Source: Microgenomates bacterium OLB23
Lineage (GTDB): Bacteria > Patescibacteriota > Microgenomatia > UBA1406 > HO2-37-13b
Assembly (NCBI GenBank): GCA_001567245.1
Contig: LMZU01000001.1
Coordinates: 14,235-78,234 of the forward strand
Direction of reading: 5' to 3'
DNA length: 64,000 bases
The notes beneath the pieces were generated by a model that was not told the origin of the DNA, made no database searches, and saw only the letters and a list, made by a program, of their open reading frames with translations. The translations under genes were made by a program, and so were the position numbers. This document shows, one piece after another, positions 1 to 64,000 of this stretch. Within the stretch, counting starts at the first letter, position 1. The number at the start of each line of letters is the position of its first letter.

Positions 1-285
1 AATAATAGCAATAAAAATATTGAGGTTAGTAAGCACAAAGGTAATGCCAAAAAATAACGAGGCAAGAGCAATAAACGAACTACTTCTTTTTGCGTGTGAG
101 ATATCTAGTAAAAATACAGAGATGAGTGAAATATACAAAAGCACCCCAGAGCTAAGAAGTAGCGTGAAGCTTATTGCATGTCTTCCATCTATAAACCCAA
201 ATACATCGAGCAACCCGAACGTGCTACCAGAGAAAATCGATGCAATTGCCAGAATAAAAAAAATCACTGTTTGTTTTCTTGACAT
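1..285 (-). CDS. membrane protein, N-terminal part (gene continues past left edge)
   Basis: My translation of the minus strand from ATG (rc of 283-285) gives MSRKQTVIFFILAIASIFSGSTFGLLDVFGF... It has hydrophobic helices, stays open to base 1 and lies directly downstream of the dsbA-like gene. The listed 20..292 (+) ORF is its antisense shadow. Confidence 0.4.
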   Translation of the reverse strand, partial: MSRKQTVIFFILAIASIFSGSTFGLLDVFGFIDGRHAISFTLLLSSGVLLYISLISVFLLDISHAKRSSSFIALASLFFGITFVLTNLNIFIAII

Positions 286-299
286 ACAATGATTGTACC

Positions 300-947
300 T
301 TACTGCAAAAGCTTTTCAAAATCCTCTAGCGATTGCGGCGAGACAATTTTTTTGCCATTCATAAAGAATGTGGGTGTTGCTTGTACTCCTGCACTATTTC
401 CACTTGCCATGTCTTGATTAACACTGTCTTTTGCTTTCTGGCTTGCAGCATCGGCCTTCAATTTTGCTATGTCGAGCTTTAGCTCTTCAGCGTATTTAAT
501 AAATACCTTTTCAGGGTCTGAAACTTTGTCCCATTCAGACTGTCCCTCAAATAGCTTGTCGTGCATTTCAAAAAATTTACCTTGCATTCCGGCAGCTTCG
601 GCAAAAAGTGATGCAGGTAAGGCATTTTTATGTTGCTGTAGGGGGAAGTGCCTATATACTAGCCGCACCTTATCTTTATTTTTGTCGGCAAATGCTTCTA
701 CTAGTGGTGCGTAAGCTTTGCATGCAGGGCACTGAAAATCACTATATTCAACAAGAGTAGCCGATGCGCTTGCAGAACCCTTTTGCCAGTCATCATTGGT
801 TACTTTAAGGTCAATAACCGGTTGGTTAGTGTCTGTAGACGTTGATGTTGTGCCATTAATCATTTTCCACACGCCAAATAACCCCACGAATAATAGTACC
901 GCGACTATTGTTCCTGCAACCAGTTTGTTTTCCATGAGTGCGTTCAT
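300..947 (-). CDS. DsbA-like thiol:disulfide oxidoreductase (thioredoxin fold, membrane anchored)
   Basis: Track ORF 300..986. N-terminal anchor NKLVAGTIVAVLLFVGLFGV followed by an FQCPACKAY CxxC motif. Start moved to the internal ATG at 947; 935 is also possible. Confidence 0.8.
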   Translation of the reverse strand: MNALMENKLVAGTIVAVLLFVGLFGVWKMINGTTSTSTDTNQPVIDLKVTNDDWQKGSASASATLVEYSDFQCPACKAYAPLVEAFADKNKDKVRLVYRHFPLQQHKNALPASLFAEAAGMQGKFFEMHDKLFEGQSEWDKVSDPEKVFIKYAEELKLDIAKLKADAASQKAKDSVNQDMASGNSAGVQATPTFFMNGKKIVSPQSLEDFEKLLQ

Positions 948-1021
948 AGTTAAAAAAGTTTTTAATAATAACAATTTACAATCCATATATTACGCAATTT
1001 ATTACACATTATCAAACTCAA

Positions 1022-1682
1022 ATGAACATAAAAAACTACCCGTTACACTTGCGACCGCGTGAAAAAACTAGCAGAACTAGGAGCTCAAAATTTAGCAGAT
1101 AAAGAGTTGTTGGCAATTTTGCTACGCTCAGGCAATGCTAAGAAAAATATACTTAAAACTGTATCTGGACTTCTCAAAAAAGCAAAGCTAACCGATATTG
1201 CAAACATGACAATTCACGACCTTAAAACTATACCCGGAATTGGTACTGCATATGCGGCCTCTATTGTTGCTGCTTTTGAACTTGCCAATAGGGTGCGAGA
1301 TCAAAACAATATGCAGCTTACGCAGCCAGAGCATATGCTACAGCTTGTGCATGATATAAAAAAACGACAACAGGAATATTTTGTATGTTTGTACCTTAAT
1401 GCGCGTTATAATTTGCTTTCTAAAAAAACCATATCAATTGGCACTATTAATGCAAGTCTTGCTCATCCTCGTGAGGTGTTTCGGCCTGCAATAGAAATGG
1501 GGGCTTCATACATAGTGATTGCACATAATCACCCGTCGGGTAAGACAGAACCATCACCAGAAGATGTAATGCTAACTGCACGAATGGTTGAAGTAGGAGA
1601 AATAATAGGTATTCATGTGCTTGATCATATTATTGTTGCCGATAAAGACTGGATGAGTTTTAAGAAACGTGAAATGATGTAG
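1022..1682 (+). CDS. radC: RadC-like JAB/MPN domain protein; frameshifted in assembly
   Basis: Track ORF 1059..1682 has the HNHPSG JAMM motif. Upstream ATG 1022 encodes MNIKNYPLHLRPREK (typical RadC N-terminus) in another frame. The two frames join if the A6 run 1062-1067 is read as A5. Confidence 0.85.
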
Positions 1683-1691
1683 AATGAAGAC

Positions 1692-3050
1692 ATGAAGAAA
1701 ATTGGTTTTTACGGTGCTGCCGGAACAGTTACTGGTTCTGCGTATGTGCTTACACGTTACGATAAAGATCCAGTCATGGTAGACATGGGAATGTTTCAAG
1801 GTCCAAAAGAGGTAGCTCACCTTAACTATGGCGAGCTTGCATTTGATCCTTCACAGCTTATTGGTGTATTGCTTACACATGCACATTTAGATCATTGTGG
1901 CAGGCTGCCGCTTCTTACTCGAGCTGGATTTCATAAAAAAATATATATGACGCAACCCACTGCAGATTTATTAGAGCTAACCCTCATGGATGCGGCGCAC
2001 ATTGCTGCACACGATGACACAAAGGAGCCGCTATTTACCGAACAAGATATAGAGCAAGTGCTTGCACTGGTAGAAATTGTCCAATATGATCAAGAGTTTG
2101 AGTTGGGACCATACTCAGTGCTTTACAAAGATTCAGGTCACATTATGGGCTCTGCCTCAATACAGCTCAAGGATAATTATAATCAAGACGGTGTGGGTAC
2201 CATAGTGTTTAGTGGAGATATTGGTAATTTTCCGCAAGATCTGGTACAGCCTACAGCATTCTTTAACTCTGCAGATGTAGTGCTTATGGAATCTACATAT
2301 GGTGGGCGCACGCATTCTCACGAAAATGCATCTCATGTACTGCAAGAAGAAATTAATATTATCGAAAAACAAGATGCTGCACTTTTGATTCCGTGTTTTT
2401 CAATTGAGCGCACCCAAGAAGTTTTACATCGTCTTGATCACCTTAAGTCTACCGGCAAAATACACGCCGGCACGCCTATTTTTTTAGATAGTCCCATGGC
2501 AATTAAAGCCACAGAGATTTATAAAAAATATCGATCGCTTTATAGTAAAGAGTTGTTGCAGCATAGTCAGCACGATGACCCATTTGAATTTCCGGGCCTG
2601 CGCCTTGTAGAGAAAAGCGATGAAAGTATGAAAATTCATAACACCCCTGGTGCAAAAGTAATTATTGCCGGAAGCGGAATGATGACGGGTGGGCGCATTG
2701 TGCAGCACGCGTTTCATCATTTAAAACGCTCTACAAGCAGATTACTCATTATTGGTTACCAGGGCGAGGGAACATTAGGGCGCCAGCTTGCAGATGGGGC
2801 GTCTGAAGTTGAGATAAATAAACAAATGGTTCCTGTGCACGCACATGTGCGGGTTGTTACCTCTATGAGTGCACATGCTGACGAACCAAAATTATTAGAA
2901 TGGTTAAAACATATTCGAGATGTGCGTCAACTATTTTTAGTGCACGGAGATGATGAGCCTCGAGAACAGCTCAAAAATAAAGTAATAGAGCTAGGACTAC
3001 ATAACGTGCGTTTACCTCAGCTCAACGAAGTACATGAGCTTACGGTTTAG
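1692..3050 (+). CDS. metallo-beta-lactamase / beta-CASP family ribonuclease (CPSF/RNase J-like)
   Basis: 452 aa intact ORF with the HAHLDHCG MBL motif and a C-terminal SAHAD beta-CASP motif. Confidence 0.85.
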   Translation: MKKIGFYGAAGTVTGSAYVLTRYDKDPVMVDMGMFQGPKEVAHLNYGELAFDPSQLIGVLLTHAHLDHCGRLPLLTRAGFHKKIYMTQPTADLLELTLMDAAHIAAHDDTKEPLFTEQDIEQVLALVEIVQYDQEFELGPYSVLYKDSGHIMGSASIQLKDNYNQDGVGTIVFSGDIGNFPQDLVQPTAFFNSADVVLMESTYGGRTHSHENASHVLQEEINIIEKQDAALLIPCFSIERTQEVLHRLDHLKSTGKIHAGTPIFLDSPMAIKATEIYKKYRSLYSKELLQHSQHDDPFEFPGLRLVEKSDESMKIHNTPGAKVIIAGSGMMTGGRIVQHAFHHLKRSTSRLLIIGYQGEGTLGRQLADGASEVEINKQMVPVHAHVRVVTSMSAHADEPKLLEWLKHIRDVRQLFLVHGDDEPREQLKNKVIELGLHNVRLPQLNEVHELTV

Positions 3051-3495
3051 CCCCTTGTTTTACCAATTTTGCAGATTGTTTTATTTGATAGGTTTCACCA
3101 TCGCTCATGGTAATACTATCTTTCTTGGTGAGTTCCCAGTACTGAAGTAAATTTTTAGACAGATAGCCATCAAGCTCTTTAATTTCTTCACTTAAATTTT
3201 TCATTTCAACTTTTGCTTCTACTACACTAGATAGGCTCATGAGCTGATCTTTAGTAGCCTGTTGTTCACGCTTGGCTTCGTTTATTTTTTCCTGTTGAAC
3301 CGCATATGTTTTGTCTGTTTCGAGCGTGTCGTTAATCATGTCACGCAGCTTTTTAAGTTCTTCTCGTTTCATTTTCATACCCGAATAAAAGTTTTTGATG
3401 GTTTTCTCTAGGTCAATCATTTGCAGCGCATCACCCTGAAGGCCCTCTGATAGTGCTATATCTGTATTGGTTGGTTGAGTTGTTGTATCGTCCAT
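3040..3495 (-). CDS. hypothetical coiled-coil protein
   Basis: Track ORF 3040..3609, start trimmed to ATG 3495 (MDDTTTQPTN...). Lys/Glu-rich heptad-like sequence; no family recognised. Confidence 0.5.
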   Translation of the reverse strand: MDDTTTQPTNTDIALSEGLQGDALQMIDLEKTIKNFYSGMKMKREELKKLRDMINDTLETDKTYAVQQEKINEAKREQQATKDQLMSLSSVVEAKVEMKNLSEEIKELDGYLSKNLLQYWELTKKDSITMSDGETYQIKQSAKLVKQGAKP

Positions 3496-3554
3496 AAGAA
3501 CTACACTATACACAAAAGCCTGCATATTTTGCAAGGTGCAACGTATAATATGGT

Positions 3555-4060
3555 ATGGACGCGCCACAAAAGCTTTACTATGCAACCGTTTTGTTTGCTG
3601 ATGGAACACAGCTCACACCGCCATATTTTGTCTTTGAAAAGCTGCCAGAAGGCGTTTCAATGCTGCGCAAGCATTACAAGAAAGCCCAGAACTTATTGAG
3701 TCATTTATAGTAAAAGAACTTGAGTTAATACAAACTCAAGTTCTTCCTGACGAGGCTTTTATTGTGGTGCCTCACACAGATGAAACAATTATTGAGCCCG
3801 CCCCAGCTGATGAGCACGAGATAATAGTACAGCGCGCAGAAGAAGGCGACCCCTCTGAAAGCATAATGGCGGTATTGCCCGAAGAGCAAGAAGGAGAGGA
3901 TTTGCTTTGTCGAGCCTTTTACATGGGGCCATTTAGAAGGGCAGATTCGGTTGAAAATTATATTCAGCAACTTATTGAAGACCCATTTGTGGCGGCTACC
4001 CCACTTGACTATGTATGGCTATACAGACCAACTGGAGAGATGAAATCTGTAAAGGCATAA
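3555..4060 (+). CDS. hypothetical acidic protein; possibly one gene split by a frameshift (3555..3710 plus 3764..4060)
   Basis: Unlisted 51-aa ORF (MDAPQKLYYATVLFADGTQLTPPYFVFEKLPEGVSMLRKHYKKAQNLLSHL) starts 5 nt after TATAAT 3544-3549. The frame of track ORF 3764..4060 is open back to 3638, so a 1-nt indel near 3680-3690 would fuse them. No family recognised. Confidence 0.4.
3714..3745. repeat. perfect 13-bp inverted repeat (AAGAACTTGAGTT / AACTCAAGTTCTT, 6-nt loop)
   Basis: Read directly: arms 3714-3726 and 3733-3745. It lies just after the stop of the 3555 ORF, or inside the coding frame if the two ORFs are fused. Confidence 0.8.
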
Positions 4061-4084
4061 CAGTAAATTAGTACAAAATAGCAC

Positions 4085-4738
4085 ATGGAGTTTTTAAACT
4101 TTTTTTTACATATAGACGAATATCTTACCCTGCTTGTTAATCATTTTGGCATATGGACGTATGTCATTCTATTCTTCATTATATTTGCCGAAACTGGATT
4201 AGTGGTTATGCCGTTTCTCCCCGGCGATTCGCTGCTTTTTGTTGTTGGAACTCTAGCAGGAGCAGGAATATTAAACATTTGGTTAGTATATGTATCACTG
4301 CTAGTTGCTGCTGTATTGGGTGATTCGGTAAATTATTGGATAGGATACAAGCTTGGTACAAAAGTGTTCGAGCGAAAGAACGCGCGTTTTTTTAACAAGG
4401 CTCATTTAGAAAAAACAAGAGAATTTTACGAGAAGCATGGTGGTAAAACCATAATTCTTGCAAGGTTTATTCCTATTATCCGCACGTTTGCACCATTTGT
4501 TGCAGGTGTAGGTAAAATGCATTACGAAACTTTTATTATGTACAATATTGCCGGCGGATTTATTTGGGTAACAAGCTTAACTTTTGCAGGGTACTTTCTT
4601 GGTGGCTTGTCCATTGTGCAACAAAACTTCGAAACAGCTATTTACTTGCTTGTTGCTGTATCTCTGTTGCCAGTAATGGTTGAATATATTAAACACAAGC
4701 TAACAGAAGAAGAAAAAAGTTGTAGAAGATACTACTAA
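4085..4738 (+). CDS. DedA/VTT-domain membrane protein
   Basis: 217 aa intact. LPGDSLLF and RFIPIIRTFAPFVAGVGKM motifs typical of the DedA family. Confidence 0.85.
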   Translation: MEFLNFFLHIDEYLTLLVNHFGIWTYVILFFIIFAETGLVVMPFLPGDSLLFVVGTLAGAGILNIWLVYVSLLVAAVLGDSVNYWIGYKLGTKVFERKNARFFNKAHLEKTREFYEKHGGKTIILARFIPIIRTFAPFVAGVGKMHYETFIMYNIAGGFIWVTSLTFAGYFLGGLSIVQQNFETAIYLLVAVSLLPVMVEYIKHKLTEEEKSCRRYY

Positions 4739-4798
4739 TTACAAAGAAATTACCGAAACCTTCAAAAAAGAACACCTTAGCGACTAGCTCACACGATG

Positions 4799-4872
4799 TG
4801 ACCCCGACGAGATTCGAACTCGTGATTTTCAGGATGAGAACCTGACGTCCTAGGCCGCTAGACGACGGGGCC
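4799..4872 (-). tRNA. tRNA-Glu (anticodon CUC)
   Basis: Manual cloverleaf of rc: GGCCCCG-TC-GTCT..GGAC-G-TCAGG-TTCTCAT-CCTGA-AAATC-ACGAG-TTCGAAT-CTCGT-CGGGGTC-A. No encoded CCA. A TATAAT (rc of 4885-4890) lies 12 nt upstream. Confidence 0.85.
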
Positions 4873-4918
4873 ATATTACACGATATTATACATGAGTTTC
4901 TACCTATGAGAAAAGGAA

Positions 4919-4952
4919 GCAGCTGGTGGCGGGCACGGGTACCACCAGCTGC
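4919..4952 (-). terminator. intrinsic terminator of cassette gene A
   Basis: 11-bp perfect GC-rich stem (GCAGCTGGTGG / CCACCAGCTGC) followed on the minus strand by TTCCTTTTCTC. Confidence 0.7.
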
Positions 4953-4972
4953 CTTTGCCGCTGCTGCGGCAG

Positions 4973-5146
4973 CTACTCGAGTGTGTAACCCGCGTTTCTT
5001 GCGGCCGTCTCGGCCGCCTCGCGAGTTGGGAACAGGTATGGCTTTGTCCCCTCGATCGGGTTGGGGTTCGTGAGATACCCCTTTCCTCGACCGAGATCGA
5101 CAAGGAAGTATCCTTTATGATCCCTTGATTCTCGGATGTGAACCAT
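4973..5146 (-). CDS. small GC-rich cassette protein A (57 aa), family with F-x5-A-x3-A-x3-G-Y motif
   Basis: Track ORF 4973..5209 trimmed to ATG 5146, which is preceded by AAAGGA (SD). MVHIRESRDHKGYFLVDLGRGKGYLTNPNPIEGTKPYLFPTREAAETAARNAGYTLE. Has its own promoter and terminator. Confidence 0.65.
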   Translation of the reverse strand: MVHIRESRDHKGYFLVDLGRGKGYLTNPNPIEGTKPYLFPTREAAETAARNAGYTLE

Positions 5147-5174
5147 GGTTGAACCCGTCCTTTGTGCCCATAGT

Positions 5175-5203
5175 ATTTTAACATAGGACGGTATATGTGG
5201 CAA
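5175..5203 (-). promoter_or_regulatory. sigma70-type promoter of cassette A (-35 TTGCCA, 17 nt, -10 TAAAAT)
   Basis: rc of 5198-5203 is TTGCCA and rc of 5175-5180 is TAAAAT. The spacing was counted by hand. Confidence 0.55.
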
Positions 5204-5223
5204 GAACACAAATAAGAAAGAAA

Positions 5224-5254
5224 GGCGAGCGGGGAGGGCACGGCCCCGCTCGCC
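5224..5254 (-). terminator. intrinsic terminator of cassette gene B
   Basis: 11-bp perfect stem GGCGAGCGGGG / CCCCGCTCGCC with a 9-nt loop, followed on the minus strand by TTTCTTTCTTATTT. Confidence 0.7.
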
Positions 5255-5257
5255 GAG

Positions 5258-5494
5258 CTACAAAGTGTAGCCATGCAAGGTCGCTTGTAGAGCGGCCTCG
5301 GCTCGTGTGTTGAAAATCTGCTTGAGATCTTCGATGTGGGTTGGTCTGCCGTTATGCTGCATGCATCCGGCCTCTTCGCCGGTGTCTGCATCGTAGAGCA
5401 TAACGTAGAACTCTCCCGTAGTACCACAGACCGTGTACGTATAGTGTTTTGGTTCTGCCACCGACACCACCTTTCTGTGCCCTTCCAGCCTCAT
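5258..5494 (-). CDS. small GC-rich cassette protein B (78 aa), same family
   Basis: Track ORF 5258..5575 starts at a TTG in AT-rich DNA, so I trimmed it to ATG 5494: MRLEGHRKVVSVAEPKHYTYTVCGTTGEFYVMLYDADTGEEAGCMQHNGRPTHIEDLKQIFNTRAEAALQATLHGYTL. No SD; TATAGT/TATAAT abuts the ATG, so it may be leaderless. Confidence 0.6.
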   Translation of the reverse strand: MRLEGHRKVVSVAEPKHYTYTVCGTTGEFYVMLYDADTGEEAGCMQHNGRPTHIEDLKQIFNTRAEAALQATLHGYTL

Positions 5495-5593
5495 TATACT
5501 ATAAGACAAGTAGTTTTTGGCAGTTTGACATTGACCTGTTTCTGGTGTATAGTTAGGGGTAATTAAGGCCCTCAAGCCTTATTTTTTGTGTAT

Positions 5594-6055
5594 ATGTCAG
5601 ATCAATACAATTTATCACAAGAAGGATACGACAAACTCATCAAAGAGCTTGACGAACTCAAAAACGATAAACGGCCTCAGGCGGTACAGCGACTTGCTAC
5701 GGCTCGATCTATGGGTGATTTGTCTGAAAACAGCGAATATACCGCAGCTAAAGATGATCTTGGCCTTATAGATAGCCGCATTATGGAAATTGAGCAAATT
5801 GCTCAGAACGCCCATATTGTTGAGCACCACGCAGGTGAATCGACTGTTCAAATAGGTAACAAGGTGCTTGTAAAGTCAGATGATAGCGAAGAGTTGTACC
5901 ATATAGTAGGAGAATTCGAAGCAGATATTACCGCAGGCAAGATTTCTGAGTCATCACCAATTGGTAAAGCATTACTAGGAGCCAAAGTTGGTACCACTGT
6001 AAGCGTAACCATTCCTGCAGGTACAGTTACCTACAAAGTAGTTAAGATAGACTAA
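5594..6055 (+). CDS. greA: transcription elongation factor GreA
   Basis: MSDQYNLSQEGYDKLIKELDELK...GDLSENSEYTAAKD is a classic GreA coiled-coil plus C-terminal domain. ATG 5594 is preferred over GTG 5588. Confidence 0.9.
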   Translation: MSDQYNLSQEGYDKLIKELDELKNDKRPQAVQRLATARSMGDLSENSEYTAAKDDLGLIDSRIMEIEQIAQNAHIVEHHAGESTVQIGNKVLVKSDDSEELYHIVGEFEADITAGKISESSPIGKALLGAKVGTTVSVTIPAGTVTYKVVKID

Positions 6056-6082
6056 TAGGGTTTATGCTCTTAGAGCAGGCAG

Positions 6083-6108
6083 ACCCCGCAACTAGGCGGG
6101 GTTTTTTT
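6083..6108 (+). terminator. intrinsic terminator after greA
   Basis: ACCCCGC-aactag-GCGGGGT followed by T7. Confidence 0.7.
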
Positions 6109-6121
6109 ATACCTAATGCGT

Positions 6122-6127
6122 TATAAT
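6122..6127 (+). promoter_or_regulatory. -10 box (TATAAT) 8 nt upstream of lysS ATG; leaderless-type arrangement
   Basis: Read directly. There is no SD between the box and ATG 6136. Confidence 0.5.
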
Positions 6128-6135
6128 TCACCATT

Positions 6136-8217
6136 ATGGCACAAATAGACGAAATCCGAAAAAATAGTATCGAAAAACTTGAAAAAATTCGTGCGCTGGG
6201 GTGGAATCCGTATGCTTCTCGATTTACCAAACAACATTCTGTAGCACAAGCTCTCACCATGGTAGGTCAAGAAGTGCAAACAGCAGGAAAGCTTACTTCT
6301 ATTCGCACACATGGCAACATTACCTTTGCAGATATAAAAGATGTCACAGGAGATATACAGGTTTTCTTTAAAAAAGACTCACTCGGTGCCGAAGCGTATA
6401 AAAACCTTAAACTTCTCGATGCGGGCGATGTAGTTGGCTGCAAGGGTGTTGTGGGTAAAACCTCCACAGGAGAAACCTCCATTATTGCTACAGAATATAT
6501 GCTACTTACAAAATCTATATTGCCCTTGCCAAACGAATGGTATGGTCTTAAAGATGTTGAAACCCGTTATCGAAAGCGCTATCTTGATTTACAACTTAAT
6601 CCGCATGTAAAAGACATTTTTATAATGCGTAGTAAGGTAGTTACTTTGCTCAGAAACTACCTAGACGAACACGGCTTTTTAGAGGTAGAAACCCCTGTTT
6701 TGCAGCCAATTTATGGTGGGGCATATGCAAAGCCTTTTATAACGCAATATAATGCACTAGAATCTGATTTTTATCTTCGTATTGCAGTTGAGCTGTATCT
6801 TAAAAGACTCTTGGTTGGAGGTTTTGAAAAAGTATACGAATTAGGAAAGAATTTTCGTAATGAGGGTTTTAGCAGAGCTCACAACCCAGAGTTTACCATG
6901 CTTGAGTTTTACTGGGCATATGCAGACTACGAAGATCTAATGAAATTTACCGAAGAAATGTTAACGCATGTTATTAAAGAAATTAACGGTAGTCTAAAGG
7001 TAGAATCTGAAGGTACTACCTACGATTTTACCGCACCATGGGAACGCAAAACATACAGAGAGTTATTTATAGAACACATGCAGCTTGATATTAATGAATA
7101 TTCTAATGAAGAGAAGCTTACCAAGATTGTAGAAGAAAAAAAACTTCTCGACCAGAAAGTTGTGGGTTATGGCCAAATGCTTGACGAATTATACAAAAAG
7201 TATGTACGCCCACACCTAAAAGGCCCTCTTTTTGTTACCGAGTACCCGCTCGAGATAAAGGCACTTGCAAAGGCAAGCGAAAAAGACAGTACAAAATCTG
7301 CGAGCTTTCAGTTGCTGCTTAACGGCATTGAGATGATAAACGCATACAATGAGCTTAACGATCCACTAGACCAAAAAGCCCGCTGGGAAGAAGAAATGAA
7401 ATTAGCAGCGCGAGGTGGAGAAGATTATCAGGTTCTTGACGATGATTACATTGAAGCATTGTCGTACGGTATGCCCCCAACGGCAGGTTGGGGAATGGGC
7501 ATTGATCGTATGGTAGCATTTTTAGCCGGTCAACATAGCATAAAAGAAACAATTCTCTTTCCTACTGTGCGGCCAGAGCATGTGTTGCCACAAAATAGTG
7601 CTCCTGCGATGCCTGCACAAAGAGCAGTTATAACCCCCTCTGCGCAACTTACTATTACACGTGATATTGCACTAAACATACTTACATCACATCTAAAAAA
7701 TCGTAATCTTATTAACCATTGTAAGGCGGTAGAAGCTGTTATGGGTGCTTTAGCAGAGAGGTTAGGTGGTGATGCAGCATTGTGGAAAATGGCAGGGTTA
7801 CTGCACGATGCAGATTGGGAAGAAACACAATCTGATCCCTCGCAACATACACATAAAACCGTTAAGTGGATACAAGAGGCGGGAGAATCATCGGAGGAGT
7901 TGATTAACTGTATATATTCACACAACCATCATCACAATGGCTACAGAGAGCCAGTGTCATTAATGGAGTGGTCTTTGTACTGTTGTGATGAGCTAACTGG
8001 TTTTATTGTAGCTGTTGCGCTAGTGCGACCAGAAAAAAAACTAGCCTCGGTTACTTCAGATGCAGTTCTTAAAAAGTTCCCTCAGCTGGCATTTGCTCGC
8101 CCAGTTGATAGAGCACAAATTAAGCTGTGCGAAGAAAAACTAGGAATTCCACTAGACGAATTTGTATCACTCGCGCTTTCTGCAATGCAAGGCGTTGCTG
8201 ATGATCTTGGGCTTTAA
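6136..8217 (+). CDS. lysS: lysyl-tRNA synthetase (class II) fused to a C-terminal HD-domain hydrolase (COG2316-like)
   Basis: 693 aa continuous ORF. Residues up to ...ETILFPTVRPE are a canonical class II LysRS (OB fold, motifs 1-3). After a ~25 aa linker, ITRDIALNIL...NHCKAVEAVM...LLHDADWEE...HNHHHNGY...DELTGFIVAVALVRP matches stand-alone HD hydrolases from memory. Confidence 0.85.
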   Translation: MAQIDEIRKNSIEKLEKIRALGWNPYASRFTKQHSVAQALTMVGQEVQTAGKLTSIRTHGNITFADIKDVTGDIQVFFKKDSLGAEAYKNLKLLDAGDVVGCKGVVGKTSTGETSIIATEYMLLTKSILPLPNEWYGLKDVETRYRKRYLDLQLNPHVKDIFIMRSKVVTLLRNYLDEHGFLEVETPVLQPIYGGAYAKPFITQYNALESDFYLRIAVELYLKRLLVGGFEKVYELGKNFRNEGFSRAHNPEFTMLEFYWAYADYEDLMKFTEEMLTHVIKEINGSLKVESEGTTYDFTAPWERKTYRELFIEHMQLDINEYSNEEKLTKIVEEKKLLDQKVVGYGQMLDELYKKYVRPHLKGPLFVTEYPLEIKALAKASEKDSTKSASFQLLLNGIEMINAYNELNDPLDQKARWEEEMKLAARGGEDYQVLDDDYIEALSYGMPPTAGWGMGIDRMVAFLAGQHSIKETILFPTVRPEHVLPQNSAPAMPAQRAVITPSAQLTITRDIALNILTSHLKNRNLINHCKAVEAVMGALAERLGGDAALWKMAGLLHDADWEETQSDPSQHTHKTVKWIQEAGESSEELINCIYSHNHHHNGYREPVSLMEWSLYCCDELTGFIVAVALVRPEKKLASVTSDAVLKKFPQLAFARPVDRAQIKLCEEKLGIPLDEFVSLALSAMQGVADDLGL

Positions 8218-8230
8218 TTATCTGTTTGTC

Positions 8231-8853
8231 ATGAAGTTATTGGTAGGTACTCATAATCCGGCGAAGCAGCAAGACATTATTCGTTCGTTTTCCCTCGAAG
8301 GCTCACTACAGGGCATTCATTTTGATTTTGTACTTCCCCATGAATTGGGCATTCACACAGATATAGAAGAAAGCGGCAGCACCTTTGAGGAGAATTCACG
8401 CATTAAGGCCGAATATTTTTTTTAAAGCTTCTGGCATACCCACCATAGGTGATGATGGTGGCATTATGATTAAAAGACTCAACAATGAGCCAGGGGTTTA
8501 TACAAGACGTTGGATAGGCAAAGACGATGCCACAGACGAAGAAATTATTAACTATATATTAAAAAGAATGGTCCATCTTAAAGGTCCAGAAGAGAGAAGT
8601 ACAACATTTACCACATGTGTTACATTTAAAGATGCCAATCATATGTTGCAGGAGTTTGGTGTAGCCAAAGGTTATATGGCCGAAACTCCGCTCTTAAATA
8701 AAAGTACCAATGGGTTTCCTATGCGCGTATTGTTTATGCATGAAAATGGCAGGTACTACGATGAGCTCACATCTGAGGAGCATGCGTTGTATAATCATAG
8801 AGACAAAGCTGTTAAAAAAACTTGTCGCCAAAATAAAACATGTTATCTATTGA
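8231..8853 (+). CDS. rdgB: dITP/XTP pyrophosphatase (RdgB/HAM1 family); two frameshifts in assembly
   Basis: MKLLVGTHNPAKQQ...AEYFF|KASGIPTIGDDGG. The frames join if T8 8416-8423 is read as T7. A7 8814-8820 read as A6 gives the natural end ...AVKKLVAKIKHVIY* overlapping the serS ATG. Confidence 0.8.
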
Positions 8854-10096
8854 CTATATTCGTAACAACAAAGAAAAGGTTGAACAGGATGCCATTAATA
8901 AAAATAGACCTTTTGACATAAACCGACTTCTGGATCTCGATGAAGCTCGCAGAAAGGCAATGACAAGTGCTCAGGAGTTGCGCCAGAGGCGCAACGAACT
9001 AGCTAAGGCAGGTAACAATGACTCGGCACGAGAAGAAGGTAAACAGCTTAAAGAGCAGCTAAAACAAGCAGAAGAGCATTTAGATGCTATAGACAAAGAG
9101 TACAACCAACTTATGCTGCATGTGCCAAATGTGGTGTTAGACGAAGTACCTGTTGGCAAAGACGAGAGCGGCAACAAAGAAATAAAAACATGGGGAACTA
9201 TTCCACAATTTGATTTTACACCGCGTTCGCATGATGAACTTGCCGCAGCTCTTAATTTAATAGATATGGAGCGAGGCTCAAAAATTGGAGGATTCCGCGG
9301 CTATTTTTTACTCAACGAGCTTGCTCTGATACAAATGGCACTTATGCAGTTTGCATTTGCCAAACTTGCGGCTAAGGGTTATACCCCAATAATACCCCCT
9401 GCAATAGTTAAAGAGTTTACACTTTTTGGTTCTGCGCACTTTCCATGGGGGCGTGCAGAAGATGTATATAAACTACACCAAGATGACGATGCTTTTTTAG
9501 CGGGAACTGCAGAAATTCCAGTAACTGCATTTCATAGTGATGAGGTGCTATCTGAAAAAGATCTCCCTAAAAAATTTGTTGCTATGTCACCATGTTACCG
9601 ACGCGAAGCGGGTGCGTATGGAAAAGATACAAAAGGCATTATGCGAGTACACGAATTTTGGAAGATTGAGCAGGTGATTATTGCGAAAAATGATATTAAC
9701 GAAGCTCGAGCTCTTCATAATGAGTTACAACAAAATACTGAGGAAATTTTTCAAGATTTGGAGTTGCCTTATCATGTACTACTCATGTGCACAGGAGACA
9801 TGGGAGAACCACAAATGCTCAAGTACGATACCGAGGTATGGATTCCATCTGAGCATGCATATAGAGAAGTTGCATCAAACTCTATAATGGGTGATTTTCA
9901 AGCGCGCCGACTTAAAATGCGCTATAAAAAAGCAGACGGTAGCATTGAGTATTGTTATACCCTTAATGATACTGCAATTGCTTCTACGCGTCCGCTCATT
10001 GCAATTCTCGAAAACAATCAACAAGAAGATGGTAGTGTTAAAGTTCCTAAAGTGCTTCAACCACTCGTCGGATTTGATACAATAAAACCCCACTAA
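8840..10096 (+). CDS. serS: seryl-tRNA synthetase
   Basis: 418 aa intact, with an N-terminal coiled-coil arm and a class II core. Confidence 0.95.
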   Translation: MLSIDYIRNNKEKVEQDAINKNRPFDINRLLDLDEARRKAMTSAQELRQRRNELAKAGNNDSAREEGKQLKEQLKQAEEHLDAIDKEYNQLMLHVPNVVLDEVPVGKDESGNKEIKTWGTIPQFDFTPRSHDELAAALNLIDMERGSKIGGFRGYFLLNELALIQMALMQFAFAKLAAKGYTPIIPPAIVKEFTLFGSAHFPWGRAEDVYKLHQDDDAFLAGTAEIPVTAFHSDEVLSEKDLPKKFVAMSPCYRREAGAYGKDTKGIMRVHEFWKIEQVIIAKNDINEARALHNELQQNTEEIFQDLELPYHVLLMCTGDMGEPQMLKYDTEVWIPSEHAYREVASNSIMGDFQARRLKMRYKKADGSIEYCYTLNDTAIASTRPLIAILENNQQEDGSVKVPKVLQPLVGFDTIKPH

Positions 10097-10097
10097 T

Positions 10098-12836
10098 ATG
10101 CTTGGATTTGTAAAAAAAATATTCGACTTTAATGAGCGAGAAATTACTCGCATACGTGGCGTTGTAGCAACAGTTAACACACTCGAAGACGACGCCCGAA
10201 AGCTTAATGACGCAGATTTTCGCACAGAAACCGCGAAATTAAAAAAGCAAATTGCAGAAGGCAAAAACCTCGATGAAGTGCTTCCATGGGCCTATGCATT
10301 AGTGCGAGAAGCTTCTCGAAGAATGCTAGGTTTGCGACAATTTGACGAACAGCTTATTGCGGGCGTTGCCCTGCACGAAGGCAAAATTGCAGAACAAAAA
10401 ACCGGCGAGGGTAAAACGCTTTCTGCGGTTGCGCCCTTGTACCTTAATGCACTAACCGGCAAGGGCGCTCATTTGGTAACCGTTAACGATTATTTAGCTC
10501 GTCGAGATGCGGGGTGGATGGGCCCTGTATATAATCTCTTGGGCCTGCAGGTTGCTTCGATTATCTCAGATAAAACGTATATCTACTATCCTGAGTACCA
10601 AGATGCAAATATATCAGACTGGCGCTTATTGCATCTAAAGCCTGTGTCGCGTAAAGAGGGTTATCTTGCCGACGTTACCTATGGAATTAACTCAGAATTT
10701 GGCTTTGATTACCTGCGCGACAACATGTCTAAGTCTATTGAGCAAGTAGTACAAAGAAATTTTCATTTTGCTATTATCGACGAAGTAGATTCAGTATTAA
10801 TTGATGAAGCAAGAACTCCACATATTATTTCGTCTGCCTACGAACAAGATGTCTCGCGATACTACGAATATGCACGTATTGTAAATCAATTAAGCGATAA
10901 AGATTATGTCATTGACGAAAAGCTTCGTACCTCTCATTTAACCGAAGAAGGAATTGCTAAGCTTGAAAAACTTCTTGGAGTTGACAATGTATACGAAAAA
11001 GACTACGAAACACTTTATCATGTTGAGGCTGCCCTTAAAGCCCACACATTGTTTAAAAAAGACAAGGATTACATTGTAAAAGACGGTCAGGTTATTATTG
11101 TTGATGAGTTTACTGGCCGACTTCTTGAAGGAAGACGATTTTCTGAGGGGTTACACCAAGCCATTGAAGCAAAGGAGAACGTAGAGATTAAACAAGAATC
11201 ACGTACTCTTGCAACTGTGTCACTACAAAATTATTTTCGTATGTATGAAAAGCTGGCGGGCATGACAGGAACAGCTCAAACAGAAGCAGAAGAATTTAGC
11301 AAAATATATAAATTAGATACACTAGTCATTCCTACACACCAGCAGGTTAAAAGAGTAGACCTTCCTGACTACATTTATAAAACCGAAAAGGGAAAGTTTA
11401 AAGCGGTTGTAGAAGAAATTGCGCGACTACATAAAGAAGGTATTCCAGTGCTTGTTGGTACTGTTTCTATAGACAAAAACGAAACATTATCACAACTGCT
11501 CAAAAAAAAGAACATTCCACACCAGCTTTTAAATGCAAAAAATCACGAAAAAGAAGCACAAATTATTGCTGGAGCCGGTATTAAGGGTGCAGTAACAGTA
11601 GCTACAAACATGGCAGGTAGAGGTGTAGATATTGTATTGGGAGGCGAACCGCCAAGCAGATTTAAAATTGATCCTGATAAGACTAAAAAACAAATAGAAG
11701 ACGAATACAACAAGTTGCAATCTGCCTGGCAGAAACGCCACGACGAAGTTGTAGAGCTAGGGGGGTTGCACGTAATTAGTACCGATCGTCATGAATCTCG
11801 CCGTATAGACAATCAACTTCGAGGTAGATCTGGTCGCCAGGGTGATCCTGGGCAAACACGATTTTTTGTATCGCTTGAAGACGATCTGATGCGCATTTTT
11901 GGCGGTGAACAAGTAAGTAAGGTTATGACATTTTTTAACCTTCCCGAAGATCAGCCGCTTGAGCACAGTATGGTTAGCAGAGCTCTAGAACAAGCTCAAG
12001 CTAAGGTGGAGGGGTTTAACTTTGATATGCGAAAAAATCTTGTTGAATATGATGATGTCTTAAACAAGCAGCGAGAGATTTTATATGGTATGCGTCGTCA
12101 TATTTTAGAGTCATCTCCCGAACACCCAGAGCAACTAGATGAAGAACTGGGTATTGCAATAGACAGTCAGGTGAATAGCCTTATTAACACATTCATTTTG
12201 TTAAGCGAAGAGCCAGATATAGAAGGTCTGGTAAAAGAGCTTGACAATTTGTTGCCGGCTACGTCTCAGCAGTTGAGCAATAAATTATCAAGCATTATTG
12301 GAGAAGAACCAATGCGTGAGGCAATAATGCACGAATTTGTATCGCTACTTAAAAAGCGAGAAAAAGAAGTTGGAAAAGATTTATGGGTCGAGGTAAAACG
12401 ATATCTCTTCCTAGATACCATAGATCGCTTTTGGACAGATCACCTTACAGCAATAGATGATCTTCGACAGGGAATTAATCTTCGCGGCTATGCACAACTT
12501 AATCCGCTAACCGAATACAAGAATGAAGCGTTTAGTATGTTTGAAAAACTTCTTACCGATGTACATTATGATGTGGTAAGAAGGCTCTTTCAAGTTCAGG
12601 TAAACAACGAAGAAACCTCTAAGGATATTAAGCAAGCACAGCAGCAGGCACCAAAACTACATTTGCATGCAGCATCTGCACAAAGCGCGCTTGGCAACAA
12701 GCCGGCTACAGAAACATCTCAACCTACCAAAGCAGTAGCCAAATCTGTAAAAAAACTAGGTCGCAACGACCCCTGCTGGTGTGGCTCCGGCAAAAAATAT
12801 AAAAAATGTCACATGAACGAAGATGCAGCACGATAG
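10098..12836 (+). CDS. secA: preprotein translocase ATPase SecA
   Basis: 912 aa intact, with DEAD-like motor motifs and a C-terminal zinc finger CWCGSGKKYKKCH. Confidence 0.95.
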   Translation: MLGFVKKIFDFNEREITRIRGVVATVNTLEDDARKLNDADFRTETAKLKKQIAEGKNLDEVLPWAYALVREASRRMLGLRQFDEQLIAGVALHEGKIAEQKTGEGKTLSAVAPLYLNALTGKGAHLVTVNDYLARRDAGWMGPVYNLLGLQVASIISDKTYIYYPEYQDANISDWRLLHLKPVSRKEGYLADVTYGINSEFGFDYLRDNMSKSIEQVVQRNFHFAIIDEVDSVLIDEARTPHIISSAYEQDVSRYYEYARIVNQLSDKDYVIDEKLRTSHLTEEGIAKLEKLLGVDNVYEKDYETLYHVEAALKAHTLFKKDKDYIVKDGQVIIVDEFTGRLLEGRRFSEGLHQAIEAKENVEIKQESRTLATVSLQNYFRMYEKLAGMTGTAQTEAEEFSKIYKLDTLVIPTHQQVKRVDLPDYIYKTEKGKFKAVVEEIARLHKEGIPVLVGTVSIDKNETLSQLLKKKNIPHQLLNAKNHEKEAQIIAGAGIKGAVTVATNMAGRGVDIVLGGEPPSRFKIDPDKTKKQIEDEYNKLQSAWQKRHDEVVELGGLHVISTDRHESRRIDNQLRGRSGRQGDPGQTRFFVSLEDDLMRIFGGEQVSKVMTFFNLPEDQPLEHSMVSRALEQAQAKVEGFNFDMRKNLVEYDDVLNKQREILYGMRRHILESSPEHPEQLDEELGIAIDSQVNSLINTFILLSEEPDIEGLVKELDNLLPATSQQLSNKLSSIIGEEPMREAIMHEFVSLLKKREKEVGKDLWVEVKRYLFLDTIDRFWTDHLTAIDDLRQGINLRGYAQLNPLTEYKNEAFSMFEKLLTDVHYDVVRRLFQVQVNNEETSKDIKQAQQQAPKLHLHAASAQSALGNKPATETSQPTKAVAKSVKKLGRNDPCWCGSGKKYKKCHMNEDAAR

Positions 12837-13795
12837 TATTATTCAATTTAAGTCGTATCTAGAAAAACCAGGTAAGGCCTTACTAGCTCTTCATCGACAC
12901 CCCGACCCCGACTCTGTGGCCAGTAATTTAGCAATGGCAGATGTGCTGCGTGAGTATGGTCATACGGTTGATATTGTATCTACAGATGCAATACCTTCTG
13001 CAATGTCATTCTTAAGCACTTCGATACAATTCGTTTTTTTAGATGACAAAGTGCTTGACTGGAGTGCCTATGATACTTTTTGGGCCCTCGATATGGCTGC
13101 CGGAGACAGGCATGGAATAGCAACACCAATACCCGAAAACCTAAACATAGTAGTAATAGATCACCACATAAGTAATAAAGGGTGGGGAACGGTAAACATT
13201 ATAGATAATAAAGAGCAGTATGTATCAACGTGCTCTATGTTGCTCACCTTTTTTAAAGAACTGCACATTAACATTACTGCAAATAGAGCAACCACATTGC
13301 TTACGGGTATTGCAGGTGATACAGGTTTTTTTTGTGTATGGCAGTGAAACAGCACTAGCAGAAACATTTAGAGATACAGCCTCACTTTTTGAAGCCGGGG
13401 CAGATTATCAAATTGTTAAAAAATCTATACTTGGATCTATGGAGCTTGGTGACCTTGCTTTTATGGCTAAAGCACTCGACAATGCAGACATTTACAAAAA
13501 AGCACTCATTGTGCCTGTGTCACATGAGTTGTGGCAAACATATGGTAGTTCTCTTCATAAAAATGAGTTTGTTGTGTACTACCTCAGTAAAATTAAAGAC
13601 ACAAATATTGGTGTGCTTATTATAGAAGAGCAGCCCACTACATTTAGATTAGAGTTTAGGTCACGAGATGTTACTTTTAATGTAGCAAAGCTTGCTGTTA
13701 CATTGGGTGGTGGTGGTCATAAAAATGCAGCAGGTGCTACGCTTCGTAACATGTCTATGCAAGAGGCAATACAAGCAGTAAAAAATTTATTGTGA
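12823..13795 (+). CDS. DHH/DHHA1 phosphoesterase (NrnA-like nanoRNase/pAp phosphatase); one frameshift
   Basis: Motifs VIDHH, GIAGDTGFF and GGGGHKNAAGA. ORFs 12823..13347 and 13220..13795 join if T8 13326-13333 is read as T7. Confidence 0.75.
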
Positions 13796-15031
13796 TAATT
13801 CTCGCGCCTCAATTTCTAAAAGTCTATTGTATTTTGCAAGACGTTCAGACCGGCTCATAGAGCCAGACTTTATAAAGTCTGCACCACAGGCAACGGCTAA
13901 ATCTGCAATAAAACTATCTTCAGTTTCTCCAGATCGATGAGATATAATAATGTTCCACCCAGCTTTGCGAGTGGCTAAAATTGCTTGAGCAGTTTCTAAA
14001 ACAGAACCTATTTGGTTGGGTTTTATTAATACAGAGTTAGCGGCCATAAGTTCTATACCTTTTTTAATACGCTCCACATTTGTTACAAACAAATCGTCTC
14101 CCACAATGTTCATAGATTTTCCGTGTGTGTTTGTAAATTTGGCAAAGGCTTCCCAGTCATCTTCGGCAAAAGGATCTTCTAATGAGAGTATGTTATATTT
14201 TGCAATTATGTCTTCATAATACTTTGTGAGTGCCTCAGCAGAGAGCATATCATGTTCTTTTTGTAGCTCGTATTGTCCGTTTTTATACAGTTCGTTGGCA
14301 GCAACATCTATTGCAATATCAATTTCTGCGCGTGAATAACCCACCTTTTGGATTGCATCGCTAATAAGCACGAGTGCCTCTTCATTGTTGTGTAATGCCG
14401 GCGCAAAACCCCCTTCATCTCCAACGCCAACGGTGTGGTTTTTTTCTATAAGTAGTGCCCGCAACCCATGAAAAATTTCAGAAGCCTGGCGCACAGATTG
14501 AGCGGGACTTTTTTCTACAGGTACAAGCATGTATTCCTGAAAGTCTAAATTCCAGTTTGCATGAGCACCCCCATTAATAACATTTACCATTAATCGGGGG
14601 AATGCTGGTTGTGTGCTGGTAAAATAATGGTCGTGCAAGGTTTGCCATAGTGGCTGTTTCTTTACTTGGCTTAGTGTACGTGCGAGAGCCATTGACACAG
14701 CAAGAATAGTATTTGCACCAAGAGTAGTTTTTTGAGGGTTTTCATCTGCAGTAAGCAACAGCATGTCGAGCTCTCTAAGGTTCTCGATAGGTTTGTGTAC
14801 CAAGAGAGGGTTGATGGTATTGTTAATGTGGTCGAGAGCTTTTTGTACGCCTAATCCACCATAGCGGTTATCGCCATCACGGAGTTCAATAGCTTCATGA
14901 GACCCTGTAGATGCACCAGAAGGTACTAATGCAGACCCAACAATACCGTTTTCAAGTTCTACATATGCTTTTACTGTAGGGTTACCCCTAGAGTCAAGCA
15001 CCTCTAACCCAGAAATTCGTGTGATGTTCAT
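13787..15031 (-). CDS. eno: enolase
   Basis: Start trimmed to MNITRISGLEVLDSRGNPTVKAY. Full-length conserved enolase, ending ...SGETEDSFIADLAV... Confidence 0.95.
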   Translation of the reverse strand: MNITRISGLEVLDSRGNPTVKAYVELENGIVGSALVPSGASTGSHEAIELRDGDNRYGGLGVQKALDHINNTINPLLVHKPIENLRELDMLLLTADENPQKTTLGANTILAVSMALARTLSQVKKQPLWQTLHDHYFTSTQPAFPRLMVNVINGGAHANWNLDFQEYMLVPVEKSPAQSVRQASEIFHGLRALLIEKNHTVGVGDEGGFAPALHNNEEALVLISDAIQKVGYSRAEIDIAIDVAANELYKNGQYELQKEHDMLSAEALTKYYEDIIAKYNILSLEDPFAEDDWEAFAKFTNTHGKSMNIVGDDLFVTNVERIKKGIELMAANSVLIKPNQIGSVLETAQAILATRKAGWNIIISHRSGETEDSFIADLAVACGADFIKSGSMSRSERLAKYNRLLEIEARELSQ

Positions 15032-15063
15032 ATTAAAAAAGATCGAGCTGGTCACTTGTTTCT

Positions 15064-15969
15064 TTATGTGTTTTTGCAGCTCGTTGTGTGTTTTTTTGTA
15101 TCTGCTGCCCAAAAAAATCTATTGTGCAGACTTTTTATTTGATATGCTTCAAAAAAGCTTCTCAATGCCTCATTATACTCATGAAACTCAGTGTCATCAA
15201 GTTCGATATCTATGCCATCAACTTCGTGTACAAGCACCGCGAGCTGCTTTGCAAGCAGAGCATCTTCTTTATAAGATTTCAGGAGGTCATATAGCTTTGT
15301 TCCTGAAAGCTCATGAATGTGAGAATATATATTTTCAATAGTTTTGTATTTGTTGAGCAAATCCAGTGCTGCCTTGGGGCCAATACCAGGAACACCCTTA
15401 TAGTTGTCAGAAGGGTCACCCACTAAGGCTTTATAATCGGGAATATGCATAGGGTCAACGCCAAACTTTTCTTGCACTTTTTGTACGTCATATAGCGTGC
15501 CCTCTTTATGCGCACTAATTTGAGGGGTAAGAACAAATGTTTTAGCACTTACTAATTGGAAGATGTCTTTATCTCCTGTTAAGATAACTGTAGTATAGTT
15601 TTCTTGTTCTGCTTTTTTTGCAACGACCGCTATAAGATCATCAGCTTCAAAGCCCTCCTTTTCTATATGTACAATCCCGGCTGCAGTAAGAAATTCTCTG
15701 ACAATGGGGAATTGTGTAATAAGCCCATCATCTGTTTTAGGTCTTTGTGCACGATACTCTTTAAAGAGCGCATCTCTAAATGTAGGTGCGGGATGGTCAA
15801 AACATACAACAACATGATTAGCCTGCAGATTTTGACGAACCTTATGCAGCACAGAAGCAAAGCCATACACCGCATTGGTGGGAACGCCGTCTTCACGAGA
15901 AAAATCTGGAAGAGCATGGAAGGCTCTATGCATTAGCGCGTTTCCATCGATTATAAGAAGTTTTTTCAT
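15064..15969 (-). CDS. stand-alone 5'-3' exonuclease / flap endonuclease (Pol I N-terminal domain-like)
   Basis: [21 protein letters not shown]... with PIN-like and H3TH motifs (GDPSDNYKGVPGIGPKAA). Confidence 0.85.
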   Translation of the reverse strand: MKKLLIIDGNALMHRAFHALPDFSREDGVPTNAVYGFASVLHKVRQNLQANHVVVCFDHPAPTFRDALFKEYRAQRPKTDDGLITQFPIVREFLTAAGIVHIEKEGFEADDLIAVVAKKAEQENYTTVILTGDKDIFQLVSAKTFVLTPQISAHKEGTLYDVQKVQEKFGVDPMHIPDYKALVGDPSDNYKGVPGIGPKAALDLLNKYKTIENIYSHIHELSGTKLYDLLKSYKEDALLAKQLAVLVHEVDGIDIELDDTEFHEYNEALRSFFEAYQIKSLHNRFFWAADTKKHTTSCKNT

Positions 15970-17811
15970 GCTTTCGCACCTACTAAAGCTACAAATTCAT
16001 CTTCATCCATGCTCTCTGTTTTTAGCAGAGCTTCGGCAACTTTGTCTAGTTGTGCACGATGTTTTTTAATAAGTGCTATAGCATCTTTATAGCATGTATG
16101 GATTATCTTTTGCACCTCCATATCAATTTTGTTCATTGTTTCTTCTGACAATGAGTTTTGACCATAATAGCCTCCCCAGTTTGTAATGTCTTGACTTGCT
16201 CCAAAATTAATGGGGCCAAGGTCACTCATGCCATAGTCAACTACCATCGCGCGTGCAATTGAGGTTGCCTGGTCAAAGTCGTTAGATGCTCCGGTGGTAA
16301 TATCGCTAAATACCACCTCTTCAGCGGCGCGGCCGCCAAGCATAGATGTAATCATGCGCAGCAAGCGAGTTTTGGTTTGATGCAGCCTATCTTGACTTGG
16401 AGGAATAAGTGTGTGACCAAGCGACATGCCGCGAGAAACAATTGAAATACGATGTACCGGATCGGTGTCGGGTTGAAAGTGTGTGACAATGGCGTGACCT
16501 CCTTCGTGGTAGGCAGTAATTTTTTTGTCGTTTTCTCCCTGCAAACGCTTCTTTTCAGGTCCAAGTTTAACCTTTGTTGCTGACTCTTCTAGATCGGCCA
16601 TAGTAATAGATGTTCTGTTATTGCGAGCACCTTGAATGGCTGCTTCATTAAGCATGTTCTCAAGGTCTGCACCAGAAAAACCTACAGTGCGGCGGGCAAT
16701 TTTGTCCCACGATACGTCTTTGGCAAATGGCTTATTGCGTGCATGAATTTTAAGTATCTCTTTGCGACCCTCTAAGTCTGGGTAGTCTACAATGACACGA
16801 CGGTCAAAACGACCGGGGCGCAGCAGAGCAGGGTCTAGAAGATCGCCCCTATTTGTTGCAGCAATAACAATGACTTTATCATTAGGAGCAAACCCATCCA
16901 TTTCTACAAGAATTTGATTAAGGGTTTGCTCGCGTTCATCATGAGCAGGCATAGCACCCGCTGAGCGGGTGCGGCCAATAGCATCGATTTCATCGATAAA
17001 AATAATTGCGGGCGCGTCTTTTTTTGCTGTTGTAAAGAGGTCGCGCACGCGCGCTGCTCCGATACCAACCAGCATCTCCATAAATTCAGAACCGGCAATA
17101 GAAAAGAATGGTACATTGCTTTCACCAGCAACTGCCTTTGCAAGTAATGTCTTGCCCGATCCGGCAGGCCCCACGAGAATAACTCCTTTAGGCGGCCGCG
17201 CTCCTAGTTTGCTGTATTTTTTTGGATTCTTTAAAAAGTCTACAATTTCTTCTAGTTCTTTTTTGGCTTCATCTACACCAGCCACATCTTTAAAGGTTAT
17301 ACCAGACATATTTTTTGAGTACCGCTTAGATTTTGCCTGCCCAAATGAGAAAATTGAATCTTGTGCGCCACGGGCTTGTCTAAAAATGAACATAAAAAAA
17401 GACAATAACAAGAATAGTAGGTATTACATTAATAATAAAACTTGATAACAAAGAGGTATCTTCGTTAGTTTTAACCTCCACGTTAACCTTATTTGGATCT
17501 ATGCCAGATTCCTGTAAAAATTTTTTCTAAAGCTATCTTCGGTTTCTTTTTTTGTTACTGCGCGTTCCTGGTTTTTATACAAAACAATAAATGTGTTACC
17601 AGATCGTTCTATTTTTTCTACCTTGCCAGCCTTAATATCATCAATCACTGCACTTATTGACTTTTCTTTGATAAAATTCTCCAATCCAGAAGAGCTTGCT
17701 ATAGCAGTAAAAAGAAACATCAATATAAGAATTGCTATAAAAACTGTACGAATGTTGAGTTTGATTTTTAAGTTAAACACTTTTTTTTGGTGGAGTTTGT
17801 GATTTGGCCAT
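15966..17811 (-). CDS. ftsH: ATP-dependent zinc metalloprotease FtsH; two frameshifts in assembly
   Basis: Track ORFs 15966..17411 (AAA Walker [14 protein letters not shown] zinc site) and 17499..17780 (TM1 plus periplasmic domain). They join via an indel in A5/T6 17516-17526 (...EDSFRK|[16 protein letters not shown]...). The likely true start, ATG 17811 ([10 protein letters not shown]), joins if T8 17781-17788 is read as T7. Confidence 0.9.
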
Positions 17812-17858
17812 AGAACCCTTATTGTAGCAGATTTTGATAAAATTTGAGTAATAAAACT

Positions 17859-18945
17859 ATGAAAATTGTGTCACTGACCAAAAAAACATATATAAAACCA
17901 TTGAGCAAACCATTCAGATCTTGCAGCAAGGTGGTTTGGTAATTGTGCCATCCGATACCGTATACGGAGTTTCGGTTGATGCAACAAATCAAGAAGCTGT
18001 AAAAAAGTTGATTAATTTTAAATCACGTCCACCCGGAAAGGCTATATCAGTTTTTTGCGGCACCATTGAAAGGTTAAAAGAATACGTAGAAGTTTCACCA
18101 GCTCAAGAAAAGTTGCTCCATAAGTTACTCCCTGGCCCCTATACAATGGTAATGCATTCAAAGCATAAAGTGAATGCTCTTATCGAAGCAGAGAACGGAA
18201 CACTTGGCGTGCGTATTCCTGATGCAGATTTTGCTAATGATCTTGTTAACGCGTATAATGCGCCAATAACAGCTACTTCTGCTAACAAGGCAGGGCAGTC
18301 TCCTCACTATTCTGTAGATGCTCTTCTCAATTCTCTTTCTGATGAAAAAAAACAGCTTATTGACCTTATTGTAGATGCAGGTAAGCTGCCAATTCGTAAA
18401 CCGTCAACAGTTATTGACATGACAAAAGATGAAATGAAAGTACTAAGAGAAGGTGATTTTACAAGTCTTTTGCAGCTGCAAGGTAGCAGAGAAGAACTGG
18501 ATTCAGAATCTGAAGAAGAAACAAAAAACATTGCGCGCGCATTGATTGAAAAAAATTACATGCGCGCAAAACACAAGCCTTTGGTGTTTATATTTTCCGG
18601 CACCTTGGGAGCCGGAAAAACAGTTTTGTAAAATCTATGGCAACGTATCTTGGGTTGCGCGATGTAGTATCGCCAACATTTGTTGTGTATTACGAGTACG
18701 ACGTGCAACACAGCACTATTAAAAAACTTATCCACGTTGATTTATATCGATTAAAAGAAGAGGTAGAGTTTGCACACCTTGGCCTTGGTGAATATCTTCA
18801 GCCTGGGAATATAATGTGCATTGAATGGAGCGAAAAATCAGAGGCATTTTTGCAGCAAGTTAAAGATAATGCACTTTTTATTTACATAGATATTACATAT
18901 ACGGGTCCACAGTCGCGCCATATTACCATTCAGCGTAACTTTTAA
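17859..18945 (+). CDS. TsaC/Sua5 (YrdC domain) fused to TsaE (t6A pathway); two frameshifts in assembly
   Basis: YrdC motifs VIVPSDTVYG and TATSAN run in-frame, with no stop and no ATG, into a TsaE N-terminus (SEEETKNIARAL...FSGTLGAGKT). TsaE continues in ORF 18637..18945 (VSPTFVVYYEY) if T4 18624-18627 is read as T5. The N-terminus MKIVSLTKK joins if A7 17880-17886 is read as A8. Confidence 0.75.
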
Positions 18946-18946
18946 T

Positions 18947-19985
18947 ATGAACATTCTTGCCATTGATACATCGTGCGACGAAACAGCTGCTGCAGTTACA
19001 CAACACAGTCGTGTTTTTATCGAACATTACTTACTCGCAAATACTTATGCATAAGCAATATGGTGGTGTTGTTCCAGACATAGCTCGTCGCAATCACGAA
19101 GAACATATAGATGAGGTTGTACAAAAAAGCTTTAAAAATCTGCTCGCATTACAATGTCTAGTATTGATGCGGTGGCTGTTACCTATGGTCCTGGGCTTGC
19201 AATTGCCCTTGGTGTGGGTATTAATAAAGCTAAAGAACTTGCAACTAAATATAAAAAAACCTCTCATTCCTGTTAATCACATGGAAGGGCACATTTATGC
19301 CTGTCTTGCAGAGAATTCAAAGGGCACGCCGCATAAGAGTATTCTGTTTCCTTGTCTTGCGGTGCTTGTTTCTGGTGGTCACACAGAACTTGTCTATATG
19401 AAAGATCACTGTGCTTATGAGGTTATTGGTAAAAAGCGCGATGATGCTGCTGGCGAAGCGCTCGATAAGGCAGCGCGCATTATATTAAACGAACATATTT
19501 ATCCAGGAGGTCCGGTTATTGAAGAACTAGCGTTAAAAGGAGATGAAAACTATCTCAAACTTCCAGTTCCTATGCTTCATAGCAAGGATTTAGATTTCTC
19601 ATATTCTGGTATTAAAACTGCTCTTTTGTATGCTGTTCAAGAAATGGGCGACGAAGCACGAATTGAACATATGTCTGATCTTGCTGCTTCCTTTCAAAGG
19701 ACGGTGTTTGCAGGTATTGATCTAAAGTTAAAAGCAGCTCTCGATCAATACAAAGTTGCATCAATTCTTGTTGGTGGTGGTGTTGGAGCAAACAAATATA
19801 TGAGAAACATGCTGCGAAGAACAGCCAAGAAAAAATAACATTCCTATGTACATACCCTATACAAAAAACTATATGGCGATAATGCAGCAATGATTGGTGT
19901 TGCAGCATACTACAAAGGATTAGGAGCACAAGCAAAGGATTTTGATAATGTGCAGAGAAGTGCCCGTGCAGAATTGGGGTTATGA
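18947..19985 (+). CDS. tsaD: tRNA N6-adenosine threonylcarbamoyltransferase TsaD; five frameshifts in assembly
   Basis: MNILAIDTSCDETAAAV...YGGVVPDIARRNHEEH...[17 protein letters not shown]...PVNHMEGH...YGDNAAMIG reconstructed across runs at 19014-18, 19134-38, 19253-59, 19830-35 and 19863-68. Track ORF 18957..19838 is partly out of frame. Confidence 0.85.
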
Positions 19986-19992
19986 ATTTGAT

Positions 19993-20015
19993 CCCCGGCG
20001 CCGTAGGCGCCGGGG
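19993..20015. terminator. GC-rich hairpin between convergent tsaD and cassette C (possible bidirectional terminator)
   Basis: CCCCGGCGC-cgtag-GCGCCGGGG, a 9-bp stem. The flanking T-tracts are weak. Confidence 0.45.
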
Positions 20016-20027
20016 TTGTAGCACGGA

Positions 20028-20219
20028 TCATGGCCGAATCGCAATGCTCAGGTTATTTTCCCTGGCATATTGATCGGCCTCAGCTTCCGAGGTAAACTTC
20101 TTGGCACCTTGGAGTCTGTTGGTGATTCCATTGCCCTCCGTCAAGTAGAAGCATCCGAAAATTCCATAGGCTGTCACGAACACGTAGGTAGTTCCAACCT
20201 TAAGAAGTTCGACATTCAT
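20028..20219 (-). CDS. small GC-rich cassette protein C (63 aa), same family
   Basis: Track ORF 20028..20294 trimmed to ATG 20219, which is preceded by AAAGAGG (SD). MNVELLKVGTTYVFVTAYGIFGCFYLTEGNGITNRLQGAKKFTSEAEADQYARENNLSIAIRP. Confidence 0.6.
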   Translation of the reverse strand: MNVELLKVGTTYVFVTAYGIFGCFYLTEGNGITNRLQGAKKFTSEAEADQYARENNLSIAIRP

Positions 20220-20265
20220 TGTGTGCCTCTTTGTTTGGTGCTTCCTACCGGATGTAGGAGTAACA

Positions 20266-20294
20266 AGTATATCAAAATATAACAAAGAAGGCAA
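20266..20294 (-). promoter_or_regulatory. sigma70-type promoter of cassette C (-35 TTGCCT, 17 nt, -10 TATACT)
   Basis: rc of 20289-20294 is TTGCCT and rc of 20266-20271 is TATACT. Confidence 0.55.
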
Positions 20295-20301
20295 TTTTGA
20301 A

Positions 20302-20376
20302 GGTGGCGGGGGGGAGGATCGAACTCCCGACCTGTCGCTTATGAGACGACCGCTCTAACCACTGAGCTACCCAGCC
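20302..20376 (-). tRNA. tRNA with CAU anticodon (Met; an Ile2/lysidine or initiator role cannot be excluded)
   Basis: rc: GGCTGGG-TA-GCTC-AGTGGTTA-GAGC-G-GTCGT-CTCATAA-GCGAC-AGGTC-GGGAG-TTCGATC-CTCCC-CCCCGCC-A. There is one acceptor-stem mismatch (T4:C69). Confidence 0.8.
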
Positions 20377-20403
20377 TAAAACCACTTATATTATAATATA
20401 CGC

Positions 20404-21034
20404 ATGGCCAATATCGTTGCTATCTTCGCCCATCCTGACGATGAGTCTTTTGGCCCAGGCGGTACACTTGCCACATTGTCTCAAAACAACACTGTTTACA
20501 CCATATGTGCAACATCTGGAGATGCAGCTGGTGACCCCAATGTTCGAGAGAGTGAACTTAAGAAAGCGTGCAGTCACCTTGGTATTAAAGAAGTATTCTT
20601 TCTTAGGTTTCAAGATGGAACTCTTTCTAATGCGCAGTATCATCAAATAGCAGAAGCAGTGCAAGTAATATTAGATAAACTTAAACCCGCGACGGTAATT
20701 ACCTTTGAACAAAGGGGCGTATCGGGTCACATTGACCACGTGGTAATGTCGATGGTGACTTCGTTTCTTTTTGAAAAGCTACCTTATATTGGTGAGGCAT
20801 GGTATTTTTGCATTAGTAAGGAGCACAAAAAAACTGCTAGGTGAATATTTTATATACATTCCCGATGGTTATGCTAAAAGCGAAGTAGACATGGTTGTAG
20901 ATGTGTCTAACGTGTGGCCTGCCCGAATGGAGTGTGTAAACTGCCATCAGTCTCAAATACACGATGTCGATCAGGTGAAGAAAATTCTTCAGCGCCTACC
21001 AAAAGAAGAATACTTTCTGGTGAAGAAAAAATAA
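20404..21034 (+). CDS. PIG-L/LmbE family N-acetylglucosaminyl deacetylase; one frameshift
   Basis: MANIVAIFAHPDDESFGPGG... (AHPDDE motif), then HxDH. ORFs 20404..20844 and 20771..21034 join if A7 20827-20833 is read as A6. TATAAT 20392-20397 lies 6 nt before the ATG. Confidence 0.8.
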
Positions 21035-21538
21035 TTACTGGTTTTTGTATTTTCCGAGGTAGGGAAGTGATTGAATTTTGCCAGCTAGATAATCTTGATA
21101 TAAAATAAGATCGTCATAGTGATCAAAGGCAACAGTCTGTTCGTCTGGTAAAGTATTCACATCAAACCATTCGAGTGCGGTAACTTCGCAATCGCTTTCG
21201 CCTGTTTTATCTAGTGCTTTTGTTATAAAAACAAACTCAATGTTTTGTCGTTCTTCGCCAGATCGATCTGGATTGTCTTTAATATGTAATAGCGTGAAAT
21301 CACCTACATTCCATCCACTTTCTTCCATAATTTCCCTTCTAAGTCCTTCAACAAGCGTTTCATCTCTTCCCATAAAACCACCAAGAAGTGACCATTTTCC
21401 GGCTTCCAAAAGTGGCTTTCCATTGGCGAGTGTGCCGCGTTTGCCGAGAAGAATTTTACCGTCTTTCACTACAACGGCGTTGACAGTAACATGTCGCAGT
21501 TTTCCTTTTCCGCCATCCTCAAATTCGCACGTTATCAT
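21035..21538 (-). CDS. NUDIX hydrolase
   Basis: 167 aa intact, with Nudix box GGFMGRDETLVEGLRREIMEESG. Confidence 0.85.
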   Translation of the reverse strand: MITCEFEDGGKGKLRHVTVNAVVVKDGKILLGKRGTLANGKPLLEAGKWSLLGGFMGRDETLVEGLRREIMEESGWNVGDFTLLHIKDNPDRSGEERQNIEFVFITKALDKTGESDCEVTALEWFDVNTLPDEQTVAFDHYDDLILYQDYLAGKIQSLPYLGKYKNQ

Positions 21539-21557
21539 ATTTTTTGAGAAAAGTTTG

Positions 21558-21631
21558 TCGGGGTAGCGGGACTCGAACCCACGACCTCACGCTCCCAAAG
21601 CGCGCACTCTAGCCATCTGAGCTATACCCCG
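21558..21631 (-). tRNA. tRNA-Pro (anticodon UGG)
   Basis: rc: CGGGGTA-TA-GCTC-AGATGGCTA-GAGT-G-CGCGC-TTTGGGA-GCGTG-AGGTC-GTGGG-TTCGAGT-CCCGC-TACCCCG-A. G37 is typical of tRNA-Pro. Confidence 0.85.
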
Positions 21632-21689
21632 AGTACGATATAGTATAACATAGGCATTCTTCTGCTATGCTATAATGAGGAACGTTTTT

Positions 21690-22342
21690 ATGTTTAGAGG
21701 GGCATTTTACAACAGCTATATTAAGCGCGTGCTTGACATTGTGCTCGTCCTAATAATAGGAGTAGTGTTTTTACCCATCTCACTCATAGCAGCAATTCTC
21801 ATAAAAATAACCAGTAAAGGCCCCATACTTGCGGATGTACCAAACCGTGTCGGAAAAGATCAGAATACATTCAAAATGTATAAATTTAGATCAATGATAC
21901 TCAATGCGCATCAACTACTTCGTGAAGATGAAAAGTTTAAACAGCTTTATCAGCAGTATAAAAATGGTAGTTACAAGCTTAAGCAAGACCCGCGCATTAC
22001 ACCCATTGGCAGATATATTCGCAGACACTCTATAGACGAAATACCACAGTTTTTAAATGTATTAAAAGGCGAAATGAGCATAGTGGGGCCACGCGCATAC
22101 TACCCAGACGAACTAGAAGAACAACAAAAAAATATCCAGAAACCAAAAAACTCGTAGCAAAAGTGCTGTCTGTTCGTCCAGGAATAACCGGTTTGTGGCA
22201 GGTGTCAGGAAGATCTGATGTAAATTTTGACAAGAGGGTTGCAATAGATGCCCAATATGTGGATAATATGTCTTTGTGGCAAGATATTAAAATAATTGTT
22301 AAAACTCCCTGGGCGATGATATCTGGCAAGGGAGCAGTTTAA
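21690..22342 (+). CDS. polyprenyl-phosphate glycosyl-1-phosphate transferase (bacterial sugar transferase, initiating enzyme); one frameshift
   Basis: KRVLDIVLVL...YKFRSM...DEIPQFLNVLKGEMSIVGPRA then ...VRPGITGLWQVSGRSD. The frames join via the A7 run 22126-22132. ATG 21690 follows GAGGAA; the track start is 21675. Confidence 0.85.
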
Positions 22343-22346
22343 GCTT

Positions 22347-24305
22347 ATGTTAGGACTACTTGAGAAAAGACGATCATTCAGAAGAAAACCAGGATTTAAA
22401 TTTTCTTTCAATAAAAAAGGCGCAGGTGTTGTGCTTGTAGGCTTGGTAGTGTTTCTTATAGTAGTAGGTGTTATTGGATACTTTGGTGTTTACAAACCTG
22501 CACAGAGCATGAAGGCCAAAGCTGAAGATGTTGCCGCAGCAGGAAAGTTGGTAAATGCGGCATTTAAAGAAAAACGACCTTGAAAAAGTTCAAAAAAGAG
22601 CTTGCTACAACAGAAGCAAAGTTTAATGACTTTAAAAAAGAAGCGCAAAGATTATATTGGATTAAGCCAATACCATTTGTAGGTAATTATGGAAAAGATC
22701 TTAATAATGCAGTCGATGCAGGCGGGTACCTTATTAGTGCCGCAAAAAAAACAATTACTGCAATAGAGCCACATGCCGATTTAATTGGTTTTAAAAAAGG
22801 CACAGACACCTCATTTATAGAAAAACCAGCAGAGCTAAGACTGCAAACAGCAGTACTTACACTTGACTCAATTGTAAAAGACGTAGATGCTATAGCAGAA
22901 GACATTGACCAGGCACGCATTAGAGTTGATCGTATTAATCCAAATAGATACCCAGAAAATTATAAAGGTGTTAAACTCCGCGAAAACATTGAGAAAGGAA
23001 TATCACAATTCGATGGTGTAGCATCGTTATTTGTCGATGCAAAGCCTTTCCTTAAGAACCTGCCCGATTTTCTTGGAGCTAAAGAAGAAAAAACATACCT
23101 TATTATATTTATGAATGACAAAGAACTACGACCAACAGGAGGCTTCATCACAGCATATGCAATATTTAAAGTAAATAAAGGCAAGTTCGAGGTAGTTCGT
23201 TCTGACGACATATATACACTAGATGCATCAATAGCAAAACACCCAAAAGCTCCAGAAAAAAATTCTTGCATATCATAAAGGTGTGAGTCAGTTTTTTATT
23301 CGGGACAGCAATTTATCACCAGATTTTATTGAATCAAATAAGCTATTTGATGAGCTATATCAAAAAAGCAGTCAAAAAGTTGAGTATGACGGCATTATTG
23401 CAATGGATACCTATGTCTTGGTTGATGCGCTCAAAATACTTGGAGACACCCAAGCCAGAGGGGTTAATTTTTCGGCAAACATAGATAAGCGATGCGATTG
23501 TCCGCAAGCAATATATACGCTCTTAAATGAGGTTGATAGACCAGTTGCATATATAAAGGCCGATAGAAAAGGCATTCTTGGCGACCTTCTCTTTGCGGTT
23601 ATGCAAAAAGCTCTTGGCTTTTCTCCTAGCAAATATTGGGGCAGACTTTCTCAAGAAGTACTCATGAAAAACCTTAACGAGAAACACATTCTTATGGACA
23701 TGAAAGATAAAGAAATTCAAAATTCACTAGAAGCACTCAATTTTGCGGGTAGAATTAAATCTAGCGAGGAAAATGTTGATTACCTGCATATTAACGATAC
23801 AAACTTTGCTGGGGCAAAGTCTAACCTTTTTGTAGATCATGAAATTCAGTCTGCCACAGAAATTGCCAACGATGGCACCGTGACACGAAAGCTCACCATA
23901 AACTATAAAAATCCCCATAAGCACTCTAACTGTAGCTTAGAAGAAAGTGAAATATTAGGTGTTGGAGGGCTTTGTATTAATGCTACACTGCGTAACTGGT
24001 TGCGCGTATATGTGCCAGAAGGTAGCAAACTTGTTTCTTTTAATGGATCTGAGAAAAAAACTCTTACCTATGATGACCTAGGAAAAACCGTATTTGAAGG
24101 ATTTTTAGGGGTACAACCTATGGGCAAAGCTACCGTTACCATTGAATATACCTTGCCCTTTAAGGTAGAAAACAAAAATGAATATCGGCTTATTGTGCAA
24201 AAACAGCCTGGAACAGCAGGGCACGAGTTCGCAGCCACGCTTAATGGCAAAAAAATTATTGACTCTAAACTAACCAGAGATCTTTCGTACAGTGGCAAGA
24301 AATAA
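22347..24305 (+). CDS. DUF4012-like membrane-anchored extracytoplasmic protein; two frameshifts
   Basis: Three track ORFs (22347, 22580, 23283) join at A5 22570-22574 and A7 23256-23262. It has an N-terminal TM and a YLIIFMNDKELRPTGGFITAYAIF motif like DUF4012, recalled from memory. Confidence 0.7.
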
Positions 24306-24310
24306 TCTTA

Positions 24311-24838
24311 ATGAAAAGCCTTAAGCACGTATCCGAACGCGGTATAGTGCTCAAAAAACACAAACTACCCAATCAAAATGTTTCTCTTACAGTCTTTACA
24401 GAATTTAGTGGAAAGATATATCTGTTTGCCTATGGTGTACGAACAATTACCAGCAAGAGGCTTTCACACTTAGAAACAGGCAACTATCTTTCTATATCAT
24501 ACAAAAACGAAGATGGAAGATTGTATTTATCTGAGACAGAGCTAATTTATGGGTATTCAAAAGTTAAAGATAATCCAACTCGCCTTGAAAAAATGTATAC
24601 AGCGCTGCTTTTTTTACAAAAAATTTTGCCAGAAAACGAGCCAGAAGTAGATGTTTTTAATGTCACGCTTGAGTATTTTAAGGAGCTTAATAATAAAGAC
24701 GTAAGAGTAAACCAAGAGGAAGACTTTATAGGAACTTGTCTTATTAGGCTGGGTTACATAGACGAGTCAACTCAGACACAGCAGAATTTTGATGTATATG
24801 AGTTTGTCAGGCAGCTTATTAATCTTAAACTTAGGTAA
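24311..24838 (+). CDS. recO: RecO-like recombination mediator (short form)
   Basis: 175 aa. The N-terminal OB-like pattern ERGIVLKKHKLPNQNVSLTVFTEFSGKIYLFAYGVRTITSKR resembles RecO. This is a weak assignment. Confidence 0.5.
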   Translation: MKSLKHVSERGIVLKKHKLPNQNVSLTVFTEFSGKIYLFAYGVRTITSKRLSHLETGNYLSISYKNEDGRLYLSETELIYGYSKVKDNPTRLEKMYTALLFLQKILPENEPEVDVFNVTLEYFKELNNKDVRVNQEEDFIGTCLIRLGYIDESTQTQQNFDVYEFVRQLINLKLR

Positions 24839-25917
24839 GCTCTTCGTGCTCTGTGCCCTCAAACGATTCGACCAGTTTTTTTACTTTTGGTACCGATGAC
24901 TTTTTAGTTACCAGCAGTACATCACCGGTATTAATTATAAGTCCATCTTCAATATCTATGGCAACTACGAGCTTACCATCTTGATAGTTGTATACAAGTG
25001 AGTCAGAGGTGTCTTGAAGTAAAACCCTTCCCAGTGTAACATTGTCTTCGTCAGAGCTCTGTAGGGCTTCTTTTAATGCCTCCCAGGCTCCTACATCGCT
25101 CCAGCCAATATCATCTACTACAACACGTGCAAGTTCTGGCCTTATGCGCTCAGATATGGCATTGTCCATGTGTATGCTAGGAATTTGGCTGTAAAGATCT
25201 GCGAAGATATCATACTTATCTTTGTCATCAATAACCTTCAAAATTTTTTCTATAACGTTATATACCCCTGGTTCGAACTCTTTAAACAAAGAATATATAA
25301 ACTTAGGTGTAGAGGCAAAGCTTCCTAAGTTCCATGCATAATGTGAATCTGCAAAGTATTTTTGTGCGGTATTTTTATCGGGTCTGTATTTAAATCCACC
25401 AAACCCTAAAAAGTCTGTACCGTCTAGGGTTTCAACTGTTTCTTTGGTGTGAATCCAGCCTAAATTTTCGGATGCAAATCGGGGAGTGTGGCCAAAAAAA
25501 AATCATCCGTTCAGGATTTTTTGTTAAATACAAATCTGTGCTTGTAAGGATTTTTTTAAACTTGTCTACCTTTCTTATCCAGTGATCGCTCCACAACACT
25601 ACAACTGGCTCATTAGGGAATTTTTTTGCAAGAATACCCATAACAAGAGCCACAGCTGGCCCTACATCTTTACGGTGTGGCTCGCCTAAAATGTTTTGTG
25701 GTGGTATTGTGTTGAGTTGTGCTCTTACCAGATCGACATACTCTATGCCTGTTGCAATGTATATATCTTCTGTTTTTATTTCTGGTTGGAGAATGTCAAT
25801 GGTGAGCTGGAGAGTAGATTTGTCATCAATGACTTTTTCAAATTGCTTTGGAGAGTTTTTGCGTGAAAGTGGCCACAGGCGGGTACCTACTCCTCCGGCG
25901 AATATAACTGCTTTCAT
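24831..25917 (-). CDS. mannose-1-phosphate guanylyltransferase-like nucleotidyltransferase; one frameshift
   Basis: MKAVIFAGGVGTRLWPLSRKNSPKQF. ORFs 25432..25917 and 24831..25289 join in one frame if the 9-nt run 25494-25502 is read as 8. Confidence 0.8.
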
Positions 25918-27026
25918 GCTAACAGTGTAGTAAATTTACTTTTAAATTTCTTGGTTGAAAACTGCGATAAATGTTTTTTCGCATGTTCACCAAGTGAACG
26001 TCTCATAGCATACTCGTTTTCTTCGTACGAATCAAGTGCTTTTTTAATTGCACTTACAGATTGCGCATCAAAAAATATGCCTGTTGCACCGTGTATAACC
26101 GTCGTAGTTGCACCACCTCGACCAAAGGCAATTACGGGGCATCCGCACGACTGAGCCTCAAGCGAGGTGTAACCAAAGTCTTCTCTTTGCGGCATTATAA
26201 GTGCCTTAGAGGTGGAATAAAGTTCAGCCAGCTGATTGTCGTTGACATTATGCATAAATGTGATGTTTGGTGTAGCGCGGCGGCGCAGTTTTGCACGAAG
26301 TACCCCGTCGCCTACTATGGTAAGTGAGCGCGATGGCATGTTTGCAAATGCGTCGACCACAAGGTCGACGCGCTTATAGGCTACAAGACGAGATACAACT
26401 AAGTATGATTTGAGTTGTTTTGTTTTTTGTAGTGTTCTTGCCTAGGTTGTTACACATGTTTTGCCAGTATGATGTATCAAATGGTGGCAATACAACATTT
26501 TGCTTCTAAGCCGTAATATTTTTTTAATGCGTTGCGCGACCTCTGGAGATACTGCAATCAGCATATCAGGGCGTCGCGCGCCTATGTAATCCCAGTTTCT
26601 GAGGTAATTAATATATGGTCGCATCAGGGTCGATGCAGTGCCATAATCGCGCTGATGCGACCACAAAAAACGCGGTGGTGAAAGAATATATGATACATGC
26701 CGGGTTTCTGGGCGCGTAATAACAGCCTTGGCAAATGCAGAGGTAATAGAAAGAACGTGAGTATACGAACTCAGATTGATTGCTTCAACAGCAAAGGGCA
26801 TAAGCGGCACGCTAAGCACCCTGTTGGCACGAATAAACTCAGGCAGACGATTAATAAATGATGGCTGTATGTCAAACGATTTGGCCCACTGTGCACTTTT
26901 GCGATTGTATACAAGCGTGTACCAATCGGCAGTGGGGTACATAGCAGCAAAAACCTCAAGTACGCGTTCGGCTCCTCCCCATGAATCTATCCAGTCGTAT
27001 ACAATAGCAACTTTTTTATGTTTCAT
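25914..27026 (-). CDS. glycosyltransferase family 4 (GT-B); at least three frameshifts
   Basis: N-terminal ORF 26442..27026 and C-terminal ORF 25914..26360 (EDFGYTSLEAQSCGCPVIAF). The linking segment ...KKYYGLEAK..VVLPPFDTSYW..KSYLVVSRLVAYKRVDLVVDAF can be read across frames. Confidence 0.75.
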
Positions 27027-28120
27027 AGCAGTTTTACATATTGATTATAGGTTTCTTGTGCCATAGTATGAAATGAAAATTTCTTATCTAACAAAGCATA
27101 CTTTTTCTTTGCATTTGTGCTGCCTGTAAGTTTATTAAGATGTAAAGTGAGTTCATTGGTAGAGTATGTAGTAAAGAATGTAGCTTGCGCACACACCTCT
27201 CTAAATACGGGTATATCTGATGCAATAACGGGGCATCCAAAATATGTCGCTTCAACGAGTGGTAGTCCAAAGCCCTCATCTTTAGAGGGGTGAACAAGTG
27301 CACGCGCATGAGCATATACATATGCTCTTTCGCCAAGCGTAAGATTGCTTAATCGTAAAATACTTTGTCTTGATTTCTTGCGTGCTATATAACGATCTAT
27401 TCTTTGTGCAAAATAATCTCCTGGTCCACATAGTACAAGTGGCATTTGTAAGCTAGATTTGTCATAGGCATCTATTAAAAACTCAACCTGCTTATGTGGG
27501 TAATAGTTACCCATGTAGAGCACATACGGACTTTTTAATAATAGACGGGGTTTAGTTGGTGTAGCATGTATGAGTTCTTTATCAACTCCCTCATAAGTTC
27601 TCACAATCCTGTCATGATCAAGTGCTGGAAATATAGTGAGCATATCTTGCTTTACCGCATTAGTAGGAACAAATACTTTTTTTGCATGCTGCACCGCATG
27701 GAGCAGTACTTTTTTATACATATAATGCTTGAAGGTATAAGTAAGTGAGTTTTTAGTAGAGGCTCTTCCGGTGGGGTGTTTGTAGGGTATCATGTCATGT
27801 ATTGTAATAACAAATGGGCGATTGTATAAAATAGGCATGCTGAAATAGCAAAAATGCATAAGATCAAGATTATCTACAAGCAACTGCTTCAGAAGGAGTG
27901 TTTGTTCTGCTAGCGAGTGCCAGTGAGCCTTAGTGTGACGTAGTATTGTATTCGATGGCAGCTGAGGGAGCAAATGCTGGTCTTGAGGGCGTATGTAAAG
28001 CACGAGTTGATATGAGGGTTGTAAAATGCCACTAAGTTCATAGAGCAGATTTTTAATATATACCCCAACACCAGTTTGGGCCAGCAATCGTGCATCTATG
28101 CCAATTTTTTTAATCGCCAT
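27023..28120 (-). CDS. glycosyltransferase family 4
   Basis: 365 aa intact, with the EGFGLPLVEA motif. Confidence 0.85.
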   Translation of the reverse strand: MAIKKIGIDARLLAQTGVGVYIKNLLYELSGILQPSYQLVLYIRPQDQHLLPQLPSNTILRHTKAHWHSLAEQTLLLKQLLVDNLDLMHFCYFSMPILYNRPFVITIHDMIPYKHPTGRASTKNSLTYTFKHYMYKKVLLHAVQHAKKVFVPTNAVKQDMLTIFPALDHDRIVRTYEGVDKELIHATPTKPRLLLKSPYVLYMGNYYPHKQVEFLIDAYDKSSLQMPLVLCGPGDYFAQRIDRYIARKKSRQSILRLSNLTLGERAYVYAHARALVHPSKDEGFGLPLVEATYFGCPVIASDIPVFREVCAQATFFTTYSTNELTLHLNKLTGSTNAKKKYALLDKKFSFHTMAQETYNQYVKLL

Positions 28121-28161
28121 GAATGCTGCCTGACTTTATTGAACTTACAAAATCTATTACT

Positions 28162-29013
28162 TTATAAGTAATAAGGTTTAATATTGAAGGTTTTTGTGCT
28201 GCATAGTGCTTTTTGTAGAAAATTTTTCATTGCATTGTAAAAATGCTGTGTGGTAGCTCGCTTAGTTTTTGTGTCGTATGTTTTTAGGCCACTTTGATGT
28301 TTAAGATGAAGTACAGTAAATACTGGATAATACATAATCTTGTAGCCTTTCTGTCTTATTCTGTAGGCAAGATCTAGGTCTTCACCATACATAAAAAAAT
28401 CTTCATCAAACCCTTTAACCTCTTTTAATAATTTTGTAGAAATAAGAAAGAAGGCCGCAGTGGGTGAGTCAATTTCATGTTTTGTAGATAAGTCTTCCCA
28501 GGTCATATGGTAACCTCCAAAAACTCTGTTGAGTAGAGGAATGGATTGTGAAAGCTTTTCTAGTCCTGAGTAGTAACTTACAGTACGCCATATTGTAGGG
28601 AATCCTCTATGAGATGCTGGATCTATGTGAATGTTGTTAAGCATAACTTTTACGGTAAGGCCGCCCACATTTGGATTTTTTCTTAAATAGTTTATAAGTT
28701 GTGTAAATTGAGTTTTATTAATTTCAACATCAGAATTGAGCAATAAGGTATATTCGCCTTGTGCGCGCCTAATTGCTTGGTTATTTGCTGCTCCAAACCC
28801 TACATTTGCTGCATTTTTTATTACTTTTAACTCAGGGTGTGACAATGCAAGAAGTTCTAACATTTGAATAGATCCGTCAATAGATGCATTGTCGACAACA
28901 ATAATTTCCCAGTCTAGCTTTTCCTGGGAGAGTGAGGAGATAACCTCAGTAAGTGTTTTTTTTGTTAACTTGCAGGTGTTGAATGATACAACAATAACCG
29001 ACAAATCTTTCAT
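28162..29013 (-). CDS. glycosyltransferase family 2
   Basis: 283 aa, with LSVIVVSFNT...VVDNASIDGS...LLNSD. TATAAT (rc of 29020-29025) lies 6 nt upstream of the ATG. Confidence 0.85.
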   Translation of the reverse strand: MKDLSVIVVSFNTCKLTKKTLTEVISSLSQEKLDWEIIVVDNASIDGSIQMLELLALSHPELKVIKNAANVGFGAANNQAIRRAQGEYTLLLNSDVEINKTQFTQLINYLRKNPNVGGLTVKVMLNNIHIDPASHRGFPTIWRTVSYYSGLEKLSQSIPLLNRVFGGYHMTWEDLSTKHEIDSPTAAFFLISTKLLKEVKGFDEDFFMYGEDLDLAYRIRQKGYKIMYYPVFTVLHLKHQSGLKTYDTKTKRATTQHFYNAMKNFLQKALCSTKTFNIKPYYL

Positions 29014-29057
29014 GCAGTAATTATATCAATTTGATGTGTATAATAACGTTGAACCCA

Positions 29058-30297
29058 TGAAAAGAACCTTCGTATACTCACTACTGGTTGTTTTACTAGC
29101 CTCACTATTAATATTTTTTCAGTACCAAGAACTTCCAAAAGGGTTAGCAAACGATGAGGTCGATTTTATTCACCTTGCACGCAATCTAGATGGAGCACCC
29201 TATGTTGCCTATACACCCGAAGCAACAGGTCATGCCACGCTTTATTTTTATGTTATTCTTTTCTTCTTTAAACTTTTTGGTGTAACCCAGTTTTGCGCTT
29301 AGGTTTCCATCGGCTATATCTGGTGTTATTGCTGCACTATTATTTTACTTTGTTATGCGGCAGGCTTTTGCTAAAAAATACATAAACATAGTATTACCCA
29401 ATGTCGTTTTTTAAGCTAGACGTGGCTTTTATAGTAACGGTAATCTTTGTAAGTATGCGTTGGTACTTTAGTTTTGCTCGATTTTCATTTGAAGCAACAT
29501 TCTTGCTTATGCTAGAGCTTATTGCACTCTACGCAATGCTTGTTTTTCGCAAAACTCAGGCGATAGTACCACTTATTATTGCAGCAATTGGCGCTGGTCT
29601 TGCATATAACTCATACACCCCAGGCAGAATATTTGTACTGCTTATGCTTAGTATCATCCTGCTGAGCTCAAAAAGAAAGTTGCTGCATTTTACTGTGTTT
29701 GGTGTGGTTTATGCTGCATTAATTGCTCCGCTTTCTTTGTATTTTGTGCAGCACAACGATATACGAATTCAACAACAGCTATACCTGCAAAATACAGAAC
29801 TTACTCTCACAGAAAAGGCGCAGTTTTTTGCAGAAAACGTTTGGAAGAATATTCGCATGCTCTTTGGTCAGGGCGATGTGAACGGGCGCCATAACTACCC
29901 ATATAAAAGCGCGCTTAACCCTGTTCTTAATCTTTTTCTTGCTTTAGGCATTATGAGCATGCTTAAATCACGAAAGATTTTTTATCATGCTTTATTTAGC
30001 ATGTACTTACTACTTGGTTTGTTGCCAACATTACTTACGTATCCTCATGAAAATCCAAATATGTTGCGTACCTACACAATGCTACCCGCATTGGCCTATT
30101 TTATGGGTTTGGGAATTCTTTGGATTTATGGCCAGGTAAAGAAGGACGAAAAAAAATCACGGCTGGTAACATGGTTTGTGCTGTTTATGCTACTTATCTC
30201 GGTTGTATATGAGGTTCGCTCGTACTTTGTATTTCAAAAACTCGTATACATTCAGGCATTTGATCTTATGAATGTGTTTGAGAATTTACCTAAATAA
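29058..30297 (+). CDS. GT-C fold membrane glycosyltransferase (ArnT/PMT, GT39/83-like); two frameshifts
   Basis: First-loop NDEVDF motif and many TM helices. The frames join if T4 29291-29294 is read as T3 and T6 29407-29412 as T5 (...VTQFALRFPSAISGVIAALLFYF...VVFKLDVAFIV...). Confidence 0.7.
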
Positions 30298-30880
30298 TGC
30301 AGCTCGTCCAATTGTATACCTATGGCTTGTTGTTTTTCGTGTGCCAATGGTTTTTGCAGGCACGCCTGCAGCGATAGTATTTGAAGCAATATCTTTTGTA
30401 ACTACAGCACCTGCCGCAACAACAGCACCCTTATGTATGGTAACCCCAGGTAAAATTATTGCCCGTGGGCCAATAAACACATAGTCTTCGATAACAACAG
30501 GTTCCATAATTGGTGAAAAATCATCCTTATGTATGTCGTGTTCGGCATTATAAATCATTACTTCGCTGGCAATGGCAACATGATTGCCAATAGTGAGGTT
30601 ATGACGACCATCTAATACTGCACCTTCGCCCACAATAGTATCTTCTCCTATGCGAATGTTTCCTGGGTTATGGAATGATGCCCCCATATGCATAACAGAG
30701 CCTTTGCCAATATGCATACCGGCTAGTCTATACAAAAACAGGCGCACTTGGTGTGAGGGAATATACCCAGCTGCGTGAATAAAAAAAAAGCCCCAGCTCG
30801 GCAAATATTGTAACAAAACGGACAATAGATTTATGAATTATCTGTGTATATGTTAACTGATTTCCGTTGCGATCTTTCAT
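30286..30880 (-). CDS. hexapeptide-repeat (left-handed beta-helix) O-acetyltransferase; probable frameshift near N-terminus
   Basis: IGKGSVMHMGASFHNPGNIRIGEDTIVGEGAVLDG...IGPRAIILPGVTIHKGAVVAAGAVV. ATG 30880 follows GGGAG (MKDRNGNQLTYTQIIHKSIV) and joins the track ORF via the T4 run near 30820. Confidence 0.8.
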
Positions 30881-31989
30881 GCTTCTCCCTTGCCGCCTAC
30901 TTTGATAATTGTATCTAGTGTGGCCATCGCGCTTTTTTTCCCAGCTAAAAGATTGTACTCTTTTTTAATCCTTTTTTCACAAGAGACTGGCGAATGTGCG
31001 GCTTAGTTGTTACTTCAATAATCTTGCGCTCAATATCGCGTGGATCGTTAGGGTTAAAATATAAAGCAGCGTCACCACCAACCTCAGGTAAACTTGCAGC
31101 CTTAGATGCAACTACCGGACAGCGATAGCGCATTGCCTCAAGCAGCGGCATACCAAAGCCTCATAGAAGGAAGGAAAGATAAAGCATTCTGCATTCTTGT
31201 ATAAAGCGGCTAACTGGCTGTTAGATACATATCCTGTAAATACAATATTCTCCTCTAATTTTTGCTCCAACACATATTCAAATACGTCTCCAAAGAGCCA
31301 GCCGGTTTTTCCAACGATTGCTAATCGATATGTTGGGTGTTTCTTATGAATTGCCTTAAATGCGCTAATGAGATTTTTTAATGTTCTTCCTGGGTTGTAT
31401 TGTTCCAACATACAATAAATATGGGCTCTTGGGGAGCGAAAATGAAGTAGAGGGGTCGTTGTACCCTTCTGCAGATTTATCAAATCCGTTATGTATGGTG
31501 TGTACCTTTTTTGGAGCTATCTTGTAGTTTTTTAATAACATCCTTTTTAGTTGAATCAGATACAGTAATAATAGAAGCTGCCCGTTTAATGGAGTGTGCA
31601 GACCAGTTAGTTAGCTTATATAAATCTTTTTTTAAAAATTCGTTCTTAAAATACAAATAAGAGGTATCATGGATAGTAACAACTATAGGTACGGGGCAGA
31701 AGCGGGGTGAATAGTGAGCAGGGCAGAACAATACGTCGATAACAGGATTCTTGTAAAGTTCGAGGGGAAACATAACATCTCGCCACAAGGCTGAACCTCT
31801 TACAACTTTATATTTAAAGAATGCACTTTCTTTTGGTAAATCAGGGAGTGGCTTTTCGCGTAAATACACAATAAACTGTGTTTTTTGTGTTGAGTGGGCG
31901 TGAAAATAGCGAAGCATTTCTATGGTATATACAGATACACCAACCTTTTCATGTACATTTGCTTCGTTGCCGTCAATTCCTATGATCAT
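30877..31989 (-). CDS. glycosyltransferase family 4; at least four frameshifts
   Basis: Track ORFs 31489..31989, 31112..31483 and 30945..31151 are N-terminal, middle and C-terminal parts (FPSFYE|GFGMPLLEAM). The reconstructed tail ...FSWEK.AMATLDTIIKVGGKGEA* overlaps the acetyltransferase ATG by ATGA. Confidence 0.75.
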
Positions 31990-33121
31990 TGTATATTGAT
32001 GATACTATTCTAACAAAATTTTTAGCGAAGATCTCTGGAGAAAAGTCTTTGTAGCGAGCCGAACCCTTTTTAATCAGCGATGTGCGCAGTTTTTGGTTTG
32101 AGGCGAGGCGTATGATGGCACTGCTCATATCGGCGGTGCTTTTTGGGTCAAACAATAGAGCGGCATTTTGAGCGATTTCAGTGAGTGACGATGTTCGTGA
32201 TGTAGCAATAGGACATTTGTGTGCCATTGCTTCTATTAAAGGGTAGCCAAATCCTTCATATAGCGAAGGAAACACAAAACAGAGTGCATGTGTATATAAA
32301 GCTGCAAGTTCTTCATCGCTTACATAGCCAAGGAATTTTACAGAGTCGTGGGATAAGTGTTGCATGTTTTCTCCCCAACCTGTGCTTCCGACAACGAGCA
32401 ATTGAGTATTATTCAGGCGCGCAGCGCCAAAGGCATCAACAAGCGCAGGTATATTTTTTCGTGGTTCTAGTTTGCCAACAGTAAGAATGTAAGGCCTGCT
32501 AATTGCATATTTTTTTGCTACAGTTTTCCATTGAGCCGCATGAGATGCTACTTCAAACGGGGGGTATAGTAGGTGTATGCGTTCATCATTAATGTGGAGG
32601 TATTTTTTTACATCGTGCGCGGTGTGAAGAGAATCTACAAATATTCCTGCAGACTCATGCACAATGTGTCGATGTCTACGGCGCTGTGTAGCTGCAATAT
32701 TTGCAGAAATACGCAGGTGTGAAAGCTTAACTGAAGTGCTTTGTGTGGTTGTATGCTGGTGAGTGTATACAATCATATCATGGATGGTTGTTATTTTAAT
32801 TGCCGACTGTGCTGGCGGTTCCGTCCAGTCTGACGTCATAAATATGTCAACATTGCCAACAAACTTTTCAATTGGAGCTATGTGTAAGGTATTCCATAGA
32901 AACGACAATAAAGTAGGGGGTATGCGATATGATTTTAATACATGCGGTTTGCGTATGAGAGATTGTAGTTTTGGATCAATAGGTGTGCGCAGAGATGAAT
33001 AAAAAAACACGTACTCGTTTTTTGTATCGTACTCTATAAGGGCCTTTACTAGCGATGTCATATAGCGAGCTACTCCCGTTCCTTTAAAAGCCGTTTGAGA
33101 AATGTCAATACCAATTTTCAT
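31973..33121 (-). CDS. glycosyltransferase family 4
   Basis: 382 aa intact, with PSLYEGFGYPLIEAM. Confidence 0.85.
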   Translation of the reverse strand: MKIGIDISQTAFKGTGVARYMTSLVKALIEYDTKNEYVFFYSSLRTPIDPKLQSLIRKPHVLKSYRIPPTLLSFLWNTLHIAPIEKFVGNVDIFMTSDWTEPPAQSAIKITTIHDMIVYTHQHTTTQSTSVKLSHLRISANIAATQRRRHRHIVHESAGIFVDSLHTAHDVKKYLHINDERIHLLYPPFEVASHAAQWKTVAKKYAISRPYILTVGKLEPRKNIPALVDAFGAARLNNTQLLVVGSTGWGENMQHLSHDSVKFLGYVSDEELAALYTHALCFVFPSLYEGFGYPLIEAMAHKCPIATSRTSSLTEIAQNAALLFDPKSTADMSSAIIRLASNQKLRTSLIKKGSARYKDFSPEIFAKNFVRIVSSIYNDHRN

Positions 33122-33122
33122 G

Positions 33123-34335
33123 TTAGTTTTGCGAAGAAACCAATTTGGAATATATCTTTTCTAAGTGGCGCGCAACTGTGTCCCAGCTGTATTTGTCTTC
33201 TATTAGCTTGCGCGCATTCTTTCGAATTGTTGCATATAACGTGCTATTTTTGTATAAAAAGTTCCGCTGCGCGGGCAAATTCGTCAACCGTTTGTGCAAT
33301 AATAACATTCTCGTTTTGCGTAACTCCAAGACCACTCACACCTGTGGGTGAAGATATAACTGGCAGGCCAGCAGCCATGGCGCCAAGTATTTTAAGTCGG
33401 GTTCCTCCTGGGCCATATATTGGCGCCAAGAACATTGAAGCCTTTGCATATACTTTAATTACCTCATCGGGGTTAGCAGAGCCAATATCTACAATTTCTA
33501 CACCATTAACTTTTACTTCTCCCAGTTTTTCTAGTGCTCTTTGGCCTGCAATAATGCACGAAGCATTAGGAAGCAGCTTTTTAATAGCCGGGAATATATG
33601 CGTAATTAAATACTCGGCTGCCTCTATGTTCTGCAACCAAGAAAAGTTGCCCTGGTATAAAAAAACTGGGTCTTGCGCCTTTGATTTTTTAGGGTTATAT
33701 ACTTTGAGTAAATCTTCTCCAGCAGCATTTGCGATGATTGTAGTTGGCAACCCGGGTGACAGCTCATGCATTTTTTCCTCATCATCTTCCGAAACAGCTC
33801 CAACCAAACTCGCTCTTCGCCAGAAGGTTTTTTCCCAAAAGCGAAGCTTGAGAATGTCAAAGTAAAAAAATGGTCGTACAGGTATAAACTTTAGGTTATT
33901 AACAAAGTGTTGATATACTCTGTATTCTATAGTCTGCTCGACAAGCAGAATAGGCAGGTTGGTGGGAGGAATATGAGGCATAATGTAGAATGTTTCTGCA
34001 TGTATGAGATCAAATTTATGTTTGTGCAGCAGGTCTGCCACTGTTTTTCGCGCTTCCTCTGAATAATTTCGCACAACTAAAAATGGATACTGACCAAATA
34101 CGCTAGTAGCTATATTTCGTATTGTCCATGGCGACTCTGAACGTTTACACACATGAATCTCCTTACAATAGGGCATTAAGTTTTTTTTATAGGTTTCCTC
34201 ATCTTTTGATTTCATTAGTGCCACTAAATAGATTTCGTGATTTCTGCTAAGGTGTTTAATGAGGTTATATGATCTCACTTGTCCGCCTGAAGAGGGAGGA
34301 TAGGGCAGGTAAGGCGTGAGCATTAGTATTTTCAT
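33123..34335 (-). CDS. glycosyltransferase family 4; one frameshift near C-terminus
   Basis: ORF 33244..34335 plus the tail ORF 33123..33335 (...NSTLYATIRKNARKLIEDKYSWDTVARHLEKIY). They join in the T5/A5 runs near 33250-33265. Confidence 0.8.
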
Positions 34336-34337
34336 TG

Positions 34338-35784
34338 CTAGAGTTTAAATATAAACACATGATTATTCTCAAAAATTAGGTCAAATGTTTTTTTTACTTC
34401 AACAGCAACCTCGGGTTTGTCTGTGTAAAAGTATTGCATTCCCCTGTCTTTCAGGTTCTCTAATGTATCGCTTACACCCGGCATTCCCTTACGGTGTGCT
34501 AAATAAAGTAGAGTTGTATCTCCATTGCGGTCAGTTACCACTGTTGCATCGGCAGGGGTAAGCGTGTTAATAATTTTTCCAATATTCACAAGATCTTCAC
34601 TATAAAGATAGTAATCTTTAACTTTGTAATACGACATTACCCATGAGAACCCTACAATAATACATACAGCTAGAATATTAAATATAAACGCCTGGTCGTT
34701 CTCGATTTTTTTTAAGAAGTCGGGCAAGTCCTGTGCCGCTTATAAGTGCAAGGGCAGGAAGTATGACTGTTTGATAGTAATCGTGCTGCACATTGCCACC
34801 CTGGAATACAAACAAATATACGGTAGCACCAAGAGTAATTAATGGAATAAGCAAGCTTTTTTTTGACCTCTCTATCATGCCAAGTACAGGTAACATCGCT
34901 GCGTAGCCACCCATTATGAGCAATAAAATTCGCTCATGAAAAATCCACCTAAAAAATGCTGGTCTGAAAAATATTTCTTTACGGCCTTCAAATGTGTTCA
35001 CAGAAGTAAGAAGCCATTCAAAACTTGGTACTCCTGCAGGGTAACTTGATATCCACGAACGCCACATAATAAAAGGAATAGCAACGGTTGCAAAAAATAC
35101 ATAAGGTGCAAGTTTTTTAACCATGCGGAATCGGTATTTAATAAAAAACATGTAGGCAAGTGGCAAAAAGTAAAAAATTACAGTTGGCTTTACTAAAATA
35201 GAAGCTGCAGCACACGCCCATGAAAGCACCAGTAACACTATCGATGCCCTATGTTTTGCATGAGCCCACACATAGGCAAAAAATAGTGCCATAAATGAAA
35301 ACCCGAGTGCGGTTGTCTCTGGCAGTACCACTCGAGAGTAGAACACAAAAAACGGAAAGGTTGCATATATAAATGCTGCGCCAACAGCAGCTGTGCGACT
35401 ATGCTCTCGCAATGCAAAATAATAGATTATCGCAATGATAATAAGCGAGAAAAAGATAGATGTAAGTCTGCCATACACCTCAATGGGAACTACGGGAAGA
35501 TACTTATACAAGGCTCCAAAAATTGCGTTGTAAATAGGAAATTCTACAAATCGATACCCTTCTGGGTTGTACTGCCCAGATTGAATATTAGATAAATCAT
35601 CATAGCGTGGAAAGAGCATGTTAAATTCTCCCTCAGCGAAGTTGCGGCCTACAGCGGCTGTGTCTACCTGCCTCCACGAATGCCAGTCTGCGAGCGGAGT
35701 ATCTATTTTGTATAGCCTCAATGCAAGCGCCGCTATTAACAAGATTGTAAGCCAGAATATATCAATTTTTTTAAATCGGACCAT
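34338..35784 (-). CDS. GT-C fold membrane glycosyltransferase (GT39/ArnT-like) with C-terminal extracytoplasmic domain; one frameshift
   Basis: DWHSWRQVDTAAVGRNF motif and about 10 TM helices. ORFs 34678..35784 and 34338..34727 join at the T8 run 34706-34713. Confidence 0.7.
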
Positions 35785-35786
35785 AG

Positions 35787-37468
35787 TTACACGTTCTTAA
35801 TTTGTTTTTCAGGCAGCATTGCCATTCCAGAGAATACTCCTAGCAGTGTCCAAAATAAGTAGGCTACTTTAGATGCCTCGAATACATCAATAAGAACCGC
35901 ATTAATAAGTAAGCCGAAAGTGCCGAAAATTAGGCCAATTATCAAATATCTACCTTCCTCTGAAATTTTATTACGCACTGCGTATATGCCTTTTAGCACT
36001 ACTGCTATGATACTTAAAAATAGTACTGTTCCAAGGGCACCTGTTTCACCAATCCATCTAAAATAGTCGCCATCAGATGATTCGGTTATTGATGATGGTC
36101 CTCCACCAAGAAGGGGATTTTTTTTGAACGCTGCAAGTGCTCTTGGCCAGCTTACTTGTAATCGGGTAGAAATAGAGGTGTCTGCTGCAACTGCAGAGAT
36201 AACCTGGTAGTCATCTTCTGTAACAGCACTACCAGAAGCAAGCTGTCCACCAGCTGTAGCTTTAGCAAGCAAGTCGCGTTTGGTTAGCTGAGTTTCGAGG
36301 GTTACAGGAAGTGTGTTACGTGTTTTAATAAACGCTGTTCCAGCGGGTAGAGATTCTTTTTTAAGTTTTTGTACCACCACTTCTTCGCCCGTTTTTTTCA
36401 TTCACAATAACCTGTCTTATTTGTACTGTCTTTGCCCATCTAACAAAAAGCTCCTTATCTAAAGTAGATAAACCAATAGATAGCACAAGAGCAATTACAA
36501 AATATCTAAACCTGCGTATGTAAAGTAAAAATGGCAGCGTAGATGCGACATATGCTATAGATGAAGTGCGCGAGGCAGTTAAGATAATTGATAACACAGA
36601 AGCAATGATAATAATAAAAGTGAGTGTTTTGCTGAGTTTATTGAACAAAACCAAATAGAGTGTTGTAGTAAAGAGTATTGTGCCCAGAACCATTTGATTT
36701 AGTGGTGAAAAGAATGCTCCGGCTATATCGATGTGGTTAATTGTTTCGTTAGAAATGCCTGCAAGTGTATATGCCATTAAAAGCATTGGCAACATTGCGA
36801 CAGATAGTATGAACATTTTCATTTTTTGTGAGACTTGTATTCTTCGTGCATACATAAATACACCCCACAATAGTGGCAGCATGAGTACCAAATAGGCAGC
36901 AAGATCGTAGTGGCCCGCAAAAGTAGAACTCAAACGTGCCTCTGGTGTAAGAAATAGTATTCTGCCTTTAGCAAACTCCGGGTTCATAGTAGAGATGGCG
37001 GGGAACTCGAAAAACCGCTGTCCAATGCCATATACGTTAATTAAAAAGAGAGACGTTAAGAACGAAAAGAGCAGTTTTTTTAAAGTCTGCCGAAGTTTTT
37101 ATAACAGAAAAAGCAATAAAAAAGAGCATCATATATTCAACTCTGCGTGCTGCGTGTAACAAACCTACAAATGGAAAGTCTATAGTTTTTGTTATGTAAA
37201 CCCCCGATAAAAACGACATAAACACAACTATCCAAAATGCTCCAAAGAGCTTTTTATAGGGCAGGTGAGCAAAGGAGATTTTTTTTCTGAGCAACTGCAC
37301 AATAAATACAAGCACAAGTATTGCACTTGACAAGTCGTCTAGGCGAATTGCTATATAGGTGTAGTTTACAACCCGGAATGGAAATTTTGGGAAAAGGGGT
37401 ATAAAAAAAACAAACAACATCAGTAGCAGTTGCAAGATGTTGTCGTCAAGTTTTTTTAGTAATTTCAT
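35787..37468 (-). CDS. O-antigen ligase/polymerase-like (Wzy_C family) membrane protein; at least two frameshifts
   Basis: Track ORFs 37037..37525 (start trimmed to MKLLKKLDDN at 37468), 36361..36987 and 35787..36401 form one polytopic protein. It has a large loop and a C-terminal ...NPLLGGGPSS..DGDYFRWIGETGALG signature. Confidence 0.65.
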
Positions 37469-38330
37469 ACGCGCGTTTATATGTGTCGACCAAATATGCG
37501 TTGCCCGACACAATGCCAATGGCAAGCGCTACAGCCGCTTTTAATTGTAGCATATATATAATGAGCCTCTGTTGCAAGGGGGAATAGTGTTTTTTATAGA
37601 AAAAAATATAACCTTGAAATACCTTTATTATAGGTTGGGAACGTGTATTGCTCGATGCAGCCTCTAAATGAATGAAGGTTGCATCGGGGTATACGCCGGT
37701 GGTGAGTTTTTTCTTGGCAGCTCTATACAAAAGGTCAACTTCGTCCCAGTACATAAAAATTGAATTGTCAAATCCGCCAAGAGACGAGAATGTTGCAGCC
37801 TTTGTTATTAGTGCGGCGCCAGACGCCCAGTCTACTTTTTGCGTTTTGCGAACGGGCCAGCGGCTGGCGCCCCAGACATCTCCTTTAAAAAAAAGAGCGG
37901 CTGCTGCAATAAGTGGTGTGTAAAAGCGGCCGCACGATGCTTGTGGAGATTGGTCTTTGTTCACAAGTCGTGCCCCTAAAAAATCAAATTGTTTTTGAGA
38001 TACAAAAAATCTATACAACCGTGGCACGGCATCATTAACTGCTAGAGTATCAGAATTTAAAAACAGCAGGCTGTCTCCCTTGGCAATCATAGCCGCATTG
38101 TTATTGCCTCCAGTAAAACCCAGGTTGTCTTTATGTGCGACAATTCTCACGCGAGAATCTTTAATCTTTGCAAGCATTTTTATGCTTTCATCTTGAGAAT
38201 TGTTGTCCCATACAACGACTTCTGCATTAAGTTTTGCATCATGGTCTAGTGAGGTGAGGATAGAGCAAATACAGTCGTAGGTAATTTGAGCGGTGTTATA
38301 TGAAAGCACAATAATAGAAAGATCCTTCAT
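37446..38330 (-). CDS. glycosyltransferase family 2
   Basis: 294 aa intact, with LSIIVLSYNT...VWDNNSQDES...FLNSD. TATAAT (rc of 38337-38342) lies 6 nt upstream of the ATG. Confidence 0.85.
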   Translation of the reverse strand: MKDLSIIVLSYNTAQITYDCICSILTSLDHDAKLNAEVVVWDNNSQDESIKMLAKIKDSRVRIVAHKDNLGFTGGNNNAAMIAKGDSLLFLNSDTLAVNDAVPRLYRFFVSQKQFDFLGARLVNKDQSPQASCGRFYTPLIAAAALFFKGDVWGASRWPVRKTQKVDWASGAALITKAATFSSLGGFDNSIFMYWDEVDLLYRAAKKKLTTGVYPDATFIHLEAASSNTRSQPIIKVFQGYIFFYKKHYSPLQQRLIIYMLQLKAAVALAIGIVSGNAYLVDTYKRAYEITKKT

Positions 38331-38344
38331 AGCTTAATTATACA

Positions 38345-38373
38345 TTGAAGAATTAAACCTCTGCTATTATACT
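38345..38373 (+). promoter_or_regulatory. sigma70-type promoter of cassette D (-35 TTGAAG, 17 nt, -10 TATACT)
   Basis: TTGAAG 38345-38350 and TATACT 38368-38373. It sits back-to-back with the GT2 -10 box on the other strand. Confidence 0.55.
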
Positions 38374-38397
38374 GTCGCCGAGCGAGAAAGGACACAC

Positions 38398-38601
38398 ATG
38401 CAACCTCAACCCACCTATGCACACATCTATCGCTCGGGTAACGGCTACCGAGTAGATGTGTACGGTTCCAGAGGGCAACCGATGGGTGAACTCAAGAATA
38501 GCAATGGTGGCAAGGATTTTCGCAATTGGGGAATTGCGATGAGAGCTGCACGAGTCGCAGGGCTCGCCAAGCTCCCCCGTCATCTCGGCGGCAGGGGCTA
38601 A
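38398..38601 (+). CDS. small GC-rich cassette protein D (67 aa), same family
   Basis: SD GAAAGGA before ATG 38398. MQPQPTYAHIYRSGNGYRVDVYGSRGQPMGELKNSNGGKDFRNWGIAMRAARVAGLAKLPRHLGGRG. The stop codon lies in the terminator loop. Confidence 0.65.
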   Translation: MQPQPTYAHIYRSGNGYRVDVYGSRGQPMGELKNSNGGKDFRNWGIAMRAARVAGLAKLPRHLGGRG

Positions 38602-38620
38602 GCGTAGCCCCTGCTTTTTT
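38591..38620 (+). terminator. intrinsic terminator 1 of cassette D
   Basis: GCAGGGGCT-aagcgt-AGCCCCTGC followed by T6. Confidence 0.8.
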
Positions 38621-38621
38621 A

Positions 38622-38663
38622 CGAGCCTGCCGCCTCGCTCACCGGCAGGCTCGTTTTCTTTTC
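38622..38663 (+). terminator. intrinsic terminator 2 (tandem) of cassette D
   Basis: CGAGCCTGCCG-cctcgctcac-CGGCAGGCTCG followed by TTTTCTTTTC. Confidence 0.75.
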
Positions 38664-38673
38664 GCAACCTCAA

Positions 38674-38682
38674 TGATATACT
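38674..38682 (+). promoter_or_regulatory. extended -10 promoter of cassette E (TGaTATACT)
   Basis: TG 38674-38675 and TATACT 38677-38682. The -35 is weak (TTTTCT). Confidence 0.5.
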
Positions 38683-38706
38683 ACACATGGGTACAAGGAG
38701 GGTGCA

Positions 38707-38925
38707 ATGTCCAATCGAGACAGGTTTTTCCCAGACAAGTGGTTCATCATTGTCCCCGCAAACGGTTGGTACGAAGTTCATACCTACGCAGGCAGGCGCC
38801 GTGTTGGTGTCATCGAACACAGGGGCAATCCGCTGTTCTCACTTGAGGCTACTGCGCGGGCTGCTGCGGTTGCAGAGGGTTACACAACAGAACGCTTCGA
38901 CACAGATGGTGTCGAAGCGTTCTAA
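38707..38925 (+). CDS. small GC-rich cassette protein E (72 aa), same family
   Basis: SD AAGGAGGG lies 4-5 nt before ATG 38707. MSNRDRFFPDKWFIIVPANGWYEVHTYAGRRRVGVIEHRGNPLFSLEATARAAAVAEGYTTERFDTDGVEAF. Confidence 0.65.
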   Translation: MSNRDRFFPDKWFIIVPANGWYEVHTYAGRRRVGVIEHRGNPLFSLEATARAAAVAEGYTTERFDTDGVEAF

Positions 38926-38943
38926 TCACCAAAATGGTGATAT

Positions 38944-38985
38944 GCCCGGCGGCTATGTACCCACCCGCCGGGCACTTTCTTTACT
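38944..38985 (+). terminator. intrinsic terminator of cassette E
   Basis: GCCCGGCGG (38944-52) pairs with CCGCCGGGC (38965-73), followed by ACTTTCTTTACTT. Confidence 0.6.
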
Positions 38986-39010
38986 TAACCATCTGCTATA
39001 ATTTCTCCAT

Positions 39011-40401
39011 ATGTTAGATGCACAACAAGCTGCCTCTCGATTCTCTATAGACACAATTGCTGCGCTTTTAAAGCGTAGAGGGTTTATATTCCCCTCATCA
39101 GAAATATATGGTGGTTGGGAAGCCGCATACGATTTTGGTCCACTAGGTGCAGAAATTTTGCGCAACATCCGATCATCATGGTGGAAGCACTTTGTGCATA
39201 TGTCTGATCGAAATGTTGGCCTTGATGGAGCGCTCATTTCGCACCCACGAGTATGGGAAGCAAGCGGTCATGTTGAAGCATTTAATGACGTAATGGTAGA
39301 AGACACTGTAACAAAAAAGCGCTACAGAGCCGATCATATAATAGAAGATGCAACTGGCGAAAAAGTAGATGGCATGTCGCCCGAAGAAATAAACAAGCTT
39401 ATTCAGGCTAAACGCATAAAAAGCCCAGATGGCAATGCATTATCAGAAGCAAAAAGATTTAACATTTTAGTAGAAGCACAAGTAGGCACAGTTGCAGATC
39501 AAAAAACAACTGCATATTTGCGCGGCGAAACATGCCAGGCAATTTTTTACAACTTTAAACTAGTTAAAGACAGCATGCGACTCAAACTTCCCTTTGGTAT
39601 TGCACAAGTTGGCAAGGCATTTCGAAATGAAATAAAAAGTTGGTCCATATGTATTCAGAACACGCGAGTTTGAACAAATGGAACTAGAAGTATTCTTAAA
39701 AAGAAGATGAGGCTATGCAAAAGTATGAAGATCTTAAAGAAGAAAGTGTAGCCTGGCTTAAAAGCATAGGGATAGATACATCTAAATTACGCTTTCGCGA
39801 TCAAGAGTTTAAAGAAAGAGCGCACTATAATAAAGTTGCCACAGATCTTGAATATGAGTTTCCATTTGGATGGAAGGAGTTTCAGGGTATTCATTACCGT
39901 GGAGATTGGGATTTAAAGCGACATAGTGAGTTTTCTGGCGAAGACCTATCATATCGTGATGACGAAACGGGTGCCTTATTTATCCCTCATGTTACAGAAT
40001 ACTCCATTGGTCTCAATCGACTTCTTCTTGTTATTGTGTGTGATGCTTATCACCAAGATGATAAGAGAACATATCTTAAATTACATCCCCATATTGCGCC
40101 CTATAAGGTTGCGGTCTTTCCTCTTGTGCGCAACAAAGAAGAACTAACAAATAAAGCACGCACTGTTTTTACCGATCTAAAGCAGCTTGGGTATTATGTG
40201 GCGTGGGATGATCGTGGCAATATAGGCAAGCGCTACCTATCTCAAGACGAAATCGGCACGCCGCTTTGTGTTACGATAGATTATCAAACGCTAGAAGATA
40301 ACACTGTCACTGTGCGCAATCGTGACACAATGGTGCAAGAGCGTGTAAAACTTGATACACTAAATCAGTACATTACAACTTTCATTACAAATTACGCGTA
40401 A
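39011..40401 (+). CDS. glyQS: glycyl-tRNA synthetase (alpha2 dimeric type); two frameshifts in assembly
   Basis: ORFs 39011..39673 and 39715..40401. Reading A5 39634-39638 and A5 39698-39702 each as A4 restores ...[44 protein letters not shown]... TATAAT 38997-39002 lies 8 nt before the ATG. Confidence 0.9.
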
Positions 40402-40412
40402 CTAATATTGAC

Positions 40413-40910
40413 ATGAAAATGATTGAAAAAAATAAAAACATGATCATAGTGCTTGTGGTGCTGGTTTTACTTGTTGGAGTAGGCTTTTTCTTTACAAGGG
40501 GCAGGGGCGCAGACAAGTCTGGCGATTCTGCGGATGAAGAAATTCTTCCTGATGTTGAGGTTATTCCGACGGTTACCGAAGATGTAAAAGTTACTATTAC
40601 GGCTGATGCAAAGGTGCAAGAGGCATCGCTTTCTATTATGGGCGTTCCAGAAGGCACAGAGGCTATAGAATATGAGCTTTCATATGATGCATTGGTAGAA
40701 GGAGAAAAAGTACCTAAGGGAGTTATAGGTACCATAGAGTTTGATGGCAAAGAGCCTGTAAAACGAACTATTACTCTTGGCACTTGCTCTTCGGGTACCT
40801 GTAAATACGATAAGGGTATTTCGACGGTAAAAGCTACACTAAAGTTTAGCGGCTCGTATGGCGACCAGCTTTTCGAATCTGAATACAACCTCGGGGGTGA
40901 TTTAGAGTAA
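40413..40910 (+). CDS. hypothetical membrane-anchored extracytoplasmic protein
   Basis: 165 aa, with an N-terminal TM (IIVLVVLVLLVGVGFFF) followed by a beta-rich domain. The antisense 40385..40915 ORF is Ser-rich low complexity. Confidence 0.6.
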   Translation: MKMIEKNKNMIIVLVVLVLLVGVGFFFTRGRGADKSGDSADEEILPDVEVIPTVTEDVKVTITADAKVQEASLSIMGVPEGTEAIEYELSYDALVEGEKVPKGVIGTIEFDGKEPVKRTITLGTCSSGTCKYDKGISTVKATLKFSGSYGDQLFESEYNLGGDLE

Positions 40911-41007
40911 CACAAAAACCCAAATAAGAATTAACTTTTAGTTAATATTCATTAATCTTCTCGTTAGTCCTATTTTTGTTCAACTTTTTTTTTGCGTCTT
41001 CCCACAA

Positions 41008-41029
41008 ACCCTACCTGTAGGGTGTTTTG
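41008..41029 (+). terminator. weak hairpin plus T-tract after the 40413 gene
   Basis: ACCCTAC-ct-GTAGGGT followed by GTTTT. The stem is short and the loop tight. Confidence 0.35.
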
Positions 41030-41043
41030 AACTCAATTACGCC

Positions 41044-41073
41044 TTGACAGACGTGAAATAAACGGTGTATTAT
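41044..41073 (+). promoter_or_regulatory. dcw cluster promoter (-35 TTGACA, 18 nt, -10 TATTAT), 8 nt before mraZ ATG
   Basis: TTGACA 41044-41049 and TATTAT 41068-41073. There is no SD before ATG 41082. Confidence 0.6.
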
Positions 41074-41081
41074 GGTTAGTA

Positions 41082-41480
41082 ATGGTGTTTTTCGGTGAAT
41101 ATTCGGTTTCGGTAACAGACGGAGGAAGAATCGCAATTCCGAAGAAGATACGGGAGAACTTAAAAGGCGACGTATGTGTGGTAACAAAAGGATTTGATGT
41201 ATGTCTTGCGGGGTACGACAAAGATGATTGGACTCGTAGAACAGCCGAAATAAGCACAGTATCGCTCCTTGACAAAGAACAAATTGACAAAAGACGTATG
41301 CTTTTTTCGGGAGCACAAGAGCTTGAGATTGATGAGCAAGGGCGTTTGGTGCTCCCTAAATCACTTACGCAATACATGAAGTTTTCATCACAAAAAATGA
41401 AAGTAATTGGGGTTGGAGATCATTTTGAAATTTGGGACGAAGCGGCGTGGGATGCATATCTTACGCACATAAAGATGTAA
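41082..41480 (+). CDS. mraZ: transcriptional regulator MraZ
   Basis: 132 aa, with duplicated SpoVT-AbrB halves (GRIAIPKKIRENL / GRLVLPKSLTQYM). Confidence 0.9.
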   Translation: MVFFGEYSVSVTDGGRIAIPKKIRENLKGDVCVVTKGFDVCLAGYDKDDWTRRTAEISTVSLLDKEQIDKRRMLFSGAQELEIDEQGRLVLPKSLTQYMKFSSQKMKVIGVGDHFEIWDEAAWDAYLTHIKM

Positions 41481-41482
41481 TC

Positions 41483-42305
41483 ATGCATACATCGGTACTT
41501 TTACACGAAGCAGTCGATAGTTTACACGTTGTACCTAACGGACGGTATGTAGACGCCACATTTGGGGTTGGTGGTCATAGCCGTCTTATTGCTGAGCAAG
41601 GGGCAAAGGTTTTAGCGTTAGAGTGGGACTCACATATTGTGAAGCTCTACGCAGATGGGTTACGTAACTTGGGTATAGCGCTGGTAGAGGCTAACTATGC
41701 CAATATAGCGCAAATTGCCAAGGAAAAAAATTTTGTCCCTTGCGACGGCATACTGTTTGACCTTGGGCTATCGATGGTTCAAATACGAGAGAGCGGTCGA
41801 GGTTTTAGTTATGAAAAAGATGAGGAGCCTCTAGATATGCGGCTCAATAACGAACTGCGCGTAAGCGCAGCAGACATAATTGCAAGTTATTCAAAAGATC
41901 AACTATATGAAATATTTACAAAACATGCTGAAGAACTCAGTGCTGGGACAATTGTGGAATATATTGTCCGCGCCCGTACTTTGAAACGCATACAAACAGT
42001 TGGAGACTTGAAAGTTGCCATGGGAGAACACAGTAATGTGCAAACCTTGGCCAGAATCTTTCAGGCACTCAGGATGGAAGTGAACAATGAATTTCGAAAC
42101 ATTACTCTTGCACTAAAAGGGAGTTTCGAAATTCTTAAGACAGGAGGGAGAATTGCAGTTATCACATTCCATCCTGGCGAAGATAGATTAGTAAAGCGCG
42201 AATTAGCGCTAATTGGTTTTAAAGAGGTTCATAAAAAACCAATAAAAGGTAGTTATAAAAAAAAGTTTCGAACGTTCAGCAAAGTTAAGAATTGCAGAAA
42301 AATAA
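41483..42305 (+). CDS. rsmH: 16S rRNA m4C1402 methyltransferase RsmH; one frameshift
   Basis: MHTSVLLHEAVDSL...DATFGVGGHS...DLGLSMVQ. Reading the A8 run 42257-42264 with a 1-nt correction restores the canonical end ...ERSAKLRIAEK*. Confidence 0.9.
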
Positions 42306-42309
42306 ACTT

Positions 42310-42639
42310 ATGATGTGGAGACAAAAAAACAGAAGAAGGATGGAACCAAAAAAACCCCATGATTTTTTATTTATAGCAAAAATCATAGGTGTAATAATGG
42401 TATTGGGGCTAATGCCAGGCAACATAGTGGTGTTTGCAAAGTCGGTACATCTTGCTGATAACATATCTATTCTTGAAAAAGATATTGCCTCAGTTCGCAA
42501 AGAGAACGAATACCTTCAGAAAAAAATGTATGCTGAAAATTCACTTACTTCACTTATGTACTCTGCTGAACAACTAGGATTTACTAAACAAGCAGAGCCA
42601 GTATTCTTTGAAAAGCCACACTATGCTATGGCACAATAA
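42310..42639 (+). CDS. ftsL: FtsL-like division protein (single TM plus coiled coil)
   Basis: Position between rsmH and ftsI, with a TM (FLFIAKIIGVIMVLGL) followed by a heptad region. Confidence 0.55.
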   Translation: MMWRQKNRRRMEPKKPHDFLFIAKIIGVIMVLGLMPGNIVVFAKSVHLADNISILEKDIASVRKENEYLQKKMYAENSLTSLMYSAEQLGFTKQAEPVFFEKPHYAMAQ

Positions 42640-42647
42640 GTTCAAAT

Positions 42648-44311
42648 ATGCGAAGAGTATATGTTTTAGCTACACTATTCTTATTCTGCCTCACCGCAAT
42701 TGTTATTAAACTTTTCTATATTCAAATTTTTTGCCTCTTCTACCTATACACCCAACAATTATTTACGCTCTACTCGCATTGAGCCATCTCGAGGAACAAT
42801 ATATGATCGCAACAAAGAACCACTCGTTGTTAACCAGTCATATTACACACTATTCGGAGAGCCTAAAAATATAGATGATCCGTGGAAACTACTCAAACAA
42901 ATTGACGAGGTAACTTTAACCGGAGAAGCAACGCTTTCAGCAAGATTTAATAAGGAGAAACAATGGGTGCCTCTTGCTTACAATGTAACCGAAGACCAAA
43001 AAAAAATGCTAGAGAGTAAAAAAACTGGTAGGAATAGGGTTTGATGAGTATAAAAAAAGATATTACCCAGAAGCTTCAATTGCAGCACAGCTTCTTGGCT
43101 TCGTTGGCAAAGATGATGAAGGAGATAAAGTAGGGTACTTTGGTGTTGAGGGTTACTATCATAAAGACCTAGAGGGCCTTCCTGGAATATTAAAAACAGA
43201 ACGAGACATAATAGGAAGGCCAATAGTAATTGGTACACAAGATCGTTTAAAAGGCGAAAACGGGCGCAGCCTTGTGCTTACCATAGACAAAACTACCCAA
43301 ATGATTGTGAAGCGAGAGCTACAAGCAGCCATGGAAAAATACCGCGCGCAGCGCGGGTGCGTGACAGTAGCAGACCCACGTACAGGAGAAATTCTTGCAA
43401 TGTCTTGCCTTCCAGATTTTGACCCTGACAATTACTTTAAATTTTCACAAAATGAATTTAGAAACCCTATTGTTTCAGATACATTTGAACCAGGGTCTAT
43501 TTTTAAACCACTCATTGTTGCAGCAGCACTAGAAGAAAAAGTAATACAAGCAGACGACACCTACGATGAAAAAGGTCCAATTCAAATGGGCCAATATTAC
43601 ATTCGCACCTGGAACGATGAATATAACGGAACAATTTCAATTTCACGCATTTTGCAGACTTCATCTAATGTGGGAATGGTATACATTGGTGAAAAGCTAG
43701 GGAATGAAAAAATTCTCACTTACTTAGACAAGTTTGGTTTTGGAAAGCAAACAGGTATAGATTTGCAGGGAGAAGTAGAAACCCGTATTAAACCTAAAAA
43801 AATGTGGTATCCAATAGACTTTGCCACTGTCACTTTTGGGCAGGGTATAGCGGTATCGCAAATTCAAATGATTACTGCATTTTCTTCACTAATTAACGGA
43901 GGATATATGGTAAAACCATATGTTGTAAAAGAGCTCGTAACAGAAAACGGCGAATCAAAAGAAATAAAACCAAAAAAGCTCCGCCGCGTAATTAGCGAAA
44001 AAACCTCAAAATCAATTATAAAAATGCTTGAAGAAACGGTAAAACATGGTGAGGCAAAATGGGATGTACCAAAAGGATACCGAATTGGTGGAAAAACAGG
44101 TACAGCTCAAATTGCAGTCTCAGGCAAGTATGATGCAACAAAAACTAATGCTTCTTATATAGGTTTTGCTCCTGCACAAGATCCAAAGTTCATCATTCTC
44201 GTAAGTCTTAGCCAGCCAGAAACATCACAATGGGCTTCAGAAACAGCTGCGCCATTATTTTTTAGCATAGCTAAAAACCTGTTTGTGGAGTATAATATAG
44301 CTCCAAACTAG
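42648..44311 (+). CDS. ftsI: penicillin-binding protein 2B/FtsI-type transpeptidase; two frameshifts
   Basis: MRRVYVLATLFLF... TM, PBP dimer domain (RGTIYDRNKEPLV), and transpeptidase motifs including KTGTA. The frames join if T6 42727-42732 is read as T5 and A7 43018-43024 as A6. Confidence 0.85.
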
Positions 44312-44317
44312 CTAAAT

Positions 44318-45529
44318 ATGATACGTACAATAAAGAATTCTTATCATCTTATACAGGCGCTATTGGCAAATATAAAATACGGCTTTCCAAGCCGCTCACT
44401 TAATGTTATTGGGGTAACTGGCACCGATGGCAAAACAACTACCTCACACCTTATCTACCATATTCTTAAATCAGCTGGTAAGAGTGTCTCTATTACATCT
44501 TCTGTATATGCAGATATTGCTGGTGAAATTTCGGATACTGGCTTGCATGTGACAACACAAAGCAGGTGGGAAATTCAAAAAAACCTCCGTAAAGCAGCGC
44601 AAAAAGGATGCGAATATTTTGTTATCGAAACAACATCTCATGGCATAGATCAGTTCAGGGTAGGGTGGGTTAAATTTGCTTACTCTGTATTGACAAATAT
44701 AACTAAGGAGCACCTCGATTATCATAAAACATACGAAAACTATCTTAAAACAAAGGTAAAATTGCTTTCATGGGCACAAAAAAGTCGCATAGTGAACAAA
44801 GATGCACTAGCCTTTCACGATGTGGCCAAAATACTCTTAGCCGAAAAAAAACCCTTCGTTACTTATTCATTGCACGATGATGCAAACTATGTGTGGTCTG
44901 ACAAAATTAAAACAACACTCTCAGAAGATTTTAATCATGAAAATATAATGGCTGCAATTGCGTGTTGCCGAGAAATTGGCCTTACCCAGTCGGAAATATT
45001 AAAAGGTGTACGCACTTTTACCCTACCAAAGGGTAGACTGGACTGCGTATACGATCAAGATTTCAAGATATTTATTGATTTTGCTCATACACCAAACTCA
45101 ATTAGAAAGCTCCTTGGCGAGCTAAGCAAAACAAAAGGAAGGGTAATCCACGTGTTTGGATCGGCGGGCCTGCGAGATGCAGAAAAACGTCCCGATATGG
45201 GTAGAGCAAGTGGTGAGTTTGCAGATATTGTTGTTATTACAGAAGAAGATTATAGAACCGAAAAGTTTCAATCTATTGCGGGGGCCATTATTAAAGGGCT
45301 AAATGAACAAGGCTTTACCAAAGCAAAGACAAAAATTCCCGAGATCAAGCAATATGTGCTTAAAGAAAGACGACAAGAAGCAATTTCTTTTGCTGTTAGT
45401 ATTGCAAAAAAACATGACGTTATTGTGCTTACAGGTAAGGGACACGAGCAGAGTCTTGCTAGGGGCAAGAAAGAATACTCATGGGACGAGTACAGAGCGG
45501 TGCGTAAGGCACTGATATTAAAGCAATGA
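44318..45529 (+). CDS. murE: Mur ligase, MurE-like (UDP-MurNAc-tripeptide synthetase), short form lacking N-terminal domain 1
   Basis: 403 aa intact, with GVTGTDGKTTT, ETTSHG, DFAHTP, GSAGLRDAEKRPDMG and GKGHE. TEEDYR occupies the position of the DNPR motif. Confidence 0.75.
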   Translation: MIRTIKNSYHLIQALLANIKYGFPSRSLNVIGVTGTDGKTTTSHLIYHILKSAGKSVSITSSVYADIAGEISDTGLHVTTQSRWEIQKNLRKAAQKGCEYFVIETTSHGIDQFRVGWVKFAYSVLTNITKEHLDYHKTYENYLKTKVKLLSWAQKSRIVNKDALAFHDVAKILLAEKKPFVTYSLHDDANYVWSDKIKTTLSEDFNHENIMAAIACCREIGLTQSEILKGVRTFTLPKGRLDCVYDQDFKIFIDFAHTPNSIRKLLGELSKTKGRVIHVFGSAGLRDAEKRPDMGRASGEFADIVVITEEDYRTEKFQSIAGAIIKGLNEQGFTKAKTKIPEIKQYVLKERRQEAISFAVSIAKKHDVIVLTGKGHEQSLARGKKEYSWDEYRAVRKALILKQ

Positions 45530-46185
45530 TATATTCTGGTGCACAGATTAAGCCAACAATATTTCCTAAGACTGTAGATGCTGCATTTGGCACAAAAATG
45601 TTTGACGATGGCCTGCTTGGTACAAGTAAGGTATATATGCAGCAGACACATGGCGACAGCATTGCCTTTATTCAAAAAAAATCTCAAGTTGGCCATGTAG
45701 ACGGCGTAATGACCTCACAAAAGAATACATCTTTATGCGTATTAACCGCAGATTGTGTACCTATACTTTACTACGATTCAGTACATGGCCTTATTGGTGT
45801 ATCACATCAGGGTTGGAGGGGTACTTTGCTAAGAATGCCACACAAAATGCTACAATATTTTAATGCTCACGGTAGTACCCCAGAATCTATGCATGTAGCT
45901 ATAGGCCCTAGTATTGGAGCTTGCTGTTACGAGATATATGGTGAAAGAAAGAATTTATTTCAAAAAGAGTTTGCCAACTATGGTGACATTTTTGTAAAAA
46001 ATAATGATAAAACAATGCTTAATTTAGCTCTAGTTAACTACCAAATGTTAAGAGAAGCTGGAGTTTGTGTTGAGAATATAGAATATTGCCTAGACTGTAC
46101 CGCCTGCAGAAACGATGTGTTTTATTCGTATAATAAAGGCAATACAGGTCGCAACATAAGTTACATAAAAAATTGTGTGCTATGA
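45526..46185 (+). CDS. pgeF: YfiH/PgeF (DUF152, laccase-domain) peptidoglycan editing factor-like
   Basis: TADCVPILYYD, SHQGWRGT and GPSIGACCYE motifs. Confidence 0.8.
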   Translation: MIYSGAQIKPTIFPKTVDAAFGTKMFDDGLLGTSKVYMQQTHGDSIAFIQKKSQVGHVDGVMTSQKNTSLCVLTADCVPILYYDSVHGLIGVSHQGWRGTLLRMPHKMLQYFNAHGSTPESMHVAIGPSIGACCYEIYGERKNLFQKEFANYGDIFVKNNDKTMLNLALVNYQMLREAGVCVENIEYCLDCTACRNDVFYSYNKGNTGRNISYIKNCVL

Positions 46186-57201: not shown

Positions 57202-58283
57202 TACATCTTTACTAAAAGGAGCAACAACAAGCGTTGGCTTGTTGGCAATCTTACCAATAATTCTCACAACAATCGGCCTTTTTTTTATATTTGATGCGTC
57301 ATCGGTATCTGCGTTTAGAAATTTTGGTGATAGCTTTTATTTTTTTTAAACAACAGCTTATGTGGTTTGTTTTAGGAGTTGTTGTTATGGGGGTATTTAG
57401 CTTTTTTGACTATCGAAAATTGTACTATCTTGCATTTCCGTTGCTGCTTGTTGCAATAATCTCACTTGTATTAGTGCTTATACCTGGTGTTGGCGTAACG
57501 GTAGGTGGTGCTCGCAGATGGATTAATTTAGGCCCAATCGGATTTCAACCTTCAGAGCTCGCAAAGTTTGCAATTATTTTGTATCTTTCTTCGTGGTTTT
57601 TGCATAAAGAGCGTCAAAGGTTTGTCCCGTTTTTATTGCTTTTGAGTTTTATTATTGGGCTCATCATGATTCAGCCAGACTTAGGTACATCTGTCATTAT
57701 TTTCTTACTGTTTGTATCGATATATTTTTTCTCTGGGGAGAATTTATTACATCTTATGTTGTTTTCTCCCTTTGCATTTGGTGCAGCACTTTTGCTTATT
57801 TTCACCTCTCCGTACAGACTTAAGCGTTTAACAGCATATCTAAATCCGGAGGTTGATCCGGGAGGCATTGGGTACCATATTCGTCAAATAACAATCTCAC
57901 TCGCGTCTGGAGGGTTATTGGGGAGAGGCTTATCAAGTTCTCGCCAAAAATATCAGTATCTGCCAGAGGCCCACACAGACTCAATTTTTGCAATTATTGG
58001 AGAAGAAATAGGATTCCTTGGATCGTTGCTTCTTATTTTCCTCTATGGTTTTTTGCTGTTTTTAATATTCAAAGTTATCATTAACGCCAAAGATCGTTTT
58101 GGAAAGTTGCTTGCTGGCTCTATTTGGTGCCTGCTTGCATGGCAGATGATAGTTAACCTTGCTGCGATGGTAAGTTTGGTTCCGCTTACAGGGGTACCCT
58201 TGCCATTTATTTCATACGGGGGATCTAGTCTCTTGATATTGTTTTCGCTAATGGGCATAGTTATAAGTATTGCACGAAGATGA
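57173..58283 (+). CDS. ftsW: SEDS family peptidoglycan glycosyltransferase FtsW; one frameshift
   Basis: MRKKIQHKHDTSLL...IFDASSVSAFRNFGDSFYFF|KQQLMWFVLG... joined if T8 57340-57347 is read as T7. It ends with PLPFISYGGSS. Confidence 0.85.
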
Positions 58284-59389
58284 AACATACAAAAAAAACT
58301 ATGCGCATTATGATAACGGGGGGTCACGTAACTCCTGCGTATGCCGTAATTCAAGAACTACAAAGAAGGGGTTACACAAAGTTATTCTTTCTTGGTAGAA
58401 AGTATACCGATCGAGCTAAAAAAGACGTATCTTTTGAGTATCAAGAGATAAACCGTATAGGCATTGCGTTTACTCATCTTACAACTGGCAGACTATCACG
58501 TACGGTGAGTATTTATTGGATATATGATTTTTTTTCTATTTTCTACGGTTTTTTTATGAGCCTAGTTTTGCTCAACAAAATAAGACCGCATGTTATATTA
58601 TCTTTTGGCGGTTATATAGCCCTTCCGGTGAGCATTGTTGCATGGTTTCTTGGTATTCGTGTTGTTACACATGAGCAAACTATAAAACCTGGACTTGCCA
58701 ATAAAGTAATCGCACTCATTGCAGATAAAGTATTGGTGTCTTTTCCGGCTACAGTTAAACAGTTTCCACGTCATAAAACAGTATTAACAGGAAATCCCGT
58801 ACGTGACGAACTCAACAATAAAGGTACTGCCGTTATTAAACATAAACTTGTCAAACCTCTTTTGTTTATTACAGGAGGCAGTTTTAGGATCTCATGCATT
58901 AAACGTGCATATAGAAAAGATTTTGCCAGATTTAACAAGAAAATTTACCATACTGCACCAAACTGGCAATGTTTCTCAGTTTGAAGATTTTAGTCGTTTA
59001 TCACGGTACGCATCAGATTTTTTACTACCCAGTTAAAAATATATCTGTTGACGAAATGGCCTGGGCTTATCGTTCGAGCGCAGTAGTTGTTGCTCGTTCT
59101 GGAGCAAACACATTGTGGGAGTTGATGGTTCTTGGCAAACCTGCTGTTCTTGTGCCATTGCCATGGTCTGGAGGCAACGAGCAGCAGCATCATGCTCGTT
59201 TTTTTATATCACATGGCTTAGGAAAGCTATTTGACCAGCACGATGCTAGTGCCACGCTCTTGGCAACAATTCATAAAGTATATACACATAGGCATGTGCA
59301 CGAAAAGAATTTTAAAAAAATTACCCAAAGATCTTATGCTCAATGCTGCGCATGCAATCGCTGATATAATTGAAACATGCGCAGAGTAG
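58280..59389 (+). CDS. murG: UDP-GlcNAc:lipid I GlcNAc transferase MurG; three frameshifts
   Basis: ITGGHVTPA...; ITGGS|LGSHALN...; ARSGANTLWEL. Joined at T4 58882-58885, T6 59018-59023 and A7 59314-59320. Confidence 0.85.
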
Positions 59390-60062
59390 GTGTCATAGCC
59401 ATGTTTGTTGTGGCTGCTTTATTACTTGTAGCCGCCCTTTTGTTGTTAAGAGTAAAAAACATAACTATAGAGGGTGCCGATAATATTAACGGTTTACATA
59501 CACTTAACAATAAATCACTTTTTTTACTAAACGAAGAGCAAGTTGCCAACGATATTCTTTCTCAAAACCCTACATTGCAAAAAGCAAGGGTTACTATTAA
59601 GTACCCACAGACTTTAGAGATTTATGTGAGCACAGCAGCTCCCCTAGCAGATATTACCCTTCAAGACGGTTACATGAGTCTTTCAAAAGAGGGAAGAATT
59701 TTATCAAAGCATAAAGAGCAATCTAAACCTAATGCTACCACAATAACCCACTATCAACCGTTATACGCCCGTAGTTTTAGTGTTGGCGACAACATTGAAA
59801 TGACAGATGTTATTGGGAGTCTTTTTTTTTTATCGAAGAGGCACAGAAGATTGCTCTACCAATTAGCAGTGTTGCTATACGGAATGAGAATATGATAGTA
59901 TTAAATTCGGAAGATCGTGAAATATTGGTATCGGCAACAAAAGACGTGCGCCTACAGGTGGCGCAGCTAAAGGTGGTACTGGAGCAGTTTAAAACAAAAG
60001 CGTTACAATTTAAGCGGCTCGATGTACGATTCGATAAGCCAATAGTAGTATACGTACAATAA
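59377..60062 (+). CDS. ftsQ: FtsQ/DivIB-like (TM plus POTRA) division protein; one frameshift
   Basis: TM VIAMFVVAALLLVAALLLL, then VKNITIEGADNI. The tail is restored across the T10 run 59822-59831 (...KVVLEQFKTKALQFKRLDVRFDKPIVVYVQ*). Confidence 0.6.
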
Positions 60063-60063
60063 T

Positions 60064-61332
60064 ATGGCAGACAAAACACTATGCGGAATAGACGTGGGCA
60101 GTTCGAAAGTTGCATGTATTGTGGCGAAGATTTCTGAGGATGAGCCAATGCCAAGAGTGCTCGGATTCTCGAGTGTACCTTCAAGAGGAGTAAAAAAAGG
60201 ACAAATAGTTGATATTCAACAGGTAACATCGGTTGTAGAGCAGGCTGTAGAACAATGCGAGCGCATGGCGGGTACCAAAATACAAAAAGCCTATGTTTCT
60301 GTAGGTGGGCCGCATATAGAATCATTAAATTCGCAGGGTGTAGTAGCGGTATCCCATCCCGAAGTTGAAATTTCAGATGGTGATCTTACCCGTGTTATAG
60401 AGGCAGCAAAAGCAATTTCTTTATCGTCGACCCGTGAAATAATAGAAGTAGCACCCAGAGAATACATAGTAGATGGCCAGTCGGGCATTAAAAATCCGCT
60501 TGGTATGAGTGGTGTGCGTCTTGAAGTTAACACCCATATTGTGACAGCAAGTGTTACCAATCTTCGCAACATGGAGCGGTGTTTGTCTGACCTAGGAATA
60601 GAAATACAAGGCTATGTGTTTTCTGGCCTAGCATCGTCATTATCATCGTTATCAGAAACAGAGAAAGAGTTGGGCGTTGCTTTGGTAGATATTGGTGGAG
60701 GCAAAATTGATATTGCTGTATACATAGAAGGCGCGCTATCGCACTCTACTTCGCTATCGTTTGGCGCGCGTCATATAACAAACGACATTGCTGTAGGTCT
60801 GCGCATTTCGCTTGACTCTGCCGAAAAAATTAAACTTCACTTGAGCAACCTCAAACATACGCCAGATAAAGATAAAAAAAGCGATGATATAGACCTAACT
60901 CGCTTACAGCTTGCAGATGACATTAAGTCAGTTTCTTATAAAACTGTTGTAGATGGAATTATTCAACCACGTCTAGAAGAAATATATGAAAGTGTATTTA
61001 AAGAGCTTGACAGCAACGATCTTATACCGCGTATTCCATCGGGCATTGTGCTTGCCGGGGGCGGCGCGCTTACTGTGAGTGCACTAGAAGGAGCAAAAAG
61101 GGTGGTTGGGCTACCGGCTCGTATCGCTCACCCCAAGCACATAACCGGGCTTATAGATGAGGTAACATATCCACAATTTTCTAGTGTTGTTGGCCTACTA
61201 CTTTATGGCAAAGATATGGATTTTGAAGAACAGCAGCTTAATTTGAAAGATTTTGATAAAATATTCAGGAATTTATCCGTACAAGGATCAGTTAAAAAGG
61301 TTCGAAGCCTTTTTAAATCTTTTATTCCTTAA
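60064..61332 (+). CDS. ftsA: cell division protein FtsA
   Basis: 422 aa intact actin-like ATPase (GIDVGSSKV, VDIGGGKIDI, GGGA). Confidence 0.95.
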   Translation: MADKTLCGIDVGSSKVACIVAKISEDEPMPRVLGFSSVPSRGVKKGQIVDIQQVTSVVEQAVEQCERMAGTKIQKAYVSVGGPHIESLNSQGVVAVSHPEVEISDGDLTRVIEAAKAISLSSTREIIEVAPREYIVDGQSGIKNPLGMSGVRLEVNTHIVTASVTNLRNMERCLSDLGIEIQGYVFSGLASSLSSLSETEKELGVALVDIGGGKIDIAVYIEGALSHSTSLSFGARHITNDIAVGLRISLDSAEKIKLHLSNLKHTPDKDKKSDDIDLTRLQLADDIKSVSYKTVVDGIIQPRLEEIYESVFKELDSNDLIPRIPSGIVLAGGGALTVSALEGAKRVVGLPARIAHPKHITGLIDEVTYPQFSSVVGLLLYGKDMDFEEQQLNLKDFDKIFRNLSVQGSVKKVRSLFKSFIP

Positions 61333-61347
61333 TGGATAAGCTGAACT

Positions 61348-62484
61348 ATGTTGGTTAAACCTCGAGCTGGGCAACCGGCCAAAATTAAAGTCCTCGGAGT
61401 TGGCGGCGGCGGTGGTAATGCGCTTTCAACAATGATTGCAGAAGACGATATTGTGGGTGTTGAGTTTATTGCTCTTAATACAGATGCGCAGGCACTTCTT
61501 AGTCATAATGCAGATATTAAAATCCAAATTGGAGAAAACCTTACCAAAGGACTGGGTTCAGGTGGCGATCCAGATGTAGGCCGACAGGCCGCAGAAGAGT
61601 CTCGTGAAAAAATTAAGGAGCAACTTGAAGGTGCAGATATGGTATTTATTGCAGCGGGAGAGGGAGGCGGCACCGGTACAGGAGCAGCGCCCGTTATTGC
61701 AGAAATTAGCAAAGAAGTAGGGGCACTCACGGTTGCGGTTGTAACACGACCATTTTCGTTTGAGGGTGCGCGTCGCAAGGTGTCGGCAAACCAAGGTATT
61801 GACAACTTAAAAGACAAAGTAGACACCTTAATTGTTATTCCAAATCAAAAAGTACTAGAGATTATCGATTCAAAAGTGAGTGTTCTTGAGGCATTTAAAA
61901 AAGTAAATTCAATATTGCACCAGGGAGTTAAAGGCATAGCAGAACTCATTACAACTCCAGGACTTATAAATGTTGATTTTGCTGACGTAAGATCCATTAT
62001 GCAAGATGCAGGTACTGCTCTTATGGGTATTGGCACAGCTGGCGGTGAGAATCGCACCATTAACGCAGTAAAACAGGCAATTGCTTCACCGCTACTTGAG
62101 TCTTCTATTCAAGGTGCAAAAGGGGTGCTGTTTAATATTGTCGGAGGCCCAGATTTGAGCATGTCAGAGGTTGATGAGGCTGCAAGTGTTATAGCCCAAA
62201 CTGTAGATCCAGATGCTGACATTATTTTTGGTGCAGTTATAAACGAACACATGCTCGATCAAGTACGTGTGACAGTTATAGCTACACGAATAGATGGTAA
62301 CGACATTCGCTTTCCGCACATGGCAAGAAGAATTACAGACAAAGAATCTGATGAGAGAGATATTAAGCCAGATGAACCCAAACCTCTACCTTCGTTATAC
62401 GACGATGAAGTCGACGAAGCACCCGCTGCAGAAGACGAGTCAGAGTTTGATGTTCCTGCATTTCTTCGTAGAAGATCGCGCTAA
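61348..62484 (+). CDS. ftsZ: cell division GTPase FtsZ
   Basis: 378 aa intact, with GVGGGGGNA and GGGTGTGAAPV tubulin signatures and a C-terminal DVPAFLRRR peptide. Confidence 0.95.
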   Translation: MLVKPRAGQPAKIKVLGVGGGGGNALSTMIAEDDIVGVEFIALNTDAQALLSHNADIKIQIGENLTKGLGSGGDPDVGRQAAEESREKIKEQLEGADMVFIAAGEGGGTGTGAAPVIAEISKEVGALTVAVVTRPFSFEGARRKVSANQGIDNLKDKVDTLIVIPNQKVLEIIDSKVSVLEAFKKVNSILHQGVKGIAELITTPGLINVDFADVRSIMQDAGTALMGIGTAGGENRTINAVKQAIASPLLESSIQGAKGVLFNIVGGPDLSMSEVDEAASVIAQTVDPDADIIFGAVINEHMLDQVRVTVIATRIDGNDIRFPHMARRITDKESDERDIKPDEPKPLPSLYDDEVDEAPAAEDESEFDVPAFLRRRSR

Positions 62485-62487
62485 ACT

Positions 62488-63264
62488 ATGTATAAGTATA
62501 TACAGTCGAATGTGTGGTTCGGTGGAAAGCTTCATGAAAAACTTATACCTTTTATTAAAAACGAGCAACCAGACTTTGTTGCACTACAAGAGGTAATTAT
62601 GCCTCGAGCAGTTAGTCCATATACTGCGCACCCTGCATTAGATTTTTTGCACAACCTAAAGCAGGCGACAGGTCTAATGCATTCAGTTTTTGTGCCAGAA
62701 ACAGGATTTAGTGATAAAACCCATTATGACAATGAGAATCTAGTAGATATGGGTGTTGCAATACTTTCAAAGTTCCCAATTAAAAGCTATTCTTACATTA
62801 ACTATATTCACGAATATCAAACATTTGTGTGGGAAACAATGGACAGGTGGGACATTATGCCCAAAGGACTGCTTACCGCTCATATAAACACACCCAACAA
62901 GCCTTTATACGTTGCCACCACGCATGGTGTGTGGGGAACAGATGACAAGGACAATGCAGATAGAGATATTATGATCGATTGTTTACTAAAAGAAACACGC
63001 GGCAAAACCCCTTTGCTGTTATCGGGAGATTTAAACATCGATCAGCAATCTCAAGGCATTGGCCGTCTTGAGGAACAGTTGGTTAATGTATTCAAAGGCA
63101 AATTGAAAACTTCATTTAATATGCGACACAAATCTGGGGGAACCTTTGACCAGTCAGTTGTAGATTTTATATTTGCTACTAAAGATATTAAGATTATCAA
63201 AGCATATTCAACTAATGAAGATGTATCAGATCATCTTCCGCTACTGCTAGAGTTTGAGTTATAA
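62488..63264 (+). CDS. endonuclease/exonuclease/phosphatase (EEP) family protein
   Basis: 258 aa intact, with FVALQEV, GDLN and a C-terminal SDHLP motif. Confidence 0.75.
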   Translation: MYKYIQSNVWFGGKLHEKLIPFIKNEQPDFVALQEVIMPRAVSPYTAHPALDFLHNLKQATGLMHSVFVPETGFSDKTHYDNENLVDMGVAILSKFPIKSYSYINYIHEYQTFVWETMDRWDIMPKGLLTAHINTPNKPLYVATTHGVWGTDDKDNADRDIMIDCLLKETRGKTPLLLSGDLNIDQQSQGIGRLEEQLVNVFKGKLKTSFNMRHKSGGTFDQSVVDFIFATKDIKIIKAYSTNEDVSDHLPLLLEFEL

Positions 63265-63272
63265 TACTCCAC

Positions 63273-64000
63273 ATGGCACAGCTTCCATCACAACCAGACT
63301 TTCCGCGGCTTGAAGAAGAAATTCTTGAATACTGGAAAAAAAATAAGGTGTTTGAAAAATCCATTAACAGCCGCCCAGAAGAAAAAAACCTGGACGTTTC
63401 TAGATGGTCCTCCCTTTATAACTGGCCTTCCTCATTATGGTAGTTTACTTTCAAGTATACCTAAAGATGTATTTCCACGTTTCTGGACAATGAAAGGGTA
63501 TAGAGTGCGCCGCGTGTGGGGTTGGGACTGTCACGGCTTACCAGCAGAGAATAAAGTAGAAAATAAACTGGGCATTACTCGTAAAAAAGATATTGAAGAA
63601 GCAATAGGGATAAAAAAGTTTATAGACGAATGTAAATTGTATGTAAAAGATGTGTCGGGTGAATGGGAGTGGTATGTAGATCATGTGGGTCGTTGGGTAG
63701 ATTTCCAACATGCGTACAAAACAATGGATAATGACTACATGGAAACAGTCATGTGGATTTTTAAGCAAATGTATGACAAAAAATATATATATAAGGGCAT
63801 GCGTGTTTCGCTGTATTGTCCGCACTGTTCCACACCAATATCTAATTTTGAGGTCGCAATGGATGCAGATAACTACAAAGATGTTAAAGATTTAGGAACC
63901 ACATATAAATATAAACTTGCGGGTCAAGATGACACCTATCTACTAGCTTGGTCTACTACTCCATGGAACAAGATAGCAACACCTGCTCTAGCTGTTAATC
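63273..64000 (+). CDS. ileS: isoleucyl-tRNA synthetase, type 2 (eukaryote-like), 5' part; one frameshift
   Basis: Not in the track. MAQLPSQPDFPRLEEEILEYWKKNKVFEKS...EEK|TWTFLDGPPFITGLPHYGSLL...GWDCHGLPAE...CPHCSTPISNFEV. The frames join if A7 63382-63388 is read as A6. TATAAT 63260-63265 lies 7 nt before the ATG, and the gene runs off the right edge. Confidence 0.85.

What the first reader, a model, noticed from the sequence alone, without database searches (positions are those of the whole stretch)
4880..5580. GC-rich island next to tRNA-Glu with two autonomous mini-genes: founding members of a 5-member small-protein family
**Island and units.** In an AT-rich genome this ~700-bp stretch is conspicuously GC-rich (roughly 55-60% by eye). 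It holds two independently terminated units on the minus strand, gene A (4973..5146, 57 aa) and gene B (5258..5494, 78 aa). Each ends in a perfect 11-bp GC stem plus a T-tract. Gene A also has a near-consensus promoter (TTGCCA-17-TAAAAT) and an AAAGGA SD.

**Shared motif.** Together with C (20028..20219), D (38398..38601) and E (38707..38925) they share a precisely spaced C-terminal motif:
- A: FPTREAAETAARNAGY
- B: FNTRAEAALQATLHGY
- E: FSLEATARAAAVAEGY
- C: FTSEAEADQYARENNL
- D: FRNWGIAMRAARVAGL

This gives F-x5-A-x3-A-x3-[GN]-[YL]. It is preceded by an aromatic beta-hairpin-like segment (YRVDVYG, YEVHTYAG, YVFVTAYG, FYVMLYD, YFLVDLG). The nucleotide sequences differ, so conservation is at the protein level.

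**Interpretation.** The one-gene-one-promoter-one-terminator layout resembles phage morons. The F-x-T-[KR]-x-E-A-x3-A core reminds me of DUF2188 and YegP/DUF1508-type small domains, but that is memory only. GC content and signals foreign to the resident genes suggest horizontal acquisition. If this is an epibiotic Saccharibacteria-like organism, a high-GC host such as Actinobacteria, or its phages, is an attractive source; this is speculation.
Basis: partly seen in the sequence, partly recalled or inferred. Interest (0 to 1): 0.8.

Follow-up and report, generated by a model that had tools for sequence, protein, structure and literature searches.

The report
Small GC-rich genes with self-pairing mRNAs
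An uncultured CPR bacterium carries tiny, real, fast-evolving protein genes whose GC-rich messenger RNAs appear to pair their 5' end with the loop of their own terminator hairpin, a feature kept by compensating mutations and not explained by recent gene transfer.

Summary
The only sustained GC peaks in this 40%-GC window are the three sites named. Each carries one or two small ORFs with its own promoter and a GC-rich hairpin.

The interpretation does not hold.
- The genes sit in the same positions in at least six related Microgenomates genomes.
- Their GC3 (0.46-0.76, against 0.31-0.34 background) persists although synonymous sites are saturated.
- No phage or outside homologue exists.
- There is no DUF2188 or YegP match.

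So this is not recent transfer and not a phage moron.

The ORFs are real genes: orthologues differ at codon positions 1/2/3 at about 0.3/0.3/0.6, and the AlphaFold model of A has pLDDT 92.7. They form an orphan family confined to this clade. A, B and E are clearly related, D is a probable distant member, and C is weak. The start of B is probably GTG at 5461, not ATG at 5494.

The new result concerns the mRNA. A 7-8 nt box just after the -10 element is complementary to the 3' side of the terminator loop in A, B, D, E and their orthologues. Of 84 positions, 83 pair, against 57.5 when loops are permuted (0 of 200,000). There are double compensatory changes, G.U wobbles, and a wholly different box and loop in D. 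The likely result is a closed, protected mRNA. What the proteins do is unknown.

The parts
5175..5203 (-). Gene A promoter: -35 TTGCCA (5198-5203), 17-nt spacer, extended -10 TAAAAT (5175-5180)
   Evidence: The -10 element and the downstream leader are conserved in 7 relatives.
5164..5170 (-). Gene A 5' box TGGGCAC, 4 nt after the -10 element and 24 nt before the ATG. Complementary to the terminator loop.
4973..5146 (-). Gene A coding sequence, 57 aa (A-type); Shine-Dalgarno AAAGGA at 5158-5163
   Evidence: ORF. Orthologues in L001-L004, L081 and L084. pN 0.23-0.46 below pS 0.6-0.86 for window A and its L001-L003 orthologues. AlphaFold pLDDT 92.7.
4956..4971 (-). Small hairpin TGCCGC-AGCA-GCGGCA between the stop codon of A and its terminator. 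Conserved in A-type orthologues, with GCCGC/GCGGC versus GTCGC/GCGAC compensation.
4908..4952 (-). Gene A terminator: 11-bp stem GCAGCTGGTGG/CCACCAGCTGC, 12-nt loop holding the box complement GTGCCCG (4930-4936), then tail TTCCTTTTCTC (4908-4918)
4798..4872 (-). tRNA-Glu(CTC) directly downstream of unit A, with its own -10 TATAAT at 4885-4890. A neighbour, not part of the unit.
5477..5498 (-). Gene B -10 element TATAAT (5493-5498) and 5' box AGGGCAC (5477-5483); Shine-Dalgarno AAAGGTGG at 5467-5474
5258..5461 (-). Gene B coding sequence, 67 aa from GTG 5461 (B-type).
   Evidence: (position 1/2/3 differences about 0.3/0.3/0.6)
5210..5254 (-). Gene B terminator: 11-bp stem GGCGAGCGGGG/CCCCGCTCGCC, loop CCGTGCCCT holding the complement GTGCCCT (5235-5241), then tail TTTCTTTCTTATTT
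19993..20271 (-). Unit C: -10 TATACT (20266-20271), local 5' hairpin (20243-20259), SD (20226-20232), coding sequence 20028-20219 (63 aa), 10-bp hairpin with a 3-nt loop (19993-20015). It has no box-loop pairing and its family membership is weak.
38368..38392 (+). Gene D -10 TATACT (38368-38373), 5' box GAGCGAG (38380-38386), SD AAAGGA (38387-38392)
38398..38601 (+). Gene D coding sequence, 67 aa (D-type; basic, net +8)
38591..38663 (+). D 3' region: first hairpin with T6 (38591-38614), then an 11-bp-stem hairpin (38622-38653) whose loop holds CTCGCTC (38634-38640), complementary to the D box, then TTTTCTTTTC
38677..38702 (+). Gene E -10 TATACT (38677-38682), 5' box TGGGTACA (38688-38695), SD AGGAGGG (38696-38702)
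38707..38925 (+). Gene E coding sequence, 72 aa (E-type)
38926..38986 (+). E 3' region: small hairpin (38926-38940), 9-bp-stem terminator (38944-38973) whose loop holds TGTACCCA (38956-38963), complementary to the E box, then a T-rich tail

Best explanation
These are genuine, vertically inherited mini-genes of a small Microgenomates clade. Each is a self-contained transcription unit: strong promoter, short leader, ORF of 57-72 codons, GC-rich intrinsic-terminator-like hairpin. Each encodes a member of an orphan family of soluble small proteins with two or three beta-strands followed by one capped alpha-helix.

Their unusual GC content is a maintained property of the transcripts, not a trace of foreign origin.

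In the A, B, D and E types, a 7-8 nt box at or very near the 5' end of the mRNA base-pairs with the 3' side of the large loop of the unit's own terminator hairpin. This makes a pseudoknot that closes the roughly 260-300 nt mRNA. The leader helix can stack on the terminator stem.

I infer that this buries the 5' end and, together with the highly structured GC-rich body, gives a long-lived mRNA and abundant small protein. The closest analogue is the 5'/3'-UTR interaction that protects B. subtilis hbs mRNA.

Shown here: coding status, synteny, maintained GC3, excess RNA structure, and box-loop complementarity with covariation.
Inferred: the transcription start, the stabilising effect, and high expression.
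Unknown: the proteins' biochemical role. Only core residues are conserved and the surfaces evolve fast, which suggests binding modules rather than enzymes.
For: Coding:
- B orthologues differ at codon positions 1/2/3 at about 0.3/0.3/0.6, with pN 0.23-0.33 against pS 0.65-0.85.
- Frames are kept in all relatives.
- AlphaFold gives pLDDT 92.7 for A and 78 for B from 9-sequence alignments.

Vertical inheritance and maintained GC:
- Same slots in L001-L004, L081, L083, L084, L205-L209.
- GC3 0.46-0.76 against 0.31-0.34 in all genomes despite saturated synonymous sites.

RNA structure:
- Transcript z-scores are -4.3 to -6.1.
- Coding-region z-scores against synonymous-codon shuffles are -1.1 to -3.4 (mean -2.4), against -0.53 +/- 1.06 for 34 control gene segments.

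Box-loop pairing:
- An unbiased search finds the longest leader-loop duplex at the same box in 14 of 15 genes.
- The box starts 18-24 nt before the start codon, and the complement lies 0-2 nt from the 3' stem strand.
- 98.9% of cells pair, against 82.9% shuffled (0 of 500) and 33-48% when slid. Four of 7 pairs change on both sides.
- Over 12 distinct box/loop types, 83 of 84 positions pair, against a permuted mean of 57.5 (0 of 200,000). Excluding D-types P = 5e-6.
- D uses unrelated sequences (GAGCGAG/CTCGCTC), and its orthologues show an A-U to U-A swap.
- Four G.U wobbles would be A.C mismatches on the other strand.
- Antisense loops find only 4-nt matches.

Clade specificity:
- Such hairpins number 16 per 172 kb in the clade, 9 with a complement of at least 7 nt.
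- Controls have 7 per 1.9 Mb, with one chance hit.

Context and precedent:
- A beta-CASP/RMMBL RNase-family gene is at 1692-3050.
- Precedents for 5'-3' interactions are described in PMC7821165 (hbs, icaR, RNAIII).
Against: - There are no transcript data, so the transcription start, the 3' end and the pairing itself are all inferred.
- The covariation alignment was registered by hand, with variable unpaired loop residues trimmed.
- Many sequences are orthologues, so the counts are not independent events.
- One cell is a mismatch (L4_A, A.A).
- Unit C and the second small gene in L205 lack the feature, so it is not universal.
- D has an upstream canonical terminator (38591-38614 plus T6) that could end many transcripts before the pairing hairpin.
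- In nested MFE folds the Shine-Dalgarno sequence tends to pair with the C-containing U-tract. The closure could therefore repress translation rather than protect the mRNA.
- High GC3 could also come from GC-biased gene conversion or from codon selection.
- The proteins' function is unknown. Structure searches gave nothing below E = 0.1.
Confidence: 0.55

Rival explanations
1. One reading: the islands are recently acquired foreign genes, like phage morons or genes from a high-GC donor such as Actinobacteria, and the GC content is a leftover of the donor genome.
For: - GC and GC3 are far from those of the resident genes.
- Each gene has its own promoter and terminator.
- Slot content varies between relatives. 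The greA slot holds B+A, an E-like gene plus A, or A alone. The GT2/GlyRS slot holds two, one or no genes.
- There is a weak hit to phrog_2465, a phage family of unknown function (E 0.002).
Against: - The slots are the same in at least six genomes whose synonymous sites are saturated, yet GC3 remains high in all. A passive relic would have decayed towards background.
- The flanks are housekeeping genes, not prophage genes.
- No relatives were found in phage records (B only), in IMG/VR, or anywhere outside the clade among billions of proteins. No donor pool is visible.
- L210 looks like a deletion remnant.
Confidence: 0.08
2. The 5'-3' pairing is an inhibitory lock, as in type I toxin mRNAs (hok tac/fbi, AapA1) or icaR. 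The full-length mRNA is kept translationally inert and is activated by processing or by a trigger. The proteins could be growth-modulating.
For: - 5'-3' long-distance interactions are a hallmark of type I toxin mRNAs (PMC8594479; PMC7821165).
- These are small ORFs with their own promoter and terminator, in multiple diverged copies in intergenic regions with presence/absence variation.
- In nested folds the Shine-Dalgarno sequence has a low unpaired probability (0.10-0.34) and pairs with the pyrimidine tail after the terminator.
Against: - The proteins are hydrophilic, with no transmembrane-like segment (maximum 19-residue Kyte-Doolittle score 1.4 or less; GRAVY mostly negative).
- No antisense promoter was detected at either locus.
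- The covarying box does not overlap the Shine-Dalgarno sequence or the start codon.
- SD-tail complementarity is what one expects between any purine-rich and pyrimidine-rich stretch, and no covariation was shown for it.
- There are no PADLOC hits.
Confidence: 0.15
3. Dual-function RNAs: the GC-rich, highly structured transcripts act mainly as regulatory or structural RNAs, like RNAIII/hld or SR1/SR1P. The small ORF is secondary, or the loci are purely non-coding.
For: - Transcript folding z-scores are -4.3 to -6.1, with excess structure inside the coding regions.
- GC3 is maintained without any known codon rationale.
- RNAIII also closes its 5' and 3' ends with a 7-bp helix (PMC7821165).
Against: - Codon-position substitution pattern, conserved frames and confident protein models show selection on the protein.
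- There is no Rfam match, even at E<=1.
- Outside the leader, box and hairpins, the nucleotide sequence is poorly conserved (orthologues are 41-69% identical at nucleotide level).

The purely non-coding version is effectively excluded. The dual-function version is not.
Confidence: 0.12
4. The box and its complement are DNA-level inverted repeats that mark the ends of a mobile or recombining gene cassette. That would explain why slots differ in content between relatives.
For: - Slot occupancy varies, and one paralogue is replaced by another at the same site.
- The repeats bracket each unit.
Against: - The repeats are only 7-8 bp long.
- The 3' copy always lies in the loop of a hairpin and next to its 3' strand.
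- Four cognate pairs use G.U, which pairs only in sense-strand RNA.
- No recombinase gene is nearby.
- The L210 remnant keeps the promoter and box but has lost the rest, which is not a precise excision.
Confidence: 0.05

Closest known systems
B. subtilis hbs mRNA 5'/3'-UTR interaction (Braun et al. 2017, as summarised in PMC7821165)
   Same: A monocistronic mRNA for a small protein in which a short 3'UTR segment pairs with the 5'UTR of the same molecule. In hbs this protects the mRNA from RNase attack at the 5'UTR.
   Different: - Here the 3' partner is the loop of the terminator hairpin itself, giving a pseudoknot that can stack on the stem.
- The 5' partner appears to sit at the very 5' end.
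- The design is shared by a whole paralogous gene family and kept by covariation.
- The coding region is also GC-enriched and over-structured.
- No experimental evidence exists here.
Type I toxin mRNAs with 5'-3' long-distance interactions (hok tac/fbi, H. pylori AapA1); S. aureus icaR 3'UTR anti-RBS
   Same: Intramolecular pairing between the 5' and 3' ends of short mRNAs. The loci are multi-copy, intergenic and autonomous.
   Different: - In those systems the interaction sequesters the ribosome-binding site and an antisense RNA or RNase processing is involved.
- Here the box lies outside the Shine-Dalgarno sequence and no antisense promoter was found.
- The proteins here are hydrophilic 57-72 aa beta/alpha domains, not membrane peptides.
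DUF2188 (PF09954) and YegP/DUF1508 (PF07411) small domains
   Same: Small size, and a beta-strands-then-helix layout with an 'F/Y-x-[ST]-x-x-EA' helix start. The layout of those two families is from my own knowledge.
   Different: No member matches either Pfam model, even at E<=10. The shared motif is a generic helix cap that also matches INT_rpt repeats and a designed mini-protein.
Phage morons
   Same: One promoter, one gene and one terminator, with deviant base composition.
   Different: They are not in a prophage and have no phage homologues. They are syntenic across related genomes, and their composition is maintained over saturating divergence.
SH3-like hairpin and INT_rpt (PF14882) repeat proteins (partial profile hits)
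   Same: The A-type segment 'KDHxG[YFH][FW][IV]A..DGR..G[YF]V.NPNP' resembles the SH3 'W-[WY]-x-A...G..G-[FI]-[VI]-P' hairpin. The C-terminal helix resembles the first helix of INT_rpt.
   Different: Each hit covers only about 20-30 residues of the profile and becomes significant only by summing over 4-7 repeats. There is no full-domain match. These are resemblances, not membership.

Membership tests
DUF2188 (PF09954) | Significant match to the Pfam model | tested here: not met
   hmmscan of the 5 window proteins and of all 13 aligned members at E<=10: PF09954 is not listed.
YegP / DUF1508 (PF07411) | Significant match to the Pfam model | tested here: not met
   Same scans: PF07411 is not listed. 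The profile search of PDB sequences found only a designed mini-protein at E 0.66.
Phage moron | Autonomous promoter and terminator around a single gene | tested here: met
   Promoter-like sites and GC-rich hairpins with T-rich tails flank A, B, D and E.
Phage moron | Located within a prophage or phage genome, with homologues in phages | tested here: not met
   The flanks are DedA, tRNA-Glu, greA, GT2 and GlyRS. No relatives in INPHARED (B only) or IMG/VR.
Recently transferred genomic island | Deviant composition that is a decaying relic, with patchy presence in close relatives | tested here: not met
   GC3 is high in all related genomes although pS is 0.6-0.86. The sites are syntenic.
Intrinsic (Rho-independent) terminator | GC-rich stem-loop followed by a U-rich tract | tested here: met
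   9-14 bp perfect stems followed by T-rich, C-interspersed tails. The loops are unusually large (9-15 nt), so the simple scan with its 3-8 nt loop limit missed them.
mRNA with 5'UTR-3'UTR intramolecular interaction (hbs / icaR / RNAIII kind) | Complementarity between the 5' leader and the 3'UTR of the same transcript, supported by covariation | tested here: met
   83 of 84 positions pair, and permutation gives 0 of 200,000.
mRNA with 5'UTR-3'UTR intramolecular interaction (hbs / icaR / RNAIII kind) | Demonstrated effect on stability or translation | not testable with these tools
   Needs half-life, probing and compensatory-mutation experiments.
Type I toxin-antitoxin | Small hydrophobic (membrane) toxin peptide | tested here: not met
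   GRAVY is -0.86 to +0.08 and the maximum 19-residue Kyte-Doolittle score is 1.41 or less.
Type I toxin-antitoxin | Cis-encoded antisense RNA antitoxin | tested here: inconclusive
   The consensus scan finds no antisense promoter at either locus. A consensus scan cannot exclude one.
Known RNA families (Rfam 15) | Covariance-model match | tested here: not met
   Only the three tRNAs at gathering threshold. Nothing at E<=1 in 4850-5600 or 38300-39050.
Known defence or annotated prokaryotic families (PADLOC, NCBIfam) | HMM match | tested here: not met
   No family at E<=0.1 for any of 13 members.

The most novel reading that the evidence does not exclude
A clade of CPR bacteria has evolved a dedicated 'closed-loop' mRNA format for a family of small proteins. 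The 5'-terminal nucleotides are captured by the loop of the mRNA's own terminator hairpin and stack on its stem. The whole coding region has been driven to high GC and excess structure by selection on the RNA.

If so, the transcript is itself a selected object. It may be an unusually long-lived mRNA, or one that also acts as a regulatory RNA. This would be a bacterial counterpart of mRNA circularisation, and it would explain GC islands in an AT-rich genome without any gene transfer.
Probability: 0.3. Interest if true: 0.8.

Novelty: new variant of a known kind. Interest (0 to 1): 0.62.

Why it matters
1. It gives a worked counter-example to the habit of reading GC-deviant islands with autonomous signals as horizontal transfer. 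Here the deviant composition is stably maintained in vertically inherited genes.
2. It identifies a covariation-supported pseudoknot between the 5' leader and the terminator loop, shared by a whole paralogous gene family. Known bacterial 5'-3' UTR interactions are single-gene cases, so a family with natural compensatory variants is a ready-made test set for how end-to-end pairing affects mRNA decay and translation.
3. It adds an orphan, fast-evolving small-protein family that the one NCBI annotation examined here (L206) leaves uncalled. That bears on the large 'hypothetical' fraction of CPR genomes.
4. In practice, small-gene calling in GC-rich patches of AT-rich genomes is unreliable, because long ORFs occur in several frames and wrong starts are easily chosen. 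The leader, box and terminator grammar gives an independent way to find such genes.

Tried and rejected
- **Rfam.** Gathering threshold on the whole window, and E<=1 on both islands: nothing but tRNAs.
- **Pfam, PHROGs, PADLOC, NCBIfam on all members.** Nothing meaningful.
- **Exact look-up of the eight ORF variants.** Absent from the collection.
- **B alone against 5.8 billion proteins.** No hit.
- **tblastn of B against phage records.** One insignificant hit.
- **Family profile against PDB sequences.** Only a designed mini-protein, at E 0.66.
- **Foldseek of the A and B models against PDB, and of A against BFVD.** Best E 0.12-0.21, not usable.
- **Locus scans with B-type and A-type profiles.** None in viral contigs. 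B-type found none in metagenome contigs. The A-type alignment and the full alignment were too diverse to scan.
- **Leader probe TAVAATACTATGGGCA in metagenomes.** 120 mostly chance matches; only the already known L081 lineage was real.
- **Exact look-ups of the window's own DedA and GT2 products.** Not on record.
- **RNAduplex cognate/non-cognate matrix over 40-nt leaders.** Uninformative, because G-rich Shine-Dalgarno regions pair with any C-rich loop. Replaced by register-based counts.
- **MAFFT alignment including D.** It mis-registered D, so D was analysed separately.
- **GC-rich spot in L001 at 15.9-16.3 kb.** It lies inside SecA.
- **The only distant 'instance', in L078.** It lies inside rimM and KH-protein coding sequence and is chance.
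- **SD pairing with the U-tract.** Seen in MFE folds. I judged it possibly trivial and did not build on it.
Full report
**What is in the sequence**

The window is 40.1% GC, with a standard deviation of 0.045 over 200-bp windows.

The ORFs exist:
- A: 4973..5146(-), 57 aa
- B: 5258..5494(-), 78 aa as read
- C: 20028..20219(-), 63 aa
- D: 38398..38601(+), 67 aa
- E: 38707..38925(+), 72 aa

tRNA-Glu(CTC) lies at 4798-4872(-) and tRNA-Met at 20302-20376(-). Gene A has TTGCCA-17-TAAAAT with a TG extension. A and B are each followed by a perfect 11-bp stem and a T-rich tail. The simple terminator scan missed these hairpins because their loops are 9-12 nt long, beyond its limit.

**Which organism, and is the island foreign?**

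GreA next to the island finds its closest relatives in Microgenomates/Woesebacteria-like CPR genomes. L001-L004 have GreA at 83-90% identity, and L004 is a complete 938-kb chromosome. The window's own glycosyltransferase is 100% identical to a protein of an NCBI 'Microgenomates bacterium' MAG.

All four relatives have a GC-rich island between tRNA-Glu(CTC) and greA, with two small ORFs on the same strand. L083 and L084 show the same layout. L081 has only the A-type gene.

At the second site, between the glycosyltransferase and the glycine-tRNA ligase, occupancy varies:
- The L001 genome has two small genes.
- L209 has one.
- L210 has none, but keeps the D promoter and leader in a 139-bp gap. 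That looks like a deletion remnant.

The units are therefore old residents of fixed intergenic slots, with occasional loss. They are sometimes replaced by a different paralogue: L004 has an E-like gene where the others have B, and the second gene in L205 is not an orthologue of E.

**Coding or not?**

B-type orthologues differ at codon positions 1/2/3 at about 0.3/0.3/0.6, with pN 0.23-0.33 against pS 0.65-0.85. A-type orthologues behave similarly. GreA between the same genomes has dN 0.05-0.10, so the small proteins evolve about four to six times faster but remain under purifying selection. The alignments were protein-guided, which flatters this test somewhat.

Reading frames and the strand-strand-helix pattern are kept in every relative. 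AlphaFold gives a confident model of A (pLDDT 92.7: strands 2-6 and 14-17, helix 42-51) and a fair one of B (78.1), with residues 1-12 of the 78-aa form disordered.

The orthologue alignment and the conserved promoter show that the ATG at 5494 lies inside the -10 element TATAGTATAATG. The real start of B is most likely GTG at 5461, giving 67 aa. The ncRNA-only alternative is rejected.

**Composition is maintained, not inherited from a donor**

Family GC3 is 0.46-0.76 in all five genomes examined. Long ORFs have GC3 of 0.31-0.34, with a maximum of 0.40 in the window. Synonymous sites between these genomes are saturated, so a passive relic of a GC-rich donor would have decayed.

No donor pool is visible:
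- B alone finds nothing in 5.8 billion proteins.
- The 13-sequence profile finds only four A-type orthologues.
- An exhaustive HMMER search of 1.84 billion representatives adds one more true member, P0006.
- Phage records (B only) and IMG/VR contain no relatives.

The transfer and moron interpretation is therefore not supported.

**The protein family**

Smith-Waterman scores against shuffles link A-B (z 4.7), B-E (5.7), A-E (3.3) and B-C (3.75). D is weak pairwise. With its two orthologues, however, the D-type profile aligns to an A/B/E profile that excludes it over the whole domain (56 columns, P 1.4e-4, probability 53%). C matches only over the 25-residue helix segment (probability 28%).

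No member matches DUF2188 or YegP/DUF1508, even at E<=10. PADLOC and NCBIfam find nothing. PHROGs gives only a weak hit to a family of unknown function. Structure searches give nothing better than E = 0.12.

The non-family hits of the exhaustive search are instructive. INT_rpt repeat proteins match only the helix (Y-x-T-W-x-EA-x-x-AA-x-x-LG). SH3 repeats match only the hairpin. The best PDB sequence hit is a de novo designed mini-protein.

Only core residues (Gly, Phe, Ala, Ala) are invariant. The proteins are hydrophilic with no transmembrane-like segment. A, B and E types are neutral to acidic, and the D-type is strongly basic (net +8 in three orthologues).

**The new feature: 5' box pairs with the terminator loop**

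Aligning the upstream regions showed that the A-type leader 'TAAAAT-ACTA-TGGGCAC-AAAG' is conserved at nucleotide level in seven genomes. Yet it is read in different frames relative to the ORF in different genomes, so it is not coding.

The large loop of each downstream hairpin contains the reverse complement of the 7-nt box. An unbiased search for the longest leader-loop duplex lands on the same box in 14 of 15 genes. The box starts 18-24 nt before the start codon, and the complement lies 0-2 nt from the 3' strand of the stem.

The pairs co-vary:

| Genes | 5' box | Loop |
|---|---|---|
| L1_A, L81_A | TGGGCAC | GTGCCCA |
| window A | TGGGCAC | GTGCCCG (U.G) |
| L2_A | TGGGCAT | ATGCCCA |
| L3_A | TGGGCAG | TTGCCCA (G.U) |
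| window E | TGGGTAC | GTACCCA |
| L4 E-like | TGGGGAC | GTCCCCA |
| window B, L1_B | AGGGCAC | GTGCCCT |
| L3_B | AGGGCGC | GCGCCCT |
| L2_B | AGGGCGT | GCGCCCT (U.G) |
| window D | GAGCGAG | CTCGCTC |
| L205/L209 D | GAGCGTG | TACGCTC |

Statistics:
- On a 13-sequence register alignment the long-range helix is 98.9% paired, against 82.9 +/- 2.4% in shuffles (0 of 500) and 33-48% when slid by 1-3 columns. Four of seven pairs change on both sides. The terminator stem itself has all 8 pairs changing on both sides.
- Over the 12 distinct box/loop types, cognate pairing gives 83 of 84 positions, against 57.5 +/- 4.5 for random reassignment (0 of 200,000). Without the D-types it is 69 of 70, P = 5e-6.
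- In the whole window only eight loci have perfect stems of at least 9 bp with loops of 7-16 nt, and four of them are these terminators. On the sense strand they find 6-8 nt matches 219-256 nt upstream. On the antisense strand they find only 4 nt.

Across data sets, GC-rich large-loop terminator-like hairpins number 16 in 172 kb of the clade, and 9 of them have a Watson-Crick complement of at least 7 nt. There are 2 in 1.19 Mb of more distant Microgenomates and 5 in 0.75 Mb of unrelated metagenome DNA, with one hit that proved to be chance.

Caveats:
- I set the register by hand and trimmed variable unpaired loop residues.
- Orthologues are not independent.
- One cell is a mismatch (L4_A).
- Unit C has a 3-nt loop and a local 5' hairpin instead.
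- The second gene in L205 lacks the feature.

**How it probably works**

With a -10 element 4-6 nt upstream, transcription should start at or within a few nucleotides of the box in the A, D and E types, and a little further upstream in the B type. This is inferred; there are no transcript data.

The box-loop helix lies next to the 3' strand of the terminator stem, so the two helices could stack into one continuous helix of about 20 bp, with the 5' end at the junction. That is an H-type pseudoknot closing a 260-300 nt mRNA.

The transcripts are far more structured than dinucleotide shuffles (z -4.3 to -6.1). The coding regions alone are more structured than synonymous-codon shuffles (z -3.4, -1.7, -2.3, -3.4, -1.1), while 34 control gene segments give -0.53 +/- 1.06.

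I take this, together with the maintained GC3, to mean that selection acts on the RNA as well as on the protein. The most economical function is protection of the 5' end and of the body of the mRNA from RNases, giving a stable and abundantly translated message. This parallels the hbs 5'/3'-UTR interaction in B. subtilis (PMC7821165). A beta-CASP/RMMBL RNase-family gene is present at 1692-3050. It scores below the equivalog cut-offs, so I do not call it RNase J.

The main rival is an inhibitory lock, as in type I toxin mRNAs or icaR. The Shine-Dalgarno sequence is mostly paired in nested folds, often with the C-containing U-tract. Against this, the covarying box does not overlap the Shine-Dalgarno sequence, no antisense promoter is seen, and the proteins are not membrane peptides.

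A DNA-level inverted-repeat (cassette) explanation is disfavoured by the G.U pairs and by the loop placement.

**What remains unknown**

The biochemical role of the proteins is unknown. Invariant core residues and fast-changing surfaces suggest small binding modules, and the basic D-type might bind nucleic acid. The cause of the high GC3 is also open: it could be selection for RNA stability, biased gene conversion or codon selection.

**Verdict**

What is there is an orphan, clade-restricted family of small proteins. They are expressed from unusual, GC-rich, self-pairing monocistronic mRNAs. That is a new variant of the known 5'-3' UTR interaction theme, supported by natural compensatory changes but still lacking any transcript-level evidence.

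Noticed in passing
window 39011-39673 (+) and 39715-40401 (+): The glycine-tRNA ligase next to gene E is split into two ORFs in different frames. Both halves match glycine-tRNA ligase models, and relatives have a single 462-aa gene. This could be a frameshift, an assembly error or a pseudogene.
   Followed up: partly
window 5525-5581 (+): greA is preceded by a near-consensus promoter (TTGACA-17-TATAGT) and then, inside its leader, a hairpin plus T-tract (5564-5581). The leader is conserved in L001-L003. It looks like an attenuator, reminiscent of the E. coli greA leader (own knowledge).
   Followed up: no
window 1692-3050 (+): A 452-aa beta-CASP/RMMBL metallo-beta-lactamase-fold ribonuclease-family protein. 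Its best NCBIfam hits are Cas14-like and aCPSF1 models, well below their cut-offs. It is conserved near greA in L081.
   Followed up: partly
window 4885-4912 (-): tRNA-Glu(CTC) has its own promoter-like site (TTCTCA-16-TATAAT), which overlaps the T-rich tail of gene A's terminator. The 'ATGTATAATAT' element recurs in L002 and L004/L083.
   Followed up: partly
window 4956-4971 (-); 38926-38940 (+); L001-L004, L081, L084 equivalents: A second, small hairpin sits between the stop codon and the large-loop terminator in A-type and E-type units. In A-type units it shows a compensatory change (GCCGC/GCGGC versus GTCGC/GCGAC). Its function is unknown. In D the equivalent hairpin carries a T6 tract and looks like a terminator in its own right.
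   Followed up: partly
L206 2385-3000 (NCBI record CAZTFB010000001.1): The NCBI annotation of this relative calls no genes in the D/E-equivalent gap, whereas the Logan gene calls on identical DNA list 62- and 63-aa genes. B-type genes were also absent from the clustered protein database. Small genes in GC-rich patches are inconsistently annotated.
   Followed up: partly
L210 2009-2146: The gap between GlyRS and GT2 retains the D-type promoter and leader (TGCTATACTATCGGCGAGCGTAAGAATAGGAG) but has no gene and no terminator. It appears to be a deletion remnant.
   Followed up: partly
window 38398-38601 (+); L205 2741-2929 (-); L209 2738-2950 (-): D-type proteins are consistently very basic (net +8, pI 10-11) and end in a conserved 'KLP.HLGG' tail, unlike the neutral or acidic A, B and E types.
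   Followed up: no

What the first reader, a model, noticed from the sequence alone, without database searches (positions are those of the whole stretch)
38345..38990. Two further cassettes (D, E) with tandem terminators inserted between the glycan locus and glyS
The third GC-rich island holds D (67 aa) and E (72 aa) on the plus strand.
- D: promoter TTGAAG-17-TATACT, SD GAAAGGA, and two consecutive strong terminators (38591-38620 with T6; 38622-38663). Its stop codon sits in the loop of the first.
- E: extended -10 TGaTATACT, SD AAGGAGGG, and terminator 38944-38985.

Three of the five cassettes (C, D and E) use the same -10 hexamer, TATACT, whereas the resident genes I inspected use TATAAT. 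E contains VPANGWYEV, which is close to the GW-x-V start of DUF2188-type domains as I remember them. The strong insulation, with a double terminator before E and a terminator before glyS, looks designed to avoid read-through into essential genes. The long antisense ORFs listed here are GC-driven artefacts.
Basis: partly seen in the sequence, partly recalled or inferred. Interest (0 to 1): 0.7.

Follow-up and report, generated by a model that had tools for sequence, protein, structure and literature searches.

The report
Self-contained small-protein gene cassettes, self-pairing mRNAs
Two unannotated 67- and 72-residue protein genes, each with its own promoter and terminator, sit in a variable spot in front of the glycyl-tRNA synthetase gene of a tiny-genome (CPR) bacterium; the protein family is new, and the start of each transcript looks built to pair with the loop of its own terminator.

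Summary
Window 38345-38990 is a 55% GC island in a 39% GC genome (Microgenomates bacterium OLB23). It holds two intact small ORFs, D (38398-38601) and E (38707-38925), each with a -10 box, a Shine-Dalgarno (SD) sequence and a strong GC-rich terminator hairpin.

- **Coding:** orthologues in six independent assemblies keep the frames. Length differences are multiples of 3, third-position changes dominate, and pN (0.30-0.46) is below pS (0.65-0.80).
- **Family:** D, E and cassettes A, B and C elsewhere in the window are paralogues with one predicted beta-beta-beta-alpha fold (pLDDT 77-80). Pfam, NCBIfam, PHROGs, PADLOC, PDB and phage searches found no relative. The DUF2188 idea is not supported.
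- **Site:** occupancy varies between relatives: D+E, D plus another paralogue, D only, E only, a deletion scar, or empty.
- **New finding:** the terminator hairpins are about 90% conserved, against about 60% for the coding sequence. In 10 of 12 cassettes a hexamer just 5' of the SD is complementary to the loop of that cassette's own terminator. In the nine tabulated, 4 of 6 pairs show compensatory changes.

Most likely these are autonomous accessory small-protein units whose mRNAs close 5' to 3'. The protein function is unknown. No transcript data were available.

The parts
38345..38373 (+). D promoter: TTGAAG (38345-38350), 17-nt spacer, TATACT (38368-38373). An overlapping alternative is TGCTATTAT at 38362-38370.
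   Evidence: TATACT is invariant in the D orthologues of L004, L019 and L022.
38380..38386 (+). D 5'UTR segment GAGCGAG, at about the predicted transcript start and abutting the SD. It is complementary to the D2 loop CTCGCTC.
   Evidence: (I3). Orthologues carry GAGCGT with loop ACGCTC, a compensatory change.
38386..38392 (+). D Shine-Dalgarno GAAAGGA, 5 nt before the ATG.
   Evidence: A purine tract is kept in the orthologues.
38398..38601 (+). D coding sequence, 67 aa. Predicted fold beta-beta-beta-alpha with a conserved C-terminal LPxxLGG(R/K) tail.
   Evidence: pLDDT 79.8, pTM 0.64. Four orthologues of 62-70 aa have length differences in multiples of 3, third-position changes in excess, and pN 0.30-0.46 against pS 0.65-0.80.
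38591..38620 (+). Hairpin D1 (10-bp stem, loop AGCG) plus T6. The D stop codon lies at the stem top.
   Evidence: (I9). Not conserved in L004, L019 or L022.
38621..38664 (+). Hairpin D2 (12-bp stem, loop CCTCGCTCAC at 38633-38642) plus tail TTTTCTTTTC. The loop part 38634-38640 is complementary to the 5'UTR.
   Evidence: (I4). It is 89-100% identical among four orthologues, against 60% for the CDS.
38674..38682 (+). E promoter, extended -10 TGATATACT.
   Evidence: L018 has TGATAAAAT at the same place.
38688..38695 (+). E 5'UTR segment TGGGTACA (core GGGTAC 38689-38694), directly 5' of the SD. It is complementary to the E terminator loop.
   Evidence: (P = 0.0026). GGGTAC/GTACCC is kept in L018.
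38695..38701 (+). E Shine-Dalgarno AAGGAGG.
38707..38925 (+). E coding sequence, 72 aa. Predicted fold beta-beta-beta-(beta)-alpha-beta.
   Evidence: pLDDT 77, pTM 0.63. Orthologues are in L002 and L018 (41-54% aa identity; pN 0.38-0.43 against pS 0.80-0.82).
38889..38923 (+). 15-bp perfect palindrome (5-nt loop) in the last codons of E, ending at the stop codon.
   Evidence: (I2). Absent in L002 and L018, where the C-terminus differs.
38925..38941 (+). 7-bp hairpin ATCACCA-AAA-TGGTGAT in the E 3'UTR.
   Evidence: L002 has GCCACCA...TGGTGGC, with compensatory changes in the outer two pairs. L018 has TCACCA-GCA-TGGTGG, where one outer pair becomes U-G.
38943..38985 (+). E terminator: 10-bp stem TGCCCGGCGG/CCGCCGGGCA, loop CTATGTACCCAC (GTACCC 38957-38962), tail CTTTCTTTAC.
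   Evidence: (I10). It is 90% identical in L018 and L002. The same hairpin type follows A' in L007.
38994..39013 (+). Resident glyS promoter TGCTATAAT (38994-39002) and glyS ATG (39011). There is no SD, so the mRNA is probably leaderless. Together with 38353-38370 it forms an 18-nt direct repeat flanking the island.
   Evidence: (D1). The empty site in L003 and L023 has a single TTTGCTATAAT.
4905..5500 (-). Paralogous cassettes B (CDS 5261-5467) and A (CDS 4976-5146), upstream of tRNA-Glu. Both pair 5'UTR GGGCAC with loop GTGCCC.
   Evidence: Orthologues are in L007 and L026.
19990..20275 (-). Paralogous cassette C (CDS 20031-20219; -10 TGATATACT), downstream of tRNA-Met. Its terminator loop is only 3 nt, and no 5'/loop pairing is seen.

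Best explanation
D and E are two real, unannotated protein-coding genes. They belong to a lineage-restricted family of 57-72 aa proteins with a three-stranded sheet packed on one helix.

**Transcription units.** Each gene is an autonomous monocistronic unit. It has an extended -10 type promoter, a 5'UTR of about 20-35 nt, a strong SD, the ORF, and a GC-rich hairpin with a pyrimidine-rich tail.

**Location.** The units lie in the GT2|glyS spacer. In this clade that spacer is a hot spot for dispensable genes, and cassettes are gained, swapped and deleted one at a time.

**Proposed mechanism (inferred).**
- Transcription starts a few nucleotides after the -10 box.
- The first 6-8 transcribed nucleotides directly abut the SD.
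- They pair with the 3' half of the loop of the cassette's own terminator hairpin.
- The finished mRNA therefore closes on itself through a 5'-end/terminator-loop kissing contact.

By analogy with hok, aapA1, hbs and icaR, this would shield the 5' end from RNase J/Y-type decay, or control ribosome access to the adjacent SD, or both. The result would be a compact, stable, self-insulated expression unit.

Selection for a tightly folded mRNA would also explain why GC, including GC3, stays high in a low-GC genome.

**Protein function (inferred).** The proteins themselves are most likely non-enzymatic binding or regulatory proteins. Only core and turn residues are conserved, and the surfaces evolve fast.

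**Shown:** the ORFs, their conservation, the hairpins, the complementarity with covariation, and the presence/absence polymorphism.

**Inferred:** the transcript ends, the RNA-level pairing and its effect, and the protein function.
For: **Coding**
- Frames are kept in window, L004, L019 and L022 (D) and in window, L002 and L018 (E), with ATG, GTG or TTG starts behind SDs.
- CDS lengths differ by multiples of 3.
- Differences at codon positions 1/2/3 are for example 19/25/36 and 20/21/47.
- pN is 0.30-0.46 and pS is 0.65-0.82.

**Family**
- One motif and one HMM find exactly the five cassette ORFs in all six frames of the window.
- AlphaFold gives the same beta-beta-beta-alpha topology for D and E, with pLDDT 80 and 77.

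**Autonomy and variability**
- Occupancy of the site: window D+E; L004 D plus another paralogue; L019 and L022 D only; L018 and L002 E only; L003 and L023 empty.
- L024 is a scar with the D promoter, 5'UTR and 9 codons, left by a deletion between the 9-bp repeats AGTACCGCA.
- More distant relatives have the site empty (L028) or filled with an RHH/YafQ-type toxin-antitoxin pair plus two other genes (L030, L031).

**RNA feature**
- Hairpin identity is 0.93 (D2) and 0.90 (E). CDS identity is 0.60 and 0.56. glyS is 0.73-0.82.
- The cognate 5'UTR/loop complement is 6-8 nt, with per-cassette shuffle P of 0.003-0.1.
- The exact complement of the loop hexamer occurs once per roughly 300-nt cassette and always in the 5'UTR.
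- On nine cassettes the 6-bp helix has 54 of 54 cells paired, and 4 of 6 pairs have changes on both sides (13 cells). No slid register comes close.
- In L007, A' (GGGCAT/ATGCCC) and B' (GGGCGT/GCGCCC) each changed together with their own loop.
- The whole D and E transcripts fold better than shuffles, with z = -5.6 and -4.0.
- GC3 is 0.48-0.68 in cassettes and 0.31-0.38 in resident genes, and it is maintained in orthologues although pS is saturated.

**Precedents for 5'/3' pairing in bacterial mRNAs:** PMC5737220 (hbs), PMC3868564 (icaR), PMC5416894 (aapA1).
Against: - There are no transcript data, so the TSS and 3' ends are predictions.
- I found the complementarity post hoc and chose the register of alignment A10 myself. 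Few independent lineages are available: 2-4 orthologues per type and 4 paralogue types.
- Two cassettes lack the feature (C in the window, E2 in L004).
- Complementarity alone cannot tell an RNA contact from a DNA inverted repeat. In D the complementarity extends into nucleotides that are probably upstream of the TSS (CTGTCG/CGGCAG).
- The MFE folds instead pair the SD region with the U/C tail, which is an alternative 5'/3' closure.
- Protein function has no homology or structural support. The best Foldseek PDB E-value is 0.3. BFVD gives E = 0.016 to uncharacterised phage proteins.
- High GC could also reflect repeated import rather than selection on folding.
Confidence: 0.55

Rival explanations
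1. Mobile DNA cassette. The hexamer/loop complementarity and the conserved hairpins are DNA-level signals: an inverted repeat or hairpin recognised by a recombinase or transposase acting in trans. The TGCTATA direct repeats are a target-site duplication or an att-like core. The proteins are cargo.
For: - Cassettes are present or absent one at a time at the same site, and a different paralogue sits in the E slot of L004.
- An 18-nt direct repeat flanks the island (D1). TGCTATA occurs at both junctions in window, L004 and L022, and once in the empty site.
- The same hairpin type follows different paralogues: E in the window, A' in L007.
- Other cassettes lie next to tRNA genes.
- Contigs break at the site in three assemblies.
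- In D the complementarity is a 15-nt imperfect inverted repeat that reaches the -10 box (I3).
Against: - TGCTATAAT is simply the extended -10 consensus of the resident promoter, so the 'duplication' may be two promoters.
- There are no terminal inverted repeats at the unit ends.
- No integrase or transposase lies in the window near the islands or in the related loci.
- The islands are syntenic across lineages whose synonymous sites are saturated. They are therefore old residents, not recent hoppers.
- The observed loss (L024) is a plain microhomology deletion.
- One pair is U-G on the sense strand.
Confidence: 0.2
2. Latent toxic-gene design, like a type I toxin-antitoxin system. The cassettes encode growth-inhibiting small proteins. 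Their full-length mRNAs are kept stable but untranslatable by 5'/3' fold-back, as in hok and aapA1, and are activated by processing.
For: - They are small unannotated ORFs, multi-copy, strain-variable, and have their own promoter and terminator.
- The mRNAs are compact and strongly folded.
- The 5'-terminal segment next to the SD pairs with the 3' end.
- The same spacer holds a classical toxin-antitoxin pair in L030 and L031.
- The principle is documented for aapA1 (PMC5416894).
Against: - The proteins are soluble alpha/beta domains, not hydrophobic peptides.
- No conserved antisense promoter was found. The only minus-strand TG-extended box, at 38500-38495, has no counterpart at the matching position of the L004 D gene, judged by reading the sequences.
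- There are no PADLOC or toxin-family hits.
- Strong SDs are not themselves sequestered by the hexamer pairing.
Confidence: 0.1
3. Remote members of a known small beta3-alpha domain family, acting like those families. Candidates are DUF2188, YegP/DUF1508, or the HicB/UPF0150 antitoxin-like fold.
For: - The secondary-structure order is the same, and the motif G-aromatic-x-V ... F-x-T-x-x-E-A-x-x-x-A is reminiscent of them.
- The weak BFVD matches include one DUF1508 protein (E = 0.11, TM 0.52) and one HicB-like protein (E = 0.3).
- The top PDB matches are RNase H-like beta3-alpha units (uS11, RNase H, YqgF) at E = 0.4-1.
Against: - No Pfam hit at E<=10 for 11 members.
- hhalign of the family profile against the verified YegP sequence gives a probability of 0.6%.
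- A profile search of PDB sequences finds nothing.
- No HicA-like or other partner gene is adjacent.
Confidence: 0.1
4. GC-rich structured non-coding RNAs, or an assembly artefact. The ORFs would be fortuitous products of high GC.
For: - GC-rich intergenic islands in AT-rich genomes are a classic ncRNA signature.
- The folding z-scores are strong.
- The hairpins are more conserved than the ORFs.
- The ORFs were not called in the GenBank record. This is inferred from the consecutive accessions KXK12269/12270.
Against: - There are no Rfam hits.
- A codon-position substitution pattern, 3n indels, pN below pS, conserved SD plus start, and a confident shared fold all point to coding.
- The island is present in seven independent assemblies from different samples, so it is not a chimera.
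- The antisense ORF is not conserved.
Confidence: 0.04

Closest known systems
hok/Sok and aapA1/IsoA1 type I toxin mRNAs (5'-3' fold-back or long-distance interaction; aapA1: PMC5416894; hok from my own knowledge)
   Same: - Short, usually unannotated ORFs with their own promoter and terminator.
- Multi-copy and strain-variable.
- A compactly folded mRNA whose extreme 5' end pairs with its 3' end close to the ribosome-binding region.
   Different: - Here the partner is the loop of the terminator hairpin (a kissing contact), not a 3' single strand.
- The proteins are soluble 57-72 aa alpha/beta domains, not membrane peptides.
- No antisense RNA was found.
- Toxicity is untested.
5'/3'-UTR pairing in B. 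subtilis hbs (PMC5737220) and S. aureus icaR (PMC3868564)
   Same: An intramolecular 5'UTR-3'UTR duplex in a short monocistronic mRNA for a small protein. In hbs it modulates RNase Y cleavage in the 5'UTR, which gives RNase J1 access. In icaR it acts at the SD to control translation.
   Different: - Those are single genes with 14-bp (hbs) or anti-SD (icaR) duplexes.
- Here a 6-8-nt contact recurs, with covariation, across a whole paralogous family, and it involves the terminator loop.
- There is no experimental support here.
DUF2188, YegP/DUF1508 and HicB-like small beta-beta-beta-alpha domains
   Same: Similar size, the same order of secondary-structure elements, and an aromatic-rich hairpin followed by an Ala-rich helix.
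   Different: - No sequence or profile similarity was detectable.
- Foldseek matches are not significant.
- There is no tandem-domain or toxin-partner context.
Integron gene cassettes and MITE-like intergenic elements
   Same: Small modular units that come and go one at a time at a fixed site. Each ends in a conserved imperfect palindrome.
   Different: - Each unit brings its own promoter and SD.
- There is no integrase and no attI/attC architecture.
- There are no terminal inverted repeats.
- The units are syntenic over long divergence.

Membership tests
   hmmscan of D, E and nine other family members at E<=10 gave no DUF2188 hit.
YegP / DUF1508 (UPF0339) | Profile or sequence similarity to the YegP repeat | tested here: not met
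   - No Pfam hit.
- hhalign of the family alignment A5 against E. coli YegP gave probability 0.6%. The YegP sequence was verified against PDB 2K8E.
- Only one weak BFVD structural match (E = 0.11).
HicB-type antitoxin (type II toxin-antitoxin) | HicB/UPF0150 profile match and an adjacent HicA toxin gene | tested here: not met
   - No Pfam, NCBIfam or PADLOC hit.
- The neighbours are GT2, glyS, tRNAs, greA and tsaD.
- The fold resemblance is generic only.
Intrinsic (Rho-independent) terminator | GC-rich stem-loop followed directly by a U-rich tract at the 3' end of a transcription unit | tested here: met
   - D1 has 10 bp plus T6. D2 has 12 bp plus TTTTCTTTTC. E has 10 bp plus CTTTCTTTAC.
- The D2 and E tails are interrupted by C.
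- Actual termination was not measured.
Bacterial mRNAs with a functional 5'/3' end interaction (hok, aapA1, hbs, icaR) | Conserved complementarity between the 5' leader and the 3' end, supported by covariation | tested here: met
   - Cognate complements of 6-8 nt occur in 10 of 12 cassettes.
- 54 of 54 cells are paired, and 4 of 6 pairs carry compensatory changes.
- The register was fitted by me.
Bacterial mRNAs with a functional 5'/3' end interaction (hok, aapA1, hbs, icaR) | A demonstrated effect of the pairing on mRNA stability or translation | not testable with these tools
   Needs transcript mapping, structure probing and mutagenesis.
Type I toxin-antitoxin locus | Small toxic (usually hydrophobic) peptide plus a cis- or trans-encoded antisense RNA | tested here: not met
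   - The proteins are predicted to be soluble alpha/beta.
- No conserved antisense promoter: the only minus-strand candidate has no counterpart when the L004 D sequence is read.
- Toxicity is untested.
Known structured RNA families (Rfam 15) | Covariance-model match at or near the gathering score | tested here: not met
   Only three tRNAs in the window reach gathering score. In 38250-39100 the best hits have E = 1.5-3.9, far below gathering.
Transposable element, integron cassette or MITE | Terminal inverted repeats or an attC site, a target-site duplication, and an associated transposase or integrase | tested here: inconclusive
   - Direct repeats of TGCTATA (18 nt at 83% in the window) flank the island.
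- They coincide with the promoter consensus.
- No terminal inverted repeats and no recombinase gene in any fetched locus.

The most novel reading that the evidence does not exclude
A clade of CPR bacteria (Microgenomates/Woesebacteria relatives) carries a family of portable, self-insulated expression cassettes. Their mRNAs are closed by a conserved kissing contact between the 5'-terminal nucleotides and the loop of their own terminator. This would be a family-wide 'closed-loop' bacterial mRNA architecture. It keeps the units GC-rich and could hold the transcripts stable or latent, as in hok, while they encode a previously unseen, fast-evolving small-protein fold family.
Probability: 0.35. Interest if true: 0.75.

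Novelty: new variant of a known kind. Interest (0 to 1): 0.6.

Why it matters
**If the coding reading alone holds**
- These are unannotated genes in a 0.9-Mb genome, where every retained gene is informative.
- They define a protein family with no detectable relative in current family libraries. Only two matches, both B-type, pass E<=0.001 among 1.84 billion representative proteins.
- This is a concrete example of what gene callers miss in CPR genomes when composition differs from the host genome.

**If the RNA reading holds**
- It would be the first case I know of in which a 5'-end/terminator-loop contact is conserved, with covariation, across a whole paralogous gene family rather than in a single mRNA.
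- It gives a directly testable model for how bacteria that largely lack canonical terminators and SD-led genes run a few strongly expressed, insulated units.
- It also offers a natural design for compact, stable expression cassettes.

**Wider context**
- The variable occupancy of the GT2|glyS spacer marks an accessory-gene hot spot in these reduced genomes. States seen are D, E, both, a scar, empty, or a toxin-antitoxin pair.

Tried and rejected
**Homology of D and E**
- Pfam, PHROGs, NCBIfam and PADLOC found nothing significant.
- The word-indexed search of 5.8 billion proteins with E found no candidate at all, not even itself. The exact look-up shows D, E, A, B and C are not in the collection, although GT2 and both GlyRS halves are.
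- The exhaustive profile search of 1.84 billion representatives gave only two true hits, both B-type, plus one leucine-rich-repeat false positive.
- tblastn of D and E against 50,697 phage records found no match.
- IMG/VR scans with D-type and E-type patterns found no relative. The full 11-sequence family alignment was too divergent for that tool.

**Structure**
- Foldseek of both models against PDB gave no hit below E = 0.3.
- Foldseek of the E model against BFVD gave only weak matches to uncharacterised phage proteins.
- A profile search against PDB sequences found nothing.

**RNA and DNA patterns**
- Rfam found only tRNAs.
- The E-type hairpin pattern in IMG/VR gave 10 hits, all in 62-71% GC contigs with no family ORF. 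I rejected them as chance.

**Other rejected leads**
- The extended -10 motif TGCTATAAT is not over-represented in the window (2 found, 1.35 expected), so I could not show that it is a genome-wide promoter consensus.
- The marginal sixth HMM hit (window 23526-23723, E = 0.038) is antisense to a 340-aa gene and was rejected.
- An antisense (Sok-like) promoter: the only candidate, at 38500-38495, has no counterpart when the L004 D sequence is read.
- The 71-aa gene next to GT2 in L030 is a ribbon-helix-helix antitoxin and is unrelated to the family.
- BLASTP of D against E shows no pairwise similarity. The family link rests on the shared motif, the HMM and the predicted fold.
- Literature searches for OLB23, and for GC-rich small-protein cassettes in Patescibacteria, found nothing relevant.
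Full report
**1. What is there**

The window is a contig of Microgenomates bacterium OLB23, a CPR bacterium. The flanking proteins are KXK12269.1 (GT2) and KXK12270.1/KXK12271.1 (two halves of GlyRS). The consecutive accession numbers imply that nothing was annotated between GT2 and glyS. This is an inference.

The genome is about 39% GC, and 38400-39000 is 54-56% GC. On the + strand lie D (38398..38601, 67 aa) and E (38707..38925, 72 aa).

- TTGAAG, 17 nt, TATACT, then SD GAAAGGA for D.
- TGATATACT, then SD AAGGAGG for E.

The hairpins fold as proposed. The D 3' region gives z = -5.9 and the E 3' region gives z = -10.7 against dinucleotide shuffles.

A generic promoter scan is not above chance. 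However, the only -10-like boxes on the + strand of the whole spacer are those of D, E and glyS. Six of the seven perfect GC-rich hairpins in the 64-kb window are cassette terminators.

**2. Are D and E genes?**

Related loci were fetched in two ways:
- through GlyRS;
- through GT2 homologues.

D orthologues are in L004, L019 and L022. E orthologues are in L002 and L018. The evidence for coding is as follows.
- All orthologues keep an open frame behind an SD, with ATG, GTG or TTG starts.
- CDS lengths are 186, 201, 210 and 210 nt for D, and 207 and 216 nt for E. They differ by multiples of three.
- Third codon positions carry 1.5-2 times more differences than first or second positions.
- pN is 0.30-0.46 and pS is 0.65-0.82, which is saturated.
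- The long antisense ORF is not conserved.
- The island occurs in seven independent assemblies, so it is not a chimera.

I regard protein coding as established at about 0.9.

**3. A family**

Three further GC islands or sub-islands hold A (4976-5146, minus strand), B (5261-5467, minus strand) and C (20031-20219, minus strand). A and B lie beside tRNA-Glu. C lies beside tRNA-Met.

- All five share a hairpin G-aromatic-x-V...Y, an NG-x-P turn, and F-x5-A-x3-A-x3-G-Y.
- That motif occurs exactly five times in the six-frame translation.
- An HMM of 11 members finds only the known members among 1,989 ORFs.
- B and A orthologues sit in the same greA...tRNA-Glu context in L007 and L026.
- AlphaFold gives beta-beta-beta-alpha(-beta) for both E (pLDDT 77, pTM 0.63) and D (pLDDT 80, pTM 0.64) from only five sequences.

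**4. No known relatives**

- Pfam, PHROGs, NCBIfam and PADLOC give nothing.
- PDB sequence profiles give nothing.
- Foldseek against PDB has a best E-value of 0.3, to generic RNase H-like beta3-alpha units such as uS11.
- BFVD gives E>=0.016, to uncharacterised small phage proteins.
- Phage genomes and IMG/VR give nothing.
- Among 1.84 billion representative proteins, only two B-type sequences pass E<=0.001.
- The look-alike YegP/DUF1508 domain fails hhalign, with probability 0.6%.
- Only core and turn residues are conserved, and orthologues are 41-58% identical. GlyRS is about 80% identical over the same comparisons. This suggests a fast-evolving, non-enzymatic binding protein. That is inference.

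**5. The site is variable**

Occupancy of the GT2|glyS spacer:

| Locus | Content |
|---|---|
| window | D + E |
| L004 | D + a different paralogue with a D-like LPxHL tail |
| L019, L022 | D only |
| L018, L002 | E only |
| L003 (complete 938-kb chromosome), L023 | empty, about 50 bp |
| L024 | scar |

- The L024 scar keeps the D promoter, 5'UTR and nine codons. They are fused to the pre-glyS sequence by a deletion between the 9-bp repeats AGTACCGCA that are present in L019.
- In more distant relatives the spacer is empty (L028). In L030 and L031 it holds an RHH/YafQ-type toxin-antitoxin pair plus two other genes.
- Three contigs break exactly here.
- The spacer is therefore an accessory-gene hot spot, and the cassettes are dispensable modules.
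- The island is flanked by an 18-nt direct repeat (83% identical) ending in TGCTAT. The empty site has one copy, inside the extended -10 box TGCTATAAT of glyS.
- This could be a target duplication or just two similar promoters. I could not decide. TGCTATAAT itself is not over-represented in the window.

**6. The unexpected part**

The terminator hairpins, loops included, are far more conserved than the genes they follow. Nucleotide identities:

| Element | Identity |
|---|---|
| D2 hairpin | 0.93 |
| D 5'UTR | 0.76 |
| D CDS | 0.60 |
| D spacer | 0.54 |
| E hairpin | 0.90 |
| E CDS | 0.56 |
| glyS | 0.73-0.82 |

D1 with its T6 run is specific to this genome.

In each cassette a hexamer lies 0-3 nt 5' of the SD. 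In D, E and A it starts 5-6 nt after the -10 box, which is at the predicted transcript start. This hexamer is complementary to the 3' part of the loop of that cassette's own terminator:

| Cassette | 5'UTR segment | Loop segment |
|---|---|---|
| D, window | GAGCGAG | CTCGCTC |
| D, L004, L019, L022 | GAGCGT | ACGCTC |
| E, window and L018 | GGGTAC | GTACCC |
| A, window | GGGCAC (and ACGGGT) | tACCCGTGCCC |
| A', L007 | TGGGCAT | ATGCCCA |
| B, window and L026 | AGGGCAC | GTGCCCT |
| B', L007 | GGGCGT | GCGCCC |

Statistical support:
- Per-cassette shuffle P is 0.003-0.1, and cognate pairs score highest in the cross-matrix.
- The exact complement of the loop hexamer occurs once per roughly 300-nt unit and always in the 5'UTR. 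The expectation is about 0.05 per unit anywhere.
- On nine cassettes the 6-bp helix is paired in 54 of 54 cells. Four of six pairs show changes on both sides (13 cells). All slid registers collapse.
- The stems also show compensatory changes, in B (GGCGAGC, GGTGAGC, ATGAGC) and in the 7-bp E hairpin.

Caveats:
- I chose the register.
- The number of independent lineages is small.
- C and the L004 E-slot paralogue lack the feature.
- DNA-level inverted repeats would give the same pattern.

**7. Mechanism proposed**

Each unit makes a short monocistronic mRNA. Its 5'-terminal nucleotides kiss the loop of its own terminator. By analogy with hbs (PMC5737220), icaR (PMC3868564) and aapA1 (PMC5416894), and with hok from my own knowledge, this would stabilise the mRNA, or gate the adjacent SD, or both.

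Selection for a compact fold would explain two further observations:
- the whole-transcript z-scores of -5.6 and -4.0;
- the persistently high GC3 (0.48-0.68, against 0.31-0.38 in resident genes) in orthologues whose synonymous sites are saturated.

All of this is inference. No transcript data were available.

**8. Verdict**

- The DUF2188 link is not supported.
- The 'designed double terminator' is a genome-specific detail.
- The conserved feature is a hairpin whose loop covaries with the 5'UTR.
- The protein family is new, and its function is unknown.
- I rate it as a new variant of known kinds (accessory small-protein genes; 5'/3' mRNA interactions), with interest 0.6.

Noticed in passing
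window 39011-40401: glyS is split into two ORFs (39011..39673 and 39715..40401) by two frame changes at A-runs (about 39640 GAAATAAAAAG and about 39695 CTTAAAAAGAAG). The piece between them (VGPYVFRTREFEQMELEVF) is intact in a third frame. All relatives have one GlyRS gene of 452-462 aa (called genes); ORF listings from the first in-frame start give 472-484 aa. These are most likely homopolymer sequencing errors rather than a pseudogene.
   Followed up: partly
window 4905-5500 (-) and 19990-20275 (-): Three more cassettes of the same family: B and A upstream of tRNA-Glu, and C downstream of tRNA-Met. None is in the protein collection under the sequences tested. B and A are syntenic in L007 and L026.
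   Followed up: partly
window 38889-38923: A 15-bp perfect palindrome forms the last codons of E (ERFDTDGVEAF*). It is absent from the L002 and L018 orthologues, which end GVEDDN* and GVQDDE*. It looks like a recent hairpin-templated conversion that rewrote the C-terminus and added a third strong stem-loop.
   Followed up: partly
window 38994-39013 and 38330-38342; L003 9950-10001: The resident genes glyS and GT2 appear leaderless. TATAAT ends 8 nt (glyS) and 6 nt (GT2) before the start codon, and there is no SD. All cassettes have strong SDs and 5'UTRs of about 20-45 nt, which is a second way in which they differ from their host genome.
   Followed up: no
whole window: Perfect GC-rich hairpins (stem >=9 bp, GC >=0.6, loop 3-15 nt) occur at only 7 sites in 64 kb. 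Six are cassette terminators, and the seventh is at 26350-26371. The resident genes seem to lack canonical intrinsic terminators.
   Followed up: partly
L024 2000-2150; L019 55-63 and about 366-374: L024 is a natural deletion derivative of an L019-like D cassette. The promoter, 5'UTR and first nine codons are joined to the pre-glyS sequence at the 9-bp direct repeat AGTACCGCA. Cassette loss by microhomology deletion has been caught in the act.
   Followed up: yes
L030 2457-2931, L031 2321-2795: In relatives whose GT2 is about 53% identical, the same GT2|glyS spacer holds a ribbon-helix-helix antitoxin (71 aa), a YafQ/HigB-like toxin (85 aa) and two further genes (266 and 273 aa). The spacer is a recurrent landing site for accessory genes.
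   Followed up: partly
L001, L003, L004 (CAZTOA010000091.1, OZ246401.1, CAZTFB010000001.1): These records are titled 'uncultured Gammaproteobacteria bacterium'. However, they share 79-85% GlyRS identity and gene order with the Microgenomates/Woesebacteria window. OZ246401.1 is a 938-kb chromosome. The titles look like taxonomic mislabels.
   Followed up: no
L001 1-60, L019 1, L025 1-19: Three short metagenomic contigs end exactly in the GT2|glyS spacer. L019 starts at the D -10 box. This is consistent with strain-level heterogeneity at this site breaking the assemblies.
   Followed up: no
L007 2419-2448 compared with window 38945-38972: The hairpin CCCGGCGG-N-CCCACCCGCCGGG that follows E in the window, L002 and L018 also follows the A-type gene in L007. 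The window's own A has a different stem. Terminator modules therefore appear to be exchanged or inherited independently of the ORF type.
   Followed up: partly
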